Origin: a bacterium | GTDB lineage: Bacteria; Zhuqueibacterota; Zhuqueibacteria; Residuimicrobiales; Krinioviventaceae | Direction: 5' to 3' | Assembly: GCA_963693055.1 (NCBI GenBank) | Contig: OY843751.1 | Location: 6,080,001-6,144,000 of the forward strand | Length of the DNA: 64,000 nucleotides | Program-made: the position numbers and the translations under genes | The notes under the pieces: generated by a model | Database searches by the model: none | Seen by the model: the letters and a program-made list of their open reading frames with translations, nothing else | What the model was told of the DNA's origin: nothing | Shown: positions 1 to 64,000 of the stretch, in pieces | Layout of the letters: every line of letters starts with the position of its first letter | Numbering within the stretch: the stretch's first letter is position 1

Positions 1-632
1 CCGCATTGTTTACTGCAATTGCTACAAAAATCATCCAGTTTTACACCACTGATCTGGGCCAAACTCCATACGGCCACTTCACTGTCACCATGTTCCCCAA
101 TAATATATGCATGCACATTTCGTGAATCCACTCTACAATGCTGGCTGAGCAGATAACGAAAACGTGCGCTGTCAAGTGAGGTGCCGGACCCAATTACGCG
201 GTTAACCGGATAATCAGAGAACTTTACTGCCGCATAGGTCAGCACATCAACAGGATTCGACACAACGATCAATATAGCATCCTCTGTGTATTGGGTAATT
301 GAAGGGATAATTTTGCTATAGATTTCCACATTCTTTTTAGTCAAATCCAAACGGGTTTCGCCCGGTTTCTGAGCGGCTCCGGCAGTTATTACCACCACAT
401 CCGCATTTGCACAATCCTCATAATCGCCCGCATAAACATGCGCGGGACGTACATAGGGTAATCCGTGACTCATATCTTCGGCCTGGCCTTCAGCCAAACC
501 CCGATTTTGATCTATTAACACTATTTCAGAAGCCAGTCCCCGCATCAACAATGCATAGGCAAAGGTAGAACCCACCTGACCGGCTCCGACGATACAAACT
601 TTGAGTGAATGTTTACTGATATCATTTTTCAT
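1..632 (-). CDS. ldh: L-lactate dehydrogenase (3' end runs off window)
   Basis: Manual translation from ATG at 632: KVCIVGAGQVG (Rossmann), ITAGAAQKPGETRLDL (Gln specificity residue of LDH), VSNPVD, GTSLDSARF, IIGEHGDSE. Not in the ORF track because it is truncated. Confidence 0.93.
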   Translation of the reverse strand, partial: MKNDISKHSLKVCIVGAGQVGSTFAYALLMRGLASEIVLIDQNRGLAEGQAEDMSHGLPYVRPAHVYAGDYEDCANADVVVITAGAAQKPGETRLDLTKKNVEIYSKIIPSITQYTEDAILIVVSNPVDVLTYAAVKFSDYPVNRVIGSGTSLDSARFRYLLSQHCRVDSRNVHAYIIGEHGDSEVAVWSLAQISGVKLDDFCSNCSKQC

Positions 633-775
633 TATATTTTACCTTTCCGTTTATTCGATCCAGAACCATTACAACAACATTTAAAAGCGCATTAATCCAT
701 TGATTTTATGAACGAAATGCTTGATAGTTTCAAAAAATTCATTAATTTAAATGTTGGTTTTTTAGAGGTAATACT

Positions 776-1396
776 ATGGTACGACTGCATGTAAATCCAA
801 TCAATCCGCAAAAGAGGCACATCGAAAGCACTGCTCAAGTGCTTCGCGAAGGTGGGCTCATTATCTATCCCACAGATACGGTATACGGTCTGGGATGCGA
901 TCTCTATAACAAAAAAGCCGTTGAACGTATTTACCAGATCAAGGGGATGAAAAAAAAGAAAACCCTTAGCTTTATTTGTCCCGATCTGAAAGACATTGCC
1001 CGTTACGCCCATGTATCCACCCCGGCGTACAAGATCATGCGTCGACTGTTACCGGGTCCGTATACATTTATTTTACCGGCCACACGTGAAGTACCTAAAA
1101 TTCTATTGGAAAACAGAAAAACCATCGGTATCCGTGTACCGGACAATACCATCTGCCACGATTTGCTCGATGCTTTTGGCGGTCCTATTATCAGTACCAG
1201 TGCTGCACTACCAGATCAGCCCTACCAGAACGACCCCGATGATATTGAAGACCATTTTCAACACTTTGTAGACATATTTCTGGATGCCGGTGAAGGCGGA
1301 CTTGATCCCTCAACGATATTGGATATGAATGGAGACACCTTTCAGGTCATTCGCGAGGGAAAAGGATATGACAGCGAGGTATTTCGCTCGCTGTAA
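776..1396 (+). CDS. Sua5/YciO/YrdC family protein (threonylcarbamoyl-AMP synthase-like, YciO type)
   Basis: YPTDTVYGLGC, LPGPYTFIL, IGIRVP, STSA motifs. Confidence 0.9.
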   Translation: MVRLHVNPINPQKRHIESTAQVLREGGLIIYPTDTVYGLGCDLYNKKAVERIYQIKGMKKKKTLSFICPDLKDIARYAHVSTPAYKIMRRLLPGPYTFILPATREVPKILLENRKTIGIRVPDNTICHDLLDAFGGPIISTSAALPDQPYQNDPDDIEDHFQHFVDIFLDAGEGGLDPSTILDMNGDTFQVIREGKGYDSEVFRSL

Positions 1397-1876
1397 CTAG
1401 ATCTCTACAATTTCTGCGGTATTGCTTTGGGTATCCCACAATGCCAGGGTACATTTACCGGTCAACCAACCGCATACTTCACCCGGATTCACAACCAGAG
1501 TATCGTTTTCTTTACTCACTTCAATTTCATGAATATGTCCGTATAGTACCAGATCATATTTCTCGGACTTGCGTAAATCATCCATCACAATGGGTGCATG
1601 CAGCATCACAACTTTGCGTCCATCAAGGGTGATCTCGTGCGGTGGATCAAAAATGATCCCTTTAAACATAGAACTGAGCCCCAACCGTTCCCCATCATTG
1701 TTACCGAACACTATTGTTAATGGAGCATCCAGGTTTTTCAATGCCTTGTTCACAAAGGGTGCAACCAAATCACCTGCATGCAGCACATGGTCAACTTTTT
1801 CTTTATTACAAAATTCAACTGCGCGGTGGAGTGCGTCCATATTATCGTGACTGTCGGACATGAGCGCTACTTTCAT
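1397..1876 (-). CDS. Metallophosphoesterase, YfcE/MJ0936 family
   Basis: SDSHDN, HAGD, GNND, GHIH, NPGE motifs. Confidence 0.9.
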   Translation of the reverse strand: MKVALMSDSHDNMDALHRAVEFCNKEKVDHVLHAGDLVAPFVNKALKNLDAPLTIVFGNNDGERLGLSSMFKGIIFDPPHEITLDGRKVVMLHAPIVMDDLRKSEKYDLVLYGHIHEIEVSKENDTLVVNPGEVCGWLTGKCTLALWDTQSNTAEIVEI

Positions 1877-2077
1877 ATTAATTTCCTCAGGTTTATTGTT
1901 TTCTTTATTGCATACAACAACACAGCACGGTGGAATCTTTCAATAAAATATTGAAATAGTGAATATAATATTTATATTACAGAATTGAAAAAAATAATTT
2001 TCCTTTTAACGGATTGATATCATTAACCATAGATAAAAGCCAATAAAGATCAATCGCTACATAAAGATTTTTATAAT

Positions 2078-2097
2078 TAGCCACGGATCAACACGGG
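2078..2097 (+). repeat. 10-nt-period repeat family A, left-type arm (AGCCACGGATCAACACGG)
   Basis: Inverted match to 2651-2681; similar to 5069-5100, 12339-12360 and 42332-42359. Confidence 0.7.
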
Positions 2098-2155
2098 TGA
2101 AAAAACTAAAATCCCAGGTGGTTATGTGACTTGTTCTCATTCATGGAATGAAAGT

Positions 2156-2628
2156 ATGGCTTATTGTAAATCACTTTTAGTTTTATTATGTCTTTTTCTA
2201 ACCTCCTGTGGTAGAGGCTATCTCCTAATCGGGAAGGTTATTTCTGTTCAAAATGTTTCAGAAAGTAAAATAATTGATATTTCTGACAAGATTGAGATTA
2301 CATCAACATCTGATCTTTCAATTGCAGGTAAAATTGATTCAGTCACTGCTTTACTTATAAAAGAGCCCTTTACTCCATTAGGGCATACCAAAGTTCGACA
2401 AATTATTCATCCTAACGCTAATGGCGATTATGATCCTTTAACTCGTCCACAAAAAGCAATTTACACCCAAGATAATGGTTTTTTTTCATTGAAACTTATG
2501 GACCTCCTGTAAAAAAAAGCATTGCAAAACTTGTCGTTCACAAAAAAGGATATAAAAGTTTTGAAACAACATATTGGGATTTTGCTTCAAATAATTCAAT
2601 TTTTATTATTATTTTGGCAATAGAGTAA
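2156..2628 (+). pseudogene. Lipoprotein, frameshifted at a T8 tract (2479-2486)
   Basis: Lipobox LTSC. The ORF stops at 2512; adding one T continues it as FFFIETYGPPVKKSIAKLVVHKKGYKSFE... to TAA 2626-2628. Confidence 0.6.
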
Positions 2629-2650
2629 ATTTAGGATTAAATTGTTTTTT

Positions 2651-2681
2651 ATCCGTGTTAATCCGTGAAAATCTGTGGCTA
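2651..2681 (-). repeat. Repeat family A, right-type arm (ATCCGTGTTA ATCCGTGAAA ATCTGTGGCT)
   Basis: Three 10-nt units; reverse complement of the left-type arms. Confidence 0.75.
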
Positions 2682-2789
2682 AAAATTTTTTAAATTAATA
2701 ATACCTCAAGATCATTGTATTAAATTCATTTTAATGATATAAAGAGAATAATTATAACATCTTGATAAAATAAACCCTGGAGAGCAAGC

Positions 2790-5003
2790 ATGAAACATTT
2801 ATACGCTATACTTTTAATACTTTTCACAGCATTTTCATTATATGCAGTGGTTCCAGGATCGGTAACAGACGATCCCTTTAATCAGGAAGTCCACATACCG
2901 TTTCCACTGGATAATGATGCCGCCAACGACGTCCGCTCGGTTGCGGTCGATATTGACGGTAAAATCTGGGCCGCCACCCGGGATGGCATCTATTCTCTCG
3001 AGTCCGGTACCTGGAAATCCTGGTCCACTGGTGAAAACCAGGGCCCCGCTTATGATATTTCTGTTGCAAAAGACGGCTCTCTCTGGATTGGTGCCTGGAA
3101 CGGTGCATATCTTTTTAAAAATGGCAAGCTCTCCAAAATTGAGGGCATCGACTCGCCGGTTAGCGTGATTCGTGCCTACGACGAGGTGATTGCATTGGGA
3201 CCCAAGGGCCAGTGGAAAATCTCCGGCAACAGCGCAAAGGCACTGAATTGGGATATCGCCTTGTCAACAAGAGACATGATCAAAGATGTGAATAAAGGAT
3301 ATTGGATTAGCACAGATGTCGGTTTGTTTTACAAAACAGAATCCGAGACAAAATTCATACAAAATGTTGAAAACCTAGTGGGTAACGCCCTTACTTCTCT
3401 TGCCTGGTCGCAAGACAATACCTTGTGGATTGGCGGACTGGGTGGTATTACCCTCTATCGGAATGGTGAACGTGTCGGTCACCTGACTCACAAAGAGGGG
3501 TTGATCAGCATTGACGTATATTGTATTGAAACAGCACCCAATGGCGCCATGTGGGTAGGCACAAAACAAGGTATTGCCCGATATAAAGATCTAGAATGGT
3601 CCATGCGTTACAGCCGCAGATGGCTGCTGGACAATGAGGTTCGTGACATTGCTTTTGACTCGGCTGGAAATGCCTGGGTAGCTACTGCCGGGGGTATCAG
3701 CAAAATCGAACGCCGTACAATAACAATGGCGCAAAAAGCCGACTATTACCAGCGTATTCTGGAAGACCGTCACATACGTCCGCCTTATATTGTAGAAAAA
3801 ATAAACTTGCTGTCCCCGGGAGACACCACCAAATGGGAACCCCGCGATGATGACAATGACGGTCAGTACACAAGCATGTACCTGGCCATGGAAAGTTACC
3901 GCTACCAGGTTACCAATAATCCCAAAGCCAAAGACAATGCTAAAAAAGCATTTGATGCTTTGAAATATTTGCAAACCGTAACCGAGACGGATGGATTTTT
4001 CGCCCGCACAGTGGTCCCGGTTGAATGGAACCGCATGATGGATCCCAACCATGTCTTTACTCCGCAGGAACAAGCAGACCGGTTGGTAGACAATGCCCGC
4101 CAGAAATATGTTCCGGAATTGTGGCGACTATCCAGTGACGGCAAATGGTATTGGAAGGGCGATACCAGTAGTGACGAGGTGACCGGTCACATGTATGGCT
4201 ATTTCATTTATTATGATCTCGTTGCAAAATATGATAAAAAAGAAAAGAAACGCGTTGCCGACCATGTCTGTAAAATTGTGGACTATATCATTGATGGCGG
4301 TTACAATTTTATCGATATTGACGGCACCCATACCAAATGGGGTGTTTGGGCACCTGAAAAATTAAACGGTACTCCGGACTGGTCAACGGAGTTATATATA
4401 AACTCTACCGAGCTGCTCTCTTTTCTCAAACTGGCATTTGTTGTCAGTGGTGACAAAAAATACCAGGACAAATATCTGGACCTGATCCACAATCACGGTT
4501 ATCTTGAAAACGCCCGTCACGCGCGTTCAACCAATCCCACATTTATCACCCACATTGATGATGAGTTGTTAGCTTTGGTCTACCCCGTTCTGCTAACGTA
4601 TGAAAAAGATCCCGAGATCCTCAAAGTCTATCGTCAGAGCGTAAACCGCTGGCACCGCACAAACGAAGCGGACAACAGTCCGTATTTCAACTTTACCTAC
4701 GCGGCGCTGACCGGTTACGATCCCAATCTCGATAAATCCATTGCCTACCTGCGTGATGTATCGCTCGATCTGGTGGGTTGGGATATGGACCTGAGCAAGC
4801 GTGAAGATCTGAACATTATCCGTTACCCCGAGTTTGAAAACCAGATGATTGACCGAATGGTCCCCCCCAGTGAACTGATGGTTCTGCGCTGGGACCGGAA
4901 TCCCTGGTACGCCAAACGCGGCTATGGCGGCCGCATTGAAAGCGATGGCGTGTTCTGGCTGCTGCCCTACTGGATGGGCCGCTATTACGGATTGATCAAG
5001 TAG
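2790..5003 (+). CDS. Secreted protein: N-terminal two-component-regulator-type beta-propeller plus C-terminal putative (alpha/alpha)-barrel catalytic domain
   Basis: Signal peptide; repeated D..G.LWIG/VWVAT blades; acidic motifs DDDNDGQYT and KGDTSSDE. Confidence 0.6.
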   Translation: MKHLYAILLILFTAFSLYAVVPGSVTDDPFNQEVHIPFPLDNDAANDVRSVAVDIDGKIWAATRDGIYSLESGTWKSWSTGENQGPAYDISVAKDGSLWIGAWNGAYLFKNGKLSKIEGIDSPVSVIRAYDEVIALGPKGQWKISGNSAKALNWDIALSTRDMIKDVNKGYWISTDVGLFYKTESETKFIQNVENLVGNALTSLAWSQDNTLWIGGLGGITLYRNGERVGHLTHKEGLISIDVYCIETAPNGAMWVGTKQGIARYKDLEWSMRYSRRWLLDNEVRDIAFDSAGNAWVATAGGISKIERRTITMAQKADYYQRILEDRHIRPPYIVEKINLLSPGDTTKWEPRDDDNDGQYTSMYLAMESYRYQVTNNPKAKDNAKKAFDALKYLQTVTETDGFFARTVVPVEWNRMMDPNHVFTPQEQADRLVDNARQKYVPELWRLSSDGKWYWKGDTSSDEVTGHMYGYFIYYDLVAKYDKKEKKRVADHVCKIVDYIIDGGYNFIDIDGTHTKWGVWAPEKLNGTPDWSTELYINSTELLSFLKLAFVVSGDKKYQDKYLDLIHNHGYLENARHARSTNPTFITHIDDELLALVYPVLLTYEKDPEILKVYRQSVNRWHRTNEADNSPYFNFTYAALTGYDPNLDKSIAYLRDVSLDLVGWDMDLSKREDLNIIRYPEFENQMIDRMVPPSELMVLRWDRNPWYAKRGYGGRIESDGVFWLLPYWMGRYYGLIK

Positions 5004-5021
5004 TTAATATTTCGTTTTTTC

Positions 5022-5100
5022 ATTCGTGTCGATCTGTGAGGATCTGTGGCTATTATAAAATTATTTTCAGCCACGGATTGACACAGATCAACACGGATAA
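5022..5100. repeat. Repeat family A, right-type and left-type arms back to back (hairpin)
   Basis: ATTCGTGTCGATCTGTGAGGATCTGTGGCT, a short AT spacer, then AGCCACGGATTGACACAGATCAACACGGAT. Confidence 0.8.
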
Positions 5101-5174
5101 TACCTAAAACAACCTCCTTTGCAGCCTCTGCCGCTTTAGTATTTTTTATCCTTCCTCACATTTTTAAGTGACAA

Positions 5175-5262
5175 GATCGCCGGGTGTCTTTATTCCAGAC
5201 GGAATGATACGACCGGACATGTGTTCGGTTCTTACCAGCTCGGCACTCTGGTACCGGGCGAT
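5175..5262 (+). repeat. Structured repeat family B, copy 1 (internally deleted)
   Basis: GATCGCCGGGTGT...GGAATGATAC.ACCGGACATGTGT.CGGTTCT...CTGGTACCGGGCGAT; shared with 8045 and 12244. Confidence 0.85.
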
Positions 5263-5349
5263 AAAAGTAAAAAATCAGCTTGTAATGATTTGTTTTTTTT
5301 ATTAAACTCTTTTTCAAATTACCAGTAAAACATTAATTTGGATCCCAAA

Positions 5350-6300
5350 ATGTCACTTATATCTATAGTGGTTCCGTTATTAAACGAAGAAACCAATGCA
5401 AATACAATTTATGACCGATGCAGAAATGTATTCCAAAAAATCGAACAAGATTATGAATTTGTAATAATAGATGATGGAAGTACAGATAATACATTAACCG
5501 TTTTAAAAGACCTTGCGGAAACTGACAAAAAAGTCAAGATACTATCATTTTCAAGGAATTTTGGACACCAATCTGCTATAACTGCCGGAATTGATTATGC
5601 CCAGGGTGATGCAGTGGTTATCATTGACGGTGACCTTCAAGATCCTCCGGAATTAATCCCCCAGATGATCGAAAAATGGAAAGAGGGATATCAGGTTGTA
5701 TATGCAAAACGCACAAAACGCAAGGGGGAAACATTTTTTAAAAAAACAACCGCTTCTTTATTTTACAGAACATTCCAATATCTTGCCAACGCACAAATCC
5801 CTCTGGACACTGGTGATTTCAGATTAATGGATAGATCAGTTGTTGATTCTTTAAAAGAACTCAAAGAACGAAACCGATTTATCAGAGGATTGGTTTATTG
5901 GGTAGGGTTCAATCAAATTGGTGTTGAATATGAACGGGATGAAAGAAAAACAGGAGAAAGTAAATATCCCTTGTCAAAAATGGTTCGTTTTGCCAGCAAC
6001 GGTATTTTTTCTTTTTCCGACAAACCACTCAGACTCGCTACAATTATGGGTTTACTTTCTTCAATGCTGGGTTTAATCATGATTTTTTGGGGCCTTTATT
6101 CAAAATTCGTTTTGTCAGATACTACTATACGAGGGTGGACATCAGTCTTTATATCAATTTTGTTCTTAGGCGGAATTCAATTATTTACGCTGGGCATCAT
6201 CGGTGAATATATTAGCAGAATATACGATGAGTTAAAAGCCAGACCCATCTACATTATTCAGGAAAAAATTAATATTCCTACCGGAGATAATAATGAGTAA
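5350..6300 (+). CDS. GT2 polyprenol-phosphate glycosyltransferase (GtrB/YkcC/ArnC-like)
   Basis: IDDGSTD, RNFGHQ, DGDLQDPPE, GDFRL; two C-terminal TM helices. Confidence 0.92.
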   Translation: MSLISIVVPLLNEETNANTIYDRCRNVFQKIEQDYEFVIIDDGSTDNTLTVLKDLAETDKKVKILSFSRNFGHQSAITAGIDYAQGDAVVIIDGDLQDPPELIPQMIEKWKEGYQVVYAKRTKRKGETFFKKTTASLFYRTFQYLANAQIPLDTGDFRLMDRSVVDSLKELKERNRFIRGLVYWVGFNQIGVEYERDERKTGESKYPLSKMVRFASNGIFSFSDKPLRLATIMGLLSSMLGLIMIFWGLYSKFVLSDTTIRGWTSVFISILFLGGIQLFTLGIIGEYISRIYDELKARPIYIIQEKINIPTGDNNE

Positions 6301-8008
6301 AAAAATTGTCGTTCTGTTGACTGTTATTATTCTTGTTAAAATTCTGATTCATATCCCTGTAATAAACTATGGAATGCCCTATTCACTTGGAAATTCCGAT
6401 GAAAATGATTTTATTGGAACAGCTTTAAATTATGGCGCCACGAAATCTCTCAAACCGATCATTACATGGTATCCTGCCTTTTATTCCTATGTCCTGACAG
6501 GAGCCATAGGTATTTACTTTATAATTTTAATGCTAACTGGAGCTATTGCTTCAATAAACGACTTTGCTGTGCATTATCTTTTATATCCCGGATATTTTCA
6601 CATGCTTGGTAGAATTTTGTCATTATTACTCATATCTTTGGCTATTATTTTTATATATTTAACTGGAAAAATTTTAAAAAATGAAAAAACAGGGATATAT
6701 GCCGCTTTTGGTTTAGCATTTTCAAGCATGCTTACCCAAAGAACAATTTGGGCCTTACCTTCAAGTACAATTATTATCACTCTTGTGCTTTCATTATATT
6801 TCCTGGTCCACTTTATTAACAAGCATAAATCTATATATATGGTTTGGGCGGGCCTTTTTTGCGGTTTAGCAATATCAACAAAATACAATGCCGGCCCCTT
6901 TATGCTGGTTGGATTTTTTGCCATTATGCTGTTATTAAAAGAAAAACATGATAATTTTTTATCAATCGCAGTATTCAAAGATTTTTTAAAAACAGCACCC
7001 CTTTATTTGTTTTTTTCTTTTATTGTTATCGGCTTTATTTTAGGGAGTCCTTATTGGATTATTGAATTACAGGAAAATCTTAAGGGCCTTGCTTGGGAAT
7101 TGGGACGCCTGAACGCTGAAAACAGCGGCTCAGACTTTTTTCTCTCTAAAATACCCTATTTATGGATTTTTTCAGAGTTGGTTATCCGCGAAAAAATATT
7201 AGGTTTGACTATGGTTTTAAGCATTTTTTATTCCATATATCTTTTATTCAAAAAAGACAAAACCGCCTTATTATTAACCCCGTTTATTCTAGTCAGCATT
7301 CTGCTAATTGGTAAATACCAAAAGCATTCTTTACATTATATGCTTCCTGTATTCCCTGTTCTTGTACTTTTGTGCGCAACTGTTTTTGATTCATGGATTG
7401 AGAAACAAAAACCTTTAATCAAAAGGCTGACTATAGGATTTATTGTTGTAATCACTTTTTTCCCTTTTCATAATTTTATCACCTATTCGCTATCTCATCT
7501 AAAACAGGATGCTCGTTTACAGGCAAGCAACTGGATTCAAAACAATATACCAACCGGTTCAACTATTGCTGTAGGAAAAACATCTTTTTCTGCCCCCCTA
7601 CCTGATAAAATTCGATTTGAAAAAAAATTCTATTCTTCAATTGGAGAACAGGTAATGGCCCAAAAATTACCTGAAATTCATAAATCATTATACAAAGAAA
7701 ATTTGGATAAAAAGGGGTATAATCTAGTTAATTATATAATCAAGCAATCTGTTGGCAGGACAGGTTCTTTTTCTCAAATGATGAAAGATATTAAAATTTT
7801 ACCATTTGATGATATCATACAGCAAAATGCTGAATATTTAATTGTTTCAAGTATGGATCTGGTATACTATAAAAAAGAAGGGAAAACTTCTTTACTCGAT
7901 TTTCCCGAATACAAAGAACATCTTTTACTTTTAAAATCATTTGCAAAAAAAGATTTAGACCAATTTGTTCAAATATATAAAATTATCCCATACGATCAGC
8001 AAGATTAA
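6293..8008 (+). CDS. GT-C fold membrane glycosyltransferase (ArnT/PMT-like)
   Basis: SDE motif in the first loop, GLAISTKY, many TM segments; ATGAGTAA overlap with the GT2 gene. Confidence 0.8.
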   Translation: MSKKIVVLLTVIILVKILIHIPVINYGMPYSLGNSDENDFIGTALNYGATKSLKPIITWYPAFYSYVLTGAIGIYFIILMLTGAIASINDFAVHYLLYPGYFHMLGRILSLLLISLAIIFIYLTGKILKNEKTGIYAAFGLAFSSMLTQRTIWALPSSTIIITLVLSLYFLVHFINKHKSIYMVWAGLFCGLAISTKYNAGPFMLVGFFAIMLLLKEKHDNFLSIAVFKDFLKTAPLYLFFSFIVIGFILGSPYWIIELQENLKGLAWELGRLNAENSGSDFFLSKIPYLWIFSELVIREKILGLTMVLSIFYSIYLLFKKDKTALLLTPFILVSILLIGKYQKHSLHYMLPVFPVLVLLCATVFDSWIEKQKPLIKRLTIGFIVVITFFPFHNFITYSLSHLKQDARLQASNWIQNNIPTGSTIAVGKTSFSAPLPDKIRFEKKFYSSIGEQVMAQKLPEIHKSLYKENLDKKGYNLVNYIIKQSVGRTGSFSQMMKDIKILPFDDIIQQNAEYLIVSSMDLVYYKKEGKTSLLDFPEYKEHLLLLKSFAKKDLDQFVQIYKIIPYDQQD

Positions 8009-8044
8009 GTAAAACATATTTTAAAAGTCGCAATTTAATTCTAT

Positions 8045-8263
8045 GATCGCCGGGTGTATTTACGCCCGGCGGAATGATACCACCGGACATGTGTCCGGTT
8101 CTCTGGGACGAATGTCCGGTATTAAATCCGCCCGGACCCTGAGTTCTCACTCGTCCGCTGTCGCTTTGCGGACGAGTGAGAGTATCGAAGGGCCGGGAAG
8201 AAAAACAATATGAATATGATCTCCAATTATGATTTCAGCCAGGTAACCAAATACCAGGCGATC
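8045..8263 (+). repeat. Structured repeat family B, copy 2, with a nested ~110-bp insert
   Basis: Termini GATCGCCGGGT...ACCAGGCGATC; the insert contains a perfect 14-bp stem 8145-8158/8168-8181. Confidence 0.85.
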
Positions 8264-8353
8264 AAGGTACAACTATCAGACCCCTGACAAGGCCTTCGCT
8301 TAACTCATCAACCCTGACAATACCATTATCTTTCAATTAGCATTCAAATCTAA

Positions 8354-8430
8354 ATGTCCCGTTAGGGACAAAATATTTATAGAACTGTAAAAATGAGAAT
8401 TCGCATGCCGTCAGGTATGCAATATTGTAG
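8354..8430 (+). repeat. REP-like palindrome pair, family C (TGTCCCGTTAGGGACA; GCATGCCGTCAGGTATGC)
   Basis: Two short hairpins, each followed by AATATT(N)1-3TAGA; architecture resembles REP doublets. Confidence 0.55.
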
Positions 8431-8576
8431 AGTTTTATCATATATAAATAGTATCATATGACCAGAGGAGAAAAAGAAATTTATAAAACCCCCTAAAAAT
8501 ACAACGGAGCGTCAGATCATTAATAAATTTGGTGATCTGTCATTCTGAAAGTAATAAAAGGGAAATATAAAAGCAA

Positions 8577-9401
8577 CTAATTGTTCTTTGAAAGATTCAA
8601 CTGACTCCTTTGATTTTTAATTTTATCAGGCAAAAGATCAACATATTGTTGTATGACACGTTTGGAAAGTCTTGCCAGCTGGCTGATTTGATCAAGGTTT
8701 TTAATGTCATGCTTCCAAAGTAATTCAACACGATGGTAATCTTTGATATACCTGTCAACCGCTTCGTTGCTGTGTTTGGTTTTCAAAGCGATTTCGGGAG
8801 TGAGATATCCCTCAAGATACAGAGTGATAATTTCGCGTTTATGAGTAATAGCGCCGGAAAGATCATGGATGTTGCCACGCGTTGGTAAGAGATGCCCTTC
8901 TTTTTGGATTTCATTTACATATTTACTGACAACGGCATCACAGACACCGAGTAACATAGCCAGGTCAAGTTGAGTAAGCAGAGCACCTTGATCAAAAGCT
9001 TCATCAACCCAACGTTTGAGGCGTCTTTTCCTTAAAGTTTTGGAATCAAAACCATGCGCGATATGAGAAGTATCCTGATCAGTAATGAAAGAGAGGACAA
9101 CGGGTTTCATTCGGGTAGCGGCAATACTTTTTCCGCGTTTGGGGTATTCATCGACAGGAACAGCCATCCAGACGAGTTGCCCATAGTGAATATGGTGCAA
9201 GTCATCATCAATAGAGGAGACAAGGAAATAGTCATCAATGATTTTAAGGATATCATCAATGATGGCATTGGCAGTGATGGCTCCTTTGTCATAGCCATAG
9301 CTATTCAAAAAGTTGTACAGTAGTAACTGCTTGAGATCTTTATCTTTAAGTCGTCTCATTTTTTTGAGTTGAATTTGTTCTTTAGTCAAAGGTTTACTCA
9401 T
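8577..9401 (-). CDS. DUF1670-like protein B (HTH-containing)
   Basis: EAFDQGALLTQLDLAMLLGV, PTRG..HD, THKREII.LYLEG, KHS...VDRY; start 9401 with GGAGG RBS overlaps the stop of paralogue A. Confidence 0.75.
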   Translation of the reverse strand: MSKPLTKEQIQLKKMRRLKDKDLKQLLLYNFLNSYGYDKGAITANAIIDDILKIIDDYFLVSSIDDDLHHIHYGQLVWMAVPVDEYPKRGKSIAATRMKPVVLSFITDQDTSHIAHGFDSKTLRKRRLKRWVDEAFDQGALLTQLDLAMLLGVCDAVVSKYVNEIQKEGHLLPTRGNIHDLSGAITHKREIITLYLEGYLTPEIALKTKHSNEAVDRYIKDYHRVELLWKHDIKNLDQISQLARLSKRVIQQYVDLLPDKIKNQRSQLNLSKNN

Positions 9402-10233
9402 TTTCTTTGCCTCCTGATAGATGTTGAGGAATGGATTTTTTTTTCGCGTCGCCACCAGGTTCCGCAGGAGATAACAGATCGTTTAATCGCGTATTGTTTT
9501 GTTGAAGATAGGTTTGGTAGAGTTGGATATACTCGCGCACCAGGCGGTCGGATTTCTTTGCAATGAGTCGAATCTGGTTCGGAGAGAAATTTTCCTTGTA
9601 TAAAAGGGCGATCTGCATAAAGTCAGCGAGGTAACGTTTGATGCTGGTTTCAGAATGATTGGTTTTTTGTTCTATTTCTGAAAAGGTATAACCTTTAAGA
9701 TACAGATCAATAATGATGGTTTTATGAGACAGTCCGGGACCCATGTCATGTTTCATACCTCGTGTCATGATAAACATACCGTGATGACGGAGATGATAAA
9801 TGTCACGTTTAACAGTGGCCGGACTGGTGGTTAAAAGCATTGCCAGGTCTTCATAGCTGAGTAAAGCACCCTGATCATAGGCTTGTCGAGTCAGACGGGC
9901 GATCCGGTGTCGTCTAAGTCCGGCAAGGCCATAATTAGCCAGGGCTTGCAGATCTGTATTAAAGTCAATTAGTTTGAGACGGACCGTAAGCTTTCGGGTT
10001 AATCTGATATGTTTGCCGGCTGGTTCTTCAGCGGCAACAGCTTCATAAGCGACTTCACCTCCTGATAATGAAATGTTGGAATGTTCCTGAAAGTATTGGT
10101 CAAATTGTTGATAGTAAGCTTCGGCAATAATAGGAGTCAAATTGAAATCCTGAGACAGTTTTTGGACAATAGCGTTTTTAGCTGTCTTGGATTCGAGTCT
10201 TTTTAAACCATAATTATTTTTAACATCTGCCAT
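9394..10233 (-). CDS. DUF1670-like protein A (HTH-containing)
   Basis: QAYDQGALLSYEDLAMLL..S..TVKRDI, TRG..HD.G, SHK.III.LYLKG, NHS..SIKRY; paralogous to 8577-9401; AGGAG RBS. Confidence 0.8.
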   Translation of the reverse strand: MADVKNNYGLKRLESKTAKNAIVQKLSQDFNLTPIIAEAYYQQFDQYFQEHSNISLSGGEVAYEAVAAEEPAGKHIRLTRKLTVRLKLIDFNTDLQALANYGLAGLRRHRIARLTRQAYDQGALLSYEDLAMLLTTSPATVKRDIYHLRHHGMFIMTRGMKHDMGPGLSHKTIIIDLYLKGYTFSEIEQKTNHSETSIKRYLADFMQIALLYKENFSPNQIRLIAKKSDRLVREYIQLYQTYLQQNNTRLNDLLSPAEPGGDAKKKSIPQHLSGGKENE

Positions 10234-10481
10234 AAGAATCTCCTTATTTCTGTTTTTATTAAAACAATGATTCCTATGGTCATATGCACTAAACTTTAAA
10301 AACCGTGAAATCCTGTTGTTTTTTCATATTGACTATTATAATCTCAATCATTAATTTTTAAAATGGCGGGAGTTTCTTATGTTGCAGGGGAACGACATCA
10401 CCTAACTCATAATTCAAACAATACATTTAATACACTGAGTAAAATACGATTACTCTTTACTCACTAATAGCAGGGTCAAAT

Positions 10482-12146
10482 ATGAAAACCATAAACATTC
10501 TTTTTATTTACCTGATTACATTATCTATCAATGTATTCGCTGTTAATACTTTTCAATACAAAAAGATACTTCCCCGCAGTCAATGGTCTGACTATACACC
10601 TGACAGACCACATACCGCGGTATTGATGAGTGATGATGGAAATATTATTGTCGCAAGTCAGGCCTTTTCTTCGGAATGCATAGTAATGCAGAAAATTGAT
10701 CCGTATGGAAATCCCTTGTGGGCTGATCCTGAAACCGGTTTGAAACTCGTTGATAACACATCTTCTATAGATGTTAATTATTATCCGTCTATGGCAAGTG
10801 ATGGCAATGGAGGCGTATATATTGTTTATGCTGCCGGTATTTATGCAATAGAGGGAAATGATTGGAGATTTTATTTTGATACCTATCTTCAGCATTTAGA
10901 TGCTGATGGAAATAAACAGTGGAATGATAAAGGATTATTGTTAAAAACCGGATCATACCCTTGGGATATAGCCAGCGATGGTGAAGGAGGAGTGTATGTA
11001 TTATATTATGGAAGCTCTAATTGCGATCATTATCCGGGAACCCTTTTGCAGCATATTAATAAAGCGGGTGAAAAAAAATATCCAGGATTCGGTTTTGCTA
11101 TTATGGAATGTGATTCTTTATATTTAAACAGGCTTTATCTGGATGGCAATCATGGTATTTATATATCTAATAAAAATAATTATCTGCAGCGGATGAATGA
11201 AGAAGGAGAGTTTCTTTTTCCAATGCCATACATTGATACTGGCCTACCAAATCTACTTTTTCAATGGTTTTTTAATAAAGGTGAAGAAATGATTCTTGCT
11301 GGTAAAGAAAAAGGCACAAATAACTTGTATGTTCAAAAGCTGTCAGTTGATGGTGAATATCTTGGGAACCCAAATGGATACACATATACATGGCCGGATT
11401 CTTTAATTTTTTTCCCTGTAATAATTCAAAAAAATGACAGCACACTTTCTGTTTTTAATGGCTATTATGCACAAAACATTCAAATCAAACCCGTTTTTCA
11501 ATTTAAAAACCCTATCAGAATTATGGAAAAACAGATTAATTATCCTAGAGTTTTATATTCTGTTTATACTAAATTATATGGTACATTTATACTTTTTGGA
11601 GATGTGAAATATGAAGACGGAAAAAACCATTCACTTGTTAAAATGCAAAAAATTGATAAAACAGGAGGTTTGCCATTAGGTATCGAAGGAATAACAATTT
11701 GTGATACTACGAGTATGCTGTCAATACTTAACCCATTATTTACTATAAACGAACAAACTGGAACAGCACTGGTTTTTCTTGAATTTCAAGATGGTTTACA
11801 TGTAGCCATTGTTGATCTCAAAACCGGTACAGTTGTTGATGATAAAGATGAACAAATTAATTCAAAGATTCCTGATAATTTTATTATTTCCGGATATCCC
11901 AATCCATTTCACGAAGTAATCCATTTTACTATAAAAAAGCCTAATCTGTCCGACAGGATACAAACAATAAAAATTTACAATATTCTCGGAAAGGAGGTCA
12001 AAGACCTTACACAAAAAGAAATATCAACACACACATTTTCATGGGATGGAACAGATGATTCCGGTCAGCGGGCGGCTGCCGGTATCTATTTTGTTCAAAT
12101 TACCGCAAAACAAACATTCACTCAAAAAATACTGAAACTGAAATAA
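10482..12146 (+). CDS. Secreted beta-propeller-like protein with C-terminal FlgD-Ig/sorting domain
   Basis: Signal peptide; SDG.GGVY repeats; YPNPF...IYNILGKEV...WDG...GIYF. Confidence 0.75.
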   Translation: MKTINILFIYLITLSINVFAVNTFQYKKILPRSQWSDYTPDRPHTAVLMSDDGNIIVASQAFSSECIVMQKIDPYGNPLWADPETGLKLVDNTSSIDVNYYPSMASDGNGGVYIVYAAGIYAIEGNDWRFYFDTYLQHLDADGNKQWNDKGLLLKTGSYPWDIASDGEGGVYVLYYGSSNCDHYPGTLLQHINKAGEKKYPGFGFAIMECDSLYLNRLYLDGNHGIYISNKNNYLQRMNEEGEFLFPMPYIDTGLPNLLFQWFFNKGEEMILAGKEKGTNNLYVQKLSVDGEYLGNPNGYTYTWPDSLIFFPVIIQKNDSTLSVFNGYYAQNIQIKPVFQFKNPIRIMEKQINYPRVLYSVYTKLYGTFILFGDVKYEDGKNHSLVKMQKIDKTGGLPLGIEGITICDTTSMLSILNPLFTINEQTGTALVFLEFQDGLHVAIVDLKTGTVVDDKDEQINSKIPDNFIISGYPNPFHEVIHFTIKKPNLSDRIQTIKIYNILGKEVKDLTQKEISTHTFSWDGTDDSGQRAAAGIYFVQITAKQTFTQKILKLK

Positions 12147-12243
12147 TACTTATTAGAGGGGTAATGCAATTCAATACATTTGCATTTTTAATTTTATTAC
12201 CCATCACAAATTTTGCTGCAAATATTGATATAGGATAGGAGAC

Positions 12244-12324
12244 TGATACTTCTAAACATGTATCCGGTTCTCCGGGTCGAATATCCCGTCATAAATTCCG
12301 CCCGGACCCTGGTACCAGGCGATC
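12244..12324 (+). repeat. Structured repeat family B, copy 3 (5' truncated)
   Basis: TGATAC...ACATGTATCCGGTTCTCCGGG...TTCCGCCCGGACCCTGGTACCAGGCGATC. Confidence 0.8.
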
Positions 12325-12338
12325 AAAGCAAAATAATT

Positions 12339-12360
12339 AACCACAGATGAACACAGATAA
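12339..12360 (+). repeat. Repeat family A, left-type arm (AACCACAGATGAACACAGATAA)
   Basis: 10-nt-period CAC(A/G)GAT units. Confidence 0.7.
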
Positions 12361-12496
12361 AAACAATCCTAATCTAACTTTCTGTTTTCATCGAGCAAAG
12401 CGGGCTGTTTTAAAAAAAATTATAACTTTACAGTCACCTTTTTAGTTTCCAGATAATTGCATTAACACAATCCTACCTCTCTCTCTTTTTTTTTAT

Positions 12497-12554
12497 TTGA
12501 CTCTCTAATCACAAATGTGTATATTTACTTTAACGTTAACTTTAAGGTTAAAGT
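12497..12554 (+). promoter_or_regulatory. sigma70 promoter with tandem LacI-type operators
   Basis: TTGACT-17-TATATT (12497-12525), followed by ACTTTAACGTTA ACTTTAAGGTTA (12527-12550) containing the palindrome TTAACGTTAA. Confidence 0.65.
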
Positions 12555-12558
12555 ATAA

Positions 12559-13557
12559 ATGCCCACAACTCAAAAAGACATTGCTGCAAAACTCAATGTA
12601 TCCATTATGACGGTATCCAAAGCGCTCAAAGGACACCCGGATATCAGCGCAAAAACGCGCAAACGGGTGGAAGACACAGCGCGCGAAATGAACTATACCG
12701 TCAACGTGGTAGCGCGCAGCCTGGTGCAAAAACGTACCCATACCATTGGTGTGATTGTGCCTGATATTTCAGAGTTGTATTACGCGGAAATTGTCAGGGG
12801 CATTGAGATGGTATTCAGACAGCACCAATACAATATCTTATTGATAGACTCTGAAAACGATCCCGATATTGAGCTGGATGCCATTCAAACGCTTCTCGAA
12901 AAACGGGTTGACGGTTTGATCTTTGGTCCTACTGAAAAGACATCCCGCTATATAAATTTGCTAAAAACCATATCTATTCCCTATATTCTGATCAATAATA
13001 CACCCAAAGAATTGGATTGTGATTCAATCAGCATTGATCGTAGACACGGCTCCATGCTTTCTGTATCTCATCTCATCTCAGGTGGATATGAGGATATCTA
13101 TTTTCTTTACACATTCAAACATCTTGAACAATCCCAACACAGTATCAACGGCTGTTATGATGCTTTTGATCAATTCAACCTTCCACGGGAAGCATTAAAA
13201 CTGGTCTACTGTGAAAATCGGGACCTTGAAACATTCTACAACAAAACCCTGGAATCAGTTCAATATAACAATAAAAAAACCGGTGTTTATGCCTGGGACG
13301 ATGAAATGGCTGTGGGTGTGTATCGCGCGCTTGTGGAAAAAGGCTTTTCCATACCAGTACAGGTGGGTCTTGTAGGATTTGATGATATTCGGATCTCAAA
13401 ATACCTACCCAAGTCCTTGACCACAATCTATTGCCCCAAATTCGAAATGGGAAAAAAATGCGCAGAACGCCTGCTGCTGCAAATATTGTCTGAACAGCCA
13501 TTAGAGCCCGAAAATATTATGATGACTTTGAAATTGATAAAAAGAGAAACGACCTGA
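12559..13557 (+). CDS. LacI family transcriptional regulator
   Basis: TQKDIAAKLNVSIMTVSKAL HTH, YTVNVVARSL hinge, VGFDD, LTTI. Confidence 0.95.
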   Translation: MPTTQKDIAAKLNVSIMTVSKALKGHPDISAKTRKRVEDTAREMNYTVNVVARSLVQKRTHTIGVIVPDISELYYAEIVRGIEMVFRQHQYNILLIDSENDPDIELDAIQTLLEKRVDGLIFGPTEKTSRYINLLKTISIPYILINNTPKELDCDSISIDRRHGSMLSVSHLISGGYEDIYFLYTFKHLEQSQHSINGCYDAFDQFNLPREALKLVYCENRDLETFYNKTLESVQYNNKKTGVYAWDDEMAVGVYRALVEKGFSIPVQVGLVGFDDIRISKYLPKSLTTIYCPKFEMGKKCAERLLLQILSEQPLEPENIMMTLKLIKRETT

Positions 13558-13663
13558 TCTTTCACATTTGGCAGCGTTTTTGTCCTGACAATAAAACTTG
13601 TAGGGAACAATCAAAACACGAGTTTTGTTATTTGATAATAATCCCAACACACAGGACAAACTC

Positions 13664-14206
13664 ATGACACAAGACCAGGAACTAGAGACCCTGAAATACC
13701 CCATCGGCCAGTTTGAATATACGGATACTGATTCCGATAATTCCATTCAAACCTGGATTCAGGAAATTGAAATGCTGCCCACCCGGTTACAACACATTGT
13801 GAGTGTTCTGTCAGATGACCAACTGGACACTCCATACAGACCGGAGGGCTGGACCGTTAGACAGGTTTTACATCATCTGAGCGACAGCCACATAAACGGC
13901 TATATACGGTTCAAATGGACCCTGACAGAAAATGAAACAACCATCAAACCGTATGAGCAAAAATTATGGTCAGAAACTGCTGAAAACTTTGGCTTTCCCA
14001 TCAGCGAAGAACTAGCGCTGTTAAGCCTGCTTCATCAAAAATGGGTGGTTCTTTTAAAAGAACTGGCTCTCAAAGATTTTCATCGTAAATTCATGCATCC
14101 GGAATCCGGCTGGTATGAATTAAAAAAAGCCCTCGCGTTGTATGCCTGGCATGGCAATCATCATTTAGCCCAAATCGAAACATTAATACAACGCAAGGGA
14201 TGGTAA
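13664..14206 (+). CDS. bstA: Bacillithiol transferase, YfiT/DinB superfamily
   Basis: LKYPIG, LDTPYRPEGWTVRQVLHHLSDSH, YAWHGNHHLAQI. Confidence 0.88.
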   Translation: MTQDQELETLKYPIGQFEYTDTDSDNSIQTWIQEIEMLPTRLQHIVSVLSDDQLDTPYRPEGWTVRQVLHHLSDSHINGYIRFKWTLTENETTIKPYEQKLWSETAENFGFPISEELALLSLLHQKWVVLLKELALKDFHRKFMHPESGWYELKKALALYAWHGNHHLAQIETLIQRKGW

Positions 14207-14300
14207 AATGAGGTAAAACATCTATATGTGCATAGCGTGGTTAAGTTCCGCCACGATATAGAAACCATTCAAATCAATTCCATTCACAGAGGAAAACGCT

Positions 14301-17018
14301 ATGAAAAAATATGTCCTGTTATTTGTTTTGTTAATTTTTTGTAATGTATTTGCCGCAGAATATTTCACCATGCCGCCCAATGACCGTCAACGGGTCAACA
14401 TTGACAAAAACTGGGGATTTTTCAGGGGAGATATTAATGGCGAAGAAGAAACCCACCAGGTCAATAAACGTCCCTGGATTGGCGTGGACCTTCCCCATGA
14501 AATGAGTATAACCGGTGAATACTCGCCGGATAACAACACCACGCAAGCCTTTCAGCCAATGGAAATTGGCTGGTACCGCAAAGCATTGATGCTGCCCGAA
14601 TATTATGAACACAAAAAAATCTATGTGGTTTTTGACGGTGTTTATCGCGAGAGTGATGTCTGGCTCAACTATGCACACATTGGCCACCATCAATCCGGTT
14701 ACACCAGCTTTGCCTATGATATAACAGATTATGTCCGCACCGGCAATCGCACGCCCAACAGCCTGCGCGTACGGGTAGACGCCCGTCGTCATGAACAGGA
14801 TACCTATGAAGGCAGCGGCATTTATCGCCATGTATGGATCGTTTCCACAAACAAACTCCATATCGACAATTGGGGCACTTTTGTATATGCCACAAATATT
14901 TCAGAGAAACAATCCACAATCAACATCAAAGCTCAGGTCTTGAATGACTATCCGGAATCAAAACAATTCAAGCTTGTTACCCAAATTGTAGACAGCAAAG
15001 GTATAATCGTTGGAACTGTCAGCACCGATTGTTCTATGACTGCCGGGGAGGTAAAAGAGTATGAGCAAAAGGTGCTGGTTCAAAACTGTAACCTGTGGGA
15101 TGTTGACAATCCCTATCAGTATAAAGCATACACCATGATCCAGACTGCAGACGAAACCCTTGATGTGTATGAAACCCCATTCGGTATTCGGAATATTGAA
15201 TTTACCAACAATAGTGGATTTTTCATTAACGGTCGCCACGAAAAATTGCAGGGCTTTTGTGCTCATTACGATTTTGCGGGCTTGGGTAATGCCTTGCCGG
15301 ACCGCATCCACTTTAACCTGATGGCCATCATGAAACAGGCCGGATTCAACTTTTACCGGTCCAGTCATAATCCCGCCACACCGGAACGACTGGATGTAAG
15401 TGATGAAATGGGCATTATGGTATGGGACGAAATCGAACGCAAACTGGAAAGTCCGGAAATTGAACTGCCCCTGGTTGAAGCTACCATTACACGCGACCGC
15501 AATCATCCTTCAGTAATCGTCTGGTCTCTGGAAAACGAATCCCCGCTTGAAAGCACACATTATGGCGCCAATATCATCAAAGTGGGCACCGAGCTTGCCA
15601 ACCAGCTTGATCCCACACGCGAGACGACCTTTGCAGCTTCCATGCCGGTAAACATGCGCAATTATGGTGAAAACGCTGGTGTTTCCAGTTACAATTACCA
15701 TGTGGAACGCGCAGACCAGGACCATATTGCCTTTCCCCACTGGAAGATCGGATTGATCAGCGAGTATTCCGCGGTTCGAGCCATGCGCGGTGTATACGGC
15801 ACCGAGTATGTTCCGAATGAAACGGACAGCTATTTTAAATTCTATACCGAAGAAATCAAAGACATGTATGACATGTGCGCGAGTGTTGAAAATTACTGGT
15901 TGCGCATCGAGTCCCGCGATTATCTGGGTGGCGGCTGCGTCTGGAGCGGATACGACGCCCGCGGCGAAGGATTTGAATACCCCTTTATCTCACGCGGAGA
16001 CGGTGTACTTGACATGTGTTTTGAGCCCAAAGACCACTATTACTTTTTTAAATCCCGTTACACCGAGGAACCCATGGTCCATGTCATGCCGCACTGGAAC
16101 TGGCAGAAAAAAGGCCAAATTGTGGATGTATGGGGTTATTCCAATTGTGATCAGGTTGAACTGGTATTGAACGGAAAATCCCTGGGAACACGCGGCAAAC
16201 CCAAAGCAATGAAAAAATGGAAACCAGGTGAGAAACAGGATATCCCGGCTGCGCACAGGCAATGGAGTGTTCCTTACGAACCGGGCACACTGATTGCTAT
16301 TGGCAAAAATAATGGCAAAGAGGTTTGTCGTCAGGTTGTTAAAACCGCGGGAGAACCCGCTAAAATCCAATTAACTCGCGCTATGGAAGCCTTCCTGCCG
16401 GCTAATGAGATCCCCGCGTTGGTTGCGGATGGCAGAGATGTTGTGGTTATAAGAGCTGCAATTACAGACAAAGATGGCAATGTGGTTCCGTATGCCGGTA
16501 ACGATGTACAGTTTTTTGTAGAAGGTGATGAAGAGATTATCGCCGTAGGCAGCGGAGACATAACCACGCTAGAGCCCAATCACGCAACCCATCGCAAAGC
16601 CTGTAACGGCTATTGTGTTGCCATCGTCCAATCTACTACAACACCGGACCGATTCAAAATCCGTGCTGTTTCAGCGGGACTCGAATCCGGTGAGGTTACA
16701 GTTTCTTCGGTTGCACCTCAGGCCCACAGTGTAGAACTGGTCCCCAAACCCTGTCACATCCTTCCGGATGCCAGCACAGATGTAACTGTTAAAATTGTAG
16801 ACAAATTTGGTGATCAGATATCAACGGCATCAAATTCTGTAGAAATTAAAATACAGGGCAATGCCCGTTTTGAAAATGGCAAAACCAATATGAAAATCAA
16901 CACCCAAAACGGTGCCGCTACAATTGAACTACAAGCCGGTTCACACCCTGGCGAAATCACCTTGCAAGCCAGCGCCAAAGATCTCATACCCACTCAGGTA
17001 AAACTCTATATAGACTAG
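14301..17018 (+). CDS. Secreted glycoside hydrolase family 2 (beta-galactosidase-like) with C-terminal Ig domains
   Basis: GWYRK, FDGVY, GYTSF, GIYRHV, RSSHNP, RDRNHPSVIVWSLENE, PHWNW. Confidence 0.9.
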   Translation: MKKYVLLFVLLIFCNVFAAEYFTMPPNDRQRVNIDKNWGFFRGDINGEEETHQVNKRPWIGVDLPHEMSITGEYSPDNNTTQAFQPMEIGWYRKALMLPEYYEHKKIYVVFDGVYRESDVWLNYAHIGHHQSGYTSFAYDITDYVRTGNRTPNSLRVRVDARRHEQDTYEGSGIYRHVWIVSTNKLHIDNWGTFVYATNISEKQSTINIKAQVLNDYPESKQFKLVTQIVDSKGIIVGTVSTDCSMTAGEVKEYEQKVLVQNCNLWDVDNPYQYKAYTMIQTADETLDVYETPFGIRNIEFTNNSGFFINGRHEKLQGFCAHYDFAGLGNALPDRIHFNLMAIMKQAGFNFYRSSHNPATPERLDVSDEMGIMVWDEIERKLESPEIELPLVEATITRDRNHPSVIVWSLENESPLESTHYGANIIKVGTELANQLDPTRETTFAASMPVNMRNYGENAGVSSYNYHVERADQDHIAFPHWKIGLISEYSAVRAMRGVYGTEYVPNETDSYFKFYTEEIKDMYDMCASVENYWLRIESRDYLGGGCVWSGYDARGEGFEYPFISRGDGVLDMCFEPKDHYYFFKSRYTEEPMVHVMPHWNWQKKGQIVDVWGYSNCDQVELVLNGKSLGTRGKPKAMKKWKPGEKQDIPAAHRQWSVPYEPGTLIAIGKNNGKEVCRQVVKTAGEPAKIQLTRAMEAFLPANEIPALVADGRDVVVIRAAITDKDGNVVPYAGNDVQFFVEGDEEIIAVGSGDITTLEPNHATHRKACNGYCVAIVQSTTTPDRFKIRAVSAGLESGEVTVSSVAPQAHSVELVPKPCHILPDASTDVTVKIVDKFGDQISTASNSVEIKIQGNARFENGKTNMKINTQNGAATIELQAGSHPGEITLQASAKDLIPTQVKLYID

Positions 17019-17025
17019 CTTAGAA

Positions 17026-17059
17026 TTCGAGCTCTGCAAAGTATTTTGCAGAGCTCGAA
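17026..17059. terminator. Hairpin/terminator after the GH2 gene
   Basis: TTCGAGCTCTGCAAA-GTAT-TTTGCAGAGCTCGAA, perfect 15-bp stem. Confidence 0.75.
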
Positions 17060-17068
17060 AAATTTAAT

Positions 17069-17117
17069 GCAAACGTTTGCCTTTTTTCTTGAATATTGTC
17101 TTTTTTGGTTGTATAAT
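17069..17117 (+). promoter_or_regulatory. nagB promoter with LacI-type operator
   Basis: Palindrome GCAAACGTTTGC (17069-17080) just upstream of TTGAAT-17-TATAAT (17089-17117). Confidence 0.65.
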
Positions 17118-17187
17118 TTAATAGCGAATATTTTTATTTCGTCTGTTAAAACATCCGTTGAAATTCCATCAGGAAAGGTAAGGCTCT

Positions 17188-17934
17188 ATGTTACTTGTTA
17201 TTAAAGAAAATTATGAGGAAATGTGTAAAGAGGGGGCAAGAGAAATTGCAAACATAGTAAGAAGAAAACCGGACTGTGTTCTGGGTTTTGCTACAGGCAG
17301 TACACCCTTGGGCGTTTACAAGGAGCTGATCCGGATGTATAATGATGAAGGTTTAGACTTTTCCAAAGTCGTTACCTTTAATCTTGACGAATATGTGGGC
17401 CTGCCCCCCTCTCATAACCAGAGTTATCACTATTTCATGTGGGAAAACCTTTTCAAACATATCAATGTGGACCCCCGTTACGTGCACATTCCCATGGGTA
17501 TGGCAGAAGATATTGATGTGTTTTGTGAATGGTATGAAAAAAAGATAAATGAATTTGGCGGTATTGATCTGCAAATACTCGGTATTGGTGCCAACGGACA
17601 TATTGCCTTTAACGAGCCGGGCTCGTCCCTGGGGTCTCGTACGCGTATCAAAACCCTGAGTGAAAAGACCATCAATGACAATGCTCGCTTTTTCGAAAAC
17701 AAGGAAGAAGTTCCCAAGTACGCCATTACCATGGGTGTGGGTACCATCATGGAAGCCAAAGAACTGTTATTGCTTGCAAGTGGAGAAGGCAAAGCAGACG
17801 CCATCCATGCCACTGCAGAAGGCCCCATTATGGCCAGGTATCCGGCAACCATTGTACAGATCCATCAATATGCAACAGTATTAATAGATAAAGAAGCCGC
17901 CTCTAAACTGGAAGGCGATTATTCGGGATTTTAA
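17188..17934 (+). CDS. nagB: Glucosamine-6-phosphate deaminase
   Basis: LGFATGSTP, FNLDEY, LGIGANGHIAFNEP, AITMGVGTI. Confidence 0.97.
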   Translation: MLLVIKENYEEMCKEGAREIANIVRRKPDCVLGFATGSTPLGVYKELIRMYNDEGLDFSKVVTFNLDEYVGLPPSHNQSYHYFMWENLFKHINVDPRYVHIPMGMAEDIDVFCEWYEKKINEFGGIDLQILGIGANGHIAFNEPGSSLGSRTRIKTLSEKTINDNARFFENKEEVPKYAITMGVGTIMEAKELLLLASGEGKADAIHATAEGPIMARYPATIVQIHQYATVLIDKEAASKLEGDYSGF

Positions 17935-17957
17935 GCGTTTATAGTGCCCAAAGATAA

Positions 17958-18000
17958 ACCCGGTATCCGTCAGTTGACAGATGCCGGGTATTTTCTTTTT
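17958..18000 (+). terminator. Rho-independent terminator
   Basis: ACCCGGTATC...GATGCCGGGT followed by a T-rich tail. Confidence 0.75.
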
Positions 18001-18217
18001 GTAGAATCCCTGCATCTCTCTTTTAAAACATTTCATACGGATATATATCCCACATGATCATCTCTATCATATCGCTTGCTCAGCTAATTATATATTGCGA
18101 TTTATCATTGCGCAAGTTCTATATAAAATATTTTAAAAAAATGATTGTTATTCATATATTTTTTCTTTATACTAAATAAACAACTTTTATTCCAATATTG
18201 ACATTCAAGGGGAAGTA

Positions 18218-19420
18218 ATGAAGAAAAAAACGTTTTTCCCGCTGTTATTCCTGTTATTTTTTCACAGTATCTCATTTGCAAGTATTATTCAAGGAAACTG
18301 GCGTTTTTACCAGGATGATGCCGCAGAAGGTTCTGCAACTGCCATTGCAAACGAAAACACATCTGTTACCGTTGCACCCGGTCAGGTAATACGATTAAGG
18401 GTAGAATTAAATAATAACACCGATGAATCTTATAATCCTTATACAAATGGCAACTATGACCTGAGATACAGCACTTCAAATGATCCGGGTTCAGGTACAT
18501 GGAAAACATTGAGTAGTTCTGAAGCTTTTGATTTTTATGATTCATCACACCTCACAAACAATGGTTCTGTCTCTGCTGATGTACTTACCACTACCAGTGG
18601 ATATATTCATGCTTCCGCCGGAATTATAAAAGAGGACAACCCAAAATTTTCTCTGACTCTTGATACTGATGAATCTGTTGAAAATGTTTTCAGTATTCAG
18701 GTAACTTCTAACGCCATAGATGCAACAAATTATTATTTCGCAGTGTTTTTAGCTGACACGAAACTTCAAGGAGGGTACGCAACAATTCCTTCGGTTACGT
18801 ATGATGCCTCTCTGCCGGTGAGTCTGGCTTCCTTTACCGCGCTGCAAGAGAAAAATACCGTACTGCTGAATTGGCGGACTGCCAGCGAAGTGGACCATCA
18901 GGGCTTTATTGTTGAACGTCAGGTGAACGGTTCATCCTGGATGCAGATTACATCCTATATAACAAACACCGATTTGCTTGCACGTGGTGACGTGAGCAGC
19001 GGCGCCGATTACGAATTTACAGATACCGATGTCCGTTCAGGAGATAAACTGAGTTACCGACTGCTCGATGTGGATGTAAACGGAGTAACAACCATCAATA
19101 AACCTGTTTCCATCACCATTGAAGAATCGGTTGTTCCGGAAAAAACCGCATTACTGCCGGCTTATCCAAATCCCTTTAATCCAGATACACGCTTCCAATA
19201 CCAATTAAAAGACGAAACCCATGTTGACGTGTACATCGCCGATCTGTTGGGTCGCACGGTTCGCACACTGGTATCCAACACCCGCAAGGAAGCCGGACTA
19301 TATAATCTCCAGTGGAACGGAATTGACGACCTGGGTACCCCGCAATCCAGCGGAATATACTTAATCGTTCTGCAGACCGGTAATCAAACCCAAATCCAAA
19401 AAATAACGCTTTTGAAATAA
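18218..19420 (+). CDS. Secreted protein with LPV-Ig linker and C-terminal FlgD-Ig/sorting domain
   Basis: Signal peptide; LPVSLASFTA...WRTASE; AYPNPFNP...WNG. Confidence 0.8.
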   Translation: MKKKTFFPLLFLLFFHSISFASIIQGNWRFYQDDAAEGSATAIANENTSVTVAPGQVIRLRVELNNNTDESYNPYTNGNYDLRYSTSNDPGSGTWKTLSSSEAFDFYDSSHLTNNGSVSADVLTTTSGYIHASAGIIKEDNPKFSLTLDTDESVENVFSIQVTSNAIDATNYYFAVFLADTKLQGGYATIPSVTYDASLPVSLASFTALQEKNTVLLNWRTASEVDHQGFIVERQVNGSSWMQITSYITNTDLLARGDVSSGADYEFTDTDVRSGDKLSYRLLDVDVNGVTTINKPVSITIEESVVPEKTALLPAYPNPFNPDTRFQYQLKDETHVDVYIADLLGRTVRTLVSNTRKEAGLYNLQWNGIDDLGTPQSSGIYLIVLQTGNQTQIQKITLLK

Positions 19421-19427
19421 AAACTCT

Positions 19428-19460
19428 GGCCCGACACGGATGACGTGCCGGGCTTTTTTT
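19428..19460 (+). terminator. Rho-independent terminator
   Basis: GCCCGACACG...CGTGCCGGGC plus T7. Confidence 0.8.
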
Positions 19461-19552
19461 CTGTCCGATCTTGAATGAATCACATTCCAACCGTATTAAA
19501 AAAGCAAAGCCTTTGTAAAATTCAGAATAAATGCTAAATTCGTCTTTATTGT

Positions 19553-21127
19553 ATGGATCATAAAAAACAGGTGACGTTGAAATTGATGGGGAATTTCCAA
19601 TACAAAAATTCTTATATCTTTATCCTTTTTTCCATTTTTTCCGGTACCTTGTATGCATTGTCTTCATGGTACCCGATTTTGGGTTATTCAATCTGGCTCA
19701 CTCAAATTCCATTCTTCATTGCGGTATTACAATGCCCGGCAAAACTCTGGAAACTCGGATTGAGTTATGGAACAGCCTATGGCTTTATATTTTTCTTGTG
19801 GGTCCCGGATATTGTACAAAATATTTCCGGCAGCTCATTCCTGCTGCCAGGGTTGAGTTATGTTTTTATATCCCTGTACATAATACTGTTTCCTCTTTTA
19901 TTCACCCTTTTTGTCGGCCTTGGCCGAAAACGATTTTCTTTTAATCAGATACATTGGATATGGCTGGTTCCTGCCTTGTGGGTCATTACAGAATGGAGCA
20001 ATACAATCCTCATATCGCATTTCCCCTGGGCTCCGTTTTTCATTGGCTACCGTCAGGCCAACAACCTGTTGGCATTGCAGGTTGTATCCATTTCCGGTAT
20101 TATGGGACTTTCATTCCTTATCATACTCATTAACACGCTGTTTGCTTTTTTCTTTATCCAAAAGCATTACAAATGGCCCATTGTAGCACTGAGTATATTG
20201 ATAGTATTGCACGTTTACGGCTATCTTTCACTACAACATTTCAACACTCAAAAATCAGATCAAACGATTAAAACCGCTCTTATTGTGGAAAATGTCAACA
20301 GCAGTACCGGATGGAACGATGCTACCGGTGACTCTTTATCACAGATGCTTTTTGATCTGAACCGACAGGCTGTGCAGGATTCTCCCAAACTCGTTCTCTG
20401 GTCCGAAACCGCGCTGCCCTGGGTATTACAGCCGGATGATCAGTTTATCCCTCTGGTATTGCAAATCACCTGGCCCGCTCAATGTACCCACATCTTGGGG
20501 ATCAATACCGAGGGTAAAAAACAGTCCGGCAATGTTTACAATTCCGCGCTTTGTATACATCCTGACGGCAGGATTAGCGACATGTATCACAAACAAAACC
20601 TATTGTGGTTCATTGAACAACCTGTCAAACTATTACCCTTTGCCGCGCGCTTGCAGCAGGAACGCTATCGTTCAAGTGTTTATGATAATGTGGAAGCGGG
20701 CACACGACCCGGTGTTATGCGGACAAGTGAGGGGTTGGCAGGGGTACGTATCTGTAATGAATGGATCATCCCCGGAGCAATCCGGTCCGCGGTACAGCAG
20801 GGAGCGGAACTATTGCTCAACATGAGTAATAACGGCTATATGGAACACCCTTTTTTGCCACAGATTCAATGGATTGAAACCCGAACCCGTGCGGTTGAAA
20901 ATCGCCGCGATGTAGCCATTGCTTGTAATTATGGATTCAGCGGCCACATTGCCGCCTCAGGCAAGATCGTCCACAAACAACGTTCACGGCAGGGCGCATA
21001 TATACCGGTCAATCTAGAGATCCATACCACGCAAACCCTGTATACAAAACTCGGGGACTGGTTTCCACTGCTCTGCGCGTTTGCGTGCGTGGTGTTTGCG
21101 GGGGTGATGTATTTCAAGAAAAAATGA
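19553..21127 (+). CDS. lnt: Apolipoprotein N-acyltransferase
   Basis: Multi-TM N-terminus; nitrilase triad WSETA / YHK / ICNE; RAVENRR; YTKLGDWF. Confidence 0.85.
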   Translation: MDHKKQVTLKLMGNFQYKNSYIFILFSIFSGTLYALSSWYPILGYSIWLTQIPFFIAVLQCPAKLWKLGLSYGTAYGFIFFLWVPDIVQNISGSSFLLPGLSYVFISLYIILFPLLFTLFVGLGRKRFSFNQIHWIWLVPALWVITEWSNTILISHFPWAPFFIGYRQANNLLALQVVSISGIMGLSFLIILINTLFAFFFIQKHYKWPIVALSILIVLHVYGYLSLQHFNTQKSDQTIKTALIVENVNSSTGWNDATGDSLSQMLFDLNRQAVQDSPKLVLWSETALPWVLQPDDQFIPLVLQITWPAQCTHILGINTEGKKQSGNVYNSALCIHPDGRISDMYHKQNLLWFIEQPVKLLPFAARLQQERYRSSVYDNVEAGTRPGVMRTSEGLAGVRICNEWIIPGAIRSAVQQGAELLLNMSNNGYMEHPFLPQIQWIETRTRAVENRRDVAIACNYGFSGHIAASGKIVHKQRSRQGAYIPVNLEIHTTQTLYTKLGDWFPLLCAFACVVFAGVMYFKKK

Positions 21128-21220
21128 AACCAAAGATTATCTTGTTAGTTCCGTCAAAAAACCGGTGTTTTAGAAGGAGTAAACAAATTTCAATTTTTCA
21201 CATTTTGCTCCCCCTATTTA

Positions 21221-22444
21221 TTAATTAATATTAATACCAACCAATTCATATGTTATGTCATATGCGAGATAATAAATTTTCACAGGGCCAAAATTTGGAG
21301 CAAACCAGGTATAATATTCGCAACCTCTACACTCTCTAAAATAGTTGAAAATTTTTAAACATTTTTCAAATGTGCCAATACTGTTATCAACAACTTCATA
21401 CCCGGAAAAAGCTTGAAGACGTATATGATGATACTCTATATACATTTCCCAAAAGTTGTCTACTGCAACCGGCAATCCTTCAAACTTCCAAAAAATCCAT
21501 TCTGTATTACTATTCAAAATAACCAACTGTCCCTGTCCATCATATCGTATCAAAAACACTCTTTTATCATCAATTGCGAGAAGATCAAATATGAAGGGCA
21601 TCCAGTCATTAAATTTAAAATATGTTTTCCCGTCCGAGCGAACTTGTTCGGTTATCGTGTATTCACGCGTGACAGTTTTAATACTATCCGGCGTACGAAA
21701 AGAACACTGAAATACCCATGAATTACCCACTTGAAGCGGAAAATAATTATTTACAATTTCTTTCAGTTCAACATCAACAATTTGATCCGTATCATCTGAA
21801 GCAATTTCAACGTCCTGATAAAACGGATAATACGCGTTATCTTCCACATAAAGGTGCCATTCAAGGCTTTCTTCCACATCTGACTTTTGTAGTGATTGAA
21901 TTGTGGTACGTCCCGTCGATCGGATTGTATTCGAACCATCCAGCAGCAGCATTTTTTGGGTCTTTGTAACCGAACCTGTACTTAATTGATAAAAATAAAC
22001 ACCTGCCGCCACTCCGCTGCCGTGATCATCCGAGCCGTCCCAGTGCGCCGTATTCAAGCCCGCAGCGAGTTGGCCATCGACCAAGGTTTTTACCCGCTGC
22101 CCCATAGTATTATAAACGGTAAGATTGACATATTCAGAAATCGGCAGATCAAAATGGATGATTGTAGCGGGATTAAAAGGATTGGGATAGTTTTGGTATA
22201 ACCGGTATCCATCAGGTGTGATTCCGGCTTTTATTCCGGTTATCTGATCAATAATCAATGAGTAGTCGCCGTTTTCATCGGTAAGAGTAGAATCCTTGAA
22301 TCCCAGGCTGTCCTGTAAAATATTCACCTGAATATTGGATAACGGCTGACCGTCAAGGTCTGTTATGGTACCGGAAATCTGCACACTGCTTAGCAAGGTG
22401 CTGGTAGTAAATAGTAAACAAATGATGAAAAAAAATTTTTTCAT
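21221..22444 (-). CDS. Secreted protein: carboxypeptidase-regulatory-like domain, internal FlgD-Ig domain, divergent C-terminal domain
   Basis: ISGTITD..GQPL, TDENGDY, QNYPNPFNP, YFPLQVGNSW. Confidence 0.7.
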   Translation of the reverse strand: MKKFFFIICLLFTTSTLLSSVQISGTITDLDGQPLSNIQVNILQDSLGFKDSTLTDENGDYSLIIDQITGIKAGITPDGYRLYQNYPNPFNPATIIHFDLPISEYVNLTVYNTMGQRVKTLVDGQLAAGLNTAHWDGSDDHGSGVAAGVYFYQLSTGSVTKTQKMLLLDGSNTIRSTGRTTIQSLQKSDVEESLEWHLYVEDNAYYPFYQDVEIASDDTDQIVDVELKEIVNNYFPLQVGNSWVFQCSFRTPDSIKTVTREYTITEQVRSDGKTYFKFNDWMPFIFDLLAIDDKRVFLIRYDGQGQLVILNSNTEWIFWKFEGLPVAVDNFWEMYIEYHHIRLQAFSGYEVVDNSIGTFEKCLKIFNYFRECRGCEYYTWFAPNFGPVKIYYLAYDITYELVGININ

Positions 22445-22797
22445 ATCTTACCTCTATTCCTATAAATAGTAATCACTATGTCTCAAGGTCATACATTCAA
22501 CAGTTTGGTCTTGTAAGAATAACGGAAATTATCCCAAGTAGCACAGGTTTTACTAATTCAAGAATATAATATTAAATGATAGATTAAATATAAAATTGTT
22601 TCAATAAGAATAAATATGCTTTGCACCCCATTCTGGAAACAAATCCGCCATTTTTTTGGTGCCCCATATTCAACAAAATATTACTTTATCTAATAAAGTC
22701 AATGAAAAAATTCGAAAATTTCGTATTTTGTTTACATTAACAAATTTATTTAATAACAATTTATCAGTCCGCCACTGCTCCCCTGGCAAATACCCTC

Positions 22798-23550
22798 CTA
22801 CTGCAACCCCGCAAAAGAGTAATTGGTAAAGTGCCTGACCGGGTCATTGATCTTGATGGGTTCGCGCACCAGGAACGGTTCACCGTAAATGGCGCCAATC
22901 TTGTTACCCCAGTATTGTCCCCGTGCGATAATAGATTGCAAAAACTGCGGCGAGCTGATATAGGTGGCGTCTTTCGAGTTGAAGGGCTTGTCCGGATTGT
23001 GAAACTGCGAGTTGTAGGACTGTATGGCTTTGACCTTGTCTTCAAAGCTGTCAGACACATCCACAATAAACGACGGTTCAAAATCGTACATTTCCATATA
23101 ATAGATCAGCTTGGCGGGACGGAAATGCTTTTGTCCCGTATCTATGTTTTTAAGTCCTGCCAGAAACGCGGCTTCTTTGACTAATACCGAGGTATTGCCG
23201 TGATCGGGATGGCGGGTCTCCCAATAGGGCACAAACAGAATATCGGGACGGTGCTCACGGATCTGCTCAATCACCTTGATGCGGTTCTCTTCTGTATTGA
23301 ACACGCCACCGTCGGGGATGTCCAGCATCTTGTTCACCGAGAGGCCCAGTATTTTGGCTGAATTTTCATTCTCCTGTTTGCGGATTTCGGGCGTGCCACG
23401 CGTGCCCAGCTCTGCTTTGGTGAGCGAAACCACACCGGTTTTATAGCCCATACGTTTCAGTTTAATCAGGGTACCGGCGCACATGAGCTCGATATCATCC
23501 GGATGCGCGCCAAAGGCCATTACATCTATTTTTTCATTGGGAGTATTCAT
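22798..23550 (-). CDS. bshB1: Bacillithiol biosynthesis deacetylase BshB1
   Basis: AHPDDIE, ELGTRGT, RHPDH, YGEPF; adjacent to bshC. Confidence 0.9.
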   Translation of the reverse strand: MNTPNEKIDVMAFGAHPDDIELMCAGTLIKLKRMGYKTGVVSLTKAELGTRGTPEIRKQENENSAKILGLSVNKMLDIPDGGVFNTEENRIKVIEQIREHRPDILFVPYWETRHPDHGNTSVLVKEAAFLAGLKNIDTGQKHFRPAKLIYYMEMYDFEPSFIVDVSDSFEDKVKAIQSYNSQFHNPDKPFNSKDATYISSPQFLQSIIARGQYWGNKIGAIYGEPFLVREPIKINDPVRHFTNYSFAGLQ

Positions 23551-23552
23551 TT

Positions 23553-25160
23553 TTATAATTCTATTCCTTTATGTTCAAATTTGGCAATTTCTATTTCATC
23601 ATATATACGTCTAAGCAGCGGTGTGTCATATTTCACCAGAAACGGCAATATGTTAATTTTGCGCTCCTGTAGTCCGCCCTCCGGCATCAGATGGTTCACA
23701 ATCGATTCCAGTTGATTGCGTGTCACCTGCTCGCGCTGTTCAACAGCTTTGAGCACACGACTCTCCAGCGAGGCAATCTGTTTTTCCATGTTACCGCCGG
23801 TCTTTTCAAAAGCCGATTGCAGGGTGGGTTCTATCTCTTTTGCTGCTGTTCCCAGGGAAGCAAGCTGCTCCCCGAGTTGGGACTGTAACGCCGCAAACTG
23901 TTCCCGAATGTCCGTTGGGATGCGGGACTGCATCACATCCTTGATAACACCTTCAGGGTCGGTAATGACCTGTTCAGCGGTCAATCCAAACGCATCCAGA
24001 TGTTTTTGAATTTTTGGCTCAATCAGGGTAAACGCTGCACGGGGATACACCACCGGCATGTTCATATCCATAGCATCGTAAATGCCCTTTAATTGCGCCC
24101 AATAGGCAATCTCACCCGGTCCGCCCACATAGGCAACTGTAGGGAAGAGGATATCCTGTGCAATGGGACGTGTAGAGACTTTGGGACTGAGCTTTTCCGG
24201 CTGCGCTACCAACTCGTCAAGGGTGTATTTCCGGTTATCACCCAGGCTGATGAATTCGTCTCCCTTACGCTGCAAACCATGCCTGCCGTTATCGAGTAAA
24301 AACAGATTGGGTCTGCCGGATTGAACGGTGATCTGGGTATGATAGCCCGCTTTTTCCAATTGATTATTGGTTTTCTGCATGGCAGGATTACAAACATCCT
24401 CTCGCAGCTCTTTTTCAAACAGGTCGGATAAAAAGGGTTTAACGCGTGAATCTGACGAGTCAAACAGTACAATACCATATTCCGCAAACAGCGACTGGTA
24501 CCAGCGCGCAAAGGCAATATGCAGAAACTCGCCAGACGTATAAGCCGATTTCAGTTTTTGCATCCAGTCTGCTTTAAACTCGGTATCGGGCAGGTCGGCA
24601 TCCAGCGTTTCCAACAATTGCAGGATATTATCATTCAGTTTAATCTGAGCAACGGGTATGCGGTCCGGCAGCGTTTCCGGTTCAAAGGTGAGCGATTTCA
24701 CTGCATTGCGTTTATCAATATAGGTTGTGCTCTTTATCTCTTCAAAATCGTGGTCTTCAGACACCAGGTAAAATACGGGTACCACCGGGCGGCCCAGCCG
24801 CTGTGTAAGGGTGTTCGCCAGTTTAATTGCGGTCAACGATTTGTGTATGGTAAACAGCGGTCCACCAAAAAGTCCCGCCTGCTGCCCGGATACCACTGCA
24901 AGGGTATCGGGTTGTCTCAGCAGTTCGATGTTTTGAAAGGTAGCGTCTGCGGCGTTAAAATTCCGGTTCTGGTCGATTAATATGTCAGCCAATTCATTGC
25001 GATGCGGACGATTAACAATCTGTAAACGATTGGCTATGTTCTTAAAGCTTGAACAGTCCTGAAAATGCCCGTTAAAAAACGGACCTGTCTTTTCAAAAGT
25101 ACTGAAATAATCCCGGGTAAGCTTTGAAAGTCCGGGTATATTTTCAAGTTTCAGCTTCAT
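23553..25160 (-). CDS. bshC: Bacillithiol biosynthesis cysteine-adding enzyme BshC
   Basis: VSGQQAGLFGGPL, SEDHDFEEI, YVGGPGEIAYWAQL, LQER. Confidence 0.95.
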   Translation of the reverse strand: MKLKLENIPGLSKLTRDYFSTFEKTGPFFNGHFQDCSSFKNIANRLQIVNRPHRNELADILIDQNRNFNAADATFQNIELLRQPDTLAVVSGQQAGLFGGPLFTIHKSLTAIKLANTLTQRLGRPVVPVFYLVSEDHDFEEIKSTTYIDKRNAVKSLTFEPETLPDRIPVAQIKLNDNILQLLETLDADLPDTEFKADWMQKLKSAYTSGEFLHIAFARWYQSLFAEYGIVLFDSSDSRVKPFLSDLFEKELREDVCNPAMQKTNNQLEKAGYHTQITVQSGRPNLFLLDNGRHGLQRKGDEFISLGDNRKYTLDELVAQPEKLSPKVSTRPIAQDILFPTVAYVGGPGEIAYWAQLKGIYDAMDMNMPVVYPRAAFTLIEPKIQKHLDAFGLTAEQVITDPEGVIKDVMQSRIPTDIREQFAALQSQLGEQLASLGTAAKEIEPTLQSAFEKTGGNMEKQIASLESRVLKAVEQREQVTRNQLESIVNHLMPEGGLQERKINILPFLVKYDTPLLRRIYDEIEIAKFEHKGIEL

Positions 25161-25888
25161 CTCTTTTCTCCGATCATGATCAATCGCGGAGAGTTGCGGG
25201 TAAAGGGATTCTGTTCATAATCTCCATATATCGCTGTACATTCCAGCCCCGAGCGTTCAAAAAACTGCAGCAACTCAATCAACCGGTAGGCACGAACGGA
25301 TTCATAGTATTCACGAACATCCCCATTGTCTTTTACCGTTATCTTTTTTTCAAACCGGTTTGTATGTTCATTAAAGCTCCGCTCCTGGATGATGGTCATA
25401 TTGTTGCGGACCTGGGTATCACTGGTAATATTTGGCAATGCCTGCATCATATTGAGATAATCGAACAAAAACACGCCACCCGGCTTTAACGCCCGGGCAA
25501 TACCACGGATAACCTGCTCGTTTTCTGCATCATTGTCAAAATAACCAAAACTGGTAAACAGGCTGAGAATAATATCAAACGCATTCTCAAAAGGGATGTC
25601 CCGCATGTCTCCCCTCACCAGGGGAAAACTGCGATCGTTTTCCTTGTTCTTGTCCAGCGCCAGAGAGAGAAGTTCGGTAGATAAATCCAGACCTACTACA
25701 TCCAGTCCCTGCTGCGCGCATACAGCACTGTTGCGTCCATAACCACAGGCAAGGTCCAGCACTCGCTGACCCGGCTGCATATCCAGCGCTTTCATTGCAA
25801 AATTAACAATTTTTTTGGCCTCATTCTCATTCCGATGTGGATAGATGGTCAAATAATCGTGGCCAAAGCTTTTTTTGTACCAACTCAT
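25157..25888 (-). CDS. Class I SAM-dependent methyltransferase (candidate bacillithiol N-methyltransferase)
   Basis: VLDLACGYGR, GDMR, FTSFGYF; ATGA overlap with bshC. Confidence 0.85.
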   Translation of the reverse strand: MSWYKKSFGHDYLTIYPHRNENEAKKIVNFAMKALDMQPGQRVLDLACGYGRNSAVCAQQGLDVVGLDLSTELLSLALDKNKENDRSFPLVRGDMRDIPFENAFDIILSLFTSFGYFDNDAENEQVIRGIARALKPGGVFLFDYLNMMQALPNITSDTQVRNNMTIIQERSFNEHTNRFEKKITVKDNGDVREYYESVRAYRLIELLQFFERSGLECTAIYGDYEQNPFTRNSPRLIMIGEKR

Positions 25889-26059
25889 ATAAAGTATCAG
25901 ACTGTTTAAGGTGTTTAATTTCAATTTCTTATAATCTAAAAATAATTATCAATTTTTAAAAGGTTAATTTTATGTTAACAGACACCTGTAACAGAAGAAA
26001 GGGTTGTAACATTTCATAAAAAATTTGTAAATTATAGGCTTTAGAAAGGAGTTGTAATT

Positions 26060-26740
26060 TTGAGCCATATTGAATTGGTATTATTTGATCTTGACGGCAC
26101 CTTGTGTGACACCGCACCCGATGTCCATGATAGTGTCAATATGGCCCTTGAAAAAATGGATCTTCCACCGGTCTCACTCGACCAGACAATGAAGGCCATA
26201 GGGCCCGGCCCGGGCATCTTTTCCCGCATTATATTGGGAGAAAAGAATCTGGACCGTTATGATGAATATATTCATATTTTTCGTCCCATTTATCATGACC
26301 GCTGCTTGACCAAAACCCGTTTATTCGACGGGATTGACGATCTGATTGACGGTCTTCACGATCGCAGTATCAAAGTGGGTATGGTAACCAATAAACCCTT
26401 ACCCGGTACAACAATCATTTTAAAAGGACTGGACCGGTTTGACCGGTTCGATACCATTATCTGCGCGGATATGGTAGAACACCCCAAGCCTGATCCGGAT
26501 ATGGTCTACAAAGCATGTCAAAAAATAGGTGTGCTGCCCGAACAGACCATGCTAATCGGAGACACAGACAATGACATTCTCTCGGCCAACAACGCCGGGG
26601 CTTATAGTTGCCTGGCCGGCTGGGGATATTCAAGCGAAAAGGACAATCTGGAAATGATCAGCGATTTCAGGGTTGAACACCCCATGCAAGTACTGGATAT
26701 TGTAGACCGGTCAGACATACCTATTAAAAAATGTATTTAA
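26060..26740 (+). CDS. HAD-superfamily hydrolase (phosphoglycolate phosphatase-like)
   Basis: FDLDGTL, VTNK, KPDP, IGDT..D. Confidence 0.88.
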   Translation: MSHIELVLFDLDGTLCDTAPDVHDSVNMALEKMDLPPVSLDQTMKAIGPGPGIFSRIILGEKNLDRYDEYIHIFRPIYHDRCLTKTRLFDGIDDLIDGLHDRSIKVGMVTNKPLPGTTIILKGLDRFDRFDTIICADMVEHPKPDPDMVYKACQKIGVLPEQTMLIGDTDNDILSANNAGAYSCLAGWGYSSEKDNLEMISDFRVEHPMQVLDIVDRSDIPIKKCI

Positions 26741-26818
26741 TGAAATAACTATTTGTAAATTTTTTTATAAAGTATATATTACTTTTAACCGGTAGAACAT
26801 AATTTTTTTAGGACTTTT

Positions 26819-29461
26819 ATGAAAAATTTATTTTGTAGCCAAAGAGATCTTAAAAATGAAGCAACTGTTGAAGCCTTATTTATTGATAGATTTCTTCAAC
26901 TATTAGGTTATGATGATAATAAGATAAAAAGAAAAGAAAGTATTGATGAAATTGTTATTGGTAGGGGCTCTAGTAAAGAAAAATACAAACCTGATTATGT
27001 TTTGCTTGATTCAAGAAATAAACCTATTATTATAATTGATGCAAAATCTCCAAAAATAAATGATATAAAAAAATATTACTATCAAATTAGCTCCTATGCA
27101 TTGGCATTAAATCAAAAGTATTGTGATGAGAACCCTGTATTATATACTATTTTAACAAACGGTCAATTCTTCATTGTTTATTCATGGGACAATAATCAAG
27201 CACTTTTTTATCTTCGTTTTGAAGATTTTACCTATAATAATGAAAAATTTTTAGAAATAAGATCTAATTTATCATATCATGCGTTTAAGCAAGTTGCCGC
27301 CACTGAAGGTGTCTTTGAGTTTAGAAGACCTGACTTAAATAAGCTCTTGAAAACATTTAATGATTGTCATAATTTAATTTGGAAAAAAGAAAAAATCAAT
27401 CCAACAGATGCTTTTTATGAATTTTCAAAAATTATGTTTATCAAAATTAGAGAAGATAATAAAATTCATAATATAATTGAAAGCGGTAATAACCCCCAAA
27501 AAAAAGATTTTATTTTTTCAACAAATTGGATTGATGAACAAAGTAAAGTTGAACCCCATCCAGTAAATTCAATATTATTTCGTCAAATACAAGAAGAACT
27601 AGAAAGACAAATTAGAGACAATAAGAAAAAACGTATTTTCGAAAAAAATGAAGGATTAGCACTAAAAGCAACTACTACTTATGAGGTTGTAAAAAAATTG
27701 CAGCACTTTGATTTATACGGAATTGATGAAGATCTAAATGGTAGAATGTTTGAAACTTTTTTAAATGCTACCGTTAGAGGAAAAGGATTAGGGCAATTTT
27801 TTACCCCTAGGGGGGTGGTCCATTATATGGTAGAAACATCCCCTATCTATATATCACTTGATAAATCATTACCTATTAGCGAAAGAATGCCATTTATAAT
27901 GGATGGTTGTTGTGGTAGCGGTGGATTTCTAATTGATGCTATGTCACAATTTATTAGACGAATAAATATAAATAGTTATTTATCTCAAACAGAAAAACAG
28001 CATTACTTGGAAGAAATAAAAAACAATCATCTTTATGGGATTGATGCTAATTCCAAGATAGCTAAAATTAGTAGATTAAATATGTATCTTCATGGTGACG
28101 GTGGTAGTAAAATATTCCAAGCTGATACATTAGATAAAGATTTATCAATTGAACTTGGAATAACCGAAGAAGAAAAAGAGGGTTTAATTGAATTAAAGAA
28201 ACTTCTTATTGAAGAAAAAAACAAGTTTGATATTATCTTAACAAATCCACCTTTTAGTATGAAATATAATTCAAATGATAAACATGAAGAAAGAATTTTA
28301 AATCAATATGATATAGCTAAATCACCAACTAACAATGTCTCTTCAACAGAAAAATCAAACGTTTTATTTTTGGAAAGATATCATGATTTACTAAAACCTA
28401 ATTCTGGTGAATTGTTAACTATAATAGATGATACTGTATTAAATGGTGAAAAAAGTCAAAAATATCGAGATTTCATTCTTGAAAATTTTAATATTATACA
28501 AATCATTTCTCTTCCCTTTAATACTTTTTTTAGAGCAGAAGCAAATATCAAAACTTCTATTATTCATCTAAGACGAAAAAAAAATAATGAAAAACAGGGT
28601 TCAATTTTTATGGCCATCACTAATAATATTGGACATGATGATCATAGTAACGATACACCTGATAGAAACAATCTACCTTTAACTGCAAAATACTTTGATA
28701 TGTGGAAAAATGGTGAAAATTTTGAGGATCAAATAATTTACAATGAAAATATTGATGAATCATTAAGTTGTCCTTTACAAATTTTTATTGTAAAACCTGA
28801 AAACTTGTATATTAGTAGACTTGATGCCTTTTATTATTCACCAGAATTAAAAAACATAAAAAATTTACTAAATAATAAAAATGATAAAGGTGAAATAATT
28901 ATTAAAAAAGGTAGTGACTTTAATATAATTAAAGAAACAAAAAAGGATGAAGAAAAACAATATTATGGTAATATTTTTAAATATTTTGAGATAGGTGACG
29001 TTACAATTGATGGTACTATTGTTAAACATCGAATTGATAATTTTGAAAATCTACCAACAAGAGCACGTCTCTTTGTTCAAGCTGGTGATGTTATTTTTGC
29101 CAAAAATAATAGTAGTAGGGGCACAACTGTTATTATCCCCAAATGGTTCGATAACAATTTTGTAACTACTGGTTTTATTGGTATAAGGCCAAACAATGAA
29201 GAAGAAGCATTATTATTATGGAATATATTTGAATCAGAGCTTTTTAGAAAACAAATTTACTATCTTTCTATTACCGCCTCTCAACCTGAAGTGCGTCATA
29301 CTATTTTTAAAAATGAAATACTTATTCCTTGGCCAGTAGACGACTCGTTAAAAGAAAAAATTCTTAATAATGTAAAAAAAATTGAAACTGCGAGAGGCAA
29401 TCTTACTGATGCCTTGATAAATGCAAAAGAAGAAATTAATAAATTAATAGAAATAAATTAA
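26819..29461 (+). CDS. Single-chain restriction-modification enzyme (PD-(D/E)xK nuclease, N6-adenine MTase, TRD; Type IIG-like)
   Basis: KPDYVL...IDAK; GQFFTP; DGCCGSGGFL (motif I); NPPF (motif IV); C-terminal HsdS-like GDVIFAK; strongly AT-rich. Confidence 0.85.
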   Translation: MKNLFCSQRDLKNEATVEALFIDRFLQLLGYDDNKIKRKESIDEIVIGRGSSKEKYKPDYVLLDSRNKPIIIIDAKSPKINDIKKYYYQISSYALALNQKYCDENPVLYTILTNGQFFIVYSWDNNQALFYLRFEDFTYNNEKFLEIRSNLSYHAFKQVAATEGVFEFRRPDLNKLLKTFNDCHNLIWKKEKINPTDAFYEFSKIMFIKIREDNKIHNIIESGNNPQKKDFIFSTNWIDEQSKVEPHPVNSILFRQIQEELERQIRDNKKKRIFEKNEGLALKATTTYEVVKKLQHFDLYGIDEDLNGRMFETFLNATVRGKGLGQFFTPRGVVHYMVETSPIYISLDKSLPISERMPFIMDGCCGSGGFLIDAMSQFIRRININSYLSQTEKQHYLEEIKNNHLYGIDANSKIAKISRLNMYLHGDGGSKIFQADTLDKDLSIELGITEEEKEGLIELKKLLIEEKNKFDIILTNPPFSMKYNSNDKHEERILNQYDIAKSPTNNVSSTEKSNVLFLERYHDLLKPNSGELLTIIDDTVLNGEKSQKYRDFILENFNIIQIISLPFNTFFRAEANIKTSIIHLRRKKNNEKQGSIFMAITNNIGHDDHSNDTPDRNNLPLTAKYFDMWKNGENFEDQIIYNENIDESLSCPLQIFIVKPENLYISRLDAFYYSPELKNIKNLLNNKNDKGEIIIKKGSDFNIIKETKKDEEKQYYGNIFKYFEIGDVTIDGTIVKHRIDNFENLPTRARLFVQAGDVIFAKNNSSRGTTVIIPKWFDNNFVTTGFIGIRPNNEEEALLLWNIFESELFRKQIYYLSITASQPEVRHTIFKNEILIPWPVDDSLKEKILNNVKKIETARGNLTDALINAKEEINKLIEIN

Positions 29462-29953
29462 ATGAAAAAAAACGTATTTCTACCCACTTATAAAGGTTGT
29501 TTTGTCTGCGGCGAGCACGATCATAATCCATCAACGCTCAATGTACGCTTTCGGGTAACAGACGAGGGTGTTGAAGTACCTTTTACTACCACCTTTCGTC
29601 AGGCGGGTTACCAGGGTGTTGTTCATGGGGGTGTAATCTCTGCTCTGTTGGATGAAACCATTGGCTGGGCCGTAGCTGTGGAAACCAAAAAATATTTCAT
29701 GACTGGCGAGCTAAATGTTCGCTTTGTTCGTCCCTTACCTGTGGACCTTGATATTATGGTCAAAGGACGCTTTGTGGAAAACAAGAAACGGTTTTCCACT
29801 GCCGAGGGTGAAATTGTGGACAAGGACGGCACCATCTATGCCAAAGCCACGGGCAAGTTCTTTCCCATGCCGGAAGAGTTTACAAAAAATGTCAAAGACT
29901 ATTTGACCTTTCAGGAAAATGATCTCGACATCCTCACCGGAGAACATAAATAA
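29462..29953 (+). CDS. PaaI family hotdog thioesterase
   Basis: CFVCG..N, HGGVISALLDE, LNVRFVRP. Confidence 0.88.
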   Translation: MKKNVFLPTYKGCFVCGEHDHNPSTLNVRFRVTDEGVEVPFTTTFRQAGYQGVVHGGVISALLDETIGWAVAVETKKYFMTGELNVRFVRPLPVDLDIMVKGRFVENKKRFSTAEGEIVDKDGTIYAKATGKFFPMPEEFTKNVKDYLTFQENDLDILTGEHK

Positions 29954-29973
29954 AAAAAATAGAATCCCCAAAA

Positions 29974-30002
29974 ATCGTGGCAGAGATGTTCTCTGTCACG
30001 AT
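29974..30002. terminator. Hairpin between convergent genes
   Basis: ATCGTGGCAGAGA-TGT-TCTCTGTCACGAT. Confidence 0.65.
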
Positions 30003-30034
30003 AACTATTATAATTTTCAATCCCCGAAATGATC

Positions 30035-30451
30035 TTATTTCCAATTGCTAATGTCCTTCTTGAACGCCAAAAAAGTTGGTAAAAGTTCTTTTACAAGTGG
30101 AGTAATGCGTTCAGGATATAAATCTAAAGCATAAGCATGAGTAAAAAAATGTCGAAAAGCCAAGAATCCACCTAAAACATTTTTTAATTCTTTGGAAATG
30201 ATTTTATTTTCGACCGCCAATCCCAACATCTCTTTATGCCAGGAAGATCCTGATGGTATATCAATCTTTTCATATTTGGATATTTGTTTTATTATATTTT
30301 CAATGCCATTATAAAAATTATGCAATAAAGTAGCAACTCCGGCAAGCTCAAGAGTAGATAATTCAGGCAACATTTCTGCCGGTGGTAATTCTTTGATCAA
30401 TAATTCAATATTTTTCAATTCAAGGCTAATTTTTTCTTTCAGAGCCAGCAT
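30035..30451 (-). CDS. HEPN-domain toxin of an MNT-HEPN pair
   Basis: LHNFYNGIE, WHKEML, FRHFFTHAY (Rx4HxY). Confidence 0.85.
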   Translation of the reverse strand: MLALKEKISLELKNIELLIKELPPAEMLPELSTLELAGVATLLHNFYNGIENIIKQISKYEKIDIPSGSSWHKEMLGLAVENKIISKELKNVLGGFLAFRHFFTHAYALDLYPERITPLVKELLPTFLAFKKDISNWK

Positions 30452-30713
30452 ACAAAACCACCCCTTCTTTTAGTATGATATCCTTGAAAAGGCTTTTCTT
30501 GTCCAAATCAATCAGATCCACAGGTTTGGAAAGATTAAAAATCAAATCACCATAAAATTTAAAATAGTCCGAGTCCTGGACCCCCTCTACTGCCAAATCA
30601 ATATCTTGAGCGTTTGAATCAGATTGTAAACTACTACCAAAAAGCAAAATTCTGGAAACTTTGTATTTTACACCCAGTCTGATTATTTTCTTTTTATCTG
30701 TATCATTCAACAT
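30426..30713 (-). CDS. Minimal nucleotidyltransferase antitoxin
   Basis: LLFGS...DIDLAV...PVDLID; overlaps the HEPN gene. Confidence 0.85.
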   Translation of the reverse strand: MLNDTDKKKIIRLGVKYKVSRILLFGSSLQSDSNAQDIDLAVEGVQDSDYFKFYGDLIFNLSKPVDLIDLDKKSLFKDIILKEGVVLYAGSERKN

Positions 30714-30870
30714 TATATAGTTCCTTTTTATAAAATACAATGTAATTATACCATAGGCAAGAAAATTCTCTTTCCTGTTTGGAATAGCGGGCATTCAATT
30801 TTAATCAAAATTTCATTTTGTAATTAATTAGATTTACCTTAACTTCTCTTTTCTTAAAAAGGAGACCATC

Positions 30871-32355
30871 ATGCCAGAGTGGGCCGCTAACCGCATCGGA
30901 TATCAATGTTTTATAGACAGTTTTGCCATTGGCAATCAATCCGTTTATGACAAAGCTTTACTTTACCCGGAAACCGTTTACGGAGAAAAAACCCGTCTGC
31001 TGGACTGGGGAGAAGAATTTGACCGCTACAGCTACGGTTACAGCTTTTACGGTGGTGACCTGCCCGGTGTAAGTCAAAATGTCTCGGCGTATTTATCCAC
31101 TCTGGGCATTGATCTGCTTTATCTCACCCCCATATTCAAAGCCAACACCAACCATAAATACGATACTATGAACTATCGCCAAATAGATCCGCAATTCGGT
31201 TCGCTTGAAGATTTTAAATCTCTGGTACAAAACTGTCATGACCACAATATTCGCCTGATCATAGATGGTGTGTTCAACCACACCAGTAAAGAGCATCCCT
31301 GGTTTTTAAAAGCATTAAAGGGAGAGCAACCCTTTACAAAATATTATAAAAAGAACAAAGACGGCTATTACCTGTTCTGGTCCGGTATAGATACACTGCC
31401 GCTGCTCAGTCATGACAGTGAGGATATACGTAAAGAACTTTACGAGTCTCCGCATAGCGTAATCAGCTACTGGCTCGAACAGGGCGCAGACGGCTGGCGT
31501 CTGGATGTTGCAGAAGAACTGGGCCACTCTGTTATCCGCAATATAAAGACGGCAATGCGAGAACGTCATCCTGAAAAGCTCTTGATCGGCGAGGTCATGG
31601 AAACCTATGGTAAAAGCTGGTTAGGTAACGATCTTCTGGATGGTGTAATGAACTATGTATTCCTTGGCACCACTGTCAATTTTCTTACGGATAAAATTGA
31701 CGGCATCAATTATATGGACGAGCTGGTCAAAATGTATAATGAATACCCCAAGCCCCAACTCTTTACCAGTTGGAATCTCATAAGCAGTCACGATACCAAC
31801 CGCATGCTATACCAGGTAGACGGAAACGAAAATCTGTTCAAAATGGCAGTAACGCTGCAATTTACATATCCCGGTACACCCATGATTTATTATGGTGACG
31901 AATTGGGTATAATACCCGGGAAAAAAGATGAAAGCAATCGTCGGGGTATGGACTGGTCTGGTGCGGACTGGGTAACTCTTAAAGCCCCTGAACCGTGGAA
32001 ACACATTCAAAGTATGGACTGGCAGCGGGCAAACCATTATAACAGCATTCACTTTTTTTACAAGCATTTGATCTGGCTGCGCAGAAATAATCCCGCATTG
32101 ATAGACGGAGAATTCATCCCTCTCTATTCCGATGAATCTACCCTGGTGTTTCTCAGACGCAAAGACAACAATCTGGTGGCGGTGATCGTCAACAAGGGCG
32201 CTTCCCGTAATATAAAAATACCTGTTCCTGATGAAATACGCCAAATGGCTCAAGTACTGAAGAACGAGCATGGGCCGTTAAATCAACTGGATCTTACCCG
32301 TGATTCTGTTGAAATCCAACTTTATAAAGAAAATACCTGTATATTTTCCGGCTAG
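30871..32355 (+). CDS. GH13 cyclomaltodextrinase/neopullulanase-like glycosidase
   Basis: GGDL.G, NHKYDT, DGVFNH, DGWRLDVA, GEV, SSHD, YYGDE. Confidence 0.9.
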   Translation: MPEWAANRIGYQCFIDSFAIGNQSVYDKALLYPETVYGEKTRLLDWGEEFDRYSYGYSFYGGDLPGVSQNVSAYLSTLGIDLLYLTPIFKANTNHKYDTMNYRQIDPQFGSLEDFKSLVQNCHDHNIRLIIDGVFNHTSKEHPWFLKALKGEQPFTKYYKKNKDGYYLFWSGIDTLPLLSHDSEDIRKELYESPHSVISYWLEQGADGWRLDVAEELGHSVIRNIKTAMRERHPEKLLIGEVMETYGKSWLGNDLLDGVMNYVFLGTTVNFLTDKIDGINYMDELVKMYNEYPKPQLFTSWNLISSHDTNRMLYQVDGNENLFKMAVTLQFTYPGTPMIYYGDELGIIPGKKDESNRRGMDWSGADWVTLKAPEPWKHIQSMDWQRANHYNSIHFFYKHLIWLRRNNPALIDGEFIPLYSDESTLVFLRRKDNNLVAVIVNKGASRNIKIPVPDEIRQMAQVLKNEHGPLNQLDLTRDSVEIQLYKENTCIFSG

Positions 32356-32466
32356 TGCTTTTTTTATCAAACTGAGAATAAATCAAACTAACCAATAGTT
32401 AATATTGATTTTAATTCTGATAAACCGTATATTTTCAGGTAGTTTGTCTGTAAAGGAAAAAAACTG

Positions 32467-32988
32467 ATGAAAAAAATATTTTTATTTCTGGTTTTCCTGG
32501 TTTCCGGTTTTACCACGGCACAAGACAATCCATTCAAACAACTTGACTTTCTCATCGGGAACTGGCAGGGTACAGACAGTGGTTTTGGGAATGAAACCCC
32601 TGTGATACGGTCAGAATTCAACCGGGTTATGAATAATACTTTTATAGAACTTGAAAACAATTCTAAATTCAAACCAACGGATAATAATCACAAGGGAGAA
32701 CATCTTACAGATTGGGGCATGGTCAGTTTTGATAAAAGCAGAAAAAAGATCGTTTTCCGCCAGTTTATTAATGAAGGTTTTGTAAATCAATATATACTTG
32801 TTGATCCTTTATCAAATGACACATCCCTGGTATTTATGACAGAATCAATTAAAAATTTTATGCCAGGTGGTAAAGCCAGATGGACCATAAACCGTAAATC
32901 TGAAAACGCTATTGAAACTATATTTGATGTTTCTTTTCCTGGTAAAGAATACGCCTGTTTCGGTACAAATCAATTAAACAAAAAGTAA
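32467..32988 (+). CDS. Secreted beta-barrel hypothetical protein
   Basis: Signal peptide; LDFLIGNWQG N-terminal motif. Confidence 0.65.
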   Translation: MKKIFLFLVFLVSGFTTAQDNPFKQLDFLIGNWQGTDSGFGNETPVIRSEFNRVMNNTFIELENNSKFKPTDNNHKGEHLTDWGMVSFDKSRKKIVFRQFINEGFVNQYILVDPLSNDTSLVFMTESIKNFMPGGKARWTINRKSENAIETIFDVSFPGKEYACFGTNQLNKK

Positions 32989-33157
32989 CTTAACAAATCC
33001 ATAATTTTTAATATTTTTGCAACTGTAAAACATTGCAAAAATATGTTTTGAAACTTGATTTTTGTAAAATATTTCCCCAATATTAAGTATAATATATACA
33101 TACAAATGAATTGTATTAATATTTATAATATTCCTATTAATTATTCGGAGTGTAACT

Positions 33158-34579
33158 ATGAGTGAAGAAAAAAAAGATCAGACTCCTGCAAAATCAGGTG
33201 GTGGTCTTGATCGTCGTGATTTTTTACAGGGTCTGGCAACTGCACCTGTATTAGGTGCATTTGGATTGGCTCTGGGAAATCAAATCAATTTTGACAAAAA
33301 ACAAAAAGAAAAAGTTCTGGCAAACCAAATGGAAGCAGCTGACCTGCCAAAAACAAACGTTGCTTTGCTTGGTGCAGGCTCTCAAGGTCAGGTGTTGATG
33401 AATGCCATGTTGAAACTGCCGTATGTAAACTTTGTTGCAGTTTGTGATATTTGGGAAGAATTTAATCTGATTCGTGCTACCAGAACATTAAAAGCATACA
33501 AACATGATGTACGCAGCTATACCGATTACAAAGAAATGCTGGCAAAAGAAAAAGACAATCTTGACGCCGTTGTTGTAGCTACTCCGGATTTCTGGCATGC
33601 AACACATGCTATTGCCTGCCTTGAAGCCGGATTAGATGTTTACTGTGAAAAAGAAATGTCTAACACCCTTGAAGGCGCTCGCAGCATGGTAGAAGCTGCC
33701 CGCCGTACAGGGAAAAAATTACAGATTGGGCATCAACGCCGCAGCCATCCTCGTTATCGCCATTGTTATGACAAAATTATCTCTGAAGCAGAAATGCTCG
33801 GACGCATTGTTACCGTCAACGGTCAATGGAACCGTTCCGTAACACCTCCACTGGGTTACCCGAAACGCGCTGCCATGCCCAAAGAAAGATTAAAAAAATA
33901 CGGTTTTGAATCCATGGAACAATTCCGCAACTGGCGCTGGTTCAAAGGCCTGGGTGGTGGAGCGATTGTAGATTTGGGTTCTCACCAGATTGATATTTAC
34001 AGCTGGTTCCTGCAAGCCAATCCCAAAGCTGTTATGGCAAGCGGTGGTAATGATTATTATCCTACTGATGTTTGTGAATGGTACGATACAGTAATGGTAG
34101 TATATGAATATGATACTCCCAAAGGTCCTGCCCGTGCATACTATCAGACCCAGACTACTAACGGCAGCCAGGGTTACTATGAAAAATTTATGGGTGACGA
34201 AGGTACCTTGATTATTTCCGAATCCGAGGCCAACAACAAAGGCGCGGTATATCGCGAATCTACAGCTCCGGCATGGGACCAATGGGTAGAAAAAGGTTAT
34301 ATCTCTGCTCCCAAGATCCATACCCCCGGTGCAGAGCCCGATGTTGTACTGGATGTACGTGAAACAGCAACACCCGATGAACACAAAATCCCGGTTGATT
34401 TTAATGATCTGTATCATCGCCCTCACCTGGACAATTTTTTCCAGGCTGTACATGGCCAGGCCGAACTCAACTGCCCGCCTGAAATTGGATACGAAACCGC
34501 AGTTGCAGTTCTCAAAGTAAACGAAGCCATTAAAGCTCAGAAACGATTGGAATTCAAACCAGAAGAATTTCACATCTAA
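33158..34579 (+). CDS. Tat-exported Gfo/Idh/MocA oxidoreductase
   Basis: DRRDFL Tat motif; LGAGSQG; ATPDFWH; YCEKEM; DLGSHQID. Confidence 0.9.
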   Translation: MSEEKKDQTPAKSGGGLDRRDFLQGLATAPVLGAFGLALGNQINFDKKQKEKVLANQMEAADLPKTNVALLGAGSQGQVLMNAMLKLPYVNFVAVCDIWEEFNLIRATRTLKAYKHDVRSYTDYKEMLAKEKDNLDAVVVATPDFWHATHAIACLEAGLDVYCEKEMSNTLEGARSMVEAARRTGKKLQIGHQRRSHPRYRHCYDKIISEAEMLGRIVTVNGQWNRSVTPPLGYPKRAAMPKERLKKYGFESMEQFRNWRWFKGLGGGAIVDLGSHQIDIYSWFLQANPKAVMASGGNDYYPTDVCEWYDTVMVVYEYDTPKGPARAYYQTQTTNGSQGYYEKFMGDEGTLIISESEANNKGAVYRESTAPAWDQWVEKGYISAPKIHTPGAEPDVVLDVRETATPDEHKIPVDFNDLYHRPHLDNFFQAVHGQAELNCPPEIGYETAVAVLKVNEAIKAQKRLEFKPEEFHI

Positions 34580-34628
34580 ATCCTGAAGTCGCGATGAACC
34601 GTATTAAACCGAAAGGAAAATCACAGTA

Positions 34629-35114
34629 ATGAGTTTAGATAAAAATAATAAACTGCAAATGACCGCTCTTACTATTTTAAGAGTTTTGGTCGGCTGGCAT
34701 TTTCTGTATGAAGGAATTGCCAAATTAATGAAAGACGGCTGGTCAGCTGCCGGATATCTGGGACAAGCCAAGGGTGCTTTTGCTCCAATTTTTCATTGGA
34801 TTGCCGATACCCCTGCTGTATTGGATATTGTTAACCAAATGAACATTTGGGGCTTGATTGCAATCGGATTGGGTCTGATCATGGGTGCGTTTACCACAAT
34901 AGCTAGTATTGCGGGTATGATGCTCATTCTATTGTATTATGTATGTAATCCACCATTTACCGGATTATTTTACTCTCTTCCATCTGAAGGTAATTATCTG
35001 ATTGTGAATAAAAACCTGGTAGAATTTGGCGCCTTGTTTGTTCTTGCTGTTACATCCAGTGGAAAATTTTTAGGATTAGATTTAATTATAAGTAAGCTCT
35101 TGAAACGGAAATAA
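34629..35114 (+). CDS. DoxX family membrane protein
   Basis: LRVLVGWHFLYEGIAK, EGNYLIVNKNLVE. Confidence 0.88.
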   Translation: MSLDKNNKLQMTALTILRVLVGWHFLYEGIAKLMKDGWSAAGYLGQAKGAFAPIFHWIADTPAVLDIVNQMNIWGLIAIGLGLIMGAFTTIASIAGMMLILLYYVCNPPFTGLFYSLPSEGNYLIVNKNLVEFGALFVLAVTSSGKFLGLDLIISKLLKRK

Positions 35115-35142
35115 TCCTTTATTTGCACTGTTTTTAATATTA

Positions 35143-35175
35143 ACGCCCCCTGAAGCTATCACAGGGGGCGTATTT
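35143..35175 (+). terminator. Terminator after doxX
   Basis: ACGCCCCCTG...CAGGGGGCGT. Confidence 0.65.
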
Positions 35176-35842
35176 GTTTAAACCTGTTTGGAGGGTACTG
35201 GTGCAATATAATAAAATTATCCAAATTGCTTTATTTACATGTCTGACACATTTATGGGGTCCTTACACTTCCGTTGCCCAATACGGTCATACTGAACTGA
35301 ATATTCAAAACATCCTGTCTCCAATGCAAATCACACCAACTCCACGGAAACAATTTTTATTGGAAAAGCAAGACAATGTACTGCTTGCCAGCAAGATCAT
35401 TGGTGTAGCATCCGGCAGCACACTTGGGGTGTTGAATGTTTACTGGAACCAGAATAACAAATTAAATAAAAAACTTCCCACCTGGAAAAGTGTCTTGTAC
35501 ACTGTTCCGGTGTGCCTGGTGGGCTCTTATGTGGGTTATCAAACATCCGAATGGGCAGCCCAACAATTTATGGATAAAGATTTAAACATGGGTGAATCTC
35601 TGTTTTACGGTGTTGTTTATGGTGCAATTGACGGGGCAGCGGTTCTCTCGTCCAGTTTATTTACGGCATTCATCATTGGTCACTATACCGACACCATTCG
35701 TTTCAACTTTCAAAACCAAAGCTGGATGCCGGTCAAGATTTTGGGTATCTCCCTTGGTGGCGGGTTGGTATATGGTGGTCTCATTGGAGGCGTTGCCGGA
35801 CTTGCAGCTGGACCAACCATTCATTTATATGTTCAGTTCTAA
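35174..35842 (+). CDS. Hypothetical Gly-rich membrane protein
   Basis: Long ORF with hydrophobic, Gly-rich helices; start uncertain. Confidence 0.55.
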   Translation: MFKPVWRVLVQYNKIIQIALFTCLTHLWGPYTSVAQYGHTELNIQNILSPMQITPTPRKQFLLEKQDNVLLASKIIGVASGSTLGVLNVYWNQNNKLNKKLPTWKSVLYTVPVCLVGSYVGYQTSEWAAQQFMDKDLNMGESLFYGVVYGAIDGAAVLSSSLFTAFIIGHYTDTIRFNFQNQSWMPVKILGISLGGGLVYGGLIGGVAGLAAGPTIHLYVQF

Positions 35843-35929
35843 TTCGGAATCCTTTTCATATATTTATTATTTTATTGACTTTGGTGTTGTATTCGTTAAA
35901 TTTAAATATATATAACTTTGAGGAAAGCA

Positions 35930-36172
35930 ATGTTATTGGAATATATTCAAAAAGCCATGGACTACGCCAGGTATGAAATTCTGGATGATGATCACTCTTA
36001 TTATGGAGAAATTCAAGAGTGTAATGGCGTTTATGCGAATGCAGAATCACTTGAATTATGTAGAAAAGAACTATAGCAGGTTTTGGAAGACTGGTTGATT
36101 TTCAGAATATATAAAAACCTTACCATTCCATCAATTGCGGGTGTAACCATTACTATTAAAAAAGTAGCCTGA
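35930..36172 (+). pseudogene. hicB: HicB-family antitoxin with an in-frame TAG at codon 49
   Basis: MLLEYIQKAMDYARYEILDDDHSYYGEIQECNGVYANAESLELCRKEL*QVLEDWLIFRIYKNLTIPSI...; GAGG RBS; TAG 36074-36076; TGATG coupling to hicA. Confidence 0.85.
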
Positions 36173-36390
36173 TGCCTCCATTCGGACTGGTTAAAAGAAG
36201 AGACATTATCAAATACCTGATTAAATTTGGATTTAAAGAGCCTTATAGCGGTGGAAAGCACCAATTTATGATAAAAGATTCAATAACATTAACCATTCCA
36301 AATCTCCACACTAAAGAAATTGGAAAAGAATTACTGGTCAGAATATTACGCCAAACCGGCATTAGTAAAAAAGTATGGGGAGAATTGTAA
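36172..36390 (+). CDS. hicA: HicA-family mRNA interferase toxin
   Basis: LIKFGF..PYSGGKHQFM...LTIPN.H...IG..L..RILRQ. Confidence 0.85.
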   Translation: MPPFGLVKRRDIIKYLIKFGFKEPYSGGKHQFMIKDSITLTIPNLHTKEIGKELLVRILRQTGISKKVWGEL

Positions 36391-36476
36391 TATTTTATAA
36401 AAAAATAACAACTGTTACTTTCCAAATAATTTTAATAGATGTTTATCATTTTGAATACTTTTTAAGGGCTCACATT

Positions 36477-37265
36477 ATGAAAACAAAATTATTATTTTTT
36501 CTTATCTCCTTATTTTTCGTTATTAATTTTTCTTGTCAAAAAGCAGAAACACCGGCAGAACCGCAATGGACCAGCATTTTTAACGGCAAAGACCTGACCG
36601 GCTGGAAAGTAAAGCTGAAAGGTTATGAACTGGGCGTTAACGACAAGAACACCTTTCGCGTTCAAGATGGTGTGCTCAAAGTATCGTACGATGAGTATGA
36701 AACCTTTAACGAGAATTTCGGTCATATCTTTTACAATACATACCTGAGCAATTACCGTGTACGATTTGAGTATCGTTTTGTGGGTGAGCAAACCCCCGGC
36801 GGTCCCGGTTGGGCATATCGCAATAGCGGAATCATGCTGCATGGCCAGAAACCCGAGACAATGGGTATAAATCAAAATTTTCCAGTCTCTATTGAAGCAC
36901 AATTGTTGGGCGGTAACGGCACCGATGACCGCACCACCGGTAACCTCTGTACACCCGGAACCAATGTGGTATTGGGTGGTGAATTGATACTGAACCATTG
37001 TACCAACTCCAGTTCAAAAACCTTTCATGGGGACCAGTGGGTCAAGATGGAATGCGAGGTACACGGAGCAGGGATCATTAAACATTATGTAAACGATGAG
37101 TTGGTATTGCAATATGAGCAGTCTCAATATGATCCCCGGGATGAGGACGCTAAAAAGCTCATCACAAGCGATGATTTAATGATATCCGGTGGATACTTTT
37201 CGCTGCAGGCCGAGAGCCACGGTGTCGAGTTTCGTAATATTGAGATAATGATCCTAGATGAATGA
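36477..37265 (+). CDS. DUF1080 (3-keto-disaccharide hydrolase-like) lipoprotein
   Basis: Lipobox FSC; IFNGKDLTGW, NSGI, SIEAQL, LQAESH.VEFRNI. Confidence 0.88.
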   Translation: MKTKLLFFLISLFFVINFSCQKAETPAEPQWTSIFNGKDLTGWKVKLKGYELGVNDKNTFRVQDGVLKVSYDEYETFNENFGHIFYNTYLSNYRVRFEYRFVGEQTPGGPGWAYRNSGIMLHGQKPETMGINQNFPVSIEAQLLGGNGTDDRTTGNLCTPGTNVVLGGELILNHCTNSSSKTFHGDQWVKMECEVHGAGIIKHYVNDELVLQYEQSQYDPRDEDAKKLITSDDLMISGGYFSLQAESHGVEFRNIEIMILDE

Positions 37266-37381
37266 CCCCTTATCTTTACTCTATTTATTAATAAACGATC
37301 GTGACAGAATTGAACTCTGTCACGATTGTATCTTCATACTCTCCTAATCTTACTATGTGATAAATAACAGGGATATCTAAA

Positions 37382-38629
37382 TTGAAAAAAAATATAACTT
37401 TTTTTACTGTAATTGTAATCACTTTAGGCTTATTTGACCTTATGGTTGCACAAACTGTATCAAACTCAACATTAATATCCAAAATCCAAAACCACATTCT
37501 GGTTCCGGGTGACTCGCATAAGGGACTTTGGCTCGGTCCGTCAATATTGTACAATCATAATGATCAAGCTCCCGAATTCTGCTTTTTTGTCAATGTAACA
37601 GACCGTCGCGGCGGTGATTCATCACAGGAAGAGTTGTGTTTCATCTCGCATACCCTTCCACAATATACTAATGATTTTAACGACTGGCATACATCCTGGA
37701 AAAAAACGCCTTTCCCGGAAGCATTAAAATCCCGTTCGGATAAAGAGGGATACGACTTTATACCCAGCTTTAACTGGAAGTATCACAAGGCATCCGGTAA
37801 ATGGTTGGGCATTGGTCATCTGCTTCGTCACAAAGATGGCAAGCTTTCAAAGCACCGGAAATATCTCGAGATTACCTGGTCGGTTTACGATCCCGAAACA
37901 GGCAATTTCTCCCCATGGAAATCTTTTCAGGTCGATGTAGATGGCGTGGAAAAACCCTGTGTGGGTTACGGGCAGCGTATTGATCTTGACAATGGGGATA
38001 TCATTTTGCCCCACTCTGTGATCATGACTCCTGAAATTGATAAACCCAAATACTGGTGCAGTTCAACTTTGTTGGGTTTTGATGGAAAAGAACTGACCAT
38101 CAAAAACAGAGGTGAGGTGTTTACCCACAATACCCATGACTATGGATTCGTAGAACCCAGCGGAACCCGCTATAAGGGTTTGAACTATATGACGCTCCGC
38201 GGCAATGACGGTAATGCTCATGTATGCACCAGCAAAGATGGCTTACATTGGAGTGATCCCATTCCTTGGAAATGGGATGATGGCTCTGCCATGCCCACCC
38301 GGCAAACCATGACCAAATTTGTTACTCATAATAAAGCGTTGTACCTGGTCTATACCCGCATAACTCCGGACAACCAGGATGTTTTTCGTAGTCGGGCCCC
38401 GTTGTTCATGGCCCAAATTGATCCTGAAAAACTTTGCCTGCTTCGTTCTACAGAACGTGTCATTTTCGAGAACCGTGGTTTTCCCATTGGCAATTTTAAT
38501 GTGTTTGATTACTCTCCGGATGAAACCTGGATCCGTGTAGCAGAATGGGACCGCACCGGTAAAAATATAGACTGTAACATTCTACTCGCAAGAATTATCT
38601 GGAGTGAAAAAAATACACTTTTACAATAA
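37382..38629 (+). CDS. Secreted sialidase-like/BNR beta-propeller protein
   Basis: Signal peptide; EPS, SKDGLHW Asp-box, LVYTR, RAPL. Confidence 0.65.
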   Translation: MKKNITFFTVIVITLGLFDLMVAQTVSNSTLISKIQNHILVPGDSHKGLWLGPSILYNHNDQAPEFCFFVNVTDRRGGDSSQEELCFISHTLPQYTNDFNDWHTSWKKTPFPEALKSRSDKEGYDFIPSFNWKYHKASGKWLGIGHLLRHKDGKLSKHRKYLEITWSVYDPETGNFSPWKSFQVDVDGVEKPCVGYGQRIDLDNGDIILPHSVIMTPEIDKPKYWCSSTLLGFDGKELTIKNRGEVFTHNTHDYGFVEPSGTRYKGLNYMTLRGNDGNAHVCTSKDGLHWSDPIPWKWDDGSAMPTRQTMTKFVTHNKALYLVYTRITPDNQDVFRSRAPLFMAQIDPEKLCLLRSTERVIFENRGFPIGNFNVFDYSPDETWIRVAEWDRTGKNIDCNILLARIIWSEKNTLLQ

Positions 38630-38655
38630 TAATAAATAGTTTAACAAAACTGATG

Positions 38656-39987
38656 GAGACTGTAAACTTTTTTGTGTAAATGAATAGTAGTGCTATATTT
38701 GGATTTTCATCCTGTCTTTAAATATAATAGAAAATTGAGAAACAACAAAGGCCCAGTTTCTGATGGGCTGCGACCATTTTTTAGCAATATCCCTGTAGGC
38801 CAGAAACAGCATTTTTTTCAACGCATCATCGTGGGGGAACAGAGATTTGGTTTTAGTGACTTTGCGAAGCTGCCGGTGCAGAGCCTCTACACTATTTGTG
38901 GTATAGATCATTCGCCGAATTTCTTCGGGATATTTAAAATAGTTGGACAGGTTGTCCCAGTTTTTTCTCCAGGAATTGATAACAATGGGATATTTGACCC
39001 CCCATTTTTGTTCAAGGCGATCCAGTTGCAGTTCAGCGTTTTCTTTAGTTGTGCTTTGATAAACCAGCTTCAGATCTTTGATAAATTCTTTTTGATGTTT
39101 TGATGCAACATAACGAAGCGAGTTACGGATTTGATGGATGATACAAAGCTGGACTTCAGTATCGGGAAAAATGCTGGCAATAGCATCCGGAAAGCCTTTC
39201 AGCCCATCTACGCATGCAATCAGAATATCTTCAACCCCACGGTTTCGTATATCGGTTAAAACAGACAGCCAGAAATTGGCGCCCTCGGACTGGTCGATCC
39301 AAATACCAAGTAAATCCTTAAAGCCTTCACCATTGATTCCCAGTACAGTATAGGCGGCCTTGTTTATAATACGCCCTTCGTCACGTATCTTATAGTGGAT
39401 AGCATCCAAATAAACAATAGGATAAACGCTATCCAACGGTCTTGACTGCCATTCAACGACAAGCTCGCGTACCCGTTCGGTAACATTGGAAATAAATGTT
39501 GGGGAAGCGTCCAGGCCGTAAAGTGTTTCCAGGTGGTCTTTGATGTCTCTTGTACTCAGACCTTTGGCATATAAGGCAACGATAATTTCATCTATTTTGC
39601 CCAGATCACGCTGGTGCTTTTTGACAAGTACCGGGTCAAATTCTCCATTCCGATCACGGGGGATTTTGATGTCAATTTCACCAAAATCTGTCTTCACTGT
39701 TTTGCTGCTGTGACCGTTTCTACTATTGCCACTGTTATCACCTTCTGAAGAATGTCTCTCATAGCCCAAGTGCTGGGTCATTTCAGCTTCCATAATTTGG
39801 TCTGATATGCCCTTAATCAAATTCTTGACCAGACCATTTTTGCCCAGCAGATCGTCTGCTGTCTTGCAATTTTCAAAATCTTTTTCAAGTTGTTTAATAA
39901 TTTCAGGTGTAAGTTTCATTGGTAAATTCTCCTGTATTTAATAAAATGTAATATTTGTTTTTAAAACACAAGCGAATTTACAGTCCC
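38656..39987 (-). mobile_element. IS256-family insertion sequence
   Basis: Ends GAGACTGTAAAC....TTGTGT (38656) and ACACAA....TTTACAGTCCC (39987); transposase inside; no TSD seen. Confidence 0.88.
38693..39919 (-). CDS. IS256-family (Mutator-type) DDE transposase
   Basis: NSRNG, PRDRNGEF, YLDA, CVDGLKGF, QLCIIHQIRN, YTTNSVE. Confidence 0.96.
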   Translation of the reverse strand: MKLTPEIIKQLEKDFENCKTADDLLGKNGLVKNLIKGISDQIMEAEMTQHLGYERHSSEGDNSGNSRNGHSSKTVKTDFGEIDIKIPRDRNGEFDPVLVKKHQRDLGKIDEIIVALYAKGLSTRDIKDHLETLYGLDASPTFISNVTERVRELVVEWQSRPLDSVYPIVYLDAIHYKIRDEGRIINKAAYTVLGINGEGFKDLLGIWIDQSEGANFWLSVLTDIRNRGVEDILIACVDGLKGFPDAIASIFPDTEVQLCIIHQIRNSLRYVASKHQKEFIKDLKLVYQSTTKENAELQLDRLEQKWGVKYPIVINSWRKNWDNLSNYFKYPEEIRRMIYTTNSVEALHRQLRKVTKTKSLFPHDDALKKMLFLAYRDIAKKWSQPIRNWAFVVSQFSIIFKDRMKIQI

Positions 39988-40082
39988 TTGGAAAAGTGTG
40001 TGCAAATCAAAACTCGAAATTCAATAACCCTACGGGTTATTGAACCCTTGTTCATGATTTACACAAAAATCTTTACACTTCC
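39988..40082 (+). mobile_element. Remnant downstream end of a second IS256 in opposite orientation
   Basis: Hairpin TTCAATAACCC-TAC-GGGTTATTGAA, then ATTTACACAAAAATCTTTACACTTCC, which closely matches the downstream IR of the intact element. Confidence 0.6.
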
Positions 40083-40205
40083 TTTAAGAACATTATGCTA
40101 ACGGGAATGAGATTATGGCAAGAGTACATAACTCCAAAAGTAGAGCAAAGTTAGTAAGGAAGGCATATCATTTGGGCTTTAACCAGCATCCCGTGGAAAT
40201 GAATC

Positions 40206-42179
40206 TCAATCCATCACATCAACACAATCCACAACCAGCCGACCGGTATTGCTTTCCACAACAACCGCATGATATCCAACCGGCACATCTTTTAACGTAA
40301 AAACCGGAGCAGACGTCGTTCCCGATGGAGCGTACAGATCAACGGTACCCTTTTTCTCTCCGTCAATAAAGACATTTGCACTGCCGAATTCAGGACCTTT
40401 GGGAGACCAGAGAGTGAAACCCCTGCCGTGATAATTCCATTTAATTCGTCCGTTTTTTTCAGCTTTTGAGATGGCTCCTATGCCGTACCTGAAATACGGG
40501 GATTCGTCATTTTCCCAATCGTGCATAGATTGTCCCGCGCCTAACAAGCCTTCCGTATAGAGCAGGGGCGTTACGCTTGGTTTTGCCTTGCCGGTCACTT
40601 TAAATGAGTTTACCTGCAGGTTACTGTGTTTTTCGAGCAGTAACCCGAGTTTTCCGGATTGGCTTTTCATACTATTCTGCCAAAGAAGAGTATTGTCTAA
40701 AGTTATTTTCAAAAGATCATCTTTTTGATCAATATCCAGTTGATGTTTTGTTCTTTTATCGATCAACCCGGATGCGATTTGATGCGCATTCCCGGATTCA
40801 TCAACAGAGATGACATGCCAGGAGCTATCAGAAAGTGAGAATCCGCTGTAATGGGTCATGGATAGAGGATGCACAATGGCCCCACTCTGCGGTTTATTCG
40901 GACCTAGCGGTGCGTTATGTGCCCAGAGAAATGCAGCGCTGCCGGTTAATGTAAAGGAAGTTTCGAGTCTGAAATCTTGATATTCCTTTTTTACTAGAGT
41001 TAGTGTGGGACCATCGTGACTGCTGAGGGTGAATCCCTGTATTCTGTAGGGCTGCTGCCAGGGCCGGGATGCAATATTTATAGTCCCGAGATTCTCTTTT
41101 GTGCGACTGGGAAACATGACCTGAAAAGTATTATTTTCATCTACAAAGCCGGTAAAGGTTTGGCCCCAGATGCCATGGTATTCATTGGGTACCGGCAGGG
41201 AATGCCAAACCGATCCTGCTTGCCAGAGCTCCCAGGCCTTTGGATCCATGGCTTGTTCAATCGGCACCCGCTGTATCATCTGATAATTTCGATTGTTAGC
41301 AACAGAAGTAGATGGAGCATAGATCCAACCGTCATGAACAAAGGAGGGGAAATACTCCATCAACGGAGGCTGAAAGGTGTTTCCCTCTACATGAAACAGG
41401 GGAACCGGTTCGCTGTAAGGGCCTTCCGGATTTTTAGCGGTTGAGCCCACGAGTCCCCACGCAAAATAATGCCCCGAATCGATTATGGTCAACAGCAGCC
41501 AGTCATTTTGCCGCCGGACGAGGGTTGACGCGTAAAAGCGGTCGTATTTTTGATAAATCGGGTTGTTCAAGTGCTTGCCGTTGCGAATAAGCGGTTCAGG
41601 GGTGCGGTGAAAAGGTCCCTTCGGCGTATCGCTCCACGCATAACCCACACCGGATTTGCCGTCTTTGATTGTCTTCCAATCCGCATCAATTCTGACCCAG
41701 TCATAAGCCATGTGGTAACGTCCGTTATCATAAACGACTGAAACATCAGGCGCATTTTTAACAGGGATATCATCACCATTAAAATAAAAGGGCTCTTTGG
41801 AAAAGATGGGGCCCAGAAATTCCCAGTTTTTACCGCGATCTGTTGAACGAAAGATAGTACATTGGTGTATCTTGTCCGGTCCCATACCATATCCCTGAGA
41901 GTAATTCCCGACATAGATATACCAGTTTTTGCTCACCGGGTCCTCGAAGAGGAATCCGTTTACCGGCCATTCCAGTCCGGAAACCCCGGTATAGACCGGA
42001 TTCTCCGTATTGTGCTCAAAAGTATCAAAAGAAGGATCGCCCAATACCGGATGATGCAGCCAGGACTCTCTGTTTTTGGAACGCGCGTAATTTATTTTGA
42101 GGGAATTAGGATTTTGGTTGCAGCTTGAACAAAATGTAATAATTAAGACGGAAAATACAACAAATAGTAACTGTTTCAT
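40206..42179 (-). CDS. Lipoprotein with five-bladed propeller glycosidase-like domain (GH43/32/130 clan-like) and C-terminal beta-sandwich domains
   Basis: Signal with Cys; STDRGKNW, APDV, GYAWSDTPKGPF, AKNPEGPY. Confidence 0.6.
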   Translation of the reverse strand: MKQLLFVVFSVLIITFCSSCNQNPNSLKINYARSKNRESWLHHPVLGDPSFDTFEHNTENPVYTGVSGLEWPVNGFLFEDPVSKNWYIYVGNYSQGYGMGPDKIHQCTIFRSTDRGKNWEFLGPIFSKEPFYFNGDDIPVKNAPDVSVVYDNGRYHMAYDWVRIDADWKTIKDGKSGVGYAWSDTPKGPFHRTPEPLIRNGKHLNNPIYQKYDRFYASTLVRRQNDWLLLTIIDSGHYFAWGLVGSTAKNPEGPYSEPVPLFHVEGNTFQPPLMEYFPSFVHDGWIYAPSTSVANNRNYQMIQRVPIEQAMDPKAWELWQAGSVWHSLPVPNEYHGIWGQTFTGFVDENNTFQVMFPSRTKENLGTINIASRPWQQPYRIQGFTLSSHDGPTLTLVKKEYQDFRLETSFTLTGSAAFLWAHNAPLGPNKPQSGAIVHPLSMTHYSGFSLSDSSWHVISVDESGNAHQIASGLIDKRTKHQLDIDQKDDLLKITLDNTLLWQNSMKSQSGKLGLLLEKHSNLQVNSFKVTGKAKPSVTPLLYTEGLLGAGQSMHDWENDESPYFRYGIGAISKAEKNGRIKWNYHGRGFTLWSPKGPEFGSANVFIDGEKKGTVDLYAPSGTTSAPVFTLKDVPVGYHAVVVESNTGRLVVDCVDVMD

Positions 42180-42331
42180 GGGTTTTCCCTTTTGTAGCTG
42201 GTGCGATCCATAATAATGGATGTCTGGTAACCTGCTATTATTCATATGTAATGTATTATACACTCCTGTAAAGTGAATATCAACAAGTATTTTATGCTAT
42301 TTTTTGATCATTAAATAGAGAAAAAAATCTG

Positions 42332-42359
42332 CCCACGAATAACACGAATCGTCACGGAT
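42332..42359 (+). repeat. Degenerate repeat family A, left-type arm
   Basis: CCCACGAATAACACGAATCGTCACGGAT, upstream of an AT-rich gene. Confidence 0.5.
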
Positions 42360-42481
42360 GTTTATTTGTGTCTAATTTTATAGATTGATGATATATAAAT
42401 ACTTTGTTTTTTGTTACTAAAATTTTAATTTTGGATGTGAGATAAATTTTCCAGGGAAGAAGCTAAAAGATCTTACTTAAT

Positions 42482-43495
42482 ATGGGAACGAAAATGAAAA
42501 AAATCAGTTTATCAATACTTTTATGTATTTTATTTACTAATCAACTTTTTAGTGAAAGCAATAATGTCAAAGTAGTTGATGATTATAATCCTATTAGCAG
42601 GATTATGACAAATTTAAATAAATCTCAAAAGAAAGCAGTATTTAATAATTATAATTTATACAATAAAAAGTCATTCATATTTGAAAATAATAATTTTTAT
42701 GAAATTGACCAGGATGGAAAAAAGGTTAAAATTAATCATCTTGGAAAATATAATTTTGAAAAACCAATTCATGAAAAATGGGGTAATAGAGGTGATAAGG
42801 TGATCGCCTCAGTACTTACATGGAGTAAAGGCAATAAAAGCAGAGCGATTGCAATTTTTAGTTTGGATGGTTCAATAAATACAATTTTTTCTAATGATCC
42901 AAGCTCATTTGCAACACAACCCTGTTTTTCATTTGATGATCAATTTATAGCATTTATGCAAACAAATCCCGCAACTCATCTTTCAAATATCGTCATATCA
43001 GATATAAATGAACATCAAACAATTGTTGTTGATGAGCCTCAAGCTGGTAATCCTGTTTGGTTTAACCACAGTAATAAATTATTATATAAACAATTTCAAC
43101 CATACAGCAAATCAGATAGTAGGAAAATAGTTTTATATGATTTAGAATCAAGAAGCAAAAAAGTGCTATATGAAGGTGTTGTTAAAATGTCTTATCCCTT
43201 ATTATCTCCTAATGATTCATTAATAGTTTTAAGAACAGATAAAGAATCTATAGTTATTGATATAAATGGAAACATTGTTAAAAAATTGAAAAATGTGGGT
43301 GGAACTATGAAATGGTCACCCGATAGCCAAAAAATTTCATATATCAGAGGGAGTTATACTCATGATGGTGAGATTATTCATGAATCTTTATTTTATACAG
43401 ATATTAACACAAATATTGAGGTCGAATTAACTCCTAATAAAAATCTAAATGGTAAAAAATATATGTGGATGGGGAACAGCATTATTATAGAATAA
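42482..43495 (+). CDS. Secreted TolB-like beta-propeller protein
   Basis: Signal peptide; PCFSFDDQFIAF, LSPNDS, WSPDSQKISY; very AT-rich. Confidence 0.7.
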   Translation: MGTKMKKISLSILLCILFTNQLFSESNNVKVVDDYNPISRIMTNLNKSQKKAVFNNYNLYNKKSFIFENNNFYEIDQDGKKVKINHLGKYNFEKPIHEKWGNRGDKVIASVLTWSKGNKSRAIAIFSLDGSINTIFSNDPSSFATQPCFSFDDQFIAFMQTNPATHLSNIVISDINEHQTIVVDEPQAGNPVWFNHSNKLLYKQFQPYSKSDSRKIVLYDLESRSKKVLYEGVVKMSYPLLSPNDSLIVLRTDKESIVIDINGNIVKKLKNVGGTMKWSPDSQKISYIRGSYTHDGEIIHESLFYTDINTNIEVELTPNKNLNGKKYMWMGNSIIIE

Positions 43496-43857
43496 TCTTA
43501 AATTTGTAATCCATAAATAATTCAAGTTTTTTTGAACCTGTTACCAGCCCTTATTATTGAAAAAGATTCAAGCATATTGAAAATGATCAGTACCAAGCAA
43601 AGCTGTACACTGTAAATGGGTATATAGAAAAATCTTCCCTGACACGTGCCCTACCAAAGCAAATCGTTTCTATCCTGATCAATTTTGCCGCTTTTTATAG
43701 AAAATTCAATTGCAATGGCCAAAAGGGGTTGATTTTGGCCCGTTTTGAGTGTATATTGCTATTCTTGATAGTTCCGAATTCACTCTTCTGGTAAAAATTA
43801 ATTCATCATAAATTGGTTTGTGCATGAAACGCACCAAACCTGAATCTCAAAACAGAG

Positions 43858-46434
43858 TTGATGTTTATGCCCACTATTAAACTGGATAACTGGACCCTTT
43901 CTTCAAGTGAAAATGCAGCAAAAGCAAAGATTTTTTCCACGCTGCAATATGATAATGCGAATGATTACAAAGCCCTCATGCCCGGTACGGTCATGGGCAC
44001 ACTGGTTAATGCCGGTGAATATAAAGAGCCGTTCAAAGGCACCAATCTCAAAGAGATCCCCAAAGACCGGTTTCAAACCTCCTGGTGGTACCGCACCGTT
44101 TTTGATCTGACAAAAGAGCAGGCTGGTAAAACCGTAACCCTGACCTTTGAAGGCATTAACCATAGTGCAAATATCTGGCTGAATGGAGAATGCATTGCCA
44201 CCAAAGAACAAGTTTATGGCACCTATCGTCAGTTCACCTTTGATGTCAGCAAACAAGCCGTATCCGGTAGTAATGTGCTGGCGGTTGAAGTGTTTAAACC
44301 CCAACCCGGCGATTACGCAATCGGGTATGTGGACTGGAACCCCTATGCTCCGGATGACAATATGGGTCTGTTTCGCCCGGTTATTCTAAAAACCTGCGAC
44401 CGTGTTGCAATCGACCATCCTTTTGTAGAGACTGTATTCCCAAGAGAGGATTTCAGTGTAGCGGAATTGACCGTTAATGCCGAGCTGACCAATTACGTAG
44501 ACGCTCCGGTAAGCGGCACACTCAATGGTCGTATTGAAGACAAAACCTTTAGCCAGGATGTTACCTTAAAAGCCGGGGAAAACCTTTTTTGGTCCCTCAA
44601 GGCAAACGTTTGTCCTGAATTGGTGATCGAGAATCCCCGTGTGTGGAACCCGGTAAACCTTGGCGAACCCCATCTTTATGATCTGGAGCTTGAATTTATT
44701 ATTGATAATCAAATTGCCGATCAAAATAAAAGCCGTTTTGGAATCCGGACCGTTAAAGATTATGTGAACGAGGGTGGGCACCGAGGTTACAAGGTTAACG
44801 GACAAAAAGTGTTGATCCGTTCCGGTGGCTGGGCTGACGAGCTGTTTTTAATGGAGACAGATGAAAACCTTGAAACCCAGATCGAATATGTTAAACACAT
44901 GAACCTGAACTCGATCCGTCTGGAAGGATTTTGGGGCAAAGATCATAAAATATATGACCTCTGCGATGAAAACGGCATCCTGATGATGGTGGGATGGAGT
45001 TGTCATTGGGAGCATGAACAATATCTCGGTAAACCGGTTGACAACCGCTATGGTGGTCCCGTATCCAAAGAAGATATTGCGTTGATTGCGGAATCGTGGC
45101 AGCACCAAATGCTGTGGCTGCGTCACCATCCATCCATATTTGTATGGGCAGTGGCCAGCGATAAAAATCCGCATCCCGATCTTGAACGCGAATATGTAAA
45201 GATTTTTGAAAAGTATGACACCACAAGACCCTATCTCAACTCTACCGGCGGGTATGGAAGTGAGCAGGGTATTATAACCGATCACGAGATTGTCAGTGAG
45301 ATCAGTGGATCGTCACGTGTGAAAATGCTGGGGCCCTATGCCTACACGCCCCCGGTATACTGGTATACCGATACCAAACTTGGCGGCGCCTATGGATTCA
45401 ACACCGAGACCGGTCCCGGAGAACAACCGCCGGTCTTGAAATCTCTAAAAGAGATGCTGCCGGAAGAACATAGATGGCCCATTGATGAGGTGTGGGAATT
45501 CCATTGCGGTTTGAACGAGTTCCGTCATCTGGACCGCTTTAATCGTGCCATGGAACATCGTTTTGGCAAGCCCGATAGTCTGGAATCCTTTTCCATGCGT
45601 GCACAGCTTTTGAATTACGAGCTGCAACGCCCAATGTTTGAAGCGTTTCAGGCCAACAAGGGCAGGGCAACCGGTGTAGTACAATGGATGCTGAATGCTG
45701 CCTGGCCCAAACTGTACTGGCAATTGTACGACCATGCTTTACGTCCCAATGCAGCATACTATTCAACCCGACTGGGCTGCCGTCCTTTGAATGCAATTTA
45801 TCATTACGGAGAGCATGCGGTTTATGGCATCAATGATTTTTTGTCAGAAAAACCTGTAACCGTGACAGTCAAGGTGTACGATTTAAATGCTAACGGTCTG
45901 TTTGAAAAAACAATTACGCAAACACTAGATGCAGACAGCTCGGAAAAATTGCTGGATTTGCCAACTTTTGATGAACCGGTAGTGCTGTTGGATCTGAGAG
46001 TCCTGGAAGTGGATGGTCAGGTAATGGCGCCCAATATGTACTGGTTATCATCCAAACCCGATGTTCTGGATTATGATACCAAAGATGGTCTGTGGTCTTT
46101 TTACACTGCAAGTAAGGAATTTGCAGATTACAAGGCTTTGAATGACTTGCCCGAAACGGAGATCAGTATAAAGGCCGGATATGATGATAAAAGCCGTCAG
46201 GTAAACATTGTATTGGAAAACAAGGGTAATGATATTGCTTTTTTCATGGAGATGGAAATTACAGGCAGTAAAGATGAAGAAATAATGCCGGTATTCTGGT
46301 TAGATAATTATATAACTGTAATGCCCAAAGAAAAAAGGGTTATTACAGCAACACTTGGAAAAGATGTAAATAGTATACCTGGTAAGTTAAGCATAACTGG
46401 TTGGAATGTTAAAGAAATTACATATCAATTATAA
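43858..46434 (+). CDS. GH2 exo-beta-D-glucosaminidase/beta-mannosidase-like (CsxA-like), no signal peptide
   Basis: VDWNP.APD.NMG, NSIRLEG, RHHPSIFVW..ASD, KMLGPY, FNTETGPG, WMLNAAWP. Confidence 0.85.
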   Translation: MMFMPTIKLDNWTLSSSENAAKAKIFSTLQYDNANDYKALMPGTVMGTLVNAGEYKEPFKGTNLKEIPKDRFQTSWWYRTVFDLTKEQAGKTVTLTFEGINHSANIWLNGECIATKEQVYGTYRQFTFDVSKQAVSGSNVLAVEVFKPQPGDYAIGYVDWNPYAPDDNMGLFRPVILKTCDRVAIDHPFVETVFPREDFSVAELTVNAELTNYVDAPVSGTLNGRIEDKTFSQDVTLKAGENLFWSLKANVCPELVIENPRVWNPVNLGEPHLYDLELEFIIDNQIADQNKSRFGIRTVKDYVNEGGHRGYKVNGQKVLIRSGGWADELFLMETDENLETQIEYVKHMNLNSIRLEGFWGKDHKIYDLCDENGILMMVGWSCHWEHEQYLGKPVDNRYGGPVSKEDIALIAESWQHQMLWLRHHPSIFVWAVASDKNPHPDLEREYVKIFEKYDTTRPYLNSTGGYGSEQGIITDHEIVSEISGSSRVKMLGPYAYTPPVYWYTDTKLGGAYGFNTETGPGEQPPVLKSLKEMLPEEHRWPIDEVWEFHCGLNEFRHLDRFNRAMEHRFGKPDSLESFSMRAQLLNYELQRPMFEAFQANKGRATGVVQWMLNAAWPKLYWQLYDHALRPNAAYYSTRLGCRPLNAIYHYGEHAVYGINDFLSEKPVTVTVKVYDLNANGLFEKTITQTLDADSSEKLLDLPTFDEPVVLLDLRVLEVDGQVMAPNMYWLSSKPDVLDYDTKDGLWSFYTASKEFADYKALNDLPETEISIKAGYDDKSRQVNIVLENKGNDIAFFMEMEITGSKDEEIMPVFWLDNYITVMPKEKRVITATLGKDVNSIPGKLSITGWNVKEITYQL

Positions 46435-46444
46435 GGAGCACGAT

Positions 46445-47719
46445 ATGTCTGCATTAGCCATACTGGGAGGTTCTCCCGTCAGAGATACAAAAAATAAACC
46501 CTGGCCCAAATGGCCGGTATGGAATGATAAAGAAGAAAAAGCGCTGTTGGATGTATTGCATAGCGGAGTTTGGTCTTATAACGGACCCAAAGAAACTGCA
46601 TTTAACCAGGCCTTTGCAGAGTATATTGGTTCCAAATATGCTGTTTGCTCTGTGAACGGTACCGTTACCCTGCAGCTTGCATTAGAGGCCATGGGTATTG
46701 GCTGGGGAGATGAAGTGATTGTTCCCGGTCTTACCTGGCAGGCTACAGCGGCATGTGTTCTGGATAACAATGCTGTACCCATCATTGTGGATGTTACTCC
46801 TGATACCTGGTGCATTGATCCTAAAGCTATTGAATCGGCAATTACCCCACGCACCAAAGCTATAATACCGGTACATTTATATGGCAGTATGGCCGATATG
46901 GATGCGATTATGGAAATCGCAAACAAGCACAACCTGTATGTGCTTGAGGATGCGGCACATAAACAGGGTGGCGAGTGGAACGGTAAAAAAGCGGGCAGTA
47001 TTGGCCACATCGGCAGCTTTAGTTTCCAGTTGTCAAAACTTATGACAGCAGGTGAAGGCGGCGCATTGACCACCAGCGATTTTGAATTATATGAAAAGCT
47101 GGATGCCCTGCGCAATTGTGGTCGTCGTCCCGAGTCCGATTCCAGTGCATCCGCAGAAGAAGACGTTTATGGCAGCGAAGGAAATTTTATCCAGTCCGGT
47201 AATTACCGCATCACTGATTTCCAGGCGGCAATTTTGTTGGAGCAGGTTTATAAACTGCCAGAACAAACCAAAACCCGGGATGAGCAGGCCATGTATATGA
47301 ACAGTCTTTTGGAAAAATTACCGGGAGTTAAACCCATGTATAGGGATAAGAGAGAAACCCAGGAAGCCTATTTTAATTATGCGTTCCGGTTTTTCAGTGA
47401 CGAGTTTAAAGGCCTCTCTGTACAAAAATTCAGAGAAGCGCTGGGCAAAGAATTGGGTTATGAAGTGGATTCCTGTTACAATCCTTTGAACAATTGTGAA
47501 TTGTACACCCCTCATACAAAACCCTGGAGATACAAAATTACTGAACAGCACTGGCAGGAAATTGATCCCAAACGTTTTGATTTACCGGTAGCCACTCATG
47601 CCTTTGAAAATGAATCTGTTTGTTTTCATTTTTCAATTCTGGATGGTGATCGTTCAGATCTGGATCTGATGGCAGAAGCCATTGAAAAAATATATAAAAA
47701 CGCGGAAGAATTATTATGA
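46445..47719 (+). CDS. DegT/DnrJ/EryC1/StrS PLP aminotransferase (RifK/BtrR-like)
   Basis: WPKWP, NGTVTL, PVHLYG, EDAAH, SFSFQLSKLMTAGEGG, GNYR. Confidence 0.9.
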   Translation: MSALAILGGSPVRDTKNKPWPKWPVWNDKEEKALLDVLHSGVWSYNGPKETAFNQAFAEYIGSKYAVCSVNGTVTLQLALEAMGIGWGDEVIVPGLTWQATAACVLDNNAVPIIVDVTPDTWCIDPKAIESAITPRTKAIIPVHLYGSMADMDAIMEIANKHNLYVLEDAAHKQGGEWNGKKAGSIGHIGSFSFQLSKLMTAGEGGALTTSDFELYEKLDALRNCGRRPESDSSASAEEDVYGSEGNFIQSGNYRITDFQAAILLEQVYKLPEQTKTRDEQAMYMNSLLEKLPGVKPMYRDKRETQEAYFNYAFRFFSDEFKGLSVQKFREALGKELGYEVDSCYNPLNNCELYTPHTKPWRYKITEQHWQEIDPKRFDLPVATHAFENESVCFHFSILDGDRSDLDLMAEAIEKIYKNAEELL

Positions 47720-48738
47720 TAAACGTAGAAGAAACCCTGCGTTTTGCTGTAATTGGTGCAGGCTATATTGCCGGTTACCATACGCGGGGCATTCTGGCCC
47801 AACCGAATGCAGAAGTTGCGGTGGTTTGCGATATTGATGAACAAAAAGCCCGCAATTTTGCAAAACTTTACAAGATTCCGGATGTTGTAACAGATCCGGA
47901 AGTGGTTTTCAGTCGTTCCGATATTGATGCGGTTGTGTTGTGTGTTCCCAATGCATATCATGCACCTTTTGCAATAAAAGCTCTGGAACAAGGTAAAGAT
48001 GTATTGATAGAGAAACCTGCCACCATGACTTCGTCCGAGTGTGATGATATCTATAAAGCAGCTCGTGAGAATGAAGGCATTGTACTTGTTGGGCACATGT
48101 GGCGATTTGATATAGAAGCGCAATTTATTAAAAATATGATAGAATCCGGACAACTGGGCCCTATTTTTAAAACAAAGGGCTATGGCATCCATGAAAATTG
48201 GGGACCAGAAGGCTGGTTTGTAAATAAAAAACTGGCAGGCGGCGGTGCATTGATCGATATGGGTGTGCACGCAATTGATACCGTAAGGTATTTGCTGGGT
48301 GAGCCCAAAGCAAAGCGTGTATTTGCCAATATCAGTACTCGGTTTGGCGATTATGATGTAGATGATTCAGGATTGTTATGGATTGAATGGGAAACCGGTG
48401 CGGTATCTATTATTGAAAGTGGCTGGTGGCAGCCGCATATGGATGGTCCCGAGGCCGGAACTCAGTTATTTGGTGAAAAAGGTTATGCCAGTCTTTTTCC
48501 TACAAAAGTAAAATTGAAATTATCTGAGACACCCGGCGAGTTTAACCCGGCACCGCTTGATCCGCCAAAGCAGGAACATTGTGATCAGTCAATTTATACG
48601 GCACAAATGGAATATTTTGTGGAATGTGTAAAGGACCGTGTTATACCGGTTCCGGGGATCAAAGAAGGACAAGCCGTAGTACGTATTGTAGAAGCAGCCT
48701 ATCGCTCTTCAATCTCCGGTATGCCGGTAGAAGTCTAA
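47716..48738 (+). CDS. Gfo/Idh/MocA oxidoreductase
   Basis: IGAGYIA, VPNAYH, IEKP, GGGALIDMGVHAID; ATGA overlap. Confidence 0.92.
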   Translation: MINVEETLRFAVIGAGYIAGYHTRGILAQPNAEVAVVCDIDEQKARNFAKLYKIPDVVTDPEVVFSRSDIDAVVLCVPNAYHAPFAIKALEQGKDVLIEKPATMTSSECDDIYKAARENEGIVLVGHMWRFDIEAQFIKNMIESGQLGPIFKTKGYGIHENWGPEGWFVNKKLAGGGALIDMGVHAIDTVRYLLGEPKAKRVFANISTRFGDYDVDDSGLLWIEWETGAVSIIESGWWQPHMDGPEAGTQLFGEKGYASLFPTKVKLKLSETPGEFNPAPLDPPKQEHCDQSIYTAQMEYFVECVKDRVIPVPGIKEGQAVVRIVEAAYRSSISGMPVEV

Positions 48739-48965
48739 TTTTTTTTGAATGCTTTTATTTGCTGTGAGCCCCTCAGTATCATACCCAAACCAATCAGGGT
48801 TAAAATAAGCCCTGCAATCAGGTTGGTGATTTTACCCTGAGGGGTATCTGTAAAAAAAATTGCAATTAAAACAATCAATCCAAATCCACCTAAAAATACA
48901 CCCAATGCACGTAAAATTTCGGCATTTTGCAATTTAACTTGTATATCTTTGGATAATTCTGCCAT
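48735..48965 (-). CDS. Small two-TM membrane protein
   Basis: Two hydrophobic helices; third gene of the symporter operon. Confidence 0.65.
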   Translation of the reverse strand: MAELSKDIQVKLQNAEILRALGVFLGGFGLIVLIAIFFTDTPQGKITNLIAGLILTLIGLGMILRGSQQIKAFKKN

Positions 48966-48975
48966 AATCTCTCTC

Positions 48976-49185
48976 TTAGAATATAGAATAAACAATAAAA
49001 ATGAACAGTAAATCACCAAGGGCCCATATTTTAATATTATGGAACCAACGCGGATTTTCTACACCTTCATAAATAAAACTCTTGGGAATCAACATTACTA
49101 AAATTCCCAGAAAGACAAAGAGTCCTAAAAATATCATTTTGGCCACGGGCATCGAAACCCCGGTTAACCAGTCAAAATTTAACAT
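48976..49185 (-). CDS. Small membrane protein (symporter accessory-like)
   Basis: Two TM segments; GGAG RBS; follows the SSS gene. Confidence 0.7.
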   Translation of the reverse strand: MLNFDWLTGVSMPVAKMIFLGLFVFLGILVMLIPKSFIYEGVENPRWFHNIKIWALGDLLFIFIVYSIF

Positions 49186-49201
49186 CTTCTCTCCATCCTC
49201 T

Positions 49202-50692
49202 CTATTTAACAGTTAATCTGTAAACCAGCCCGGACAATTCTTCATCCGATTTGGGTTTGGTTAACAGGCTTACAACAAATGTTATTACAAATCCGGCAAC
49301 AAATGACCACCATGAAACATACAGGAAGGGGTCTTCAATGGTAAAGAGTTGCGCCTTGAATACATACAGGGATATGGAAACCATAATACCCAGAACCAGG
49401 CCTGAAAAAGCGCCCCAGGGAGTAGTACGTTTCCAGAAAATACCGAGGAACAGTATAGAAAAAACCGGTCCCTGGAAAAAGGATAAAAAGGTTTGAATTG
49501 CGACATAAATACCGGGAAAAGCGTTACTTACCGGTGAAGTGATAACGCCAAAGAGCAGGATCACAACCGTAGTAACCCGACCAACAATCAAATAATGGTC
49601 ATCGTGTGCATCTTTTTTGATATATTTTTGGTAAATGTCCTTAGTCCACAAAGTTGCCGTTGAATTCAACATGGAATCGATAGAAGACATTAATCCGGCC
49701 ATAAACGCAGCGAATAAAAGTCCGCTCAAACCGGGAGGGAGAAGGGTGCGGATCAGCATGGGAAAAGCTTCGTCACCGTTTTCAAGTCCCGGATTCATAA
49801 CAATTGCCAACAGTCCCGGAAAAAGCACCAAAAACGGAATAAACATTTTGAAAAACGCACCAAATACCATACTCATTTTAGCATGCCATTCATTTTTTGC
49901 AGACAGGCATCGTTGTACAATTGTCTGGTTACCAATCATATAAGCATTTGCCATAACAAAGGTTAATCCAAACAGAATACCTGTCCAGGGGAATGGTGTT
50001 GACGTATCTACCGGTTGTATAAGATCAAAATGATGTTTGTATTCCGGTCCCATGGATGATATTTTTTCAACCAGATTTTCCCATCCACCAATATGGTGAA
50101 TCCCTAAAAATACAAGAGCAAATCCACCCACAAACATGATAACCATTTGTACTACATCGGTCATAATTACTGCAGCAAGACCACCTGATGTGGTGTAAAA
50201 ACCAACAATAGCAGCAGTGAGGATGATGGAGACCCAAACCGGCCAGCCCATTAGGGTTTTCAGCAATACAGCGGTTGCCCAGAACAATACTCCCAGGTTG
50301 AAAGCAAAAAAGACGATCCAGGTGATGGCTGCCACCATCCGTACAGAATCGTTATAGCGTCTGCCTAGATATTCGGGAATGGTATAAACTCCGGCTTTCC
50401 AGAAATAGGGAACAAAAACCAGCGCTGCAAGTAGCATTGCCGGTACAGAGCCGATCCAGTCAAAGTTACCTACTGAAATTCCAAAACGATAAGCTTGTCC
50501 TGAAACACCTACAAAGTCAAGTGCGCCAATATCAGACACAACAATGGACATTCCAATTGCCCAAAACGGCAGCGTTCTTCCGGCAAGGAAAAATTCGCTT
50601 GAGGAATGCACAAACTTTTTAAAATAGATTCCCAGGAACATGATTCCAACCAGATAGGAAAGAACCACGAAATAATCAATTCCACTTAACAT
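49202..50692 (-). CDS. Sodium:solute symporter (SGLT-like)
   Basis: FFLAGR, YTIPEYLGRRY, GGLAAVIMTD, NQTIVQRCL, MSSIDSMLNS. Confidence 0.95.
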   Translation of the reverse strand: MLSGIDYFVVLSYLVGIMFLGIYFKKFVHSSSEFFLAGRTLPFWAIGMSIVVSDIGALDFVGVSGQAYRFGISVGNFDWIGSVPAMLLAALVFVPYFWKAGVYTIPEYLGRRYNDSVRMVAAITWIVFFAFNLGVLFWATAVLLKTLMGWPVWVSIILTAAIVGFYTTSGGLAAVIMTDVVQMVIMFVGGFALVFLGIHHIGGWENLVEKISSMGPEYKHHFDLIQPVDTSTPFPWTGILFGLTFVMANAYMIGNQTIVQRCLSAKNEWHAKMSMVFGAFFKMFIPFLVLFPGLLAIVMNPGLENGDEAFPMLIRTLLPPGLSGLLFAAFMAGLMSSIDSMLNSTATLWTKDIYQKYIKKDAHDDHYLIVGRVTTVVILLFGVITSPVSNAFPGIYVAIQTFLSFFQGPVFSILFLGIFWKRTTPWGAFSGLVLGIMVSISLYVFKAQLFTIEDPFLYVSWWSFVAGFVITFVVSLLTKPKSDEELSGLVYRLTVK

Positions 50693-51066
50693 CTATTCTT
50701 CCTTTATGATTAAGGGTTGTATAAATTATTTAGAATTTTTAGTTAACCTGCACTTTAAACTCGTTTGAGATAATCATATATTTGAGGTTAACGTGTAATT
50801 TTGTTGCGAGGGGGTCAATTTTGACCAGTGTATTGCTGGAATTGTCAAGCGCAACATGTTCAATATAATGTTTTTTTTTTCTCAATGCAAGAAAGGATAG
50901 TAGAGATTTTATGGTTTCGTCAGATTTACAGATAGGTTGCAATGTCTTGAATATATTAAATTACTTTTATTAGCCCCATATCAGTAAAAACTTTGATTAC
51001 AGAAATGAGATTGAATTGAGAGATAATAAATCTGATAATAATGAAAAAAATTCTTAATATTATATA

Positions 51067-52278
51067 GAAACATCTGAAATATTGGATTTTTTCATATTGA
51101 ACTAATAAATTGAGTTCAATTTTCCAAAGAGAATGAAATATTTATAAAATCTATAACATTTAAAATTGTTCTTTGACAAAATTTACTATCATTACTCTAA
51201 TACATAGGTTATATACCTACGAAATGGCTCAAGTGGTTAATGTAACCATACGCCTGATATTATAAACCCATGCTGCAATCACAAATTCAAAACGATTTCG
51301 GCCCATATCATAATAACTGCACCGATCATAATCTAATACTTGCTTCATAAAGGCAAACGGTCTTTCAACTGCATTCCGAACTTTAGATAATTGCTTATTT
51401 CTTTTTACCTGCTTTGATGTCAAATTTCGGTTTCTATATCCTTTATCAAGAATGCCGCAATAGACTCCTTTGCCTCGCAGGTTGCACTTGCGGGCTTTGT
51501 TCGTGTAACCTTTATCTGCGAACACCGCATTTTCTTTTTCTGTTATCAGATCCGGAAAAAGATTTGTGTCGTGAATACTTGCGCTGGTAAACTCTACAGA
51601 ATGAATAATATCACTGTCCAAATCTGTACCAATATGGCCTTTGTAGCCATAATGCGTTTTGCCACGTTTCTTTGTGAAATCTGCATCACGATCACGCTTG
51701 CTTCCTGGTTTCGCTTGTGCTTGTTTTATAGTTGCATCAACAAGTGTTCCTTTGCCAACGATCAGACCCATTTTTTCAAGCTGTTTGTTGAATTGCCGGA
51801 ACAGTATTTTATCAAGACCAAGACGGGCAAATAGTTCACGATATCGGCAGATAGTGGTTTCGTCAGGGATTGCATCCGCACTGGTCAGTTCCAGAAACAA
51901 TTGAAAACTACGTCGATCCGCAATCTCTTCTTCCAGGCGAGGATCGGATAAACCATAGATACGTTGTAATAAAAAACAACGAACAATAACTAACAAATCA
52001 AATGACGGCTTGCCTGCATTTGATTTTCTGGTTTTTGATTGTTCAATACGTTCTTCAATGGGTTCAAGTAAATTTTGCCAATCAATTTTTTCTTTGATAA
52101 TTTCCAGAGCTTGTTTGCTTTGGGTTTTTATATGCTTTTTGAAATTTTCATTTGCTGCTGTGGTAAACAAGTCTTCATTGTTTATTCTATTGCGACCCAT
52201 GTAAAACTCCAGTTTTTTTTATCATACAGCAAATTAGTAAATTATTACCTTTGATTCTAATAATATTTCAGAGGTTTC
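51067..52278 (-). mobile_element. IS5-family insertion sequence
   Basis: 17-bp IRs GAAACATCTGAAATATT (51067-51083) and AATATTTCAGAGGTTTC (52262-52278), 16/17 identity; ATATA flanks both sides (probable TSD). Confidence 0.9.
51229..52200 (-). CDS. IS5-family transposase
   Basis: LSDPRLEE, PDETTICRYR, VDAT, YGYKGH, ADKGY, R.AVERPF. Confidence 0.95.
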   Translation of the reverse strand: MGRNRINNEDLFTTAANENFKKHIKTQSKQALEIIKEKIDWQNLLEPIEERIEQSKTRKSNAGKPSFDLLVIVRCFLLQRIYGLSDPRLEEEIADRRSFQLFLELTSADAIPDETTICRYRELFARLGLDKILFRQFNKQLEKMGLIVGKGTLVDATIKQAQAKPGSKRDRDADFTKKRGKTHYGYKGHIGTDLDSDIIHSVEFTSASIHDTNLFPDLITEKENAVFADKGYTNKARKCNLRGKGVYCGILDKGYRNRNLTSKQVKRNKQLSKVRNAVERPFAFMKQVLDYDRCSYYDMGRNRFEFVIAAWVYNIRRMVTLTT

Positions 52279-52394
52279 ATATAGTTATTATTAATTTTTT
52301 ATGCAATAAAAAAACGGTAAAAAGTGAAATCATTAGAAATTTTGTAGGAGATTTACTGCAAAATATGTATCTTGATGTTCACCTATGGAGAAAT

Positions 52395-53447
52395 ATGAGC
52401 AATAAATTTATCGAAAAACGATTGACCGAAACGGTCAAGTGTGCGGGTTGAGCGTCTAAACTTGCGCCAAATGAATTGGCCGCAGCTTTGGAAAAGTTGC
52501 CTCCTCTCACAGATGAACGGGTCCTGGTTGGACTAAATACTGCAGATGATGCCGGTATTGTCAGATTAACTGACGATATAGCATTGGTGCAGACCGTGGA
52601 TATTTTTACGCCTATTGTAGATGATCCTTATATGTATGGTGCGATTTCAGCAGCAAATTCATTAAGCGATGTCTATGCCATGGGTGGGGTGCCATACTCT
52701 GCTCTGAATATTGTTGGGTTTCCCAAAGATACGTTTCCTATGGAAGTTTTGGGAGAAATTCTGCGTGGTGGAGCAGAAAAAGCCAAAGAAGCCAATACAG
52801 TGATTGTTGGCGGACACACAATTTCTGATGATGAACTGAAATATGGAATGGCCGTTACGGGGTTGATCCATCCTCAAGAAATTTTAACTAATAGTGGCGC
52901 CAAACCGGGTGATGTTTTGATTTTAACAAAACCATTGGGAACTGGAACCATTACTACAGCGTTAAAAGCAGGAAAAGGTTCGGATGAAATGATTAAAAAG
53001 GTCTCCGAACAAATGGCCAGATTGAATAAAAATGCCGCCGAATGTTGTAAACAGGTAGGTGGTGTGCATGCATGTACTGATATTACAGGATTCGGATTTT
53101 TAGGACATGCTTTGGAGATGGTAAAAGGTAGTAACGTAAGCATAATTTTTGAATTTGCAAATTTGCCCATTCTTAAAGATGCGATTGAAACAACACAGAA
53201 AGGATTTGTTCCGGGTGGGACCAAAGCAAATCATTTATATGTTGCACCGAATGTAAATTACGCAGTAAATTTAGATCTTAACGATCAATATCTGCTAAAT
53301 GATCCGCAAACATCCGGAGGATTACTAATAGCCATTGATGAAAACAGAGCGCAAGTATTTTTGAGTGCTCTTGGGGAAAGGGGAGAAAAAGCCTGGATTG
53401 TGGGGAATGTTATTTCCAAAAATGACAATTTTATTGAAATTAAATAA
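52395..53447 (+). CDS. selD: Selenide, water dikinase; selenoprotein (UGA codon 19 = Sec)
   Basis: GGAG RBS; MSNKFIEKRLTETVKCAG-U-ASKL in frame with DDAG, QTVD, SDVYAMGG, GGHT, TDITGFG, DPQTSGGLL; TGA 52449-52451. Confidence 0.95.
52462..52484 (+). promoter_or_regulatory. Putative bacterial SECIS element
   Basis: TGCGCCAA-ATGAA-TTGGCCGCA hairpin about 11 nt after the UGA, with G in the loop. Confidence 0.65.
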
Positions 53448-53575
53448 TGGTTTTTTGCGTTTAAGCTTATAAGCTGTTCTGTTGTTAAATAAAAATATGG
53501 ATGAAATTTAGCAATTTCAACTGTTGACCATTTTTTATTTAGGTAAGCCATGAAAGTTTATATAAACCAAAGGAG

Positions 53576-54847
53576 ATGCATATGAGATCGTTAGTTACAA
53601 GTCTTTTTATTATGCTCCTTGCATTCAGCATTAACGCACAAACATCCGGTTATGCTTTGAATTTTGCTGGTGATGTAGATAATGTTGTATTTGGGGGCTC
53701 TGTAGCAACTACAGCTACAGACAATGTTACGTTGGAGTGCTGGGTCAAATGGGCTGGTTCAAATGCCGCGAATCAGGTCATTTTGTATAATGGTACAACA
53801 GGTTCAAACGGTTATGGAATAACAATTGATGGTTCAAACAGTAATGTCAGTCTGCATGTTGGAGCACCTTCTTTCCAAAATGCCGGAACAATATCGGTGG
53901 GGTCATGGACACATTTGGCAATTGTGCGTAATGGAGGTAATTGGACATTATACATCAATGGAAACGGTACTGCTGTAGGTAGTGCTGCACCTTCAACACC
54001 AACAGGTAATTTTAAGGTTGGTAACAATGAATCCGTATCGTGGGGATTTCAAGGTGTTATTGATGAAGTTCGTGTTTCAAATACGGCACGTTATACTTCA
54101 AATTTTACACCAAGCAACTCACCCTTTTCTACTGATGGAAGTACTACTACATTATATCATTTCGATGAAGGTTCAGGTCAATCTACAAATGATGAATCAT
54201 CAAGCAATAATGACGGTCAGCTGGGCCAAACAGGTTCTGCTGAAGGAACAGATCCAACCTGGGTATTGGGCGATGCTCCATTACCGGTGCTGGTCTATTC
54301 CTTTAATGCCAAATATGATCATGACAAAGTGACCATGAACTGGCATACCTCTCCCATCACTGAACAGGAGATTTTTACTGTTCAGCGAGCAATCGATCAG
54401 ACCTGGGTGACCATCGGTACAGTATTTGGAGATCCCGGCAATGTAGATAATTTCAGTTTTACAGATGATCTTTCTTCCTTGTCATCTGATCAAACCTCTG
54501 TACGGTACCGCGTGAGTTTTACCAATCCACAGGGGCAAACAGATTATTCTCCTGTACAGGTTGTTACCGTCAAGAGACCACAAAGCATTTGGTTGGCACA
54601 GAACCATCCTAATCCTTTTAATCCCGGTACGCAGATCACTTATGCGCTTGATGAACAGAATTATGTAAAATTGACTGTTTATAATGCATTGGGACAATTG
54701 GTACAAACCCTGGTAGATCAAAACCAATCAGCGGGAGAGTATTCGGTACAATTTAATGGAAGCAGTTTCCCGGGCGGCGTTTATTTTTATAAACTGGAAA
54801 CCAACAACCGGTCTGTCGACATTAAAAAAATGATCCTTTTGAAATAA
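53576..54847 (+). CDS. Secreted LamG-like jellyroll protein with C-terminal sorting domain
   Basis: TLECWVK, WTHLAIV, LYING, IDEVRVSN, YHFDEGSG; LPV linker; QNHPNPFNP. Confidence 0.85.
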   Translation: MHMRSLVTSLFIMLLAFSINAQTSGYALNFAGDVDNVVFGGSVATTATDNVTLECWVKWAGSNAANQVILYNGTTGSNGYGITIDGSNSNVSLHVGAPSFQNAGTISVGSWTHLAIVRNGGNWTLYINGNGTAVGSAAPSTPTGNFKVGNNESVSWGFQGVIDEVRVSNTARYTSNFTPSNSPFSTDGSTTTLYHFDEGSGQSTNDESSSNNDGQLGQTGSAEGTDPTWVLGDAPLPVLVYSFNAKYDHDKVTMNWHTSPITEQEIFTVQRAIDQTWVTIGTVFGDPGNVDNFSFTDDLSSLSSDQTSVRYRVSFTNPQGQTDYSPVQVVTVKRPQSIWLAQNHPNPFNPGTQITYALDEQNYVKLTVYNALGQLVQTLVDQNQSAGEYSVQFNGSSFPGGVYFYKLETNNRSVDIKKMILLK

Positions 54848-54869
54848 TATCTTTTACATATAGAATATC

Positions 54870-54903
54870 AAGGGGTTTGAATTATTATTCAAACCCCTTT
54901 TTT
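54870..54903 (+). terminator. Rho-independent terminator
   Basis: AAGGGGTTTGAAT...ATTCAAACCCCTT plus T-run. Confidence 0.85.
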
Positions 54904-54924
54904 ATTGGGGAGAATATAAATGTC

Positions 54925-55107
54925 TATCATTTTGAGAAAATATAAATAATTTATAGCAATTTTTGATTCAAAATGATAAGAAATAAAGGTTTTTTCAAGA
55001 TTTTTCTATTATATTGATTGATTTTAAAATAATTTAGAGCCTCTCGAATGTTTATCTTCCTTTAAAACAATAGTTTAGCCGCAAATTTTTTTTGGTATGT
55101 ATTTTGT
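54925..55107 (+). promoter_or_regulatory. Putative enhancer (UAS) pair and sigma54-like promoter
   Basis: Inverted 11-mers TATCATTTTGA (54925) and TCAAAATGATA (54968); TGGTAT-N5-TTGT at 55093-55107 (GG-N10-GT versus consensus GC). Confidence 0.45.
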
Positions 55108-55143
55108 CAGTATCTGGTTTTTATTTCTTCAACAATTTTTCAG

Positions 55144-56910
55144 GTGGTAATGATGAAACGAATACTGCTGCTGCTTTTACTGATTGTTGCTTTTCAATGG
55201 ATTCAGGCACAAACGCCTGTTGTTGAGGATGGTAAATATAATAAATATCATCCTCCCAAAATGGAATTACGGACATCGGCAGAGTGGGAACCGGTACAAA
55301 CGGTAGTAATTCCGTTTCTGGAACCTACAGAAAAATACCCTGTACCCTTTTGGGAGGATATGGCGGGTTTGATCAATTCTACCAAAGAAATTATACCTGT
55401 TATCGTATTATGTAATGATAAGGATTTTACACGTGCAGATTTAAAAAAAAGGGGGATGACAACTGAAAATATTACGCTGATAGAAATTTTTGGTTTGAGA
55501 ACACCCTGGATGCGTGATTACGGTCCGCAATCTGCTTATACTGCATTGGGTGAACATGTATTGCTTGACTGGATATATGATCAGCCCCACCGTGAAGACG
55601 ATGAATCATCCACCTATGTTGCTTATCATTTGGACATGCCTGTCTATAAAATGATATTGCCTCCAAATACACTGTTTTATAGTGGCGCCAACTTGTTGAC
55701 AGATGGAATGGGAATGGCTGTTTTGAACACGTTTTACAGGGATCTGCAAAAGCCCAAACCAGAGTCAGAGTATGATAAAACATTTAAAACCTACTTTGGA
55801 TTTAAACGATTGATTAAAGTGGATCTGGATTTCAGGCATTTGGATTTATTCGTGAAACTGTTGAATGAAGAGACCTTGCTGGTTGAAGATTATACCAAAG
55901 AATCTGCCGATAAAGCGCATCTTGCTGAACCTGTAATACAGGAGATTTTGAAACACAAGACGTCTTTTGGAAGAGATTTCAAGGTTGTAAAAGTTCCGAT
56001 ACCTGAAATTCCGGGGGAAATCTATCATTTGGATAAATCACCTTCGTATGTCAATTCGTTGATCATTAATTCAACGGTATTGGTCCCGATTTTTAATATT
56101 CCTACCGATGAAAAGGCGTTGCAATGCTATCGGGAGAGCATGCCTGGATATGAAATAGTGGGAGTACCAGCTAGCCATATTTATGAAAAAAAGGGTACAA
56201 TACATTGTATAACGCATGAGATCGGTTTAGATGACCCGGTAACGATACTGCATGCCGCATTGGATAACCAGTCCGGCAATGTAGATGGTTATACGGTTAA
56301 CGCAAAGATCCTGAGTCGCAACGAACTGGAGCAGGTTACCTTGTTCTGGAAAACAAAAACCCAACAAGTCTTTACTAAAATTAAAATGCAAACCAGTTCC
56401 ACCCATGTCTGGTCCGCAAAAATTCCCAAGCAGGAATTTGGATCTTCCCTCAGTTATTATATTGAGGTTAGAACCATAACCGGCAGGATTGTGAATCGAC
56501 CCTTGCCTGGGGCCGATGCAGCCTGGACTTTTCAGGTTAACTCTCTTATACAGCCGACATCTGCAGTTATTCCGAATATTTATAAAGAACATCAGTTGAT
56601 ATCAGATTCGACTCCTGTTAAAGCAGAACGCTCCGAAAAGATTCGGATGAGCCACATCATTGTGCGATCGGAACCCATGGCCAGAGAATTACTTGTCCGA
56701 TTGGATAATGGTGAATCTTTTGAGGAACTGGCAAAGCAGTATTCGGAAGATATGTATAGCGCGCGAAAGGGAGGAGATGCCGGATATTTTAAAAAAGGGG
56801 ATTTGCTGCCACAGCTTGAAGAGATTATTGAAAAGCTCTATGAGGGACAAGTGAATCCTGATCCGATCAAGACCCGATTAGGATACCATATTATTAAGCG
56901 GACCAGTTGA
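55144..56910 (+). CDS. Secreted agmatine/peptidylarginine deiminase-like protein fused to an Ig domain and a parvulin (PPIC) PPIase
   Basis: AEWEP, WMRDYG, HLD, SYVNSLI, IHCITHE; C-terminal SHIIV...FEELAKQYSED..SARKGGDAG...GYHIIK. Confidence 0.85.
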   Translation: MVMMKRILLLLLLIVAFQWIQAQTPVVEDGKYNKYHPPKMELRTSAEWEPVQTVVIPFLEPTEKYPVPFWEDMAGLINSTKEIIPVIVLCNDKDFTRADLKKRGMTTENITLIEIFGLRTPWMRDYGPQSAYTALGEHVLLDWIYDQPHREDDESSTYVAYHLDMPVYKMILPPNTLFYSGANLLTDGMGMAVLNTFYRDLQKPKPESEYDKTFKTYFGFKRLIKVDLDFRHLDLFVKLLNEETLLVEDYTKESADKAHLAEPVIQEILKHKTSFGRDFKVVKVPIPEIPGEIYHLDKSPSYVNSLIINSTVLVPIFNIPTDEKALQCYRESMPGYEIVGVPASHIYEKKGTIHCITHEIGLDDPVTILHAALDNQSGNVDGYTVNAKILSRNELEQVTLFWKTKTQQVFTKIKMQTSSTHVWSAKIPKQEFGSSLSYYIEVRTITGRIVNRPLPGADAAWTFQVNSLIQPTSAVIPNIYKEHQLISDSTPVKAERSEKIRMSHIIVRSEPMARELLVRLDNGESFEELAKQYSEDMYSARKGGDAGYFKKGDLLPQLEEIIEKLYEGQVNPDPIKTRLGYHIIKRTS

Positions 56911-57864
56911 TTCTGTTAATTCTTCAAGTTTGTATTTTTCGAGTTTGCGATATAATGTAGCAGGTCCAATTTTTAAGGACCGAGCGGTTTTTTGTTTATC
57001 AAAGTTGAAATATGCCAGGGTTCGCAAAATAACTTGGCGCTCAACTATTTCAAGTGACGATCCGATTTCAACATTTATGGTTCGTGTTTTCTCTGTATCC
57101 GAAGGTATTGATAATAACGGAAATAGTTTCATGTTTAGAACAGGGCCCGTACTCAGCACCACTGCTCTTTCTATCATGTTTTCCAGTTCGCGAATGTTTC
57201 CGTTCCAGGGGTATTTCATCATTTGTTTAATTACACGGGGCTCAATACTGCTAATATCTTTATTGTTCAGCTTGCTGTACATGTCTATAAAGTGGTTAAC
57301 CAGTGCGGGTATATCTTCTCTGTGGTCACAAAGTGCGGGAATATGTATTGATATAACATGAATGCGGTAATAGAGATCTTGTCTGAATTGATGTTCTTTT
57401 AATTTTTTTTCAAGGTCAATATTGGTTGCGGCAACAAAGCGAACATCTGACTTTAAACTAACCGTTCCTCCCACGCGTTCAAAGTGACCGTGTTGCAGAA
57501 CATGCAATAATTTTACCTGCATAGATAGTGACAATTCACCCACTTCATCTAAAAATAATGTACCACCACTTGCCAGCTCAAGCTTTCCTTTTTTGCTGGT
57601 GTGGGCCCCGGTAAAGGCCCCTTTTTCATAACCAAACAATTCTGCTTCCAACAGGTTTTCAGGGATAGCGCCACAATTGATCTTGATAAACGGTTTGCTG
57701 GCGCGAGGCCCGGATGCATGGACCATACGCGCAACCAGTTCTTTTCCTGTACCGGTGTCACCAGTGATCAGCAGCGTACTACTGGAAGGGGAAATCTGGA
57801 ATGCCTGGTCCATTATTTTTTTAAAGGAACGACTCGAGTATATTATTGTAGGGATGGAGTTCAT
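56878..57864 (-). CDS. sigma54-dependent activator (AAA+ and Fis HTH) without N-terminal sensor domain
   Basis: GDTGTGKE, ELFGYEKGAFTGA, LFLDEVGE, FRQDLYYR, WNGNIREL, HTH TLYRKL. Confidence 0.92.
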   Translation of the reverse strand: MNSIPTIIYSSRSFKKIMDQAFQISPSSSTLLITGDTGTGKELVARMVHASGPRASKPFIKINCGAIPENLLEAELFGYEKGAFTGAHTSKKGKLELASGGTLFLDEVGELSLSMQVKLLHVLQHGHFERVGGTVSLKSDVRFVAATNIDLEKKLKEHQFRQDLYYRIHVISIHIPALCDHREDIPALVNHFIDMYSKLNNKDISSIEPRVIKQMMKYPWNGNIRELENMIERAVVLSTGPVLNMKLFPLLSIPSDTEKTRTINVEIGSSLEIVERQVILRTLAYFNFDKQKTARSLKIGPATLYRKLEKYKLEELTESTGPLNNMVS

Positions 57865-58037
57865 GTCTGATCCTGGTTCTTTTTTCTTTACCCGTGATTA
57901 TAGCTTTATTAAAGAAAAAACGTATATTAAATAAAAAAGTTCTTAAAAAAATAACGAATAATTAATTATCCAGTGTTTAAATCTGTTGTTATATTTTATG
58001 GGTTTTGTTATTTTGTAAAAAATATTAAGGGGATGCC

Positions 58038-59246
58038 GTGAAAAAAACAGTATTACTGTTGTATGTTATTTCGTTTAGTAATTTGTATGCAGGGGAGTTG
58101 TTTTTTGATTATTATGAATGTGATATAAATTTATACGAAAAATTAACCATGGCGGATATTGAACAAGAGCCTCTGGAGATTTTGCGTATTATGAGAAATC
58201 AAATTTTTGCGCATTACGGCAAGACCTTTAAAGATTCTTTACTGCAGAATTATTTTGAATCTAAATTTTGGTATAAAGCTAATCCCCAATATAACGATAG
58301 CCTGTTATCGCAAACTGAGAGGGAAAATGTTGTCTTAATCAGTTTGTTCGAGGCTAAAATACGAGAGAAGCATCAGGAAAGCAGTAGGGTTAAAGTATAT
58401 AGAAATAAACTCAATTCTCTGGGTGTAATGATTGATAAAGATTTGAAAATTACGGATGTCCTCTTTGTTGATTTGAATAACACAGGCAGTAAAGAAGCTA
58501 TTGTGCTGACTATACCGTGGCAGGTTCTTGCCATTTATGGAAATATTGATCCGGGGGATTTTACGGGGCTAAAGGTATTTAACTTTGATGACGGGAAACC
58601 GTTTGAATATGTGATTGAGACGGAATCCTATTTTGTCGGTGAGAAAATTGATGGTGATTTAAAAGAGCTTGCGGGAACAGAATATATTGTGTATGCTGAT
58701 AATAATGAAAATGGTTATTCGGAATTCTACCTGCATGAAGCGGCACTGGCAAGTGGACCGGGGTATCTTACAGTTCTGGAATTTTCGGACGGTAAGATTG
58801 TAGAACGCTTGAGAATGGAAAGAATGATCACCCAATTCATTGATATAGATTCTGATGGTTTGAAAGAGTTGGTGACAGATGTATATTATCAACACTATGG
58901 TACAGTTTCCGATTTATTTCCCTATCTTAAAAAGGTTTACCATTATGATGGTGAGCGATATCAAAAAGATATGGATTTAACAAAACAGTATGTGATGGAT
59001 ACTGTTCAAAAAGAGGTAAACGGATTTACCGGCAAAGCGTCAATGGAAACCTATTTAAACATTTTACGTAATTATTTACAATTGGCGTGTATGGGTGAAC
59101 AACAAGTAGTTAAAGACGCGGTACAATTCATTAACCGCTATCATGCCGGTTATGAGAACAAACCTTTGCATTTTGATACCATGCCCGGCAAAGATGTTTT
59201 GATCAAAGATTTTAAGGAAAAATCCCAAGAGGATTGGTTTAAATAA
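58038..59246 (+). CDS. Secreted YARHG-domain protein
   Basis: LRIMRNQIFAHYGKTF...LQNYF...WY..N...LS..E..N. Confidence 0.75.
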   Translation: MKKTVLLLYVISFSNLYAGELFFDYYECDINLYEKLTMADIEQEPLEILRIMRNQIFAHYGKTFKDSLLQNYFESKFWYKANPQYNDSLLSQTERENVVLISLFEAKIREKHQESSRVKVYRNKLNSLGVMIDKDLKITDVLFVDLNNTGSKEAIVLTIPWQVLAIYGNIDPGDFTGLKVFNFDDGKPFEYVIETESYFVGEKIDGDLKELAGTEYIVYADNNENGYSEFYLHEAALASGPGYLTVLEFSDGKIVERLRMERMITQFIDIDSDGLKELVTDVYYQHYGTVSDLFPYLKKVYHYDGERYQKDMDLTKQYVMDTVQKEVNGFTGKASMETYLNILRNYLQLACMGEQQVVKDAVQFINRYHAGYENKPLHFDTMPGKDVLIKDFKEKSQEDWFK

Positions 59247-59260
59247 AGCAGGAAAAGTTT

Positions 59261-60427
59261 ATGAAACGAAAAACAGTCAATTATATCATTGTTTTATTGG
59301 TCGTTATTGTAATTTCGGCACTGTTTTTTGCAATGATTCGACATTTTTTAATGGTAATCTTGCTGGCAGGTATTTTTGCGGGCATGTTTCAACCTTTTTA
59401 CCGCAGAATTGAGAGGTTGGTGCGGGGACGCAAAAACCTGGCTTCTTTGCTTACGTTGCTGCTTATTCTGCTAATCCTGGTGATACCCTTGACGGGGTTG
59501 TTTGGTATTGTTACCGCACAGGCTATTAAAATAAGCCAGTCTGTTAAACCCTGGATTGAACAACGCATCAACGAGCCCACAGCGCTTACCGAGATTGTGG
59601 AAAAGCTGCCCTATTCCGAAACCCTGGTGTCGTACAAGCAAGAGATCCTGCAAAAAGGCGGCGAGATGGTGGGCAAGCTCAGCAATGTGCTTGTAAACAG
59701 TTTATCGTCTGCTACACTGTCTACTATCAATTTCTTTTTCCTGTTTTTTGCATTCATGTATACTTTGTTCTTCTTTTTAAAAGAGGGGGACCAGATTCTT
59801 GAAAAGATTTTGTACTATTTACCCATGACCGATGAAGATGAGCGCCGTATGCTTGACCGGTTTACTTCGGTTACGCGTGCAACCATAAAGGGTACGCTGC
59901 TGATTGGAGTTATTCAGGGCGGCCTTGCGGGACTTGCGTTCTGGGTGGCGGGTATTGACGGCGCCCTGTTTTGGGGCACGGTAATGACGGTATTGTCCAT
60001 TATACCGGCAATCGGATCGTCGCTGGTGTGGTTTCCTGCGGTACTGTTACAGATTGCAGCGGGTCATTTTATTACCGGTATTGCCTTGTTGATATATTGC
60101 GGATTGCTGGTTGGCAGTGTGGACAATCTCTTGCGCCCGCGTTGGGTGGGAAGAGATACCCAAATGCACGAGCTGTTGATCTTTTTCTCGACATTGGGCG
60201 GGATTGGTTTTTTCGGTATCATTGGATTTATCATTGGGCCCATCATTGCCGCCTTGTTTGTAACCGTCTGGGCTATTTACGGTGAGACGTTTAGAGACTA
60301 TTTACCTGAGGTGCGGAAACATCAACAAAAGCGAGATGAGGATGAAGAAAAGATCTTGATTGCGGATAATACAGACGATTCCGGTGATTTAAAAAGCGAC
60401 AAAGACACAGAGGAAGAAAATTCATAA
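59261..60427 (+). CDS. AI-2E family transporter
   Basis: FFFLKEG, VDNLLRP, LIFFSTLGG..FFG..G.IIGP. Confidence 0.9.
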   Translation: MKRKTVNYIIVLLVVIVISALFFAMIRHFLMVILLAGIFAGMFQPFYRRIERLVRGRKNLASLLTLLLILLILVIPLTGLFGIVTAQAIKISQSVKPWIEQRINEPTALTEIVEKLPYSETLVSYKQEILQKGGEMVGKLSNVLVNSLSSATLSTINFFFLFFAFMYTLFFFLKEGDQILEKILYYLPMTDEDERRMLDRFTSVTRATIKGTLLIGVIQGGLAGLAFWVAGIDGALFWGTVMTVLSIIPAIGSSLVWFPAVLLQIAAGHFITGIALLIYCGLLVGSVDNLLRPRWVGRDTQMHELLIFFSTLGGIGFFGIIGFIIGPIIAALFVTVWAIYGETFRDYLPEVRKHQQKRDEDEEKILIADNTDDSGDLKSDKDTEEENS

Positions 60428-60457
60428 AAATATTATATATTGACCACAACAGCGGCA

Positions 60458-61081
60458 TTAGTTTATTATATAGCACAGCCCCACAGACAGCTCCAGATTT
60501 TTTAATCCGGATTTGCTGACATAATCTATTGTTTTACCAGATGAACTGGAAGGGGCCTCTTTTTCTTTAATATTGCTGAACCCCATTTTTTTAAAATGGA
60601 TAAACATTTTCGACTTGTTGTGAATTCGGGTTGAAAATCCAAAAGTGAAAAATTGTGCAAGTCCATTATAATCTTTTTCCCAGGATTTTTGATAAGTATT
60701 GGTATAGCTGTAATTATAATATCCTGCACCCAAGCCCCAGAATAAGTTAATATTTTTATCCCTGTCGAGAGTTGCAAATGTTTGATATTCAAACTCGAAA
60801 GAAATTCCTGATAATTCTTCAGTACCGTTCAGGATTTCATGCCCTGTATTGGTTTCAGATAAAAGTTTTTTCCTTGCAAATCCCATTCTTGTTAATAAAC
60901 TGTTTTTATCGGTCATTGAATACTCGGCAAAAAGAGCAAGTTGTTTGGGTACAAGGTCCAGATTAGAGTGATATGTTGATGGTTGGTTTATAAAGCTGGA
61001 TCCATAACTAATACCAATACTATTTGCGTAAATGGGTTTTATTATAAATAAAACCCATAATATTAATTCTGCTTTTTTCAT
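60458..61081 (-). CDS. Small outer-membrane beta-barrel protein, type B copy 2
   Basis: Signal peptide; FWGLGAGYYNY, GLAQFFTFGF, FKKMGFSNI. Confidence 0.7.
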   Translation of the reverse strand: MKKAELILWVLFIIKPIYANSIGISYGSSFINQPSTYHSNLDLVPKQLALFAEYSMTDKNSLLTRMGFARKKLLSETNTGHEILNGTEELSGISFEFEYQTFATLDRDKNINLFWGLGAGYYNYSYTNTYQKSWEKDYNGLAQFFTFGFSTRIHNKSKMFIHFKKMGFSNIKEKEAPSSSSGKTIDYVSKSGLKNLELSVGLCYIIN

Positions 61082-61093
61082 GAGATTACCCCC

Positions 61094-61711
61094 TTAAATT
61101 TTGAATGAAAATCCCATGGCAATTCCCATATCCTCTAAACCGTTTTTGCTGTCATATTTTGATTTATATGTAAATCCATAATCATAGAAATTATTATCAT
61201 CAGGAGTAATTGTAATATTACTCCATCCCAACTTTTTAAACTGGATAAAAGAAGATACTTTGGAGGTTAAATTGTATTTGCATCCAAAAGTGAAATATTG
61301 GGCAAAACCTTTCAAGTCGTATTTAAATGTCGCATAACTTTTGTTCGTAAGCTCATAGTTGTAATATCCCATTCCTATACCAATAAATGGTGAGAAAGTC
61401 TTGCTTTGCAACGGGCAGGATAAAATCTCAAACTCTACGGGGATTCCTTTTGTTAATAAATATCTTTCTTCACCATGGCTATAATTAGTTTCATTTTTTT
61501 TATAACCGTAACCAGATGATAAAACCAACATCATGGACTTTACCGGCACCCAGAGTTTAACGTTTATACCATTTGGAGGACTGTCAAATGATTTGGTATC
61601 AGTTTCTATTGTTTGAACAATACCCGTACCAAAATCAACTCCCAGCTCTGCTGCCTGCGAGTTGATAAATAAGCAGCTCAAGAATACAAATAAAATATGT
61701 TTGGTTTTCAA
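61094..61711 (-). CDS. Small outer-membrane beta-barrel protein, type A copy 2
   Basis: Likely TTG start after GAGG; SQAAELGVDFGTGI, SPFIGIGMGYY, FAQYFTFGC, FKKLGWSN. Confidence 0.7.
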   Translation of the reverse strand: MKTKHILFVFLSCLFINSQAAELGVDFGTGIVQTIETDTKSFDSPPNGINVKLWVPVKSMMLVLSSGYGYKKNETNYSHGEERYLLTKGIPVEFEILSCPLQSKTFSPFIGIGMGYYNYELTNKSYATFKYDLKGFAQYFTFGCKYNLTSKVSSFIQFKKLGWSNITITPDDNNFYDYGFTYKSKYDSKNGLEDMGIAMGFSFKI

Positions 61712-61740
61712 AAGTTTTACCTCAGTTTTTATCCAGTTAT

Positions 61741-61773
61741 CCACCCTCTATTAATTTTTGTTTTGGAGGGTGG
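61741..61773. terminator. Hairpin between the two duplicated gene pairs
   Basis: CCACCCTC...GAGGGTGG. Confidence 0.5.
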
Positions 61774-61785
61774 TTAATAAGAAAA

Positions 61786-62409
61786 TTAATTGCCCAATTG
61801 ATACATTAAACCAACAGTTATCTCCATGCTTTCAAGTCCATAATAGCTATTATAATCTACATTATATGAATATGACTCTGAATTTCGTTTGGATTCTATG
61901 TTGCTGAGTCCCATTTTTTTGAAATTTACATACATATGGGTTTTGGTATTTATTGCAGATTTAAATCCAAAGCAAAAGTATTGAGCCAGTCCACGAATAT
62001 CTTCTTCTTGCATGTTATTATAATCATTATTGAAGTTGTAATAATAATAACCGACACCTATTCCCCAAAATAAACCCATGGTATTCGCATTGTTCAGATT
62101 TGCAATAAATCTGTAATCTGCACCAAAGTTGAACCCGCTTATTGATTCTGTTGCATCATCACCCATATTGGTGCTATTTGGATTGTTTCCGCTGTTGTTC
62201 TCATAGCCGTAACCAAAGCTGGTATGGATCCAACTGTATTTATTGATTTGCCTGGCAAGATTTATATTTATATGTTTGGGTTCTAAAATAGTTCGTGAAG
62301 TTAAATTTGATGCTTTTAAAATCATTCCTGTGCCCAAACTTGAACCAATCTGAACGGAGAATGCACTTTGTATCAAAAGGAATAAAAAGACAATGATTGT
62401 TTTTTTCAT
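61786..62409 (-). CDS. Small outer-membrane beta-barrel protein, type B copy 1
   Basis: LFWGIGVGYYYY, GLAQYFCFGF, FKKMGLSNI. Confidence 0.7.
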   Translation of the reverse strand: MKKTIIVFLFLLIQSAFSVQIGSSLGTGMILKASNLTSRTILEPKHININLARQINKYSWIHTSFGYGYENNSGNNPNSTNMGDDATESISGFNFGADYRFIANLNNANTMGLFWGIGVGYYYYNFNNDYNNMQEEDIRGLAQYFCFGFKSAINTKTHMYVNFKKMGLSNIESKRNSESYSYNVDYNSYYGLESMEITVGLMYQLGN

Positions 62410-63050
62410 TTGTCACCCCCATTTAATATGAAACTGAAGCCAACAACAAAGCCCAGATCCTGCAGGCCGGATTTACTTTTTTGATCTCTTTTGCTGGACA
62501 AAGAATAGGAGGAATTTTTGTCATATGTAATTTTTAAATTACTCCAGCCTAATTTTTTAAATTGAATGTAGGTTTTCCATTTTGTACCCAGCTTATAGCT
62601 ACATCCAAAAGTAAAGTATTGGGCAAAATTTTTAATACTGAATTTATAAGTTCTGCCATACATATATTCTAATGAATAGTTATAGTATCCAAAACCCAAC
62701 CCTATAAATGGAGAAATGGGATTGTTTTGAAATAAAGGAGAAGACAGGCATTCAACTTCCAGTGGAAAGCCTCGAGTTTTATGAAAAGTATCATAACCTA
62801 TTCCATTATGTGATACATTACTTTGAGTGTTTTGATAGCCATAACCTGTAGATACGCCCCAAATTACTGAATTGACCGGAATCCAGAGTTTCACATTTAA
62901 ACCCTGTGGAGGATTTTGAAATGACCCTGCATCTGTTTCAATTCTTTGAATGATACCCGTTCCGAAATCAACCGCTAGTTCTGCTGCCTGGGAGGTGATA
63001 AATATACAGATCAATAATACAAACAAGAAATTTTTGAATTTCATAAACAT
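62406..63050 (-). CDS. Small outer-membrane beta-barrel protein, type A copy 1
   Basis: SQAAELAVDFGTGI, SPFIGLGFGYY, FAQYFTFGC, FKKLGWSN. Confidence 0.7.
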   Translation of the reverse strand: MFMKFKNFLFVLLICIFITSQAAELAVDFGTGIIQRIETDAGSFQNPPQGLNVKLWIPVNSVIWGVSTGYGYQNTQSNVSHNGIGYDTFHKTRGFPLEVECLSSPLFQNNPISPFIGLGFGYYNYSLEYMYGRTYKFSIKNFAQYFTFGCSYKLGTKWKTYIQFKKLGWSNLKITYDKNSSYSLSSKRDQKSKSGLQDLGFVVGFSFILNGGDK

Positions 63051-63168
63051 CCCCTTTTTTAACCCCTTGATGAATGTTGATTATTGAAAATAGTTGTATA
63101 ATAGATTGTAAACGCTTATTTTATACCAATTGTATTGGAAAATAGTTCCCGATAATTGGAAAACAGAA

Positions 63169-63702
63169 ATGCTCCGCAAACTTTCATATGAAGAAATCAA
63201 TGACGCGCGTCCTGATCCACAGGATTCGCTCAACAGCCCCCGCAATCGCATCGTCGTGATAGCGGACAATATCCGTTCCGCGCATAATGTGGGTGCCTTG
63301 TTCCGTACCTCAGACGGCGCGCATATCGAGCATCTGTATCTGTGCGGTATTACCAGCCAACCCCCGCGGGCGGACATTCGCAAGACCAGCCTGGGCGCTG
63401 AAGAATCCGTGCCCTGGAGTTATGAACCGGATGCGGCAAAATTGATTGAAAAGCTGAAAACAGAGGGGTATCAGATCGTTATGCTTGAACATACCTCTGA
63501 CAGTGTGGATTACCGCAAAGCGGGTTACCAATTTCCCCTGTGCCTGGTTGTTGGCAACGAGTACCACGGCATTCAGGATGAGCTGGTACCATTGGGCGAT
63601 ATTGCCGTAGAGATACCCATGCTGGGCATCAAGCAATCGCTCAATGTTTCGGTTGCCTATGGTATAGCGGTTTATGAATTATTAACACATCTGCAAGAAT
63701 AA
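63169..63702 (+). CDS. TrmH/SpoU family RNA methyltransferase
   Basis: DNIRSAHNVGALFRT, VGNEYHG, IPMLG..SLNVSVA. Confidence 0.92.
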   Translation: MLRKLSYEEINDARPDPQDSLNSPRNRIVVIADNIRSAHNVGALFRTSDGAHIEHLYLCGITSQPPRADIRKTSLGAEESVPWSYEPDAAKLIEKLKTEGYQIVMLEHTSDSVDYRKAGYQFPLCLVVGNEYHGIQDELVPLGDIAVEIPMLGIKQSLNVSVAYGIAVYELLTHLQE

Positions 63703-63744
63703 CCGGACAAATTTTGATGTTCTTGATAAAAAGAAAGAGTAGCA

Positions 63745-63939
63745 ATGAATTTTAGTTTCTGGAAAGATGGATATAAACGCAGAGCAGTCATTTACATGGC
63801 ATTTGGAGTTGCCGGTCTGCTTTATGAAATTTTGTTTCGCAATCCTCCCCGAACCCTGGTGATGGTCTTGTGGGGTGGTATTGTTGCAATAGGTATAATT
63901 ATATGGAGCACCTTAAAGGACCCCAACGCTGAAAAGTAA
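63745..63939 (+). CDS. Small two-TM membrane protein
   Basis: ORF with two hydrophobic segments, downstream of the TrmH-family gene. Confidence 0.55.
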   Translation: MNFSFWKDGYKRRAVIYMAFGVAGLLYEILFRNPPRTLVMVLWGGIVAIGIIIWSTLKDPNAEK

Positions 63940-63943
63940 CCGG

Positions 63944-64000
63944 TTGACATGGTTACTGCTTGTTTTCTTTGCGGGCAGTGTTTTTGCGCAGGACAGGATT
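63944..64000 (+). CDS. Start of a probable secreted protein (runs off window; start uncertain)
   Basis: LTWLLLVFFAGSVFAQDRI resembles a signal peptide. Confidence 0.35.
   Translation, partial: MTWLLLVFFAGSVFAQDRI

Follow-up and report, generated by a model that had tools for sequence, protein, structure and literature searches.

The closest described systems are the REPtrons, or REPIN-RAYT systems, comprising E. coli TnpA-REP with its BIMEs and the Pseudomonas REPINs (PMC3333891, PMC8266576, bioRxiv 10.1101/2021.07.10.451892). They share with the repeat family described here hairpins that carry a tag and pair up as inverted heterodimeric doublets around a short spacer, tandem arrays surrounding one Y1 HUH gene, an intergenic position in the 3' flank of genes and persistence after gene loss. 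In contrast, the present family carries a (T)GAT/GATCG tag instead of GTAG and has two hairpins per half. Moreover, in relatives of the genome analysed here the gene sits inside one doublet and encodes an enzyme with group 5 / subclass 2.6 motifs, whereas a 2022 preprint lists only RAYT groups 2 and 3 as REPIN-associated (bioRxiv 10.1101/2021.07.10.451892).

The TnpA-Y1 proteins of subclass 2.6 resemble the enzyme of these relatives in protein motifs, length and HUH-Y distance (Quentin et al. 2018, PMC6006769). Subclass 2.6 genes are reported to be flanked by 'atypical' non-GTAG hairpins lacking GT[AG]G, copies of which occur elsewhere in the genome. Unlike the present family, subclass 2.6 is described there mainly on the basis of Bacteroidetes and with single hairpins; neither halves with two hairpins nor doublets spread over a genome figure in the sections consulted, and none of the seven GATCG occurrences in supplementary Table S1 forms the foot of a 2.6 hairpin. 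A tyrosine-transposase gene between inverted arms is also found in TIRtrons/TIRYTs, some of whose arms are self-complementary or double-palindromic, with gene-less dimers elsewhere (Di Nocera et al. 2013, PMC3733652). The arms analysed here are, in contrast, mostly non-complementary beyond about 6 bp, and the two classes may overlap. Exchange of the O157 antigen cluster of E. coli also involves REPs, whose positions match those of indel and recombination junctions around the glycan genes; the study speculates on a role of REPs in transfer and calls for a genome-wide test (PMC3158064). Unlike in that case, the association presented below rests on counts across 1.32 Mb in a pair of genomes, with other repeats as control.

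Three related GC-rich repeats (GC 0.52-0.56) lie in the window, by which we mean the whole 64-kb stretch of DNA under analysis. As the first-pass annotation had observed, each follows a + strand gene, at distances of 172, 37 and about 98 bp from the upstream stop codon. Their similarity lies far outside chance expectation (genome-wide blastn E 4e-14 between copies 1 and 2 and 7e-11 between copies 3 and 2), and the family HMM gave 68 matches in the complete genome containing the window (G000) and 0 in the reversed genome. An Rfam search of the window at gathering score returned 0 matches. Copy 1 (5175..5262, + strand, 88 bp) is a REPIN-like doublet with an internal deletion, in which the 5' half is complete (CM match 5175-5231, E 7.5e-13), the middle is gone and the 3' outer hairpin is present. 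In an alignment, both of its outer hairpins agree with the single full-length copy of the congener G001. Copy 2 (8045..8263, + strand, 219 bp; fold z = -8.8) is a full doublet that retains the GATC ends at both termini and has an interrupted 3' half; it is matched by the CM at 8045-8101 (E 6e-16) and weakly on the reverse strand at 8207-8263. It contains an extra spacer and a nested perfect 62-bp hairpin from a different repeat family (8135..8196, without strand assignment; DNA fold z -5.1), which the alignment also places in both G001 copies at this locus. Copy 3 (12244..12324, + strand, 81 bp) is a doublet without the 5' outer hairpin; its 3' half is an intact half on the - strand (CM match 12270-12324, E 3.5e-7). 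A uniform copy size of about 110 bp, as given in the first-pass annotation, therefore does not describe these elements of 88, 219 and 81 bp, and the consensus behind it was a composite of damaged copies.

Each half consists of the (T)GAT tag, a 10-bp hairpin, a short linker and a 6-7-bp hairpin. Two inverted halves form a doublet with the ends GATCGC ... GCGATC, of which 10 are complete and measure 90-149 bp. In these complete doublets, arm positions 7-13 pair locally within halves in 97% of cases and end to end in 53%. The terminal inverted repeat proposed earlier thus holds for about 6 bp, while the remaining arm pairs inside each half; the earlier fold had missed these two outer hairpins. 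The tag is highly conserved (G in 118, A in 121 and T in 125 of 125 halves), and a T precedes GAT at position -1 in 97 of 119 halves, the matches having been chosen to begin at the tag. The canonical GT[AG]G is absent, its place being taken by TGAT/GATCG. Covariation, which the first-pass annotation had named as a check, was present. Paired cells amounted to 92.9% compared with 74.1 in shuffled and 29-44 in slid alignments, and two-sided changes occurred at 14 of 17 pairs, counts that are inflated by the relatedness of the copies and by fitting of the alignment to the model. This signal is the same for RNA and for single-stranded DNA. Stem mismatches of the G-T type outnumber A-C (114 vs 51), so that the tag-bearing strand is the folding one. 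No target-site duplication was seen by eye at any of nine complete doublets, and none of four aligned loci showed a lone doublet cleanly inserted into an empty site. The missing duplications argue against a MITE, one of the identities first considered.

The family is not a local cassette array, as originally suggested from the window with its three copies, since it is dispersed over about 53 intergenic loci of G000. At E<=0.1 we detected 69 half-elements in G000 and 100 in G001 (150 candidates scored per genome), and 12 of the 19 genomes of the taxonomic family were CM-positive. An exact degenerate pattern occurs in just 2 of 41 relatives and, among species representatives, in G001 alone; the genus-only family that this pattern implied was rejected on the basis of the CM result. 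By crude longest-ORF gene calls, the repeat is multi-copy and intergenic. Both orientations are held by 14 of the 53 loci in G000, and 39 have same-strand halves, showing no replichore bias (22 leading vs 17 lagging). Gaps bearing the repeat are mosaics of several repeat families and are longer than others (median 375 vs 165 bp), with doublets nested with, and interrupted by, other repeats. Presence and copy number vary freely between the two congeners. No earlier description of the family, and no report on KSB1 together with repetitive extragenic palindromic sequences, was found in the literature searched, whose coverage mostly excludes subscription journals.

Two relatives provide the link to a transposase. 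G014 and G018 possess REPtrons with tandem doublets, in which a RAYT (TnpA-REP) gene lies between inward-facing halves; both proteins pass NCBIfam NF047646. The RAYT of G018 (locus L101, positions 845-1396) has the motifs NHMH, WQ and YIHNNP, 183 aa and a HUH-Y distance of 82, and that of G014 (L097, positions 1628-2173, - strand) has NHLH, WK and YIHDNP, 181 aa and a distance of 80. For subclass 2.6, the published values are NH[LIV]H, WQ, YIH[QN]NP, 179 aa and 82 (PMC6006769). Each protein departs from these motifs at one or two positions, and by motifs, length and HUH-Y distance both would be placed in subclass 2.6 / group 5. A PDB sequence search with the G018 protein gave 0 matches. In a quick tree of 73 RAYT proteins without bootstrap, an inward GATCG hairpin (strict tag, loops to 20) flanked the genes of 18 of the 22 proteins in one clade (SH-aLRT 96) and of 2 of the 51 outside it. 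The repeat family's own CM matched within about 120 bp of the RAYT gene in 14 of the 22 clade members.

Because the RAYT gene occupies the spacer between two inward halves, the doublet corresponds to a REPtron minus its gene. Together with covarying hairpins and a 5' tag, this supports the REPIN option of the first-pass annotation, with the doublet as a REPIN-like unit. Such an assignment would add REPIN-type doublets to the features of a RAYT group so far described as lacking them, and it offers a new tag and two-hairpin substrate with a matched candidate enzyme that can be assayed directly. The co-occurrence with a RAYT, TnpA or integrase gene that had been proposed as a further check was found in part, namely for clade RAYTs in relatives. 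Neither G000 nor G001 yielded a RAYT of the 22-member clade, so that the RAYT link rests on the relatives, and no integron integrase in G000 scored over the cut-off. The number of repeat copies is not tied to the presence of a RAYT. Halves are numerous in five genomes lacking a clade RAYT at E<=1e-55 (G000 58, G001 88, G011 76, G013 44, G016 30), three of which are fragmented assemblies; G014 (21 halves) and G018 (12) have one clade RAYT each, and G004 has three clade RAYT genes and 0 CM matches at E<=1e-4. Another RAYT, located among the G001 copies (L049), and its broken G000 relative were rejected as partners because they have GTAG repeats of their own. The REPtron of G014 and empty doublets of G001 are each preceded by a nucleotidyltransferase pair (44% identity); as this pair is present at just 1 of 22 clade loci, we did not take it as proven that the G001 site is an emptied REPtron.

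The genes between the copies are in part AT-rich, as had been noted. Copies 1 and 2 enclose a PgfS/ArnC-like GT2 glycosyltransferase gene (5338..6300, + strand; Pfam PF00535, NCBIfam matches below cut-off; GC 0.36) and a gene for a GT-C (PMT_2) membrane glycosyltransferase (6293..8008, + strand; Pfam PF13231; GC 0.32). Between copies 2 and 3 lies the gene of a secreted protein with a FlgD-Ig/T9SS-type tail according to Pfam (10482..12146, + strand; GC 0.34). These three fall below the genome average of 0.394; the DUF1670 block, also counted as AT-rich at first, equals it (0.394). None of the 18 other genomes of the taxonomic family has a GT-C homologue at E<=1e-30, and the best match (49% identity) belongs to another family, which makes horizontal acquisition of this gene likely. 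In other families, the five closest GT-C homologues have no copy of the repeat next to them. G001 carries a divergent allele of the secreted protein, with 48% identity to the syntenic gene and 66% to a paralogue elsewhere in G001.

Comparison with G001 connects the repeat to variable genes, as the first-pass annotation had supposed. Where G000 carries copy 1, the two GT genes and copy 2, G001 has a single copy and lacks the GT2/GT-C block; a full-length element is also present in G001 at the site of copy 3. Over 1.32 Mb of this single genome pair, gene indels other than those of IS elements affect 25 of 41 family sites compared with 60 of 359 repeat-free gaps. The repeat element is of a known kind, and the hotspot effect also exists, in weaker form, in other repeat families (33/85); after correction for length the odds ratio is about 6 for the present family and about 2.7 for other repeats. 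Passive anchoring alone does not explain this stronger enrichment. The coincidence of REP sites with the gain and loss of genes, previously a speculation in the cited literature, is hereby documented in a counted and controlled case.

We regard it as likely that the three elements are degraded REPINs, that is, members of a dispersed set of inverted hairpin doublets, which were spread by a since-lost RAYT of the subclass 2.6 type and now serve as passive homology anchors for gene gain. By analogy with E. coli and the IS200/IS605 paradigm, the enzyme, no longer encoded in G000, would have bound the outer hairpin on single-stranded DNA with the tag as guide, and nicking and rejoining would have allowed doublets to spread and to amplify in tandem. 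The doublets would since have become sites where new genes recombine in. At the locus in the window, the GT block may have been gained together with a local duplication of the element, the junction falling within the element's final few bases; host recombination, not a dedicated cassette recombinase, would be the probable agent.

That insertion-tolerant gaps simply gather both repeats and accessory genes, leaving the repeat without causal role, appears unlikely. The mosaic nature and greater length of the repeat-bearing gaps would agree with such co-location, as would the enrichment at other families, from which the present family is not separable in gaps below 400 bp. However, the enrichment over repeat-free gaps holds within length classes (19/33 vs 38/194 in gaps of 150-700 bp, p 1.5e-5). 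Moreover, the duplicated segment at this locus is the element itself; the copies here have a common locus-specific spacer and nested hairpin.

A RAYT could also capture genes actively, by nicking 5' of the tag, staying on the repeat strand and joining foreign single-stranded DNA before the hairpin, which would yield gene-repeat-gene-repeat arrays as a HUH-based analogue of the integron. In line with this, cargo genes lie between directly duplicated halves in four of the 15 clean repeat-associated indels (the window, L022, L028, L029), and a fifth half duplication (L050) is without a gene. Among the repeat-associated indels, 9 of 15 come with a direct duplication of at least 30 bp, compared with 6 of 46 other indels and 4 of 114 control pairs. 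Furthermore, of the 39 same-strand half loci, 28 lie downstream of a gene on the same strand (median 73 bp past the stop), G001 retains an intact RAYT (L069, positions 1423-1956) flanked by a sister family of GATCG-tagged, long-loop hairpins, and E. coli TnpA-REP joins a foreign 3'-OH to the cleaved strand in the CST assay (PMC8266576). The downstream copy begins at the tag in the four bracketed cases, but homology alone would give the same, since homology between copies begins at the tag by definition; this junction is not diagnostic. Six of the 15 indels lack a duplication, duplications frequently extend past the repeat or take in gene ends, and lineage-specific gains occurred in G000, which is without a clade RAYT. 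The repeat does not have AT-rich neighbours more often than other repeats do (11/89 vs 48/401), a weak and unspecific association. Contigs from three runs of one sample, which drop rare variants, contained neither a copy-copy joint nor an excised form. We rate such capture as quite improbable, and equally doubtful is its wider form, in which a group-5 RAYT clade would use GATCG-tagged hairpins as landing sites for distributed, integrase-free capture of surface, glycan and defence genes. If true, it would be the long-sought host-beneficial function of RAYTs.

Very unlikely as the primary explanation is a 3'-UTR RNA structure (stabiliser, processing site or terminator) or a selected small RNA with a merely historical RAYT link. 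The strong local pairing, the G-U-type variation, the position in the 3' flank, the over-representation of convergent gaps (15/53 repeat loci vs 260/2292) and the persistence of many copies without the enzyme would suit a transcript, but REPs are expected to show the same features. The lack of an Rfam match, the free variation between the congeners and the nesting and breakage of doublets by other repeats speak against it. An RNA role is compatible with degraded REPINs as a secondary effect, and the structured ncRNA initially considered is unnecessary.

Integron attC sites are strand-specific hairpins downstream of accessory genes, with one site if empty and two if filled, and have the core boxes RYYYAAC ... 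GTTRRRY. The present elements are similar in strand-specific folding after accessory genes and in having a single copy where the site is empty and two direct copies where it is filled, and gene-plus-half arrays of single orientation exist in G001 (L029, L030). Nevertheless, the attC analogy of the first-pass annotation, taken as an integron-type cassette system with a tyrosine recombinase, is largely refuted and hardly credible: the best TIGR02249 score in G000 was 80.9 bits (cut-off 265), none of seven tyrosine-recombinase matches lies beside a detected copy, the element sequence contains no such core boxes, loci are dispersed over the chromosome, junctions vary in position over 17 cases, other repeats are enriched as well and the association is with RAYTs.

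The DUF1670 pair was likewise rejected as a cassette bounded by copies 2 and 3. It belongs to a separate insertion sequence outside the GATC repeat (8448..10297, - strand) that encodes two DUF1670 proteins (ORFs 9394-10233 and 8577-9455), on which no paper was found in the literature searched. The insertion sequence has 15-bp subterminal inverted repeats and duplicates an AA/TT dinucleotide at 8446-8447 and 10298-10299. It is present in six copies of 100% identity, two G001 loci are empty sites, and it appears as a collapsed contig of 1854 bp in three sequencing runs of one sample.

The three GC-rich elements described by the first-pass annotation at 5175-5262 (copy 1), 8045-8263 (copy 2) and 12244-12324 (copy 3) resemble one another beyond chance. 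None of them measures the proposed length of about 110 bp: copy 1 lacks the middle, copy 2 carries inside it a nested 62-bp hairpin from a different family and copy 3 lacks the 5′ outer hairpin. The chromosome of G000, the genome holding the window (at 6.08-6.14 Mb), is complete (6.54 Mb, 39.4% GC). Iterative nhmmer searches with the 52-nt 5′ part of the repeat gave 61 matches across it, and Rfam returned no match for the repeat in the window. Using a covariance model (CM) of the half-element with 150 candidates scored per genome, 69 halves were detected in G000 and 100 in its congener G001 at E≤0.1. The G000 halves form 53 loci (39 same-strand only, 14 in both orientations), so that what had been read as a cassette array at one locus belongs to a dispersed family. 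Of the 39 same-strand loci, 28 lie after a gene on their own strand, and no replichore bias was seen in G000. At E≤1e-4, the CM matched in 12 of the taxonomic family's 19 genomes, with at least eight matches in 9 of the 18 other than G000.

In each half, GAT is followed by a 10-bp hairpin and then, across a linker resembling GAATAT-N5, by a second hairpin of 6-7 bp; T directly precedes GAT in 97 of 119 halves. Two inverted halves, usually differing in stem sequence, compose a doublet of 90-149 bp. End-to-end pairing in it is limited to about six terminal bases, whereas positions 7-13 pair within their own half (97%, against 53% end to end, in 10 doublets). No target duplication was found at nine doublets. 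Among 123 distinct halves, pairing occurred in 92.9% of cells and two-sided changes at 14 of 17 pairs, in an alignment whose fitting to the CM and related copies bias it in favour of pairing. Covariation was above every slid control and, on four of the five measures, above each of the 500 shuffles, which tends to support the paired structure suspected beforehand. G-T pairs outnumbered A-C pairs (114 vs 51), indicating that the folding strand is the tag-bearing strand.

REPIN-like character, one of the options initially considered, is supported by these covarying inverted doublets and by RAYT genes (encoding TnpA-REP single-strand tyrosine (HUH) transposases) bracketed by halves in relatives, an arrangement termed REPtron. 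In G014 (L097) and G018 (L101), related genomes of other genera, a RAYT gene has a half upstream and an inverted half downstream of it, after which gene-less doublets follow in tandem. Both proteins pass NCBIfam NF047646 and match the subclass 2.6/group 5 signature in PMC6006769. Judged from the inward-facing halves, the doublet is a gene-less form of the REPtron. A homologue set of 74 loci was assembled from family (16) and phylum and metagenome searches (58), leaving out the 38 weakest metagenome loci and fragments; one short row was dropped. A quick tree of the resulting 73 proteins contained one distinct clade of 22 members (SH-aLRT 96). An inward-facing GATCG hairpin was located within 260 bp of the RAYT gene in 18 of these 22 compared to 2 of 51 outside; the remaining four comprise two with a GCTCG variant and two matched by the family CM. 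CM matches adjoin the RAYT gene in 14 clade members. Two results count against this reading: the clade was not found in G000 or G001, and it is absent from the genomes with most halves. Such repeats persist and decay slowly once RAYT is lost, according to bioRxiv 10.1101/2021.07.10.451892 and PMC3333891. G001 possesses an intact RAYT (L105; G001:C3:339171-342698) within a tandem array of ~2.9 kb made up of hairpins of a sister family, which is GATCG-tagged and has a long loop of 15-16 nt. Near the syntenic site in G000 (4907189-4907375), one sister-family doublet is kept with no RAYT gene. Subclass 2.6 genes with atypical hairpins have been described (PMC6006769). The literature searched (subscription journals mostly outside), including the parts available of that paper, PMC3733652, PMC8266576, PMC3333891, PMC5581495, PMC3158064 and bioRxiv 10.1101/2021.07.10.451892, yielded no account of the (T)GAT/GATCG tag, of the double hairpin or of doublets spread over a whole genome.

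Copies 1 and 2 enclose a GT2 gene (5338-6300) and a GT-C gene (6293-8008). As anticipated for genes between copies, this block varies: G001, about 92% identical to G000, is without window 5233-8043 and carries a single full-length element at the site. Its outer hairpins are of copy-1 type, while the middle and the downstream flank are those of copy 2, which places the junction in the element's last few bases. The GT-C gene had no match at E≤1e-30 in 18 other genomes of the family and its best match belongs to another family, which favours a gain in G000 over a loss in G001. A locus-specific spacer is common to all copies at the locus and the nested hairpin to three, and on this sequence pattern the copies appear to stem from duplication or conversion at the locus itself rather than to have been brought in with different cargo.

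The DUF1670 block, previously taken for a cassette between copies, is an independent 1850-bp IS (window 8448-10297) inserted 185 bp past copy 2 and not within it. Its six copies (others at G000 56383, 509732, 1346328, 2354410 and 3997442) are 100% identical, with 15-bp subterminal IRs, duplicated TT/AA and AT-rich targets, and two orthologous sites in G001 are empty. It encodes nothing but a pair of DUF1670 proteins with 34% mutual identity and has no recognisable transposase; no literature on DUF1670 was found, subscription journals being mostly outside the search. A second DUF1670-pair family of 1891 bp has 7 copies, at G000 987149-989039 and six other places, and six of the 7 are at 99-100%. 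It supplies AAA TAA from its left end, and most flanks resemble the end of T9SS/FlgD-tailed genes. One of its copies abuts a first-family copy at ~509,730. At least three repeat families make up the mosaic that fills the gap from copy 2 to the IS, where further palindromic repeats (window 8280-8445) resemble those on either side of an IS200-like gene (G000 5728012). The secreted-protein gene is present in G000 and G001 (48% identical, C-terminus identical), and the G000 gene shares 66% identity with a paralogue at another place in G001.

Comparison of G000 and G001 over 1.32 Mb, of which 572 kb had been picked for their repeats and 754 kb were unselected, revealed 115 indels of at least 500 bp, of which 99 were counted after setting aside 16 multi-copy IS. 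With crude gene calls and one genome pair, hence no independent replicates, indels touched 25 of 41 G000 intergenic gaps with the GATC repeat family, 33/85 with other repeats and 60/359 without repeats. With log length in the model, odds ratios were ~6.2 for the GATC family and ~2.7 for other repeats; the difference between the two was not significant in gaps of 150-700 bp (p 0.08) and was seen only above 400 bp. Direct duplications of at least 30 bp flanked 9 of 15 clean indels at the repeat, 6/46 elsewhere (n=61) and 4/114 control pairs. They often take in flanks or gene ends, junction positions vary, and cargo genes lie between duplicated halves in four cases. The cargo ranges from outer-membrane barrels and T9SS-tailed proteins to toxin-antitoxin pairs, enzymes and a Gabija system.

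We consider it probable that two processes combine. By analogy with TnpA-REP (PMC8266576 and PMC3333891), an HUH enzyme guided by the tag would spread the repeat as it nicks and rejoins single-stranded DNA, and genes would at present be gained by host recombination in repeat-rich, tandem-duplicating gaps. Gene capture directly by RAYT is unlikely. The authors of bioRxiv 10.1101/2020.03.09.984088 later saw no strong evidence for a causal TnpA-REP role in gene diversification. An attC-type system, the analogy drawn at first, is highly improbable, with no integron integrase found in G000.

Several differences between G000 and G001 were noted besides. The Gabija genes (GajA, GajB; PADLOC; L273:976-4565, G000 3527975-3531564) directly follow a half-element, and the same site in G001 holds a nucleotidyltransferase gene and two doublets instead. 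A retron type III-A-like pair (PRTase and reverse transcriptase; PADLOC; L276:862-3451, G000 4444361-4446950), not at the repeat, is likewise missing at this site in G001. AT-rich outer-membrane beta-barrel paralogues of ~220 aa often adjoin the repeat (G000 148196, 149311, 67268, 741308, 1411027, 6172168, 6173084, 6440147; L030, L047) and differ in content between the genomes; one gene of G001 shares 94% identity with a gene at a different locus in G000. At window 2071-2691, what lies between the inverted repeats of a further family is a 128-aa ORF (2126-2512) in G000 and a GxxExxY nuclease gene (TIGR04256) in G001 (L021:4760-5122), a cargo swap between nuclease-associated arms. Finally, mosaic units of 230-330 bp, each with several repeat families, are tandemly amplified specifically in G001 (L034:6900-7950, L050:8100-8870, L052:7400-7900, L028:11250-11900), in one case taking in the final 60 bp of the gene upstream.

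Follow-up and report, generated by a model that had tools for sequence, protein, structure and literature searches.

Within the window, that is, the whole stretch of 64,000 nucleotides that was analysed, two tandem open reading frames on the minus strand, ORF A (10233-9394) and ORF B (9401-8577), overlap by 8 nt. Both match Pfam DUF1670 (PF07900), with E values of 9.8e-59 and 2.1e-62, and they are 34% identical over 196 aa, which confirms the pair of tandem paralogues described in the first-pass annotation. No other ORF of at least 80 aa lies on the coding strand of the unit. The absence of any DDE, HUH or serine-recombinase signature also held, as no such family was matched in Pfam.

The pair is flanked by inverted repeats at 8455-8469 and 10272-10286 that match at 14 of 15 positions, as had been reported; shuffling the two non-coding ends 300 times gave a match of this quality once. 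These repeats had been taken for the ends of the element or for binding sites. They are subterminal and asymmetric, with 7 bp on one side and 11 bp on the other, plus a 2-bp AA outside, and the true ends lie at 8446 and 10299. The element, here called F1, thus spans 1,854 bp of the minus strand, including the 2-bp repeat at each end. True ends, 2-bp repeat and target preference had all been missed. The features of the locus are as follows:

8446..10299, minus strand: F1, whole insertion element, defined by identical copies, the empty allele in the same-genus genome G001 and contig depth
8446..8447, plus strand: AA junction dinucleotide (recombination core or target duplication), single in empty alleles and repeated at the two ends of filled sites
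8446..8451, plus strand: AAATAG end, which re-supplies the Lys-stop at the end of a secretion-tail gene, from the sequence and the occupied tail genes
8455..8469, plus strand: subterminal inverted repeat, 7 bp inside the dinucleotide, conserved in relatives
8470..8576, minus strand: 3' non-coding stretch, unconserved among relatives, no Rfam match
8577..9401, minus strand: ORF B, DUF1670, 274 aa, with R130, H187, K188, H210 and Y218 conserved
9436..9444, minus strand: A9 run, candidate slippage site for an A-B fusion, 48 nt before the ORF A stop and followed by an open ORF B frame
9394..10233, minus strand: ORF A, DUF1670, 279 aa, with R113, H170, K171, H193 and Y201 conserved
10272..10286, minus strand: subterminal inverted repeat, 11 bp inside the dinucleotide, conserved in relatives
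10298..10299, plus strand: AA junction dinucleotide
12141..12146, plus strand: outside the element, unoccupied canonical target, the Lys-stop of the FlgD_ig/Por_Secre_tail gene 10482-12146

Copies, empty sites and rearranged forms

Genome BLAST detected six copies of F1 in the source genome (G000, 6.5 Mb). They share the same ends and are 100% identical, and all 6/6 are identical between the inverted repeats. In G001, five of the six F1 sites are cleanly empty and hold a single AA, while the sixth could be aligned at one flank only; the window site is an empty allele with one AA. A second DUF1670 pair, F2, measures 1,888 bp, has its own repeats and is present in seven copies in the source genome, six of them nearly identical and one about 92% identical. 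Six of the seven F2 sites are empty in G001, again with a single AA, and for the seventh no flanks could be located in that genome. Nothing is gained on insertion except the element and a single dinucleotide. In three runs of one sample, the contigs contained the same 1,854-bp F1 piece at about five to ten times the depth of its flanks; as this sample is possibly the source of the assembly, the contigs rule out little beyond mis-assembly. An assembly artefact as the origin of the F1 copies was rejected on the basis of contig depth together with the empty alleles.

Because six identical copies exist and five of the six sites are empty in G001 with a single AA, the 1.85-kb unit is a mobile element. 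F1 is a genuine insertion sequence that expanded recently and belongs to an uncatalogued family. The IS-sized mobile element proposed by the first-pass annotation was thereby borne out, and homologous pairs with conserved ends were found across several phyla. Each of the observations that it had named as refuting, namely a single copy, no empty alleles in relatives and no conserved flanking repeats in homologous pairs, was contradicted. REP-like hairpins do adjoin the unit, as it had stated, but they belong to the host flank, since the empty allele of G001 has them too.

No circle junctions of F1 or F2 were found in the Logan contigs of the three runs of one sample, in which rare forms are dropped. 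At one of 299 loci (L229), a right end, 2 bp and a left end are joined through a single dinucleotide; either the junction of a circle or a tandem insertion could account for this. Pattern scans for junctions, with one mismatch allowed, gave six matches, in 2 of 167 and in 2 of 401 genomes; the three inspected (L300-L302, as distinct from L303-L305) are left ends only. A promoter spanning the element ends was not supported.

Several copies depart from the simple arrangement. At locus L061 (G000:C1:507846-511585), an F2 and an F1 copy stand in tandem at one AA; F2 was probably inserted second, since the target is regenerated by the F1 end. L187 and L218 likewise have F1-type and F2-type ends side by side. 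At L062 (G000:C1:1346328-1350143), two convergent secretion-tail genes carry F1 and F2, respectively, and both sites are empty in G001. Solo F2 ends, which are relics, lie at G000:C1:333437-333465, at 5975640-5975682 and at one more tail end; two of the solo F2 ends are at tail Lys-stops. Non-autonomous derivatives of 131, 133, 160 and 552 bp (L224, L232, L267 and L168) keep both ends and are all located at tail Lys-stops. Internally deleted copies of 0.9-0.95 kb were seen at L043 and L048, and the deletion at L043 fuses A and B sequence into one frame of 166 aa. At window position 10137, a contig in all three runs joins other sequence to F1. This junction had no counterpart among the BLAST matches in the source genome and is perhaps a truncated copy in another strain.

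Target choice

In the source genome, 12 of the 13 F1 and F2 insertions lie within the final Lys codon of genes with T9SS/FlgD-type tails. These are 11 distinct genes, since at one site an F1 and an F2 copy occur together. The profile used to recognize the tails was built on flanks from other genomes, and it also detected the window neighbour gene, which Pfam places in FlgD_ig/Por_Secre_tail. Altogether the source genome encodes 241 tails, 161 of them Lys-ending, and 837 Lys-ending ORFs of at least 120 aa, a count that derives from six-frame calls and includes some spurious ones. Against this background (161/837), the finding of 11 of 12 sites at tails has a P of about 1e-7. The window copy of F1 is the sole exception among the 13: it is intergenic and off-motif, its site ranking 245,634 of 1.4 million AA sites. 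Orientation is fixed, F1 being antisense and F2 sense to the target gene. The end that abuts the gene reads AAATAG in F1 and AAATAA in F2; therefore the Lys-stop is restored and the host protein is unchanged.

The element ends are conserved among 48 relatives, which according to their record titles include Ignavibacteria, Bacteroidetes, Cloacimonadota, Poribacteria, KSB1 and Calditrichota. Both junctions were usable at loci from 30 of these 48, and 28 of the 30 reconstruct to AAR plus stop, in a search whose pattern demanded AA at one end and in which several loci came from the same or related genomes. An unbiased right-end scan gave at least 120 matches, at least 119 metagenomic and one viral. 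Among the matches listed with enough flank, 89 of 114 are at tails, and some of the non-tail matches, which have no DUF1670 nearby, are probably chance matches. By inspection, F2-type elements at six further loci are located at tail Lys-stops, as are 4/4 copies of a third subfamily with different repeats; more distant subfamilies carry their own repeats and, again by inspection, use other targets.

Upstream of the insertion point, conservation is strongest for A at -15 and -14 and for T at -11, -8, -5 and -2 (93-100% of 30), and the motif is conserved mainly every third base. In tails that end K-I-I-K-L-stop, the register is kept and the insertion falls on the stop codon itself (L169 and L216, both with DUF1670), which suggests that a DNA motif, and not simply the last codon, is what counts. 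By itself the motif is insufficient, as tail ends make up 133 of the top 500 genome sites and the score was no higher in occupied than in empty tails (13 versus 148, P=0.22). Selection against intragenic hits may sharpen the target pattern. REP-like hairpins as the target were rejected: they form part of the host flank, and the other five F1 copies are at tail-gene ends. The intergenic hairpin repeat families of the window (8045-8141, 12241-12333 and 8333-8426) have a few more copies in the source genome and a larger number in G001, with no Rfam match. In one further case (L033:716), for which one end is available, the insertion is at an earlier Lys codon of a tail gene and out of register.

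DUF1670 proteins and their range

In ORF B numbering, H187, H210 and Y218 are invariant (81 of 81 sequences), while K188 and R130 occur in 79; ORF A has the equivalent set R113, H170, K171, H193 and Y201. This Arg/Lys/His/His/Tyr set is kept in both subunits across sequences that are 25-40% identical. The conserved His residues are 23 apart, and no Ser is nearly invariant (best Ser in 61 of 81 sequences). NCBIfam gave weak HTH matches below cut-off only for both ORFs.

The predicted model of ORF B (pLDDT 87, pTM 0.64) comprises an N-terminal three-helix/hairpin part, a winged HTH at about 119-182 and two HTH after 184. Structure search with this model returned generic winged-HTH/HTH only (best Z 6.6, rmsd 1.7 A, 56 residues). 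Foldseek gave no match at E≤0.001 for the whole model in PDB and viral libraries, or for the first 120 residues in PDB; the VIA structure comparison gave no match at Z≥8, and sequence search detected no solved homologue beyond a designed HTH repeat. A topoisomerase VI A winged helix (Z 5.9, rmsd 2.4 A, 61 residues) was set aside as it tied with ordinary regulators. Residues 15-118 of ORF B show a weak, non-significant likeness to HU/IHF, with about ten rows at E 1.3-5.8 and IHF at Z 3.7 over 39 residues; hhalign gave E 0.027 and 0.046 with a probability below 2%, and reversed controls gave 0.19 and 0.45. Such a likeness would suit a DNA-bending A/B dimer and is a lead only.

A run of 7-10 A lies ahead of the ORF A stop, with the B frame open, in 45 of 51 gene pairs; the 51 include some broken genes and one false pairing across elements. 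Natural two-domain DUF1670 proteins occur, and the two that read through at the A-run (P0164 and P0165) may be sequencing slips. The heteromer of the two proteins suggested by the first-pass annotation was weakly supported. The predicted A+B complex scored 0.59 versus 0.00 for the best control, its runs shared at least 48% of contacts, and partner pLDDT was at least 69. The score counts as weak: among solved pairs 116 of 157 reached the mark, and among mismatched pairs 2 of 215, with values of at most 0.60 in 18 of the solved pairs and in both mismatches. A frameshift fusion is at least as likely as a heteromer.

DUF1670 was detected in 28 of 151 genomes of the source phylum and in one of 14 control genomes, that of Methanosarcina acetivorans. 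At E≤0.001 the family has 1,033 representatives (50% identity), and Atlas clusters with DUF1670 include Planctomycetota, Chloroflexota and Methanobacteriota. Databases label relatives as transcription regulators. The element had no match in plasmid or phage records, PHROGs gave weak HTH matches only, and one pattern scan of viral contigs gave a single match with no DUF1670 beside it. Larger architectures were also seen: proteins of 930-950 aa with several DUF1670 modules, the first of which is without the His/His/Tyr motif (P0005, P0007, P0015 and P0022), a class of 500-530 aa with a degenerate-plus-intact pair (P0116) and a fusion to a CHC2 zinc finger (P0133). Within the openly searchable literature, we found no paper on DUF1670 or PF07900; a prior listing in ISfinder, a subscription journal or a bioRxiv supplement is possible.

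Proposed mechanism and its alternatives

Our best explanation as a whole, which we hold tentatively, is an insertion sequence with its own two-DUF1670 recombinase that would work by tyrosine strand exchange over 2 bp. The two proteins would together form this recombinase and are predicted to bind the subterminal repeats. The element would be excised as a circle, a putative intermediate, and the circle would be inserted by strand exchange across the 2-bp overlap via the conserved tyrosine. The active enzyme would be an A-B pair, either as a heterodimer or as a fusion made by slippage on the A9 run. Y218/Y201 would act as the nucleophile, aided by the two His, the Lys and the Arg, a set that recalls metal-free phosphotyrosine enzymes. 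A protein, and not an RNA, would read the loose upstream DNA motif that is made by the hydrophobic codons of the tails.

That the DUF1670 proteins carry the chemistry is quite probable. For the conserved tyrosine as nucleophile, we see about an even chance; the conserved residues could serve DNA binding instead, because the model matches only generic winged-HTH/HTH. No homology to tyrosine recombinases was detected by profile comparison (hhalign probability 0.25%, E 0.24), and the His..Tyr segment compared with them no better than other HTH segments (E 0.14 versus 0.16). On balance, we think that DUF1670 probably represents a new class of transposase/recombinase, made almost entirely of HTH modules with a His-His-Tyr site, that drives bacterial and archaeal insertion sequences and of which three subfamilies read a secretion-signal codon pattern. 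As part of the same reading, this active site would be unrelated to DDE, DEDD, HUH, serine and Int enzymes, and the IS family would be widespread and uncatalogued, with hundreds of safe landing sites genome-wide.

The AA dinucleotide, single in empty alleles and present at each end of filled sites, bears on exchange versus duplication. At metagenomic tail sites (n=89, among the matches listed) it is AA in 79, AG in 5, CG in 4 and CA in 1. Two-ended metagenomic copies (n=20, among the matches listed) comprise 15 with AA/AA, one each with CG/CG, AG/AG and TA/TA, and two with unlike ends (AA/CA and AA/AG, AA being on the upstream side in both), which may be assembly chimeras. AG/AG ends were also found at L072. 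The identity of the dinucleotide follows the final codon (AA with Lys, AG or CG with Arg, CA with Gln) or else the stop codon, and it is constant inside each multi-copy lineage examined. IS630/mariner elements duplicate TA, and a DUF1670 transposase with a non-DDE active site might likewise act by staggered strand transfer with a 2-bp target duplication. Non-AA ends that are usually matched fit such a duplication, as does a dinucleotide that follows the last or the stop codon. However, all 11 used tail sites in the source genome are AA, although Lys ends only 161 of its 241 tails (P=0.012) and 77 tails offer a non-AA dinucleotide; the ends differ in two copies; the subterminal repeats are placed asymmetrically (7 and 11 bp); and the invariant residues are His, His and Tyr, not acidic. 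Within-lineage constancy and unlike ends fit exchange across a 2-bp overlap. We lean slightly towards a 2-bp exchange rather than a 2-bp duplication, and consider the staggered-transfer transposase rather unlikely.

It is distinctly improbable that the DUF1670 proteins are DNA-binding adaptors, with the chemistry supplied by a host enzyme (Xer recombinase or topoisomerase) or another element. The predicted fold with HTH-type domains only, the regulator names of relatives and the weak HU/IHF resemblance of the N-terminal part would all suit an adaptor, but His/His/Tyr/Lys/Arg are kept in both subunits at 25-40% identity, the family spans bacteria and archaea, and the A-run joint of the ORFs is kept as in IS transposase fusions. 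An RNA from the non-coding ends might also guide targeting, like the bridge RNAs of IS110/IS1111; the layout of subterminal repeats and a short core is indeed IS1111-like, to judge from parts of PMC11208160. Such a guide is unlikely because the 3' non-coding stretch varies in length (40-278 nt in 42 elements) and is unconserved in sequence: 0 of 41 align with that of the window above z 1.5, despite the shared target family, in a comparison by sequence only that a structure-only RNA could escape. There is also no Rfam match, and a target motif conserved mainly every third base argues further against RNA-guided targeting, to which we assign a very low probability. Near-random insertion in A+T-rich DNA, with the tail bias arising as selection removes harmful insertions, appears similarly remote. 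It would account for the intergenic, off-motif copy in the window and for a motif score that does not separate occupied from empty tails. Yet about 199,000 intergenic AA/TT sites took one of 13 insertions whereas 241 tail ends took 12, the orientation of F1 (antisense) and F2 (sense) is fixed, and non-tail Lys-stop ends are unused.

The recombinase reading can also be set against known systems. IS1, IS3 and IS630 are two-ORF insertion sequences, and F1 resembles them in size, in its inverted repeats and in a pair of overlapping ORFs with an A-run slippage site at their joint. In contrast to them, F1 has no DDE domain in Pfam or NCBIfam, its ORFs are mutual paralogues and its repeats are subterminal. 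Unlike IS200/IS605 and IS91 (HUH), it matched no HUH profile in Pfam, and its conserved His are 23 apart. Tn7 TnsD and tRNA-targeting integrases direct insertion to a safe site at a conserved 3' gene end and leave the gene intact. F1 shares the safe 3'-end site, but its target is a loose codon-derived motif in about 240 genes per genome and not one site. Tn916-type elements use a tyrosine integrase and a 6-bp coupling sequence. They resemble F1 in A+T-rich targets and possibly in a donor-derived junction sequence, according to sections of PMC12084037. In DUF1670 elements, however, only 2 bp vary by site, copies of one lineage are constant beyond these 2 bp without a variable junction of about 6 bp, and conjugation genes are absent. 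In contrast to tyrosine-recombinase elements (Tn916, Tn554, Xer), F1 has no Phage_integrase profile (R-K-H-R-H-Y) by Pfam, hhalign or the segment test, and the Int catalytic fold was absent among the listed rows of the fold searches with the B model.

IS110/IS1111 share a short junction core, subterminal inverted repeats of 7-17 bp and repeated target sites, as described in portions of PMC11208160. F1, however, has neither a DEDD (PF01548) nor a Tnp (PF02371) domain at E≤0.1 in Pfam, and it has two genes and short, unconserved non-coding ends. The serine transposases of IS607 likewise leave an identical 2 bp at ends and target; excerpts of PMC6188088 describe IS607 as being without terminal inverted repeats and needing only GG, whereas F1 has 15-bp repeats and an extended motif. 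A serine-recombinase domain (Pfam, NCBIfam) and a nearly invariant Ser are both lacking in F1. By analogy, the junction anatomy of the DUF1670 element would be most like IS1111 or IS607, and its site choice like Tn7 and tRNA integrases. No defining enzyme of any family tried was detected in it.

Insertion sequences are grouped by few catalytic types, namely DDE, DEDD, HUH and, less often, serine or tyrosine, as set out in parts of PMC11208160. An element that moves yet matches none of them would add a new chemistry of DNA cutting and joining, and would give a function to a Pfam DUF with more than 1,000 representatives at 50% identity that are now labelled regulators. The targeting is surprising in that the coding pattern of a protein motif is used as a multi-copy safe site with the gene end repaired. 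With about 550 residues, and derivatives of 131-160 bp that keep both ends, the system is small and might be developed into a compact tool for oriented integration. It is directly testable, as its residues are named and its targets known. Three unoccupied canonical targets, all tail Lys-stops, lie within the window itself, at 12141-12146, about 19415-19420 (+) and about 54842-54847 (+).

Follow-up and report, generated by a model that had tools for sequence, protein, structure and literature searches.

Two paralogous genes encoding DUF1670 proteins (termed here A and B) are carried, with no other gene, by an active insertion element, E1, a copy of which lies within the window, that is, within the whole 64,000-nucleotide stretch of bacterial DNA analysed here. 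That an active mobile element contains nothing but these two genes makes it very likely that the pair is a recombination enzyme; and, given this gene content together with the conservation of specific residues, A and B probably catalyse E1 movement. We lean, by a modest measure, towards a specific form of this proposal, namely that A and B together are the E1 transposase and that a tyrosine located within a helix-turn-helix (HTH), rather than within a tyrosine-recombinase fold, cuts the DNA.

The DUF1670 pair and its mobile element

The element and its two genes are located as follows.

8446..10299, no strand: whole mobile element E1, both ambiguous AA dinucleotides included; net insertion 1,852 bp
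9394..10233, minus strand: ORF A, DUF1670, 279 aa; its stop overlaps the ORF B start by 8 bp
8577..9401, minus strand: ORF B, DUF1670, 274 aa counted from the ATG; its frame is open already from 9455
9436..9444, minus strand: A9 run towards the end of A, in a stretch already open in the ORF B frame

E1 is present in six copies, 100% identical, within a genome of 6.5 Mb that also contains seven copies of a second DUF1670-pair element, E2 (net insertion 1,886 bp), whose proteins are ~42% identical to A and ~31% identical to B. One sample, from which the assembly may derive, was represented by three runs, and in these E1 assembles as a single 1,854-nt unitig at depths of 48.7, 60 and 25.4, versus 3.7-12.5 for its flanks. 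In a genome of the same genus (G001), the window copy and four other insertions--that is, five of the six queried--are each represented by the exact empty site, while the sixth matches one flank only.

The assignment of both paralogues to DUF1670 in the initial annotation holds: the two ORFs score 199 and 211 bits against PF07900, for which the Pfam cut-off is 25 bits. A and B are 34% identical over 196 aa. (Corresponding residues of A/B are R113/R130, R158/R175, D163/D180, H170/H187, K171/K188, H193/H210, R200/R217 and Y201/Y218.) In a tree of 23 pairs, dereplicated from 105 by removing near-copies, the upstream genes form one clade and the downstream genes another (support 100/99), and both clades keep R130, H187, H210 and Y218, one row being truncated. 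The two proteins had been suspected of forming a heteropair, and this idea is borne out inasmuch as A and B represent two ancient clades. A predicted A:B complex scored 0.53 versus 0.00 for the best control and was graded weak (contact agreement at least 51%, partner pLDDT at least 68), a mark that 116 of 157 solved and 2 of 215 mismatched pairs attained; only 18 of the 157 solved pairs, but both mismatches, did so at scores of at most 0.60.

Natural single-ORF A-B fusions exist, and the A9 run is likely a slippage site from which such a fusion would be produced. Of the 22 pairs scored (one of the 23 could not be parsed), 21 have an A-run of at least seven within the final 90 nt of A, and in 17 the run is at least eight long; for comparison, such a run is seen at 2 of 22 ends of B and in 5.5% of 3,551 long ORFs from the genome. 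Related elements do not count as independent cases. The frame of B relative to that of A is +1 in 8 and -1 in 14 of the 22 pairs, a mixture that fits polymerase slippage, with a basic Lys tail as an alternative explanation for the A-run. Eleven consensus promoter sites were counted, versus 7.2 +/- 2.4 in shuffles, which is not informative.

The ends of E1 and the site into which the window copy is inserted are as follows.

8043..8445, plus strand: off-target insertion region, intergenic and repeat-containing, with no sorting-domain gene end; contiguous with 10298 onward in G001
8446..8451, plus strand: element-supplied AAATAG, the same in 6/6 copies (at the right junction the sequence depends on the host); rebuilds the host Lys-stop at normal targets
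8452..8468, plus strand: left subterminal repeat, a 12-bp 5-2-5 quasi-palindrome TATCATATGACC followed by AGAGG
10273..10299, plus strand: right end of E1, CCTAT plus the palindrome GGTCATATGCAC (10278-10289), the spacer TAAACTTT and then AA; the host restarts with AAAC

Read along the plus strand, the layout is thus AA-ATAG-TATCATATGACC ... GGTCATATGCAC-TAAACTTT-AA, where the left 5-2-5 quasi-palindrome is likely a dimer-binding site. The other subfamilies examined possess 12-bp 5-2-5 palindromes of their own and spacers of unequal length, one end having a short one and the other a long one (13-14 bp in total). For the circular form, INTERMEDIATE, no end-to-start joint was found among the assembled contigs from three runs of one sample, a neutral result since contigs drop rare forms; two apparent joints with 21-nt sides were disregarded.

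Target choice and probable position of the break

Of the 13 copies of E1 and E2, 11 sit directly at the Lys-stop of genes encoding a T9SS-sorting domain and supply a replacement stop: the AAATAR contributed by the element restores the Lys-stop, and the host hexamer is shifted rightwards, where the sequence varies. When scored against PF18962 and PF13860 (T9SS sorting domain, FlgD_ig), all 11 of these direct host flanks exceed the Pfam threshold of at least one. As for the remaining two copies, one is displaced by an E2 copy at a sorting-domain end and the other is the off-target window copy, whose site has a target-matrix score of -7.6 versus 10.8-26.5 at the 11 on-target sites.

A GTDB survey extended this to 48 loci (from Ignavibacteria, Bacteroidetes, Cloacimonadota, KSB1, Poribacteria and others), for which the left junction was obtained in 45 (both junctions in 36, the left only in 9) and no junction pattern in 3. 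Sorting-domain-like ends occur at 44 of the 45 left junctions, one off register, with translations judged by eye. The Lys-stop/sorting-domain target is common to four divergent subfamilies; other DUF1670 subfamilies target hairpin loops (loci L076 and L077) or AT-rich DNA (L089-L096, loci retrieved with a Methanoperedenaceae-type protein).

The genome offers 1.4 million AA dinucleotides and 228 ORFs that end in such a sorting domain, 156 of these in a Lys-stop. A 27-bp target matrix built from 33 foreign targets leaves 658 genome sites at the lowest occupied score, 170 of which are at sorting-domain ends; hence the readout of a short motif alone does not explain the precision observed. With a 66-bp matrix there are 141 sites at the lowest on-target score, 138 of them at sorting-domain ends. 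Comparison by eye of filled (12) with empty (144) sorting-domain ends revealed no clear base preference. Target recognition might consist in DNA readout of a degenerate pattern with codon periodicity, AAR ATG NTN NTN NTN AA, to which a longer context, or selection in favour of harmless sites, lends further precision.

There is no fixed target duplication at E1/E2 insertions. (A true target duplication of AAATAR was considered and rejected: the left copy is fixed, and the right copy is host-dependent.) Base 1 of the dinucleotide is mismatched between the two junctions in four independent loci (L073/L199, L074, L194 and L025/L200) and base 2 in L025/L200, while bases 3-6 vary freely; these loci have no empty orthologues, so that later mutation could explain some of the mismatches, and chance pattern matches were set aside by eye. 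Such mismatches at bases 1 and 2 would place the strand break between the two A's (8446/8447) and argue against an obligatory 2-bp core or duplication. Three loci (L002, L076 and L077) have an identical AG at both junctions, which is also compatible with a 2-bp core.

Conserved residues, predicted fold and candidate chemistry

The residues of interest lie within the following segments.

9631..9747, minus strand: candidate active site of A, comprising D163 (9745-47), H170 (9724-26), K171, H193 (9655-57), R200 and Y201 (9631-33)
8748..8864, minus strand: candidate active site of B, comprising D180 (8862-64), H187 (8841-43), K188, H210 (8772-74), R217 and Y218 (8748-50)

Conservation was assessed among 84 diverse relatives, obtained by a search among 1.84 billion representatives, by counting the rows that have a residue at each column. 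In A numbering, H170 (82/82), H193 (84/84) and Y201 (83/83) are invariant, K171 (80/82), R113 (82/84) and D163 (78/82) are nearly so, and R200 (73/83) and R158 (71/83) are less fixed; the mean column identity of an overlapping 90-row alignment is 27%. His/Tyr conservation within these alignments exceeds chance.

A natural control is provided by some long family members that possess an extra N-terminal DUF1670 repeat. Within 11 such accessory repeats, two of which are near-identical, the catalytic candidates are largely gone: in B numbering, D180, H187 and H210 are each kept in 0/11 and Y218 in 1/11, with H187 replaced by Arg in 9/11 and H210 by Ile, Leu or Val in all. The scaffold stays: R130 is kept in 11/11, P173, G198 and S211 in 10/11, and G176 in 9/11. 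Among 18 full repeats, taken from long proteins and two fused proteins, D180, H187, H210 and Y218 are all kept in 18/18. Because Asp/His/His/Tyr are lost together while the scaffold stays, the DUF1670 fold can evidently do without them, which is the pattern expected of an active site and which suggests that these residues are catalytic. The view that His/His/Tyr are functional residues is thereby strengthened. HTH2, the HTH that follows the motif region, likewise has a Tyr in 79/83 relatives; this Tyr is changed to His or Phe in 5/18 full repeats, and the Tyr of the motif region (HTH1) is replaced in none. Two positions are less constant: D180 is Asn or Leu in 5/46 proteins from element pairs, and R175 is also variable in some clades.

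AlphaFold2 models of the two proteins (pLDDT 88.0 and 88.9, pTM 0.65 and 0.53) predict, for both, two N-terminal helices, a beta-hairpin, a winged HTH and two HTHs. For B the predicted domains are:

N-terminal helices, beta-hairpin, winged HTH 120-182, HTH1 186-230, HTH2 236-273

The best structural matches are regulators, namely NiaR (Z 6.6, rmsd 1.7, 56 aligned) and, for the HTH1/motif region, DesR (Z 5.6, rmsd 1.7, 49 aligned), both Z scores being middling. Foldseek found nothing in the PDB at E <=0.001 with either model. VIA-align gave no Z of at least 8 and, among its best 50 rows, no tyrosine recombinase, TopIB, HUH or serine recombinase, an absence that excludes nothing; a viral structure library yielded low-TM, HTH-type matches only. 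Two further resemblances were set aside: topoisomerase VI A (winged HTH, Z 6.0, rmsd 2.5, 61 aligned) was rejected, the DUF1670 winged HTH being without a conserved Tyr, and an HU/IHF-like N-terminus (1ihf_A, Z 5.2, rmsd 2.1, 39 aligned) is unsupported, with hhalign probabilities of 0.2-0.3% against 5 HU sequences. The initial annotation had named a plain HTH with unconserved R/H/Y residues as the outcome that would speak against it, and had proposed a check of R/H/Y conservation in a family alignment; the predicted fold is indeed that of an HTH, and the residues are conserved, with His/His/Tyr invariant. HTH1 is a tandem repeat of HTH2 (hhalign probability 94%), so that the seven-residue spacing between His and Tyr corresponds to the register of an HTH. 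An aromatic residue at the HTH1 Tyr position is ordinary in HTHs, which counts against a catalytic reading. To our knowledge, catalysis by a LuxR/sigma-4-type HTH has no precedent.

The initial annotation had described A and B as a 'divergent tyrosine-nucleophile recombinase pair'. Its first half--a recombination enzyme--is supported by the pair being the sole content of an active element; its second--membership in the tyrosine-recombinase family--is not supported by motif, spacing or profiles. The H...Y motifs, the upstream TRG..HD and the DLAMLL quoted for A and B are all present exactly as described; the H-x7-Y spacing and the lack of HxxR were also noted correctly. The proteins do not end in this motif, as had been stated: 56-78 residues, including the second HTH, come after the Tyr. 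Tyrosine recombinases carry an RHRY catalytic motif (PMC10214605). Where HxxR would lie, relatives of A and B have T/S-H-K; and the XerC/D-like proteins of the same genome read HxxRH...H-x8-Y versus H-x7-Y in A and B. At E <=0.1 neither A nor B matches PF00589; none of the 19 NCBIfam families matched by 90 members is a recombinase; the DUF1670 family profile finds no recombinase in the PDB at E <=10; and a profile comparison with Pfam places no recombinase among the best 25 of 101 families. A 6-8-bp overlap between sites is usual for tyrosine recombinases, with exceptions; here no such shared overlap is seen, bases 3-6 being host-dependent and bases 1/2 mismatched in some loci. By sequence, then, A and B are not tyrosine recombinases.

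It is accordingly improbable that the two proteins are divergent members of that family after all, forming a XerC/XerD-like pair. They are indeed a heteropair; they share with recombinases a similar residue order, R...R/K...H-K...H...Y, and similar last spacings (1/22/8 in DUF1670, 3/23/9 in the genome's XerC/D-like proteins); and hhalign, run against a shallow profile of seven of the genome's recombinases, pairs the helix ahead of the HxxR box with the DUF1670 R130 helix, at a probability of 1.3% (E 0.04). Against this stand the missing HxxR, an x7 spacing that is common to HTH2, the lack of any PF00589, NCBIfam or PDB profile match and the lack of a 6-8-bp shared overlap. A different reading of the same residues is that A/B perform metal-dependent hydrolysis and strand transfer, with Asp/His/His binding the metal and the Tyr merely positioning DNA. 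This would account for the joint disappearance of D180, H187 and H210 from accessory repeats, and for an aromatic residue that is normal HTH structure; yet D180 gives way to Asn or Leu in the element-pair proteins mentioned above, the HTH1 Tyr is never Phe, His or Trp in full repeats, unlike the HTH2 Tyr, and the duplication left by staggered hydrolytic transfer is not seen, so we consider it unlikely. We likewise attach a low probability to the notion that A and B act as adaptors, binding DNA without catalysing any reaction and bringing in a host enzyme or the transposase of another element. The structural matches, all of which are HTH domains of regulators, are what such adaptors would give, and among the 90 members there are weak model matches to IS630 (12), IS21 (4) and IS1 (1); however, a universal partner would be needed, for the end design and the residues recur in Ignavibacteria, KSB1, Cloacimonadota, Poribacteria and the loci of the archaeal-type homologue, and the polar residues are invariant although the end palindromes differ among clades, which fits chemistry better than base reading.

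If A and B are instead a transposase that cuts with an HTH tyrosine, its operation might be pictured as follows. The proteins would act as a heterodimer or as a slippage-made fusion, their winged-HTH and HTH domains binding the two palindromes, between which the joined ends would put a 13-14-bp spacer. Tyr201 (in A) or Tyr218 (in B) would attack one phosphodiester between the two A's, creating a covalent protein-DNA intermediate with the help of His170/His193 (187/210 in B), Arg113 (130) and Lys171 (188); the adduct may be a 3'-phosphotyrosine (recombinase-like) or a 5', metal-dependent one (HUH-like). One strand would then be exchanged, with replication or repair completing the process, such that mismatches beside the break are tolerated and copy-out multiplication is possible; we infer a circle and a strand bias for the resulting copy-out/copy-in cycle. 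Evenly poised, in our estimation, is the broader proposition that DUF1670 represents a new transposase class: a regulator-type HTH turned catalytic, functioning as an ancient heterodimer or slippage fusion, within a minimal element, by single-strand transfer and, in several divergent subfamilies, with scarless insertion at the last codon of genes for secreted proteins. For such a class, the recognition-helix Tyr would be activated by two His residues, standing where an HTH usually has Arg and a hydrophobic turn residue.

Distribution, significance and likeness to known systems

Within the phylum, 25 of 113 genomes contain PF07900, mostly as pairs; the domain is also present in 19 of 301 genomes from another class and in a Methanosarcina acetivorans control genome. 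Three other long-contig genomes contain 7, 7 and 5 elements. Plasmid and phage records gave no match, no match was confirmed in viral contigs or, for P0133, in metagenomes, and an atlas search returned DUF1670 clusters only. A literature search, whose scope left out ISfinder, most subscription journals and supplements, found nothing naming DUF1670 or PF07900 and nothing on the element by topic.

Insertion-sequence enzymes fall into four chemistries--DDE, Tyr, Ser and HUH--as set out in PMC7290912. A mobile element, E1, that matches no such chemistry by profile suggests the existence of a DNA strand-transfer enzyme not yet described; a function is thereby proposed for a Pfam domain of unknown function that is present in both bacteria and archaea. 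The candidate active-site residues, the ends and the target are defined to the base and are testable with two small genes and a mini-element. Insertion that is accurate to a single base and that spares genes, with targets that differ among subfamilies (stop codons, hairpin loops, AT-rich DNA), would be of interest for genome engineering; if the proposal is true, this would be a natural, retargetable safe-harbour integrase. Insertion-sequence annotation relying on known transposases also misses such elements.

Several known systems resemble the DUF1670 elements in part. Two-ORF elements of the IS3, IS1 and IS630 types have overlapping ORFs, a slippery A-run, a fusion product, an HTH and a DDE domain. 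The DUF1670 pair similarly has overlapping ORFs with an A-run, a possible fusion and HTH domains, but has no DDE domain; moreover, both of its ORFs are paralogues, and B lies in the +1 or the -1 frame. IS110/IS1111 and IS607 have subterminal inverted repeats that are unequally distant from the ends, a dinucleotide core and no duplication, and IS110/IS1111 in addition has a DEDD recombinase domain and a non-coding guide (bridge) RNA. DUF1670 elements share such ends, an apparent dinucleotide core and the lack of a duplication, and one subfamily targets hairpin loops; they differ in that A and B are without a DEDD or serine-recombinase domain and in that the dinucleotide may differ between junctions. 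The 3' non-coding part of E1 (46-215 nt) is unconserved, with no Rfam match of note and no guide RNA apparent. Tyrosine recombinases such as XerC/XerD offer a paralogue pair, an invariant His and Tyr, a nearby Arg/Lys in similar order and site-specific insertion without fixed duplication; unlike these, A and B have no HxxR, an H-x7-Y spacing, a predicted winged HTH plus two HTHs, and at most one shared base at the crossover.

The likeness to SE elements, GInt and Tn554 lies in target-specific integration, imperfect inverted ends and two cooperating paralogous recombinases (PMC10214605); SE/Tn554 elements likewise leave no duplication. SEs, as described there, have a median length of 15.7 kb; besides two helper genes they encode IntA and IntB, true RHRY tyrosine recombinases, and they take a 6-bp spacer with them from the joint (PMC10214605). 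DUF1670 elements, by contrast with SE/Tn554, are 1.7-2.0 kb long, consist of two DUF1670 genes alone and have a fixed element-side hexamer; all the same, strand-biased copy-out, as for SEs, appears to be the model that fits their junctions best. IS200/IS605 elements, with their HUH Y1 TnpA, are also small, leave no target duplication, use one catalytic Tyr and two His and recognise a short adjoining target (PMC7290912); according to the same paper, they have no terminal inverted repeats and use hairpins instead, and TnpA is a homodimer (PMC7290912). DUF1670 elements differ from these in having two paralogous HTH proteins of 270-290 aa and inverted subterminal palindromes; the HUH motif is absent from A and B, whose two invariant His are 23 residues apart, and neither protein has a Y1_Tnp match. 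Judged at the level of sequence, the DUF1670 element enzyme lacks what defines the enzymes of SE/Tn554, of IS200/IS605 and of IS110/IS1111 alike.

Surroundings of the E1 copy

Within the window, the gene that follows the copy of E1 (the 1,852-bp DUF1670-pair mobile element) is a sorting-domain gene whose own Lys-stop end, the kind of site at which E1 usually resides, is unoccupied; the E1 copy lies instead about 180 bp upstream of the start of this gene. Intergenic sequence of the window harbors REP- or MITE-like repeats, further copies of which occur in the same genome and many in the same-genus genome that has empty sites. The features concerned, in window coordinates, are:

10482-12146, sorting-domain gene, ending in Lys-stop
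5175-5232, REP- or MITE-like repeat
8045-8141, REP- or MITE-like repeat
8333-8426, REP- or MITE-like repeat
12241-12311, REP- or MITE-like repeat

Stacking, remnants and scars

One sorting-domain gene end in this genome carries both E1 and E2 (the second DUF1670-pair subfamily), with E2 immediately ahead of E1. E1 re-creates the target at its left end, which allows DUF1670 elements to stack. In a second case E1 and E2 are again neighbors, flanked by two convergent sorting-domain genes. Stacked and neighboring copies occur at 507846-511586 (L160) and 1346328-1350143 (L162) of contig C1 of this genome, which also retains decayed, gene-less ends of E2 type:

C1:1730447, left end, at a further sorting-domain gene end
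C1:5975648, left end, at a further sorting-domain gene end
C1:3844075, left end, at a further sorting-domain gene end
C1:5684747, left end, at a further sorting-domain gene end
C1:333436, right end

The presence of such ends at further sorting-domain genes suggests ancient, repeated visits. An ORF that we take, from its sequence, to encode an IS256-like transposase (C1 ~1732480 onward) lies about 2 kb from the remnant at C1:1730447. At locus L042, to the right of the E1 end, is a scar consisting of one palindrome of another subfamily flanked by left-type and right-type spacers, as if an element had collapsed between its two palindromes.

Target choice and protein architecture in other subfamilies

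The subfamily of L076 and L077, whose ends read TGCCA-NN-TGGCA, targets short GC-rich hairpins, inserting within their GAA loop, and at these two loci both junctions carry AG. For the subfamily of L074, L013, L078 and L150, the first junction base is variable; the L074 insertion site is about 18 bp from a TTGACA and possibly inside a -10 box. On the contig of L089 the same short repeat is present both filled and empty, the empty copy plus the element equaling the filled copy.

Among DUF1670 relatives, several proteins are fusions:

P0126, P0128, P0136 and P0143, three DUF1670 repeats, 930-952 aa
P0179 and P0218, two DUF1670 repeats
P0254, DUF1670 fused to a DnaG-type CHC2 zinc finger, a single case
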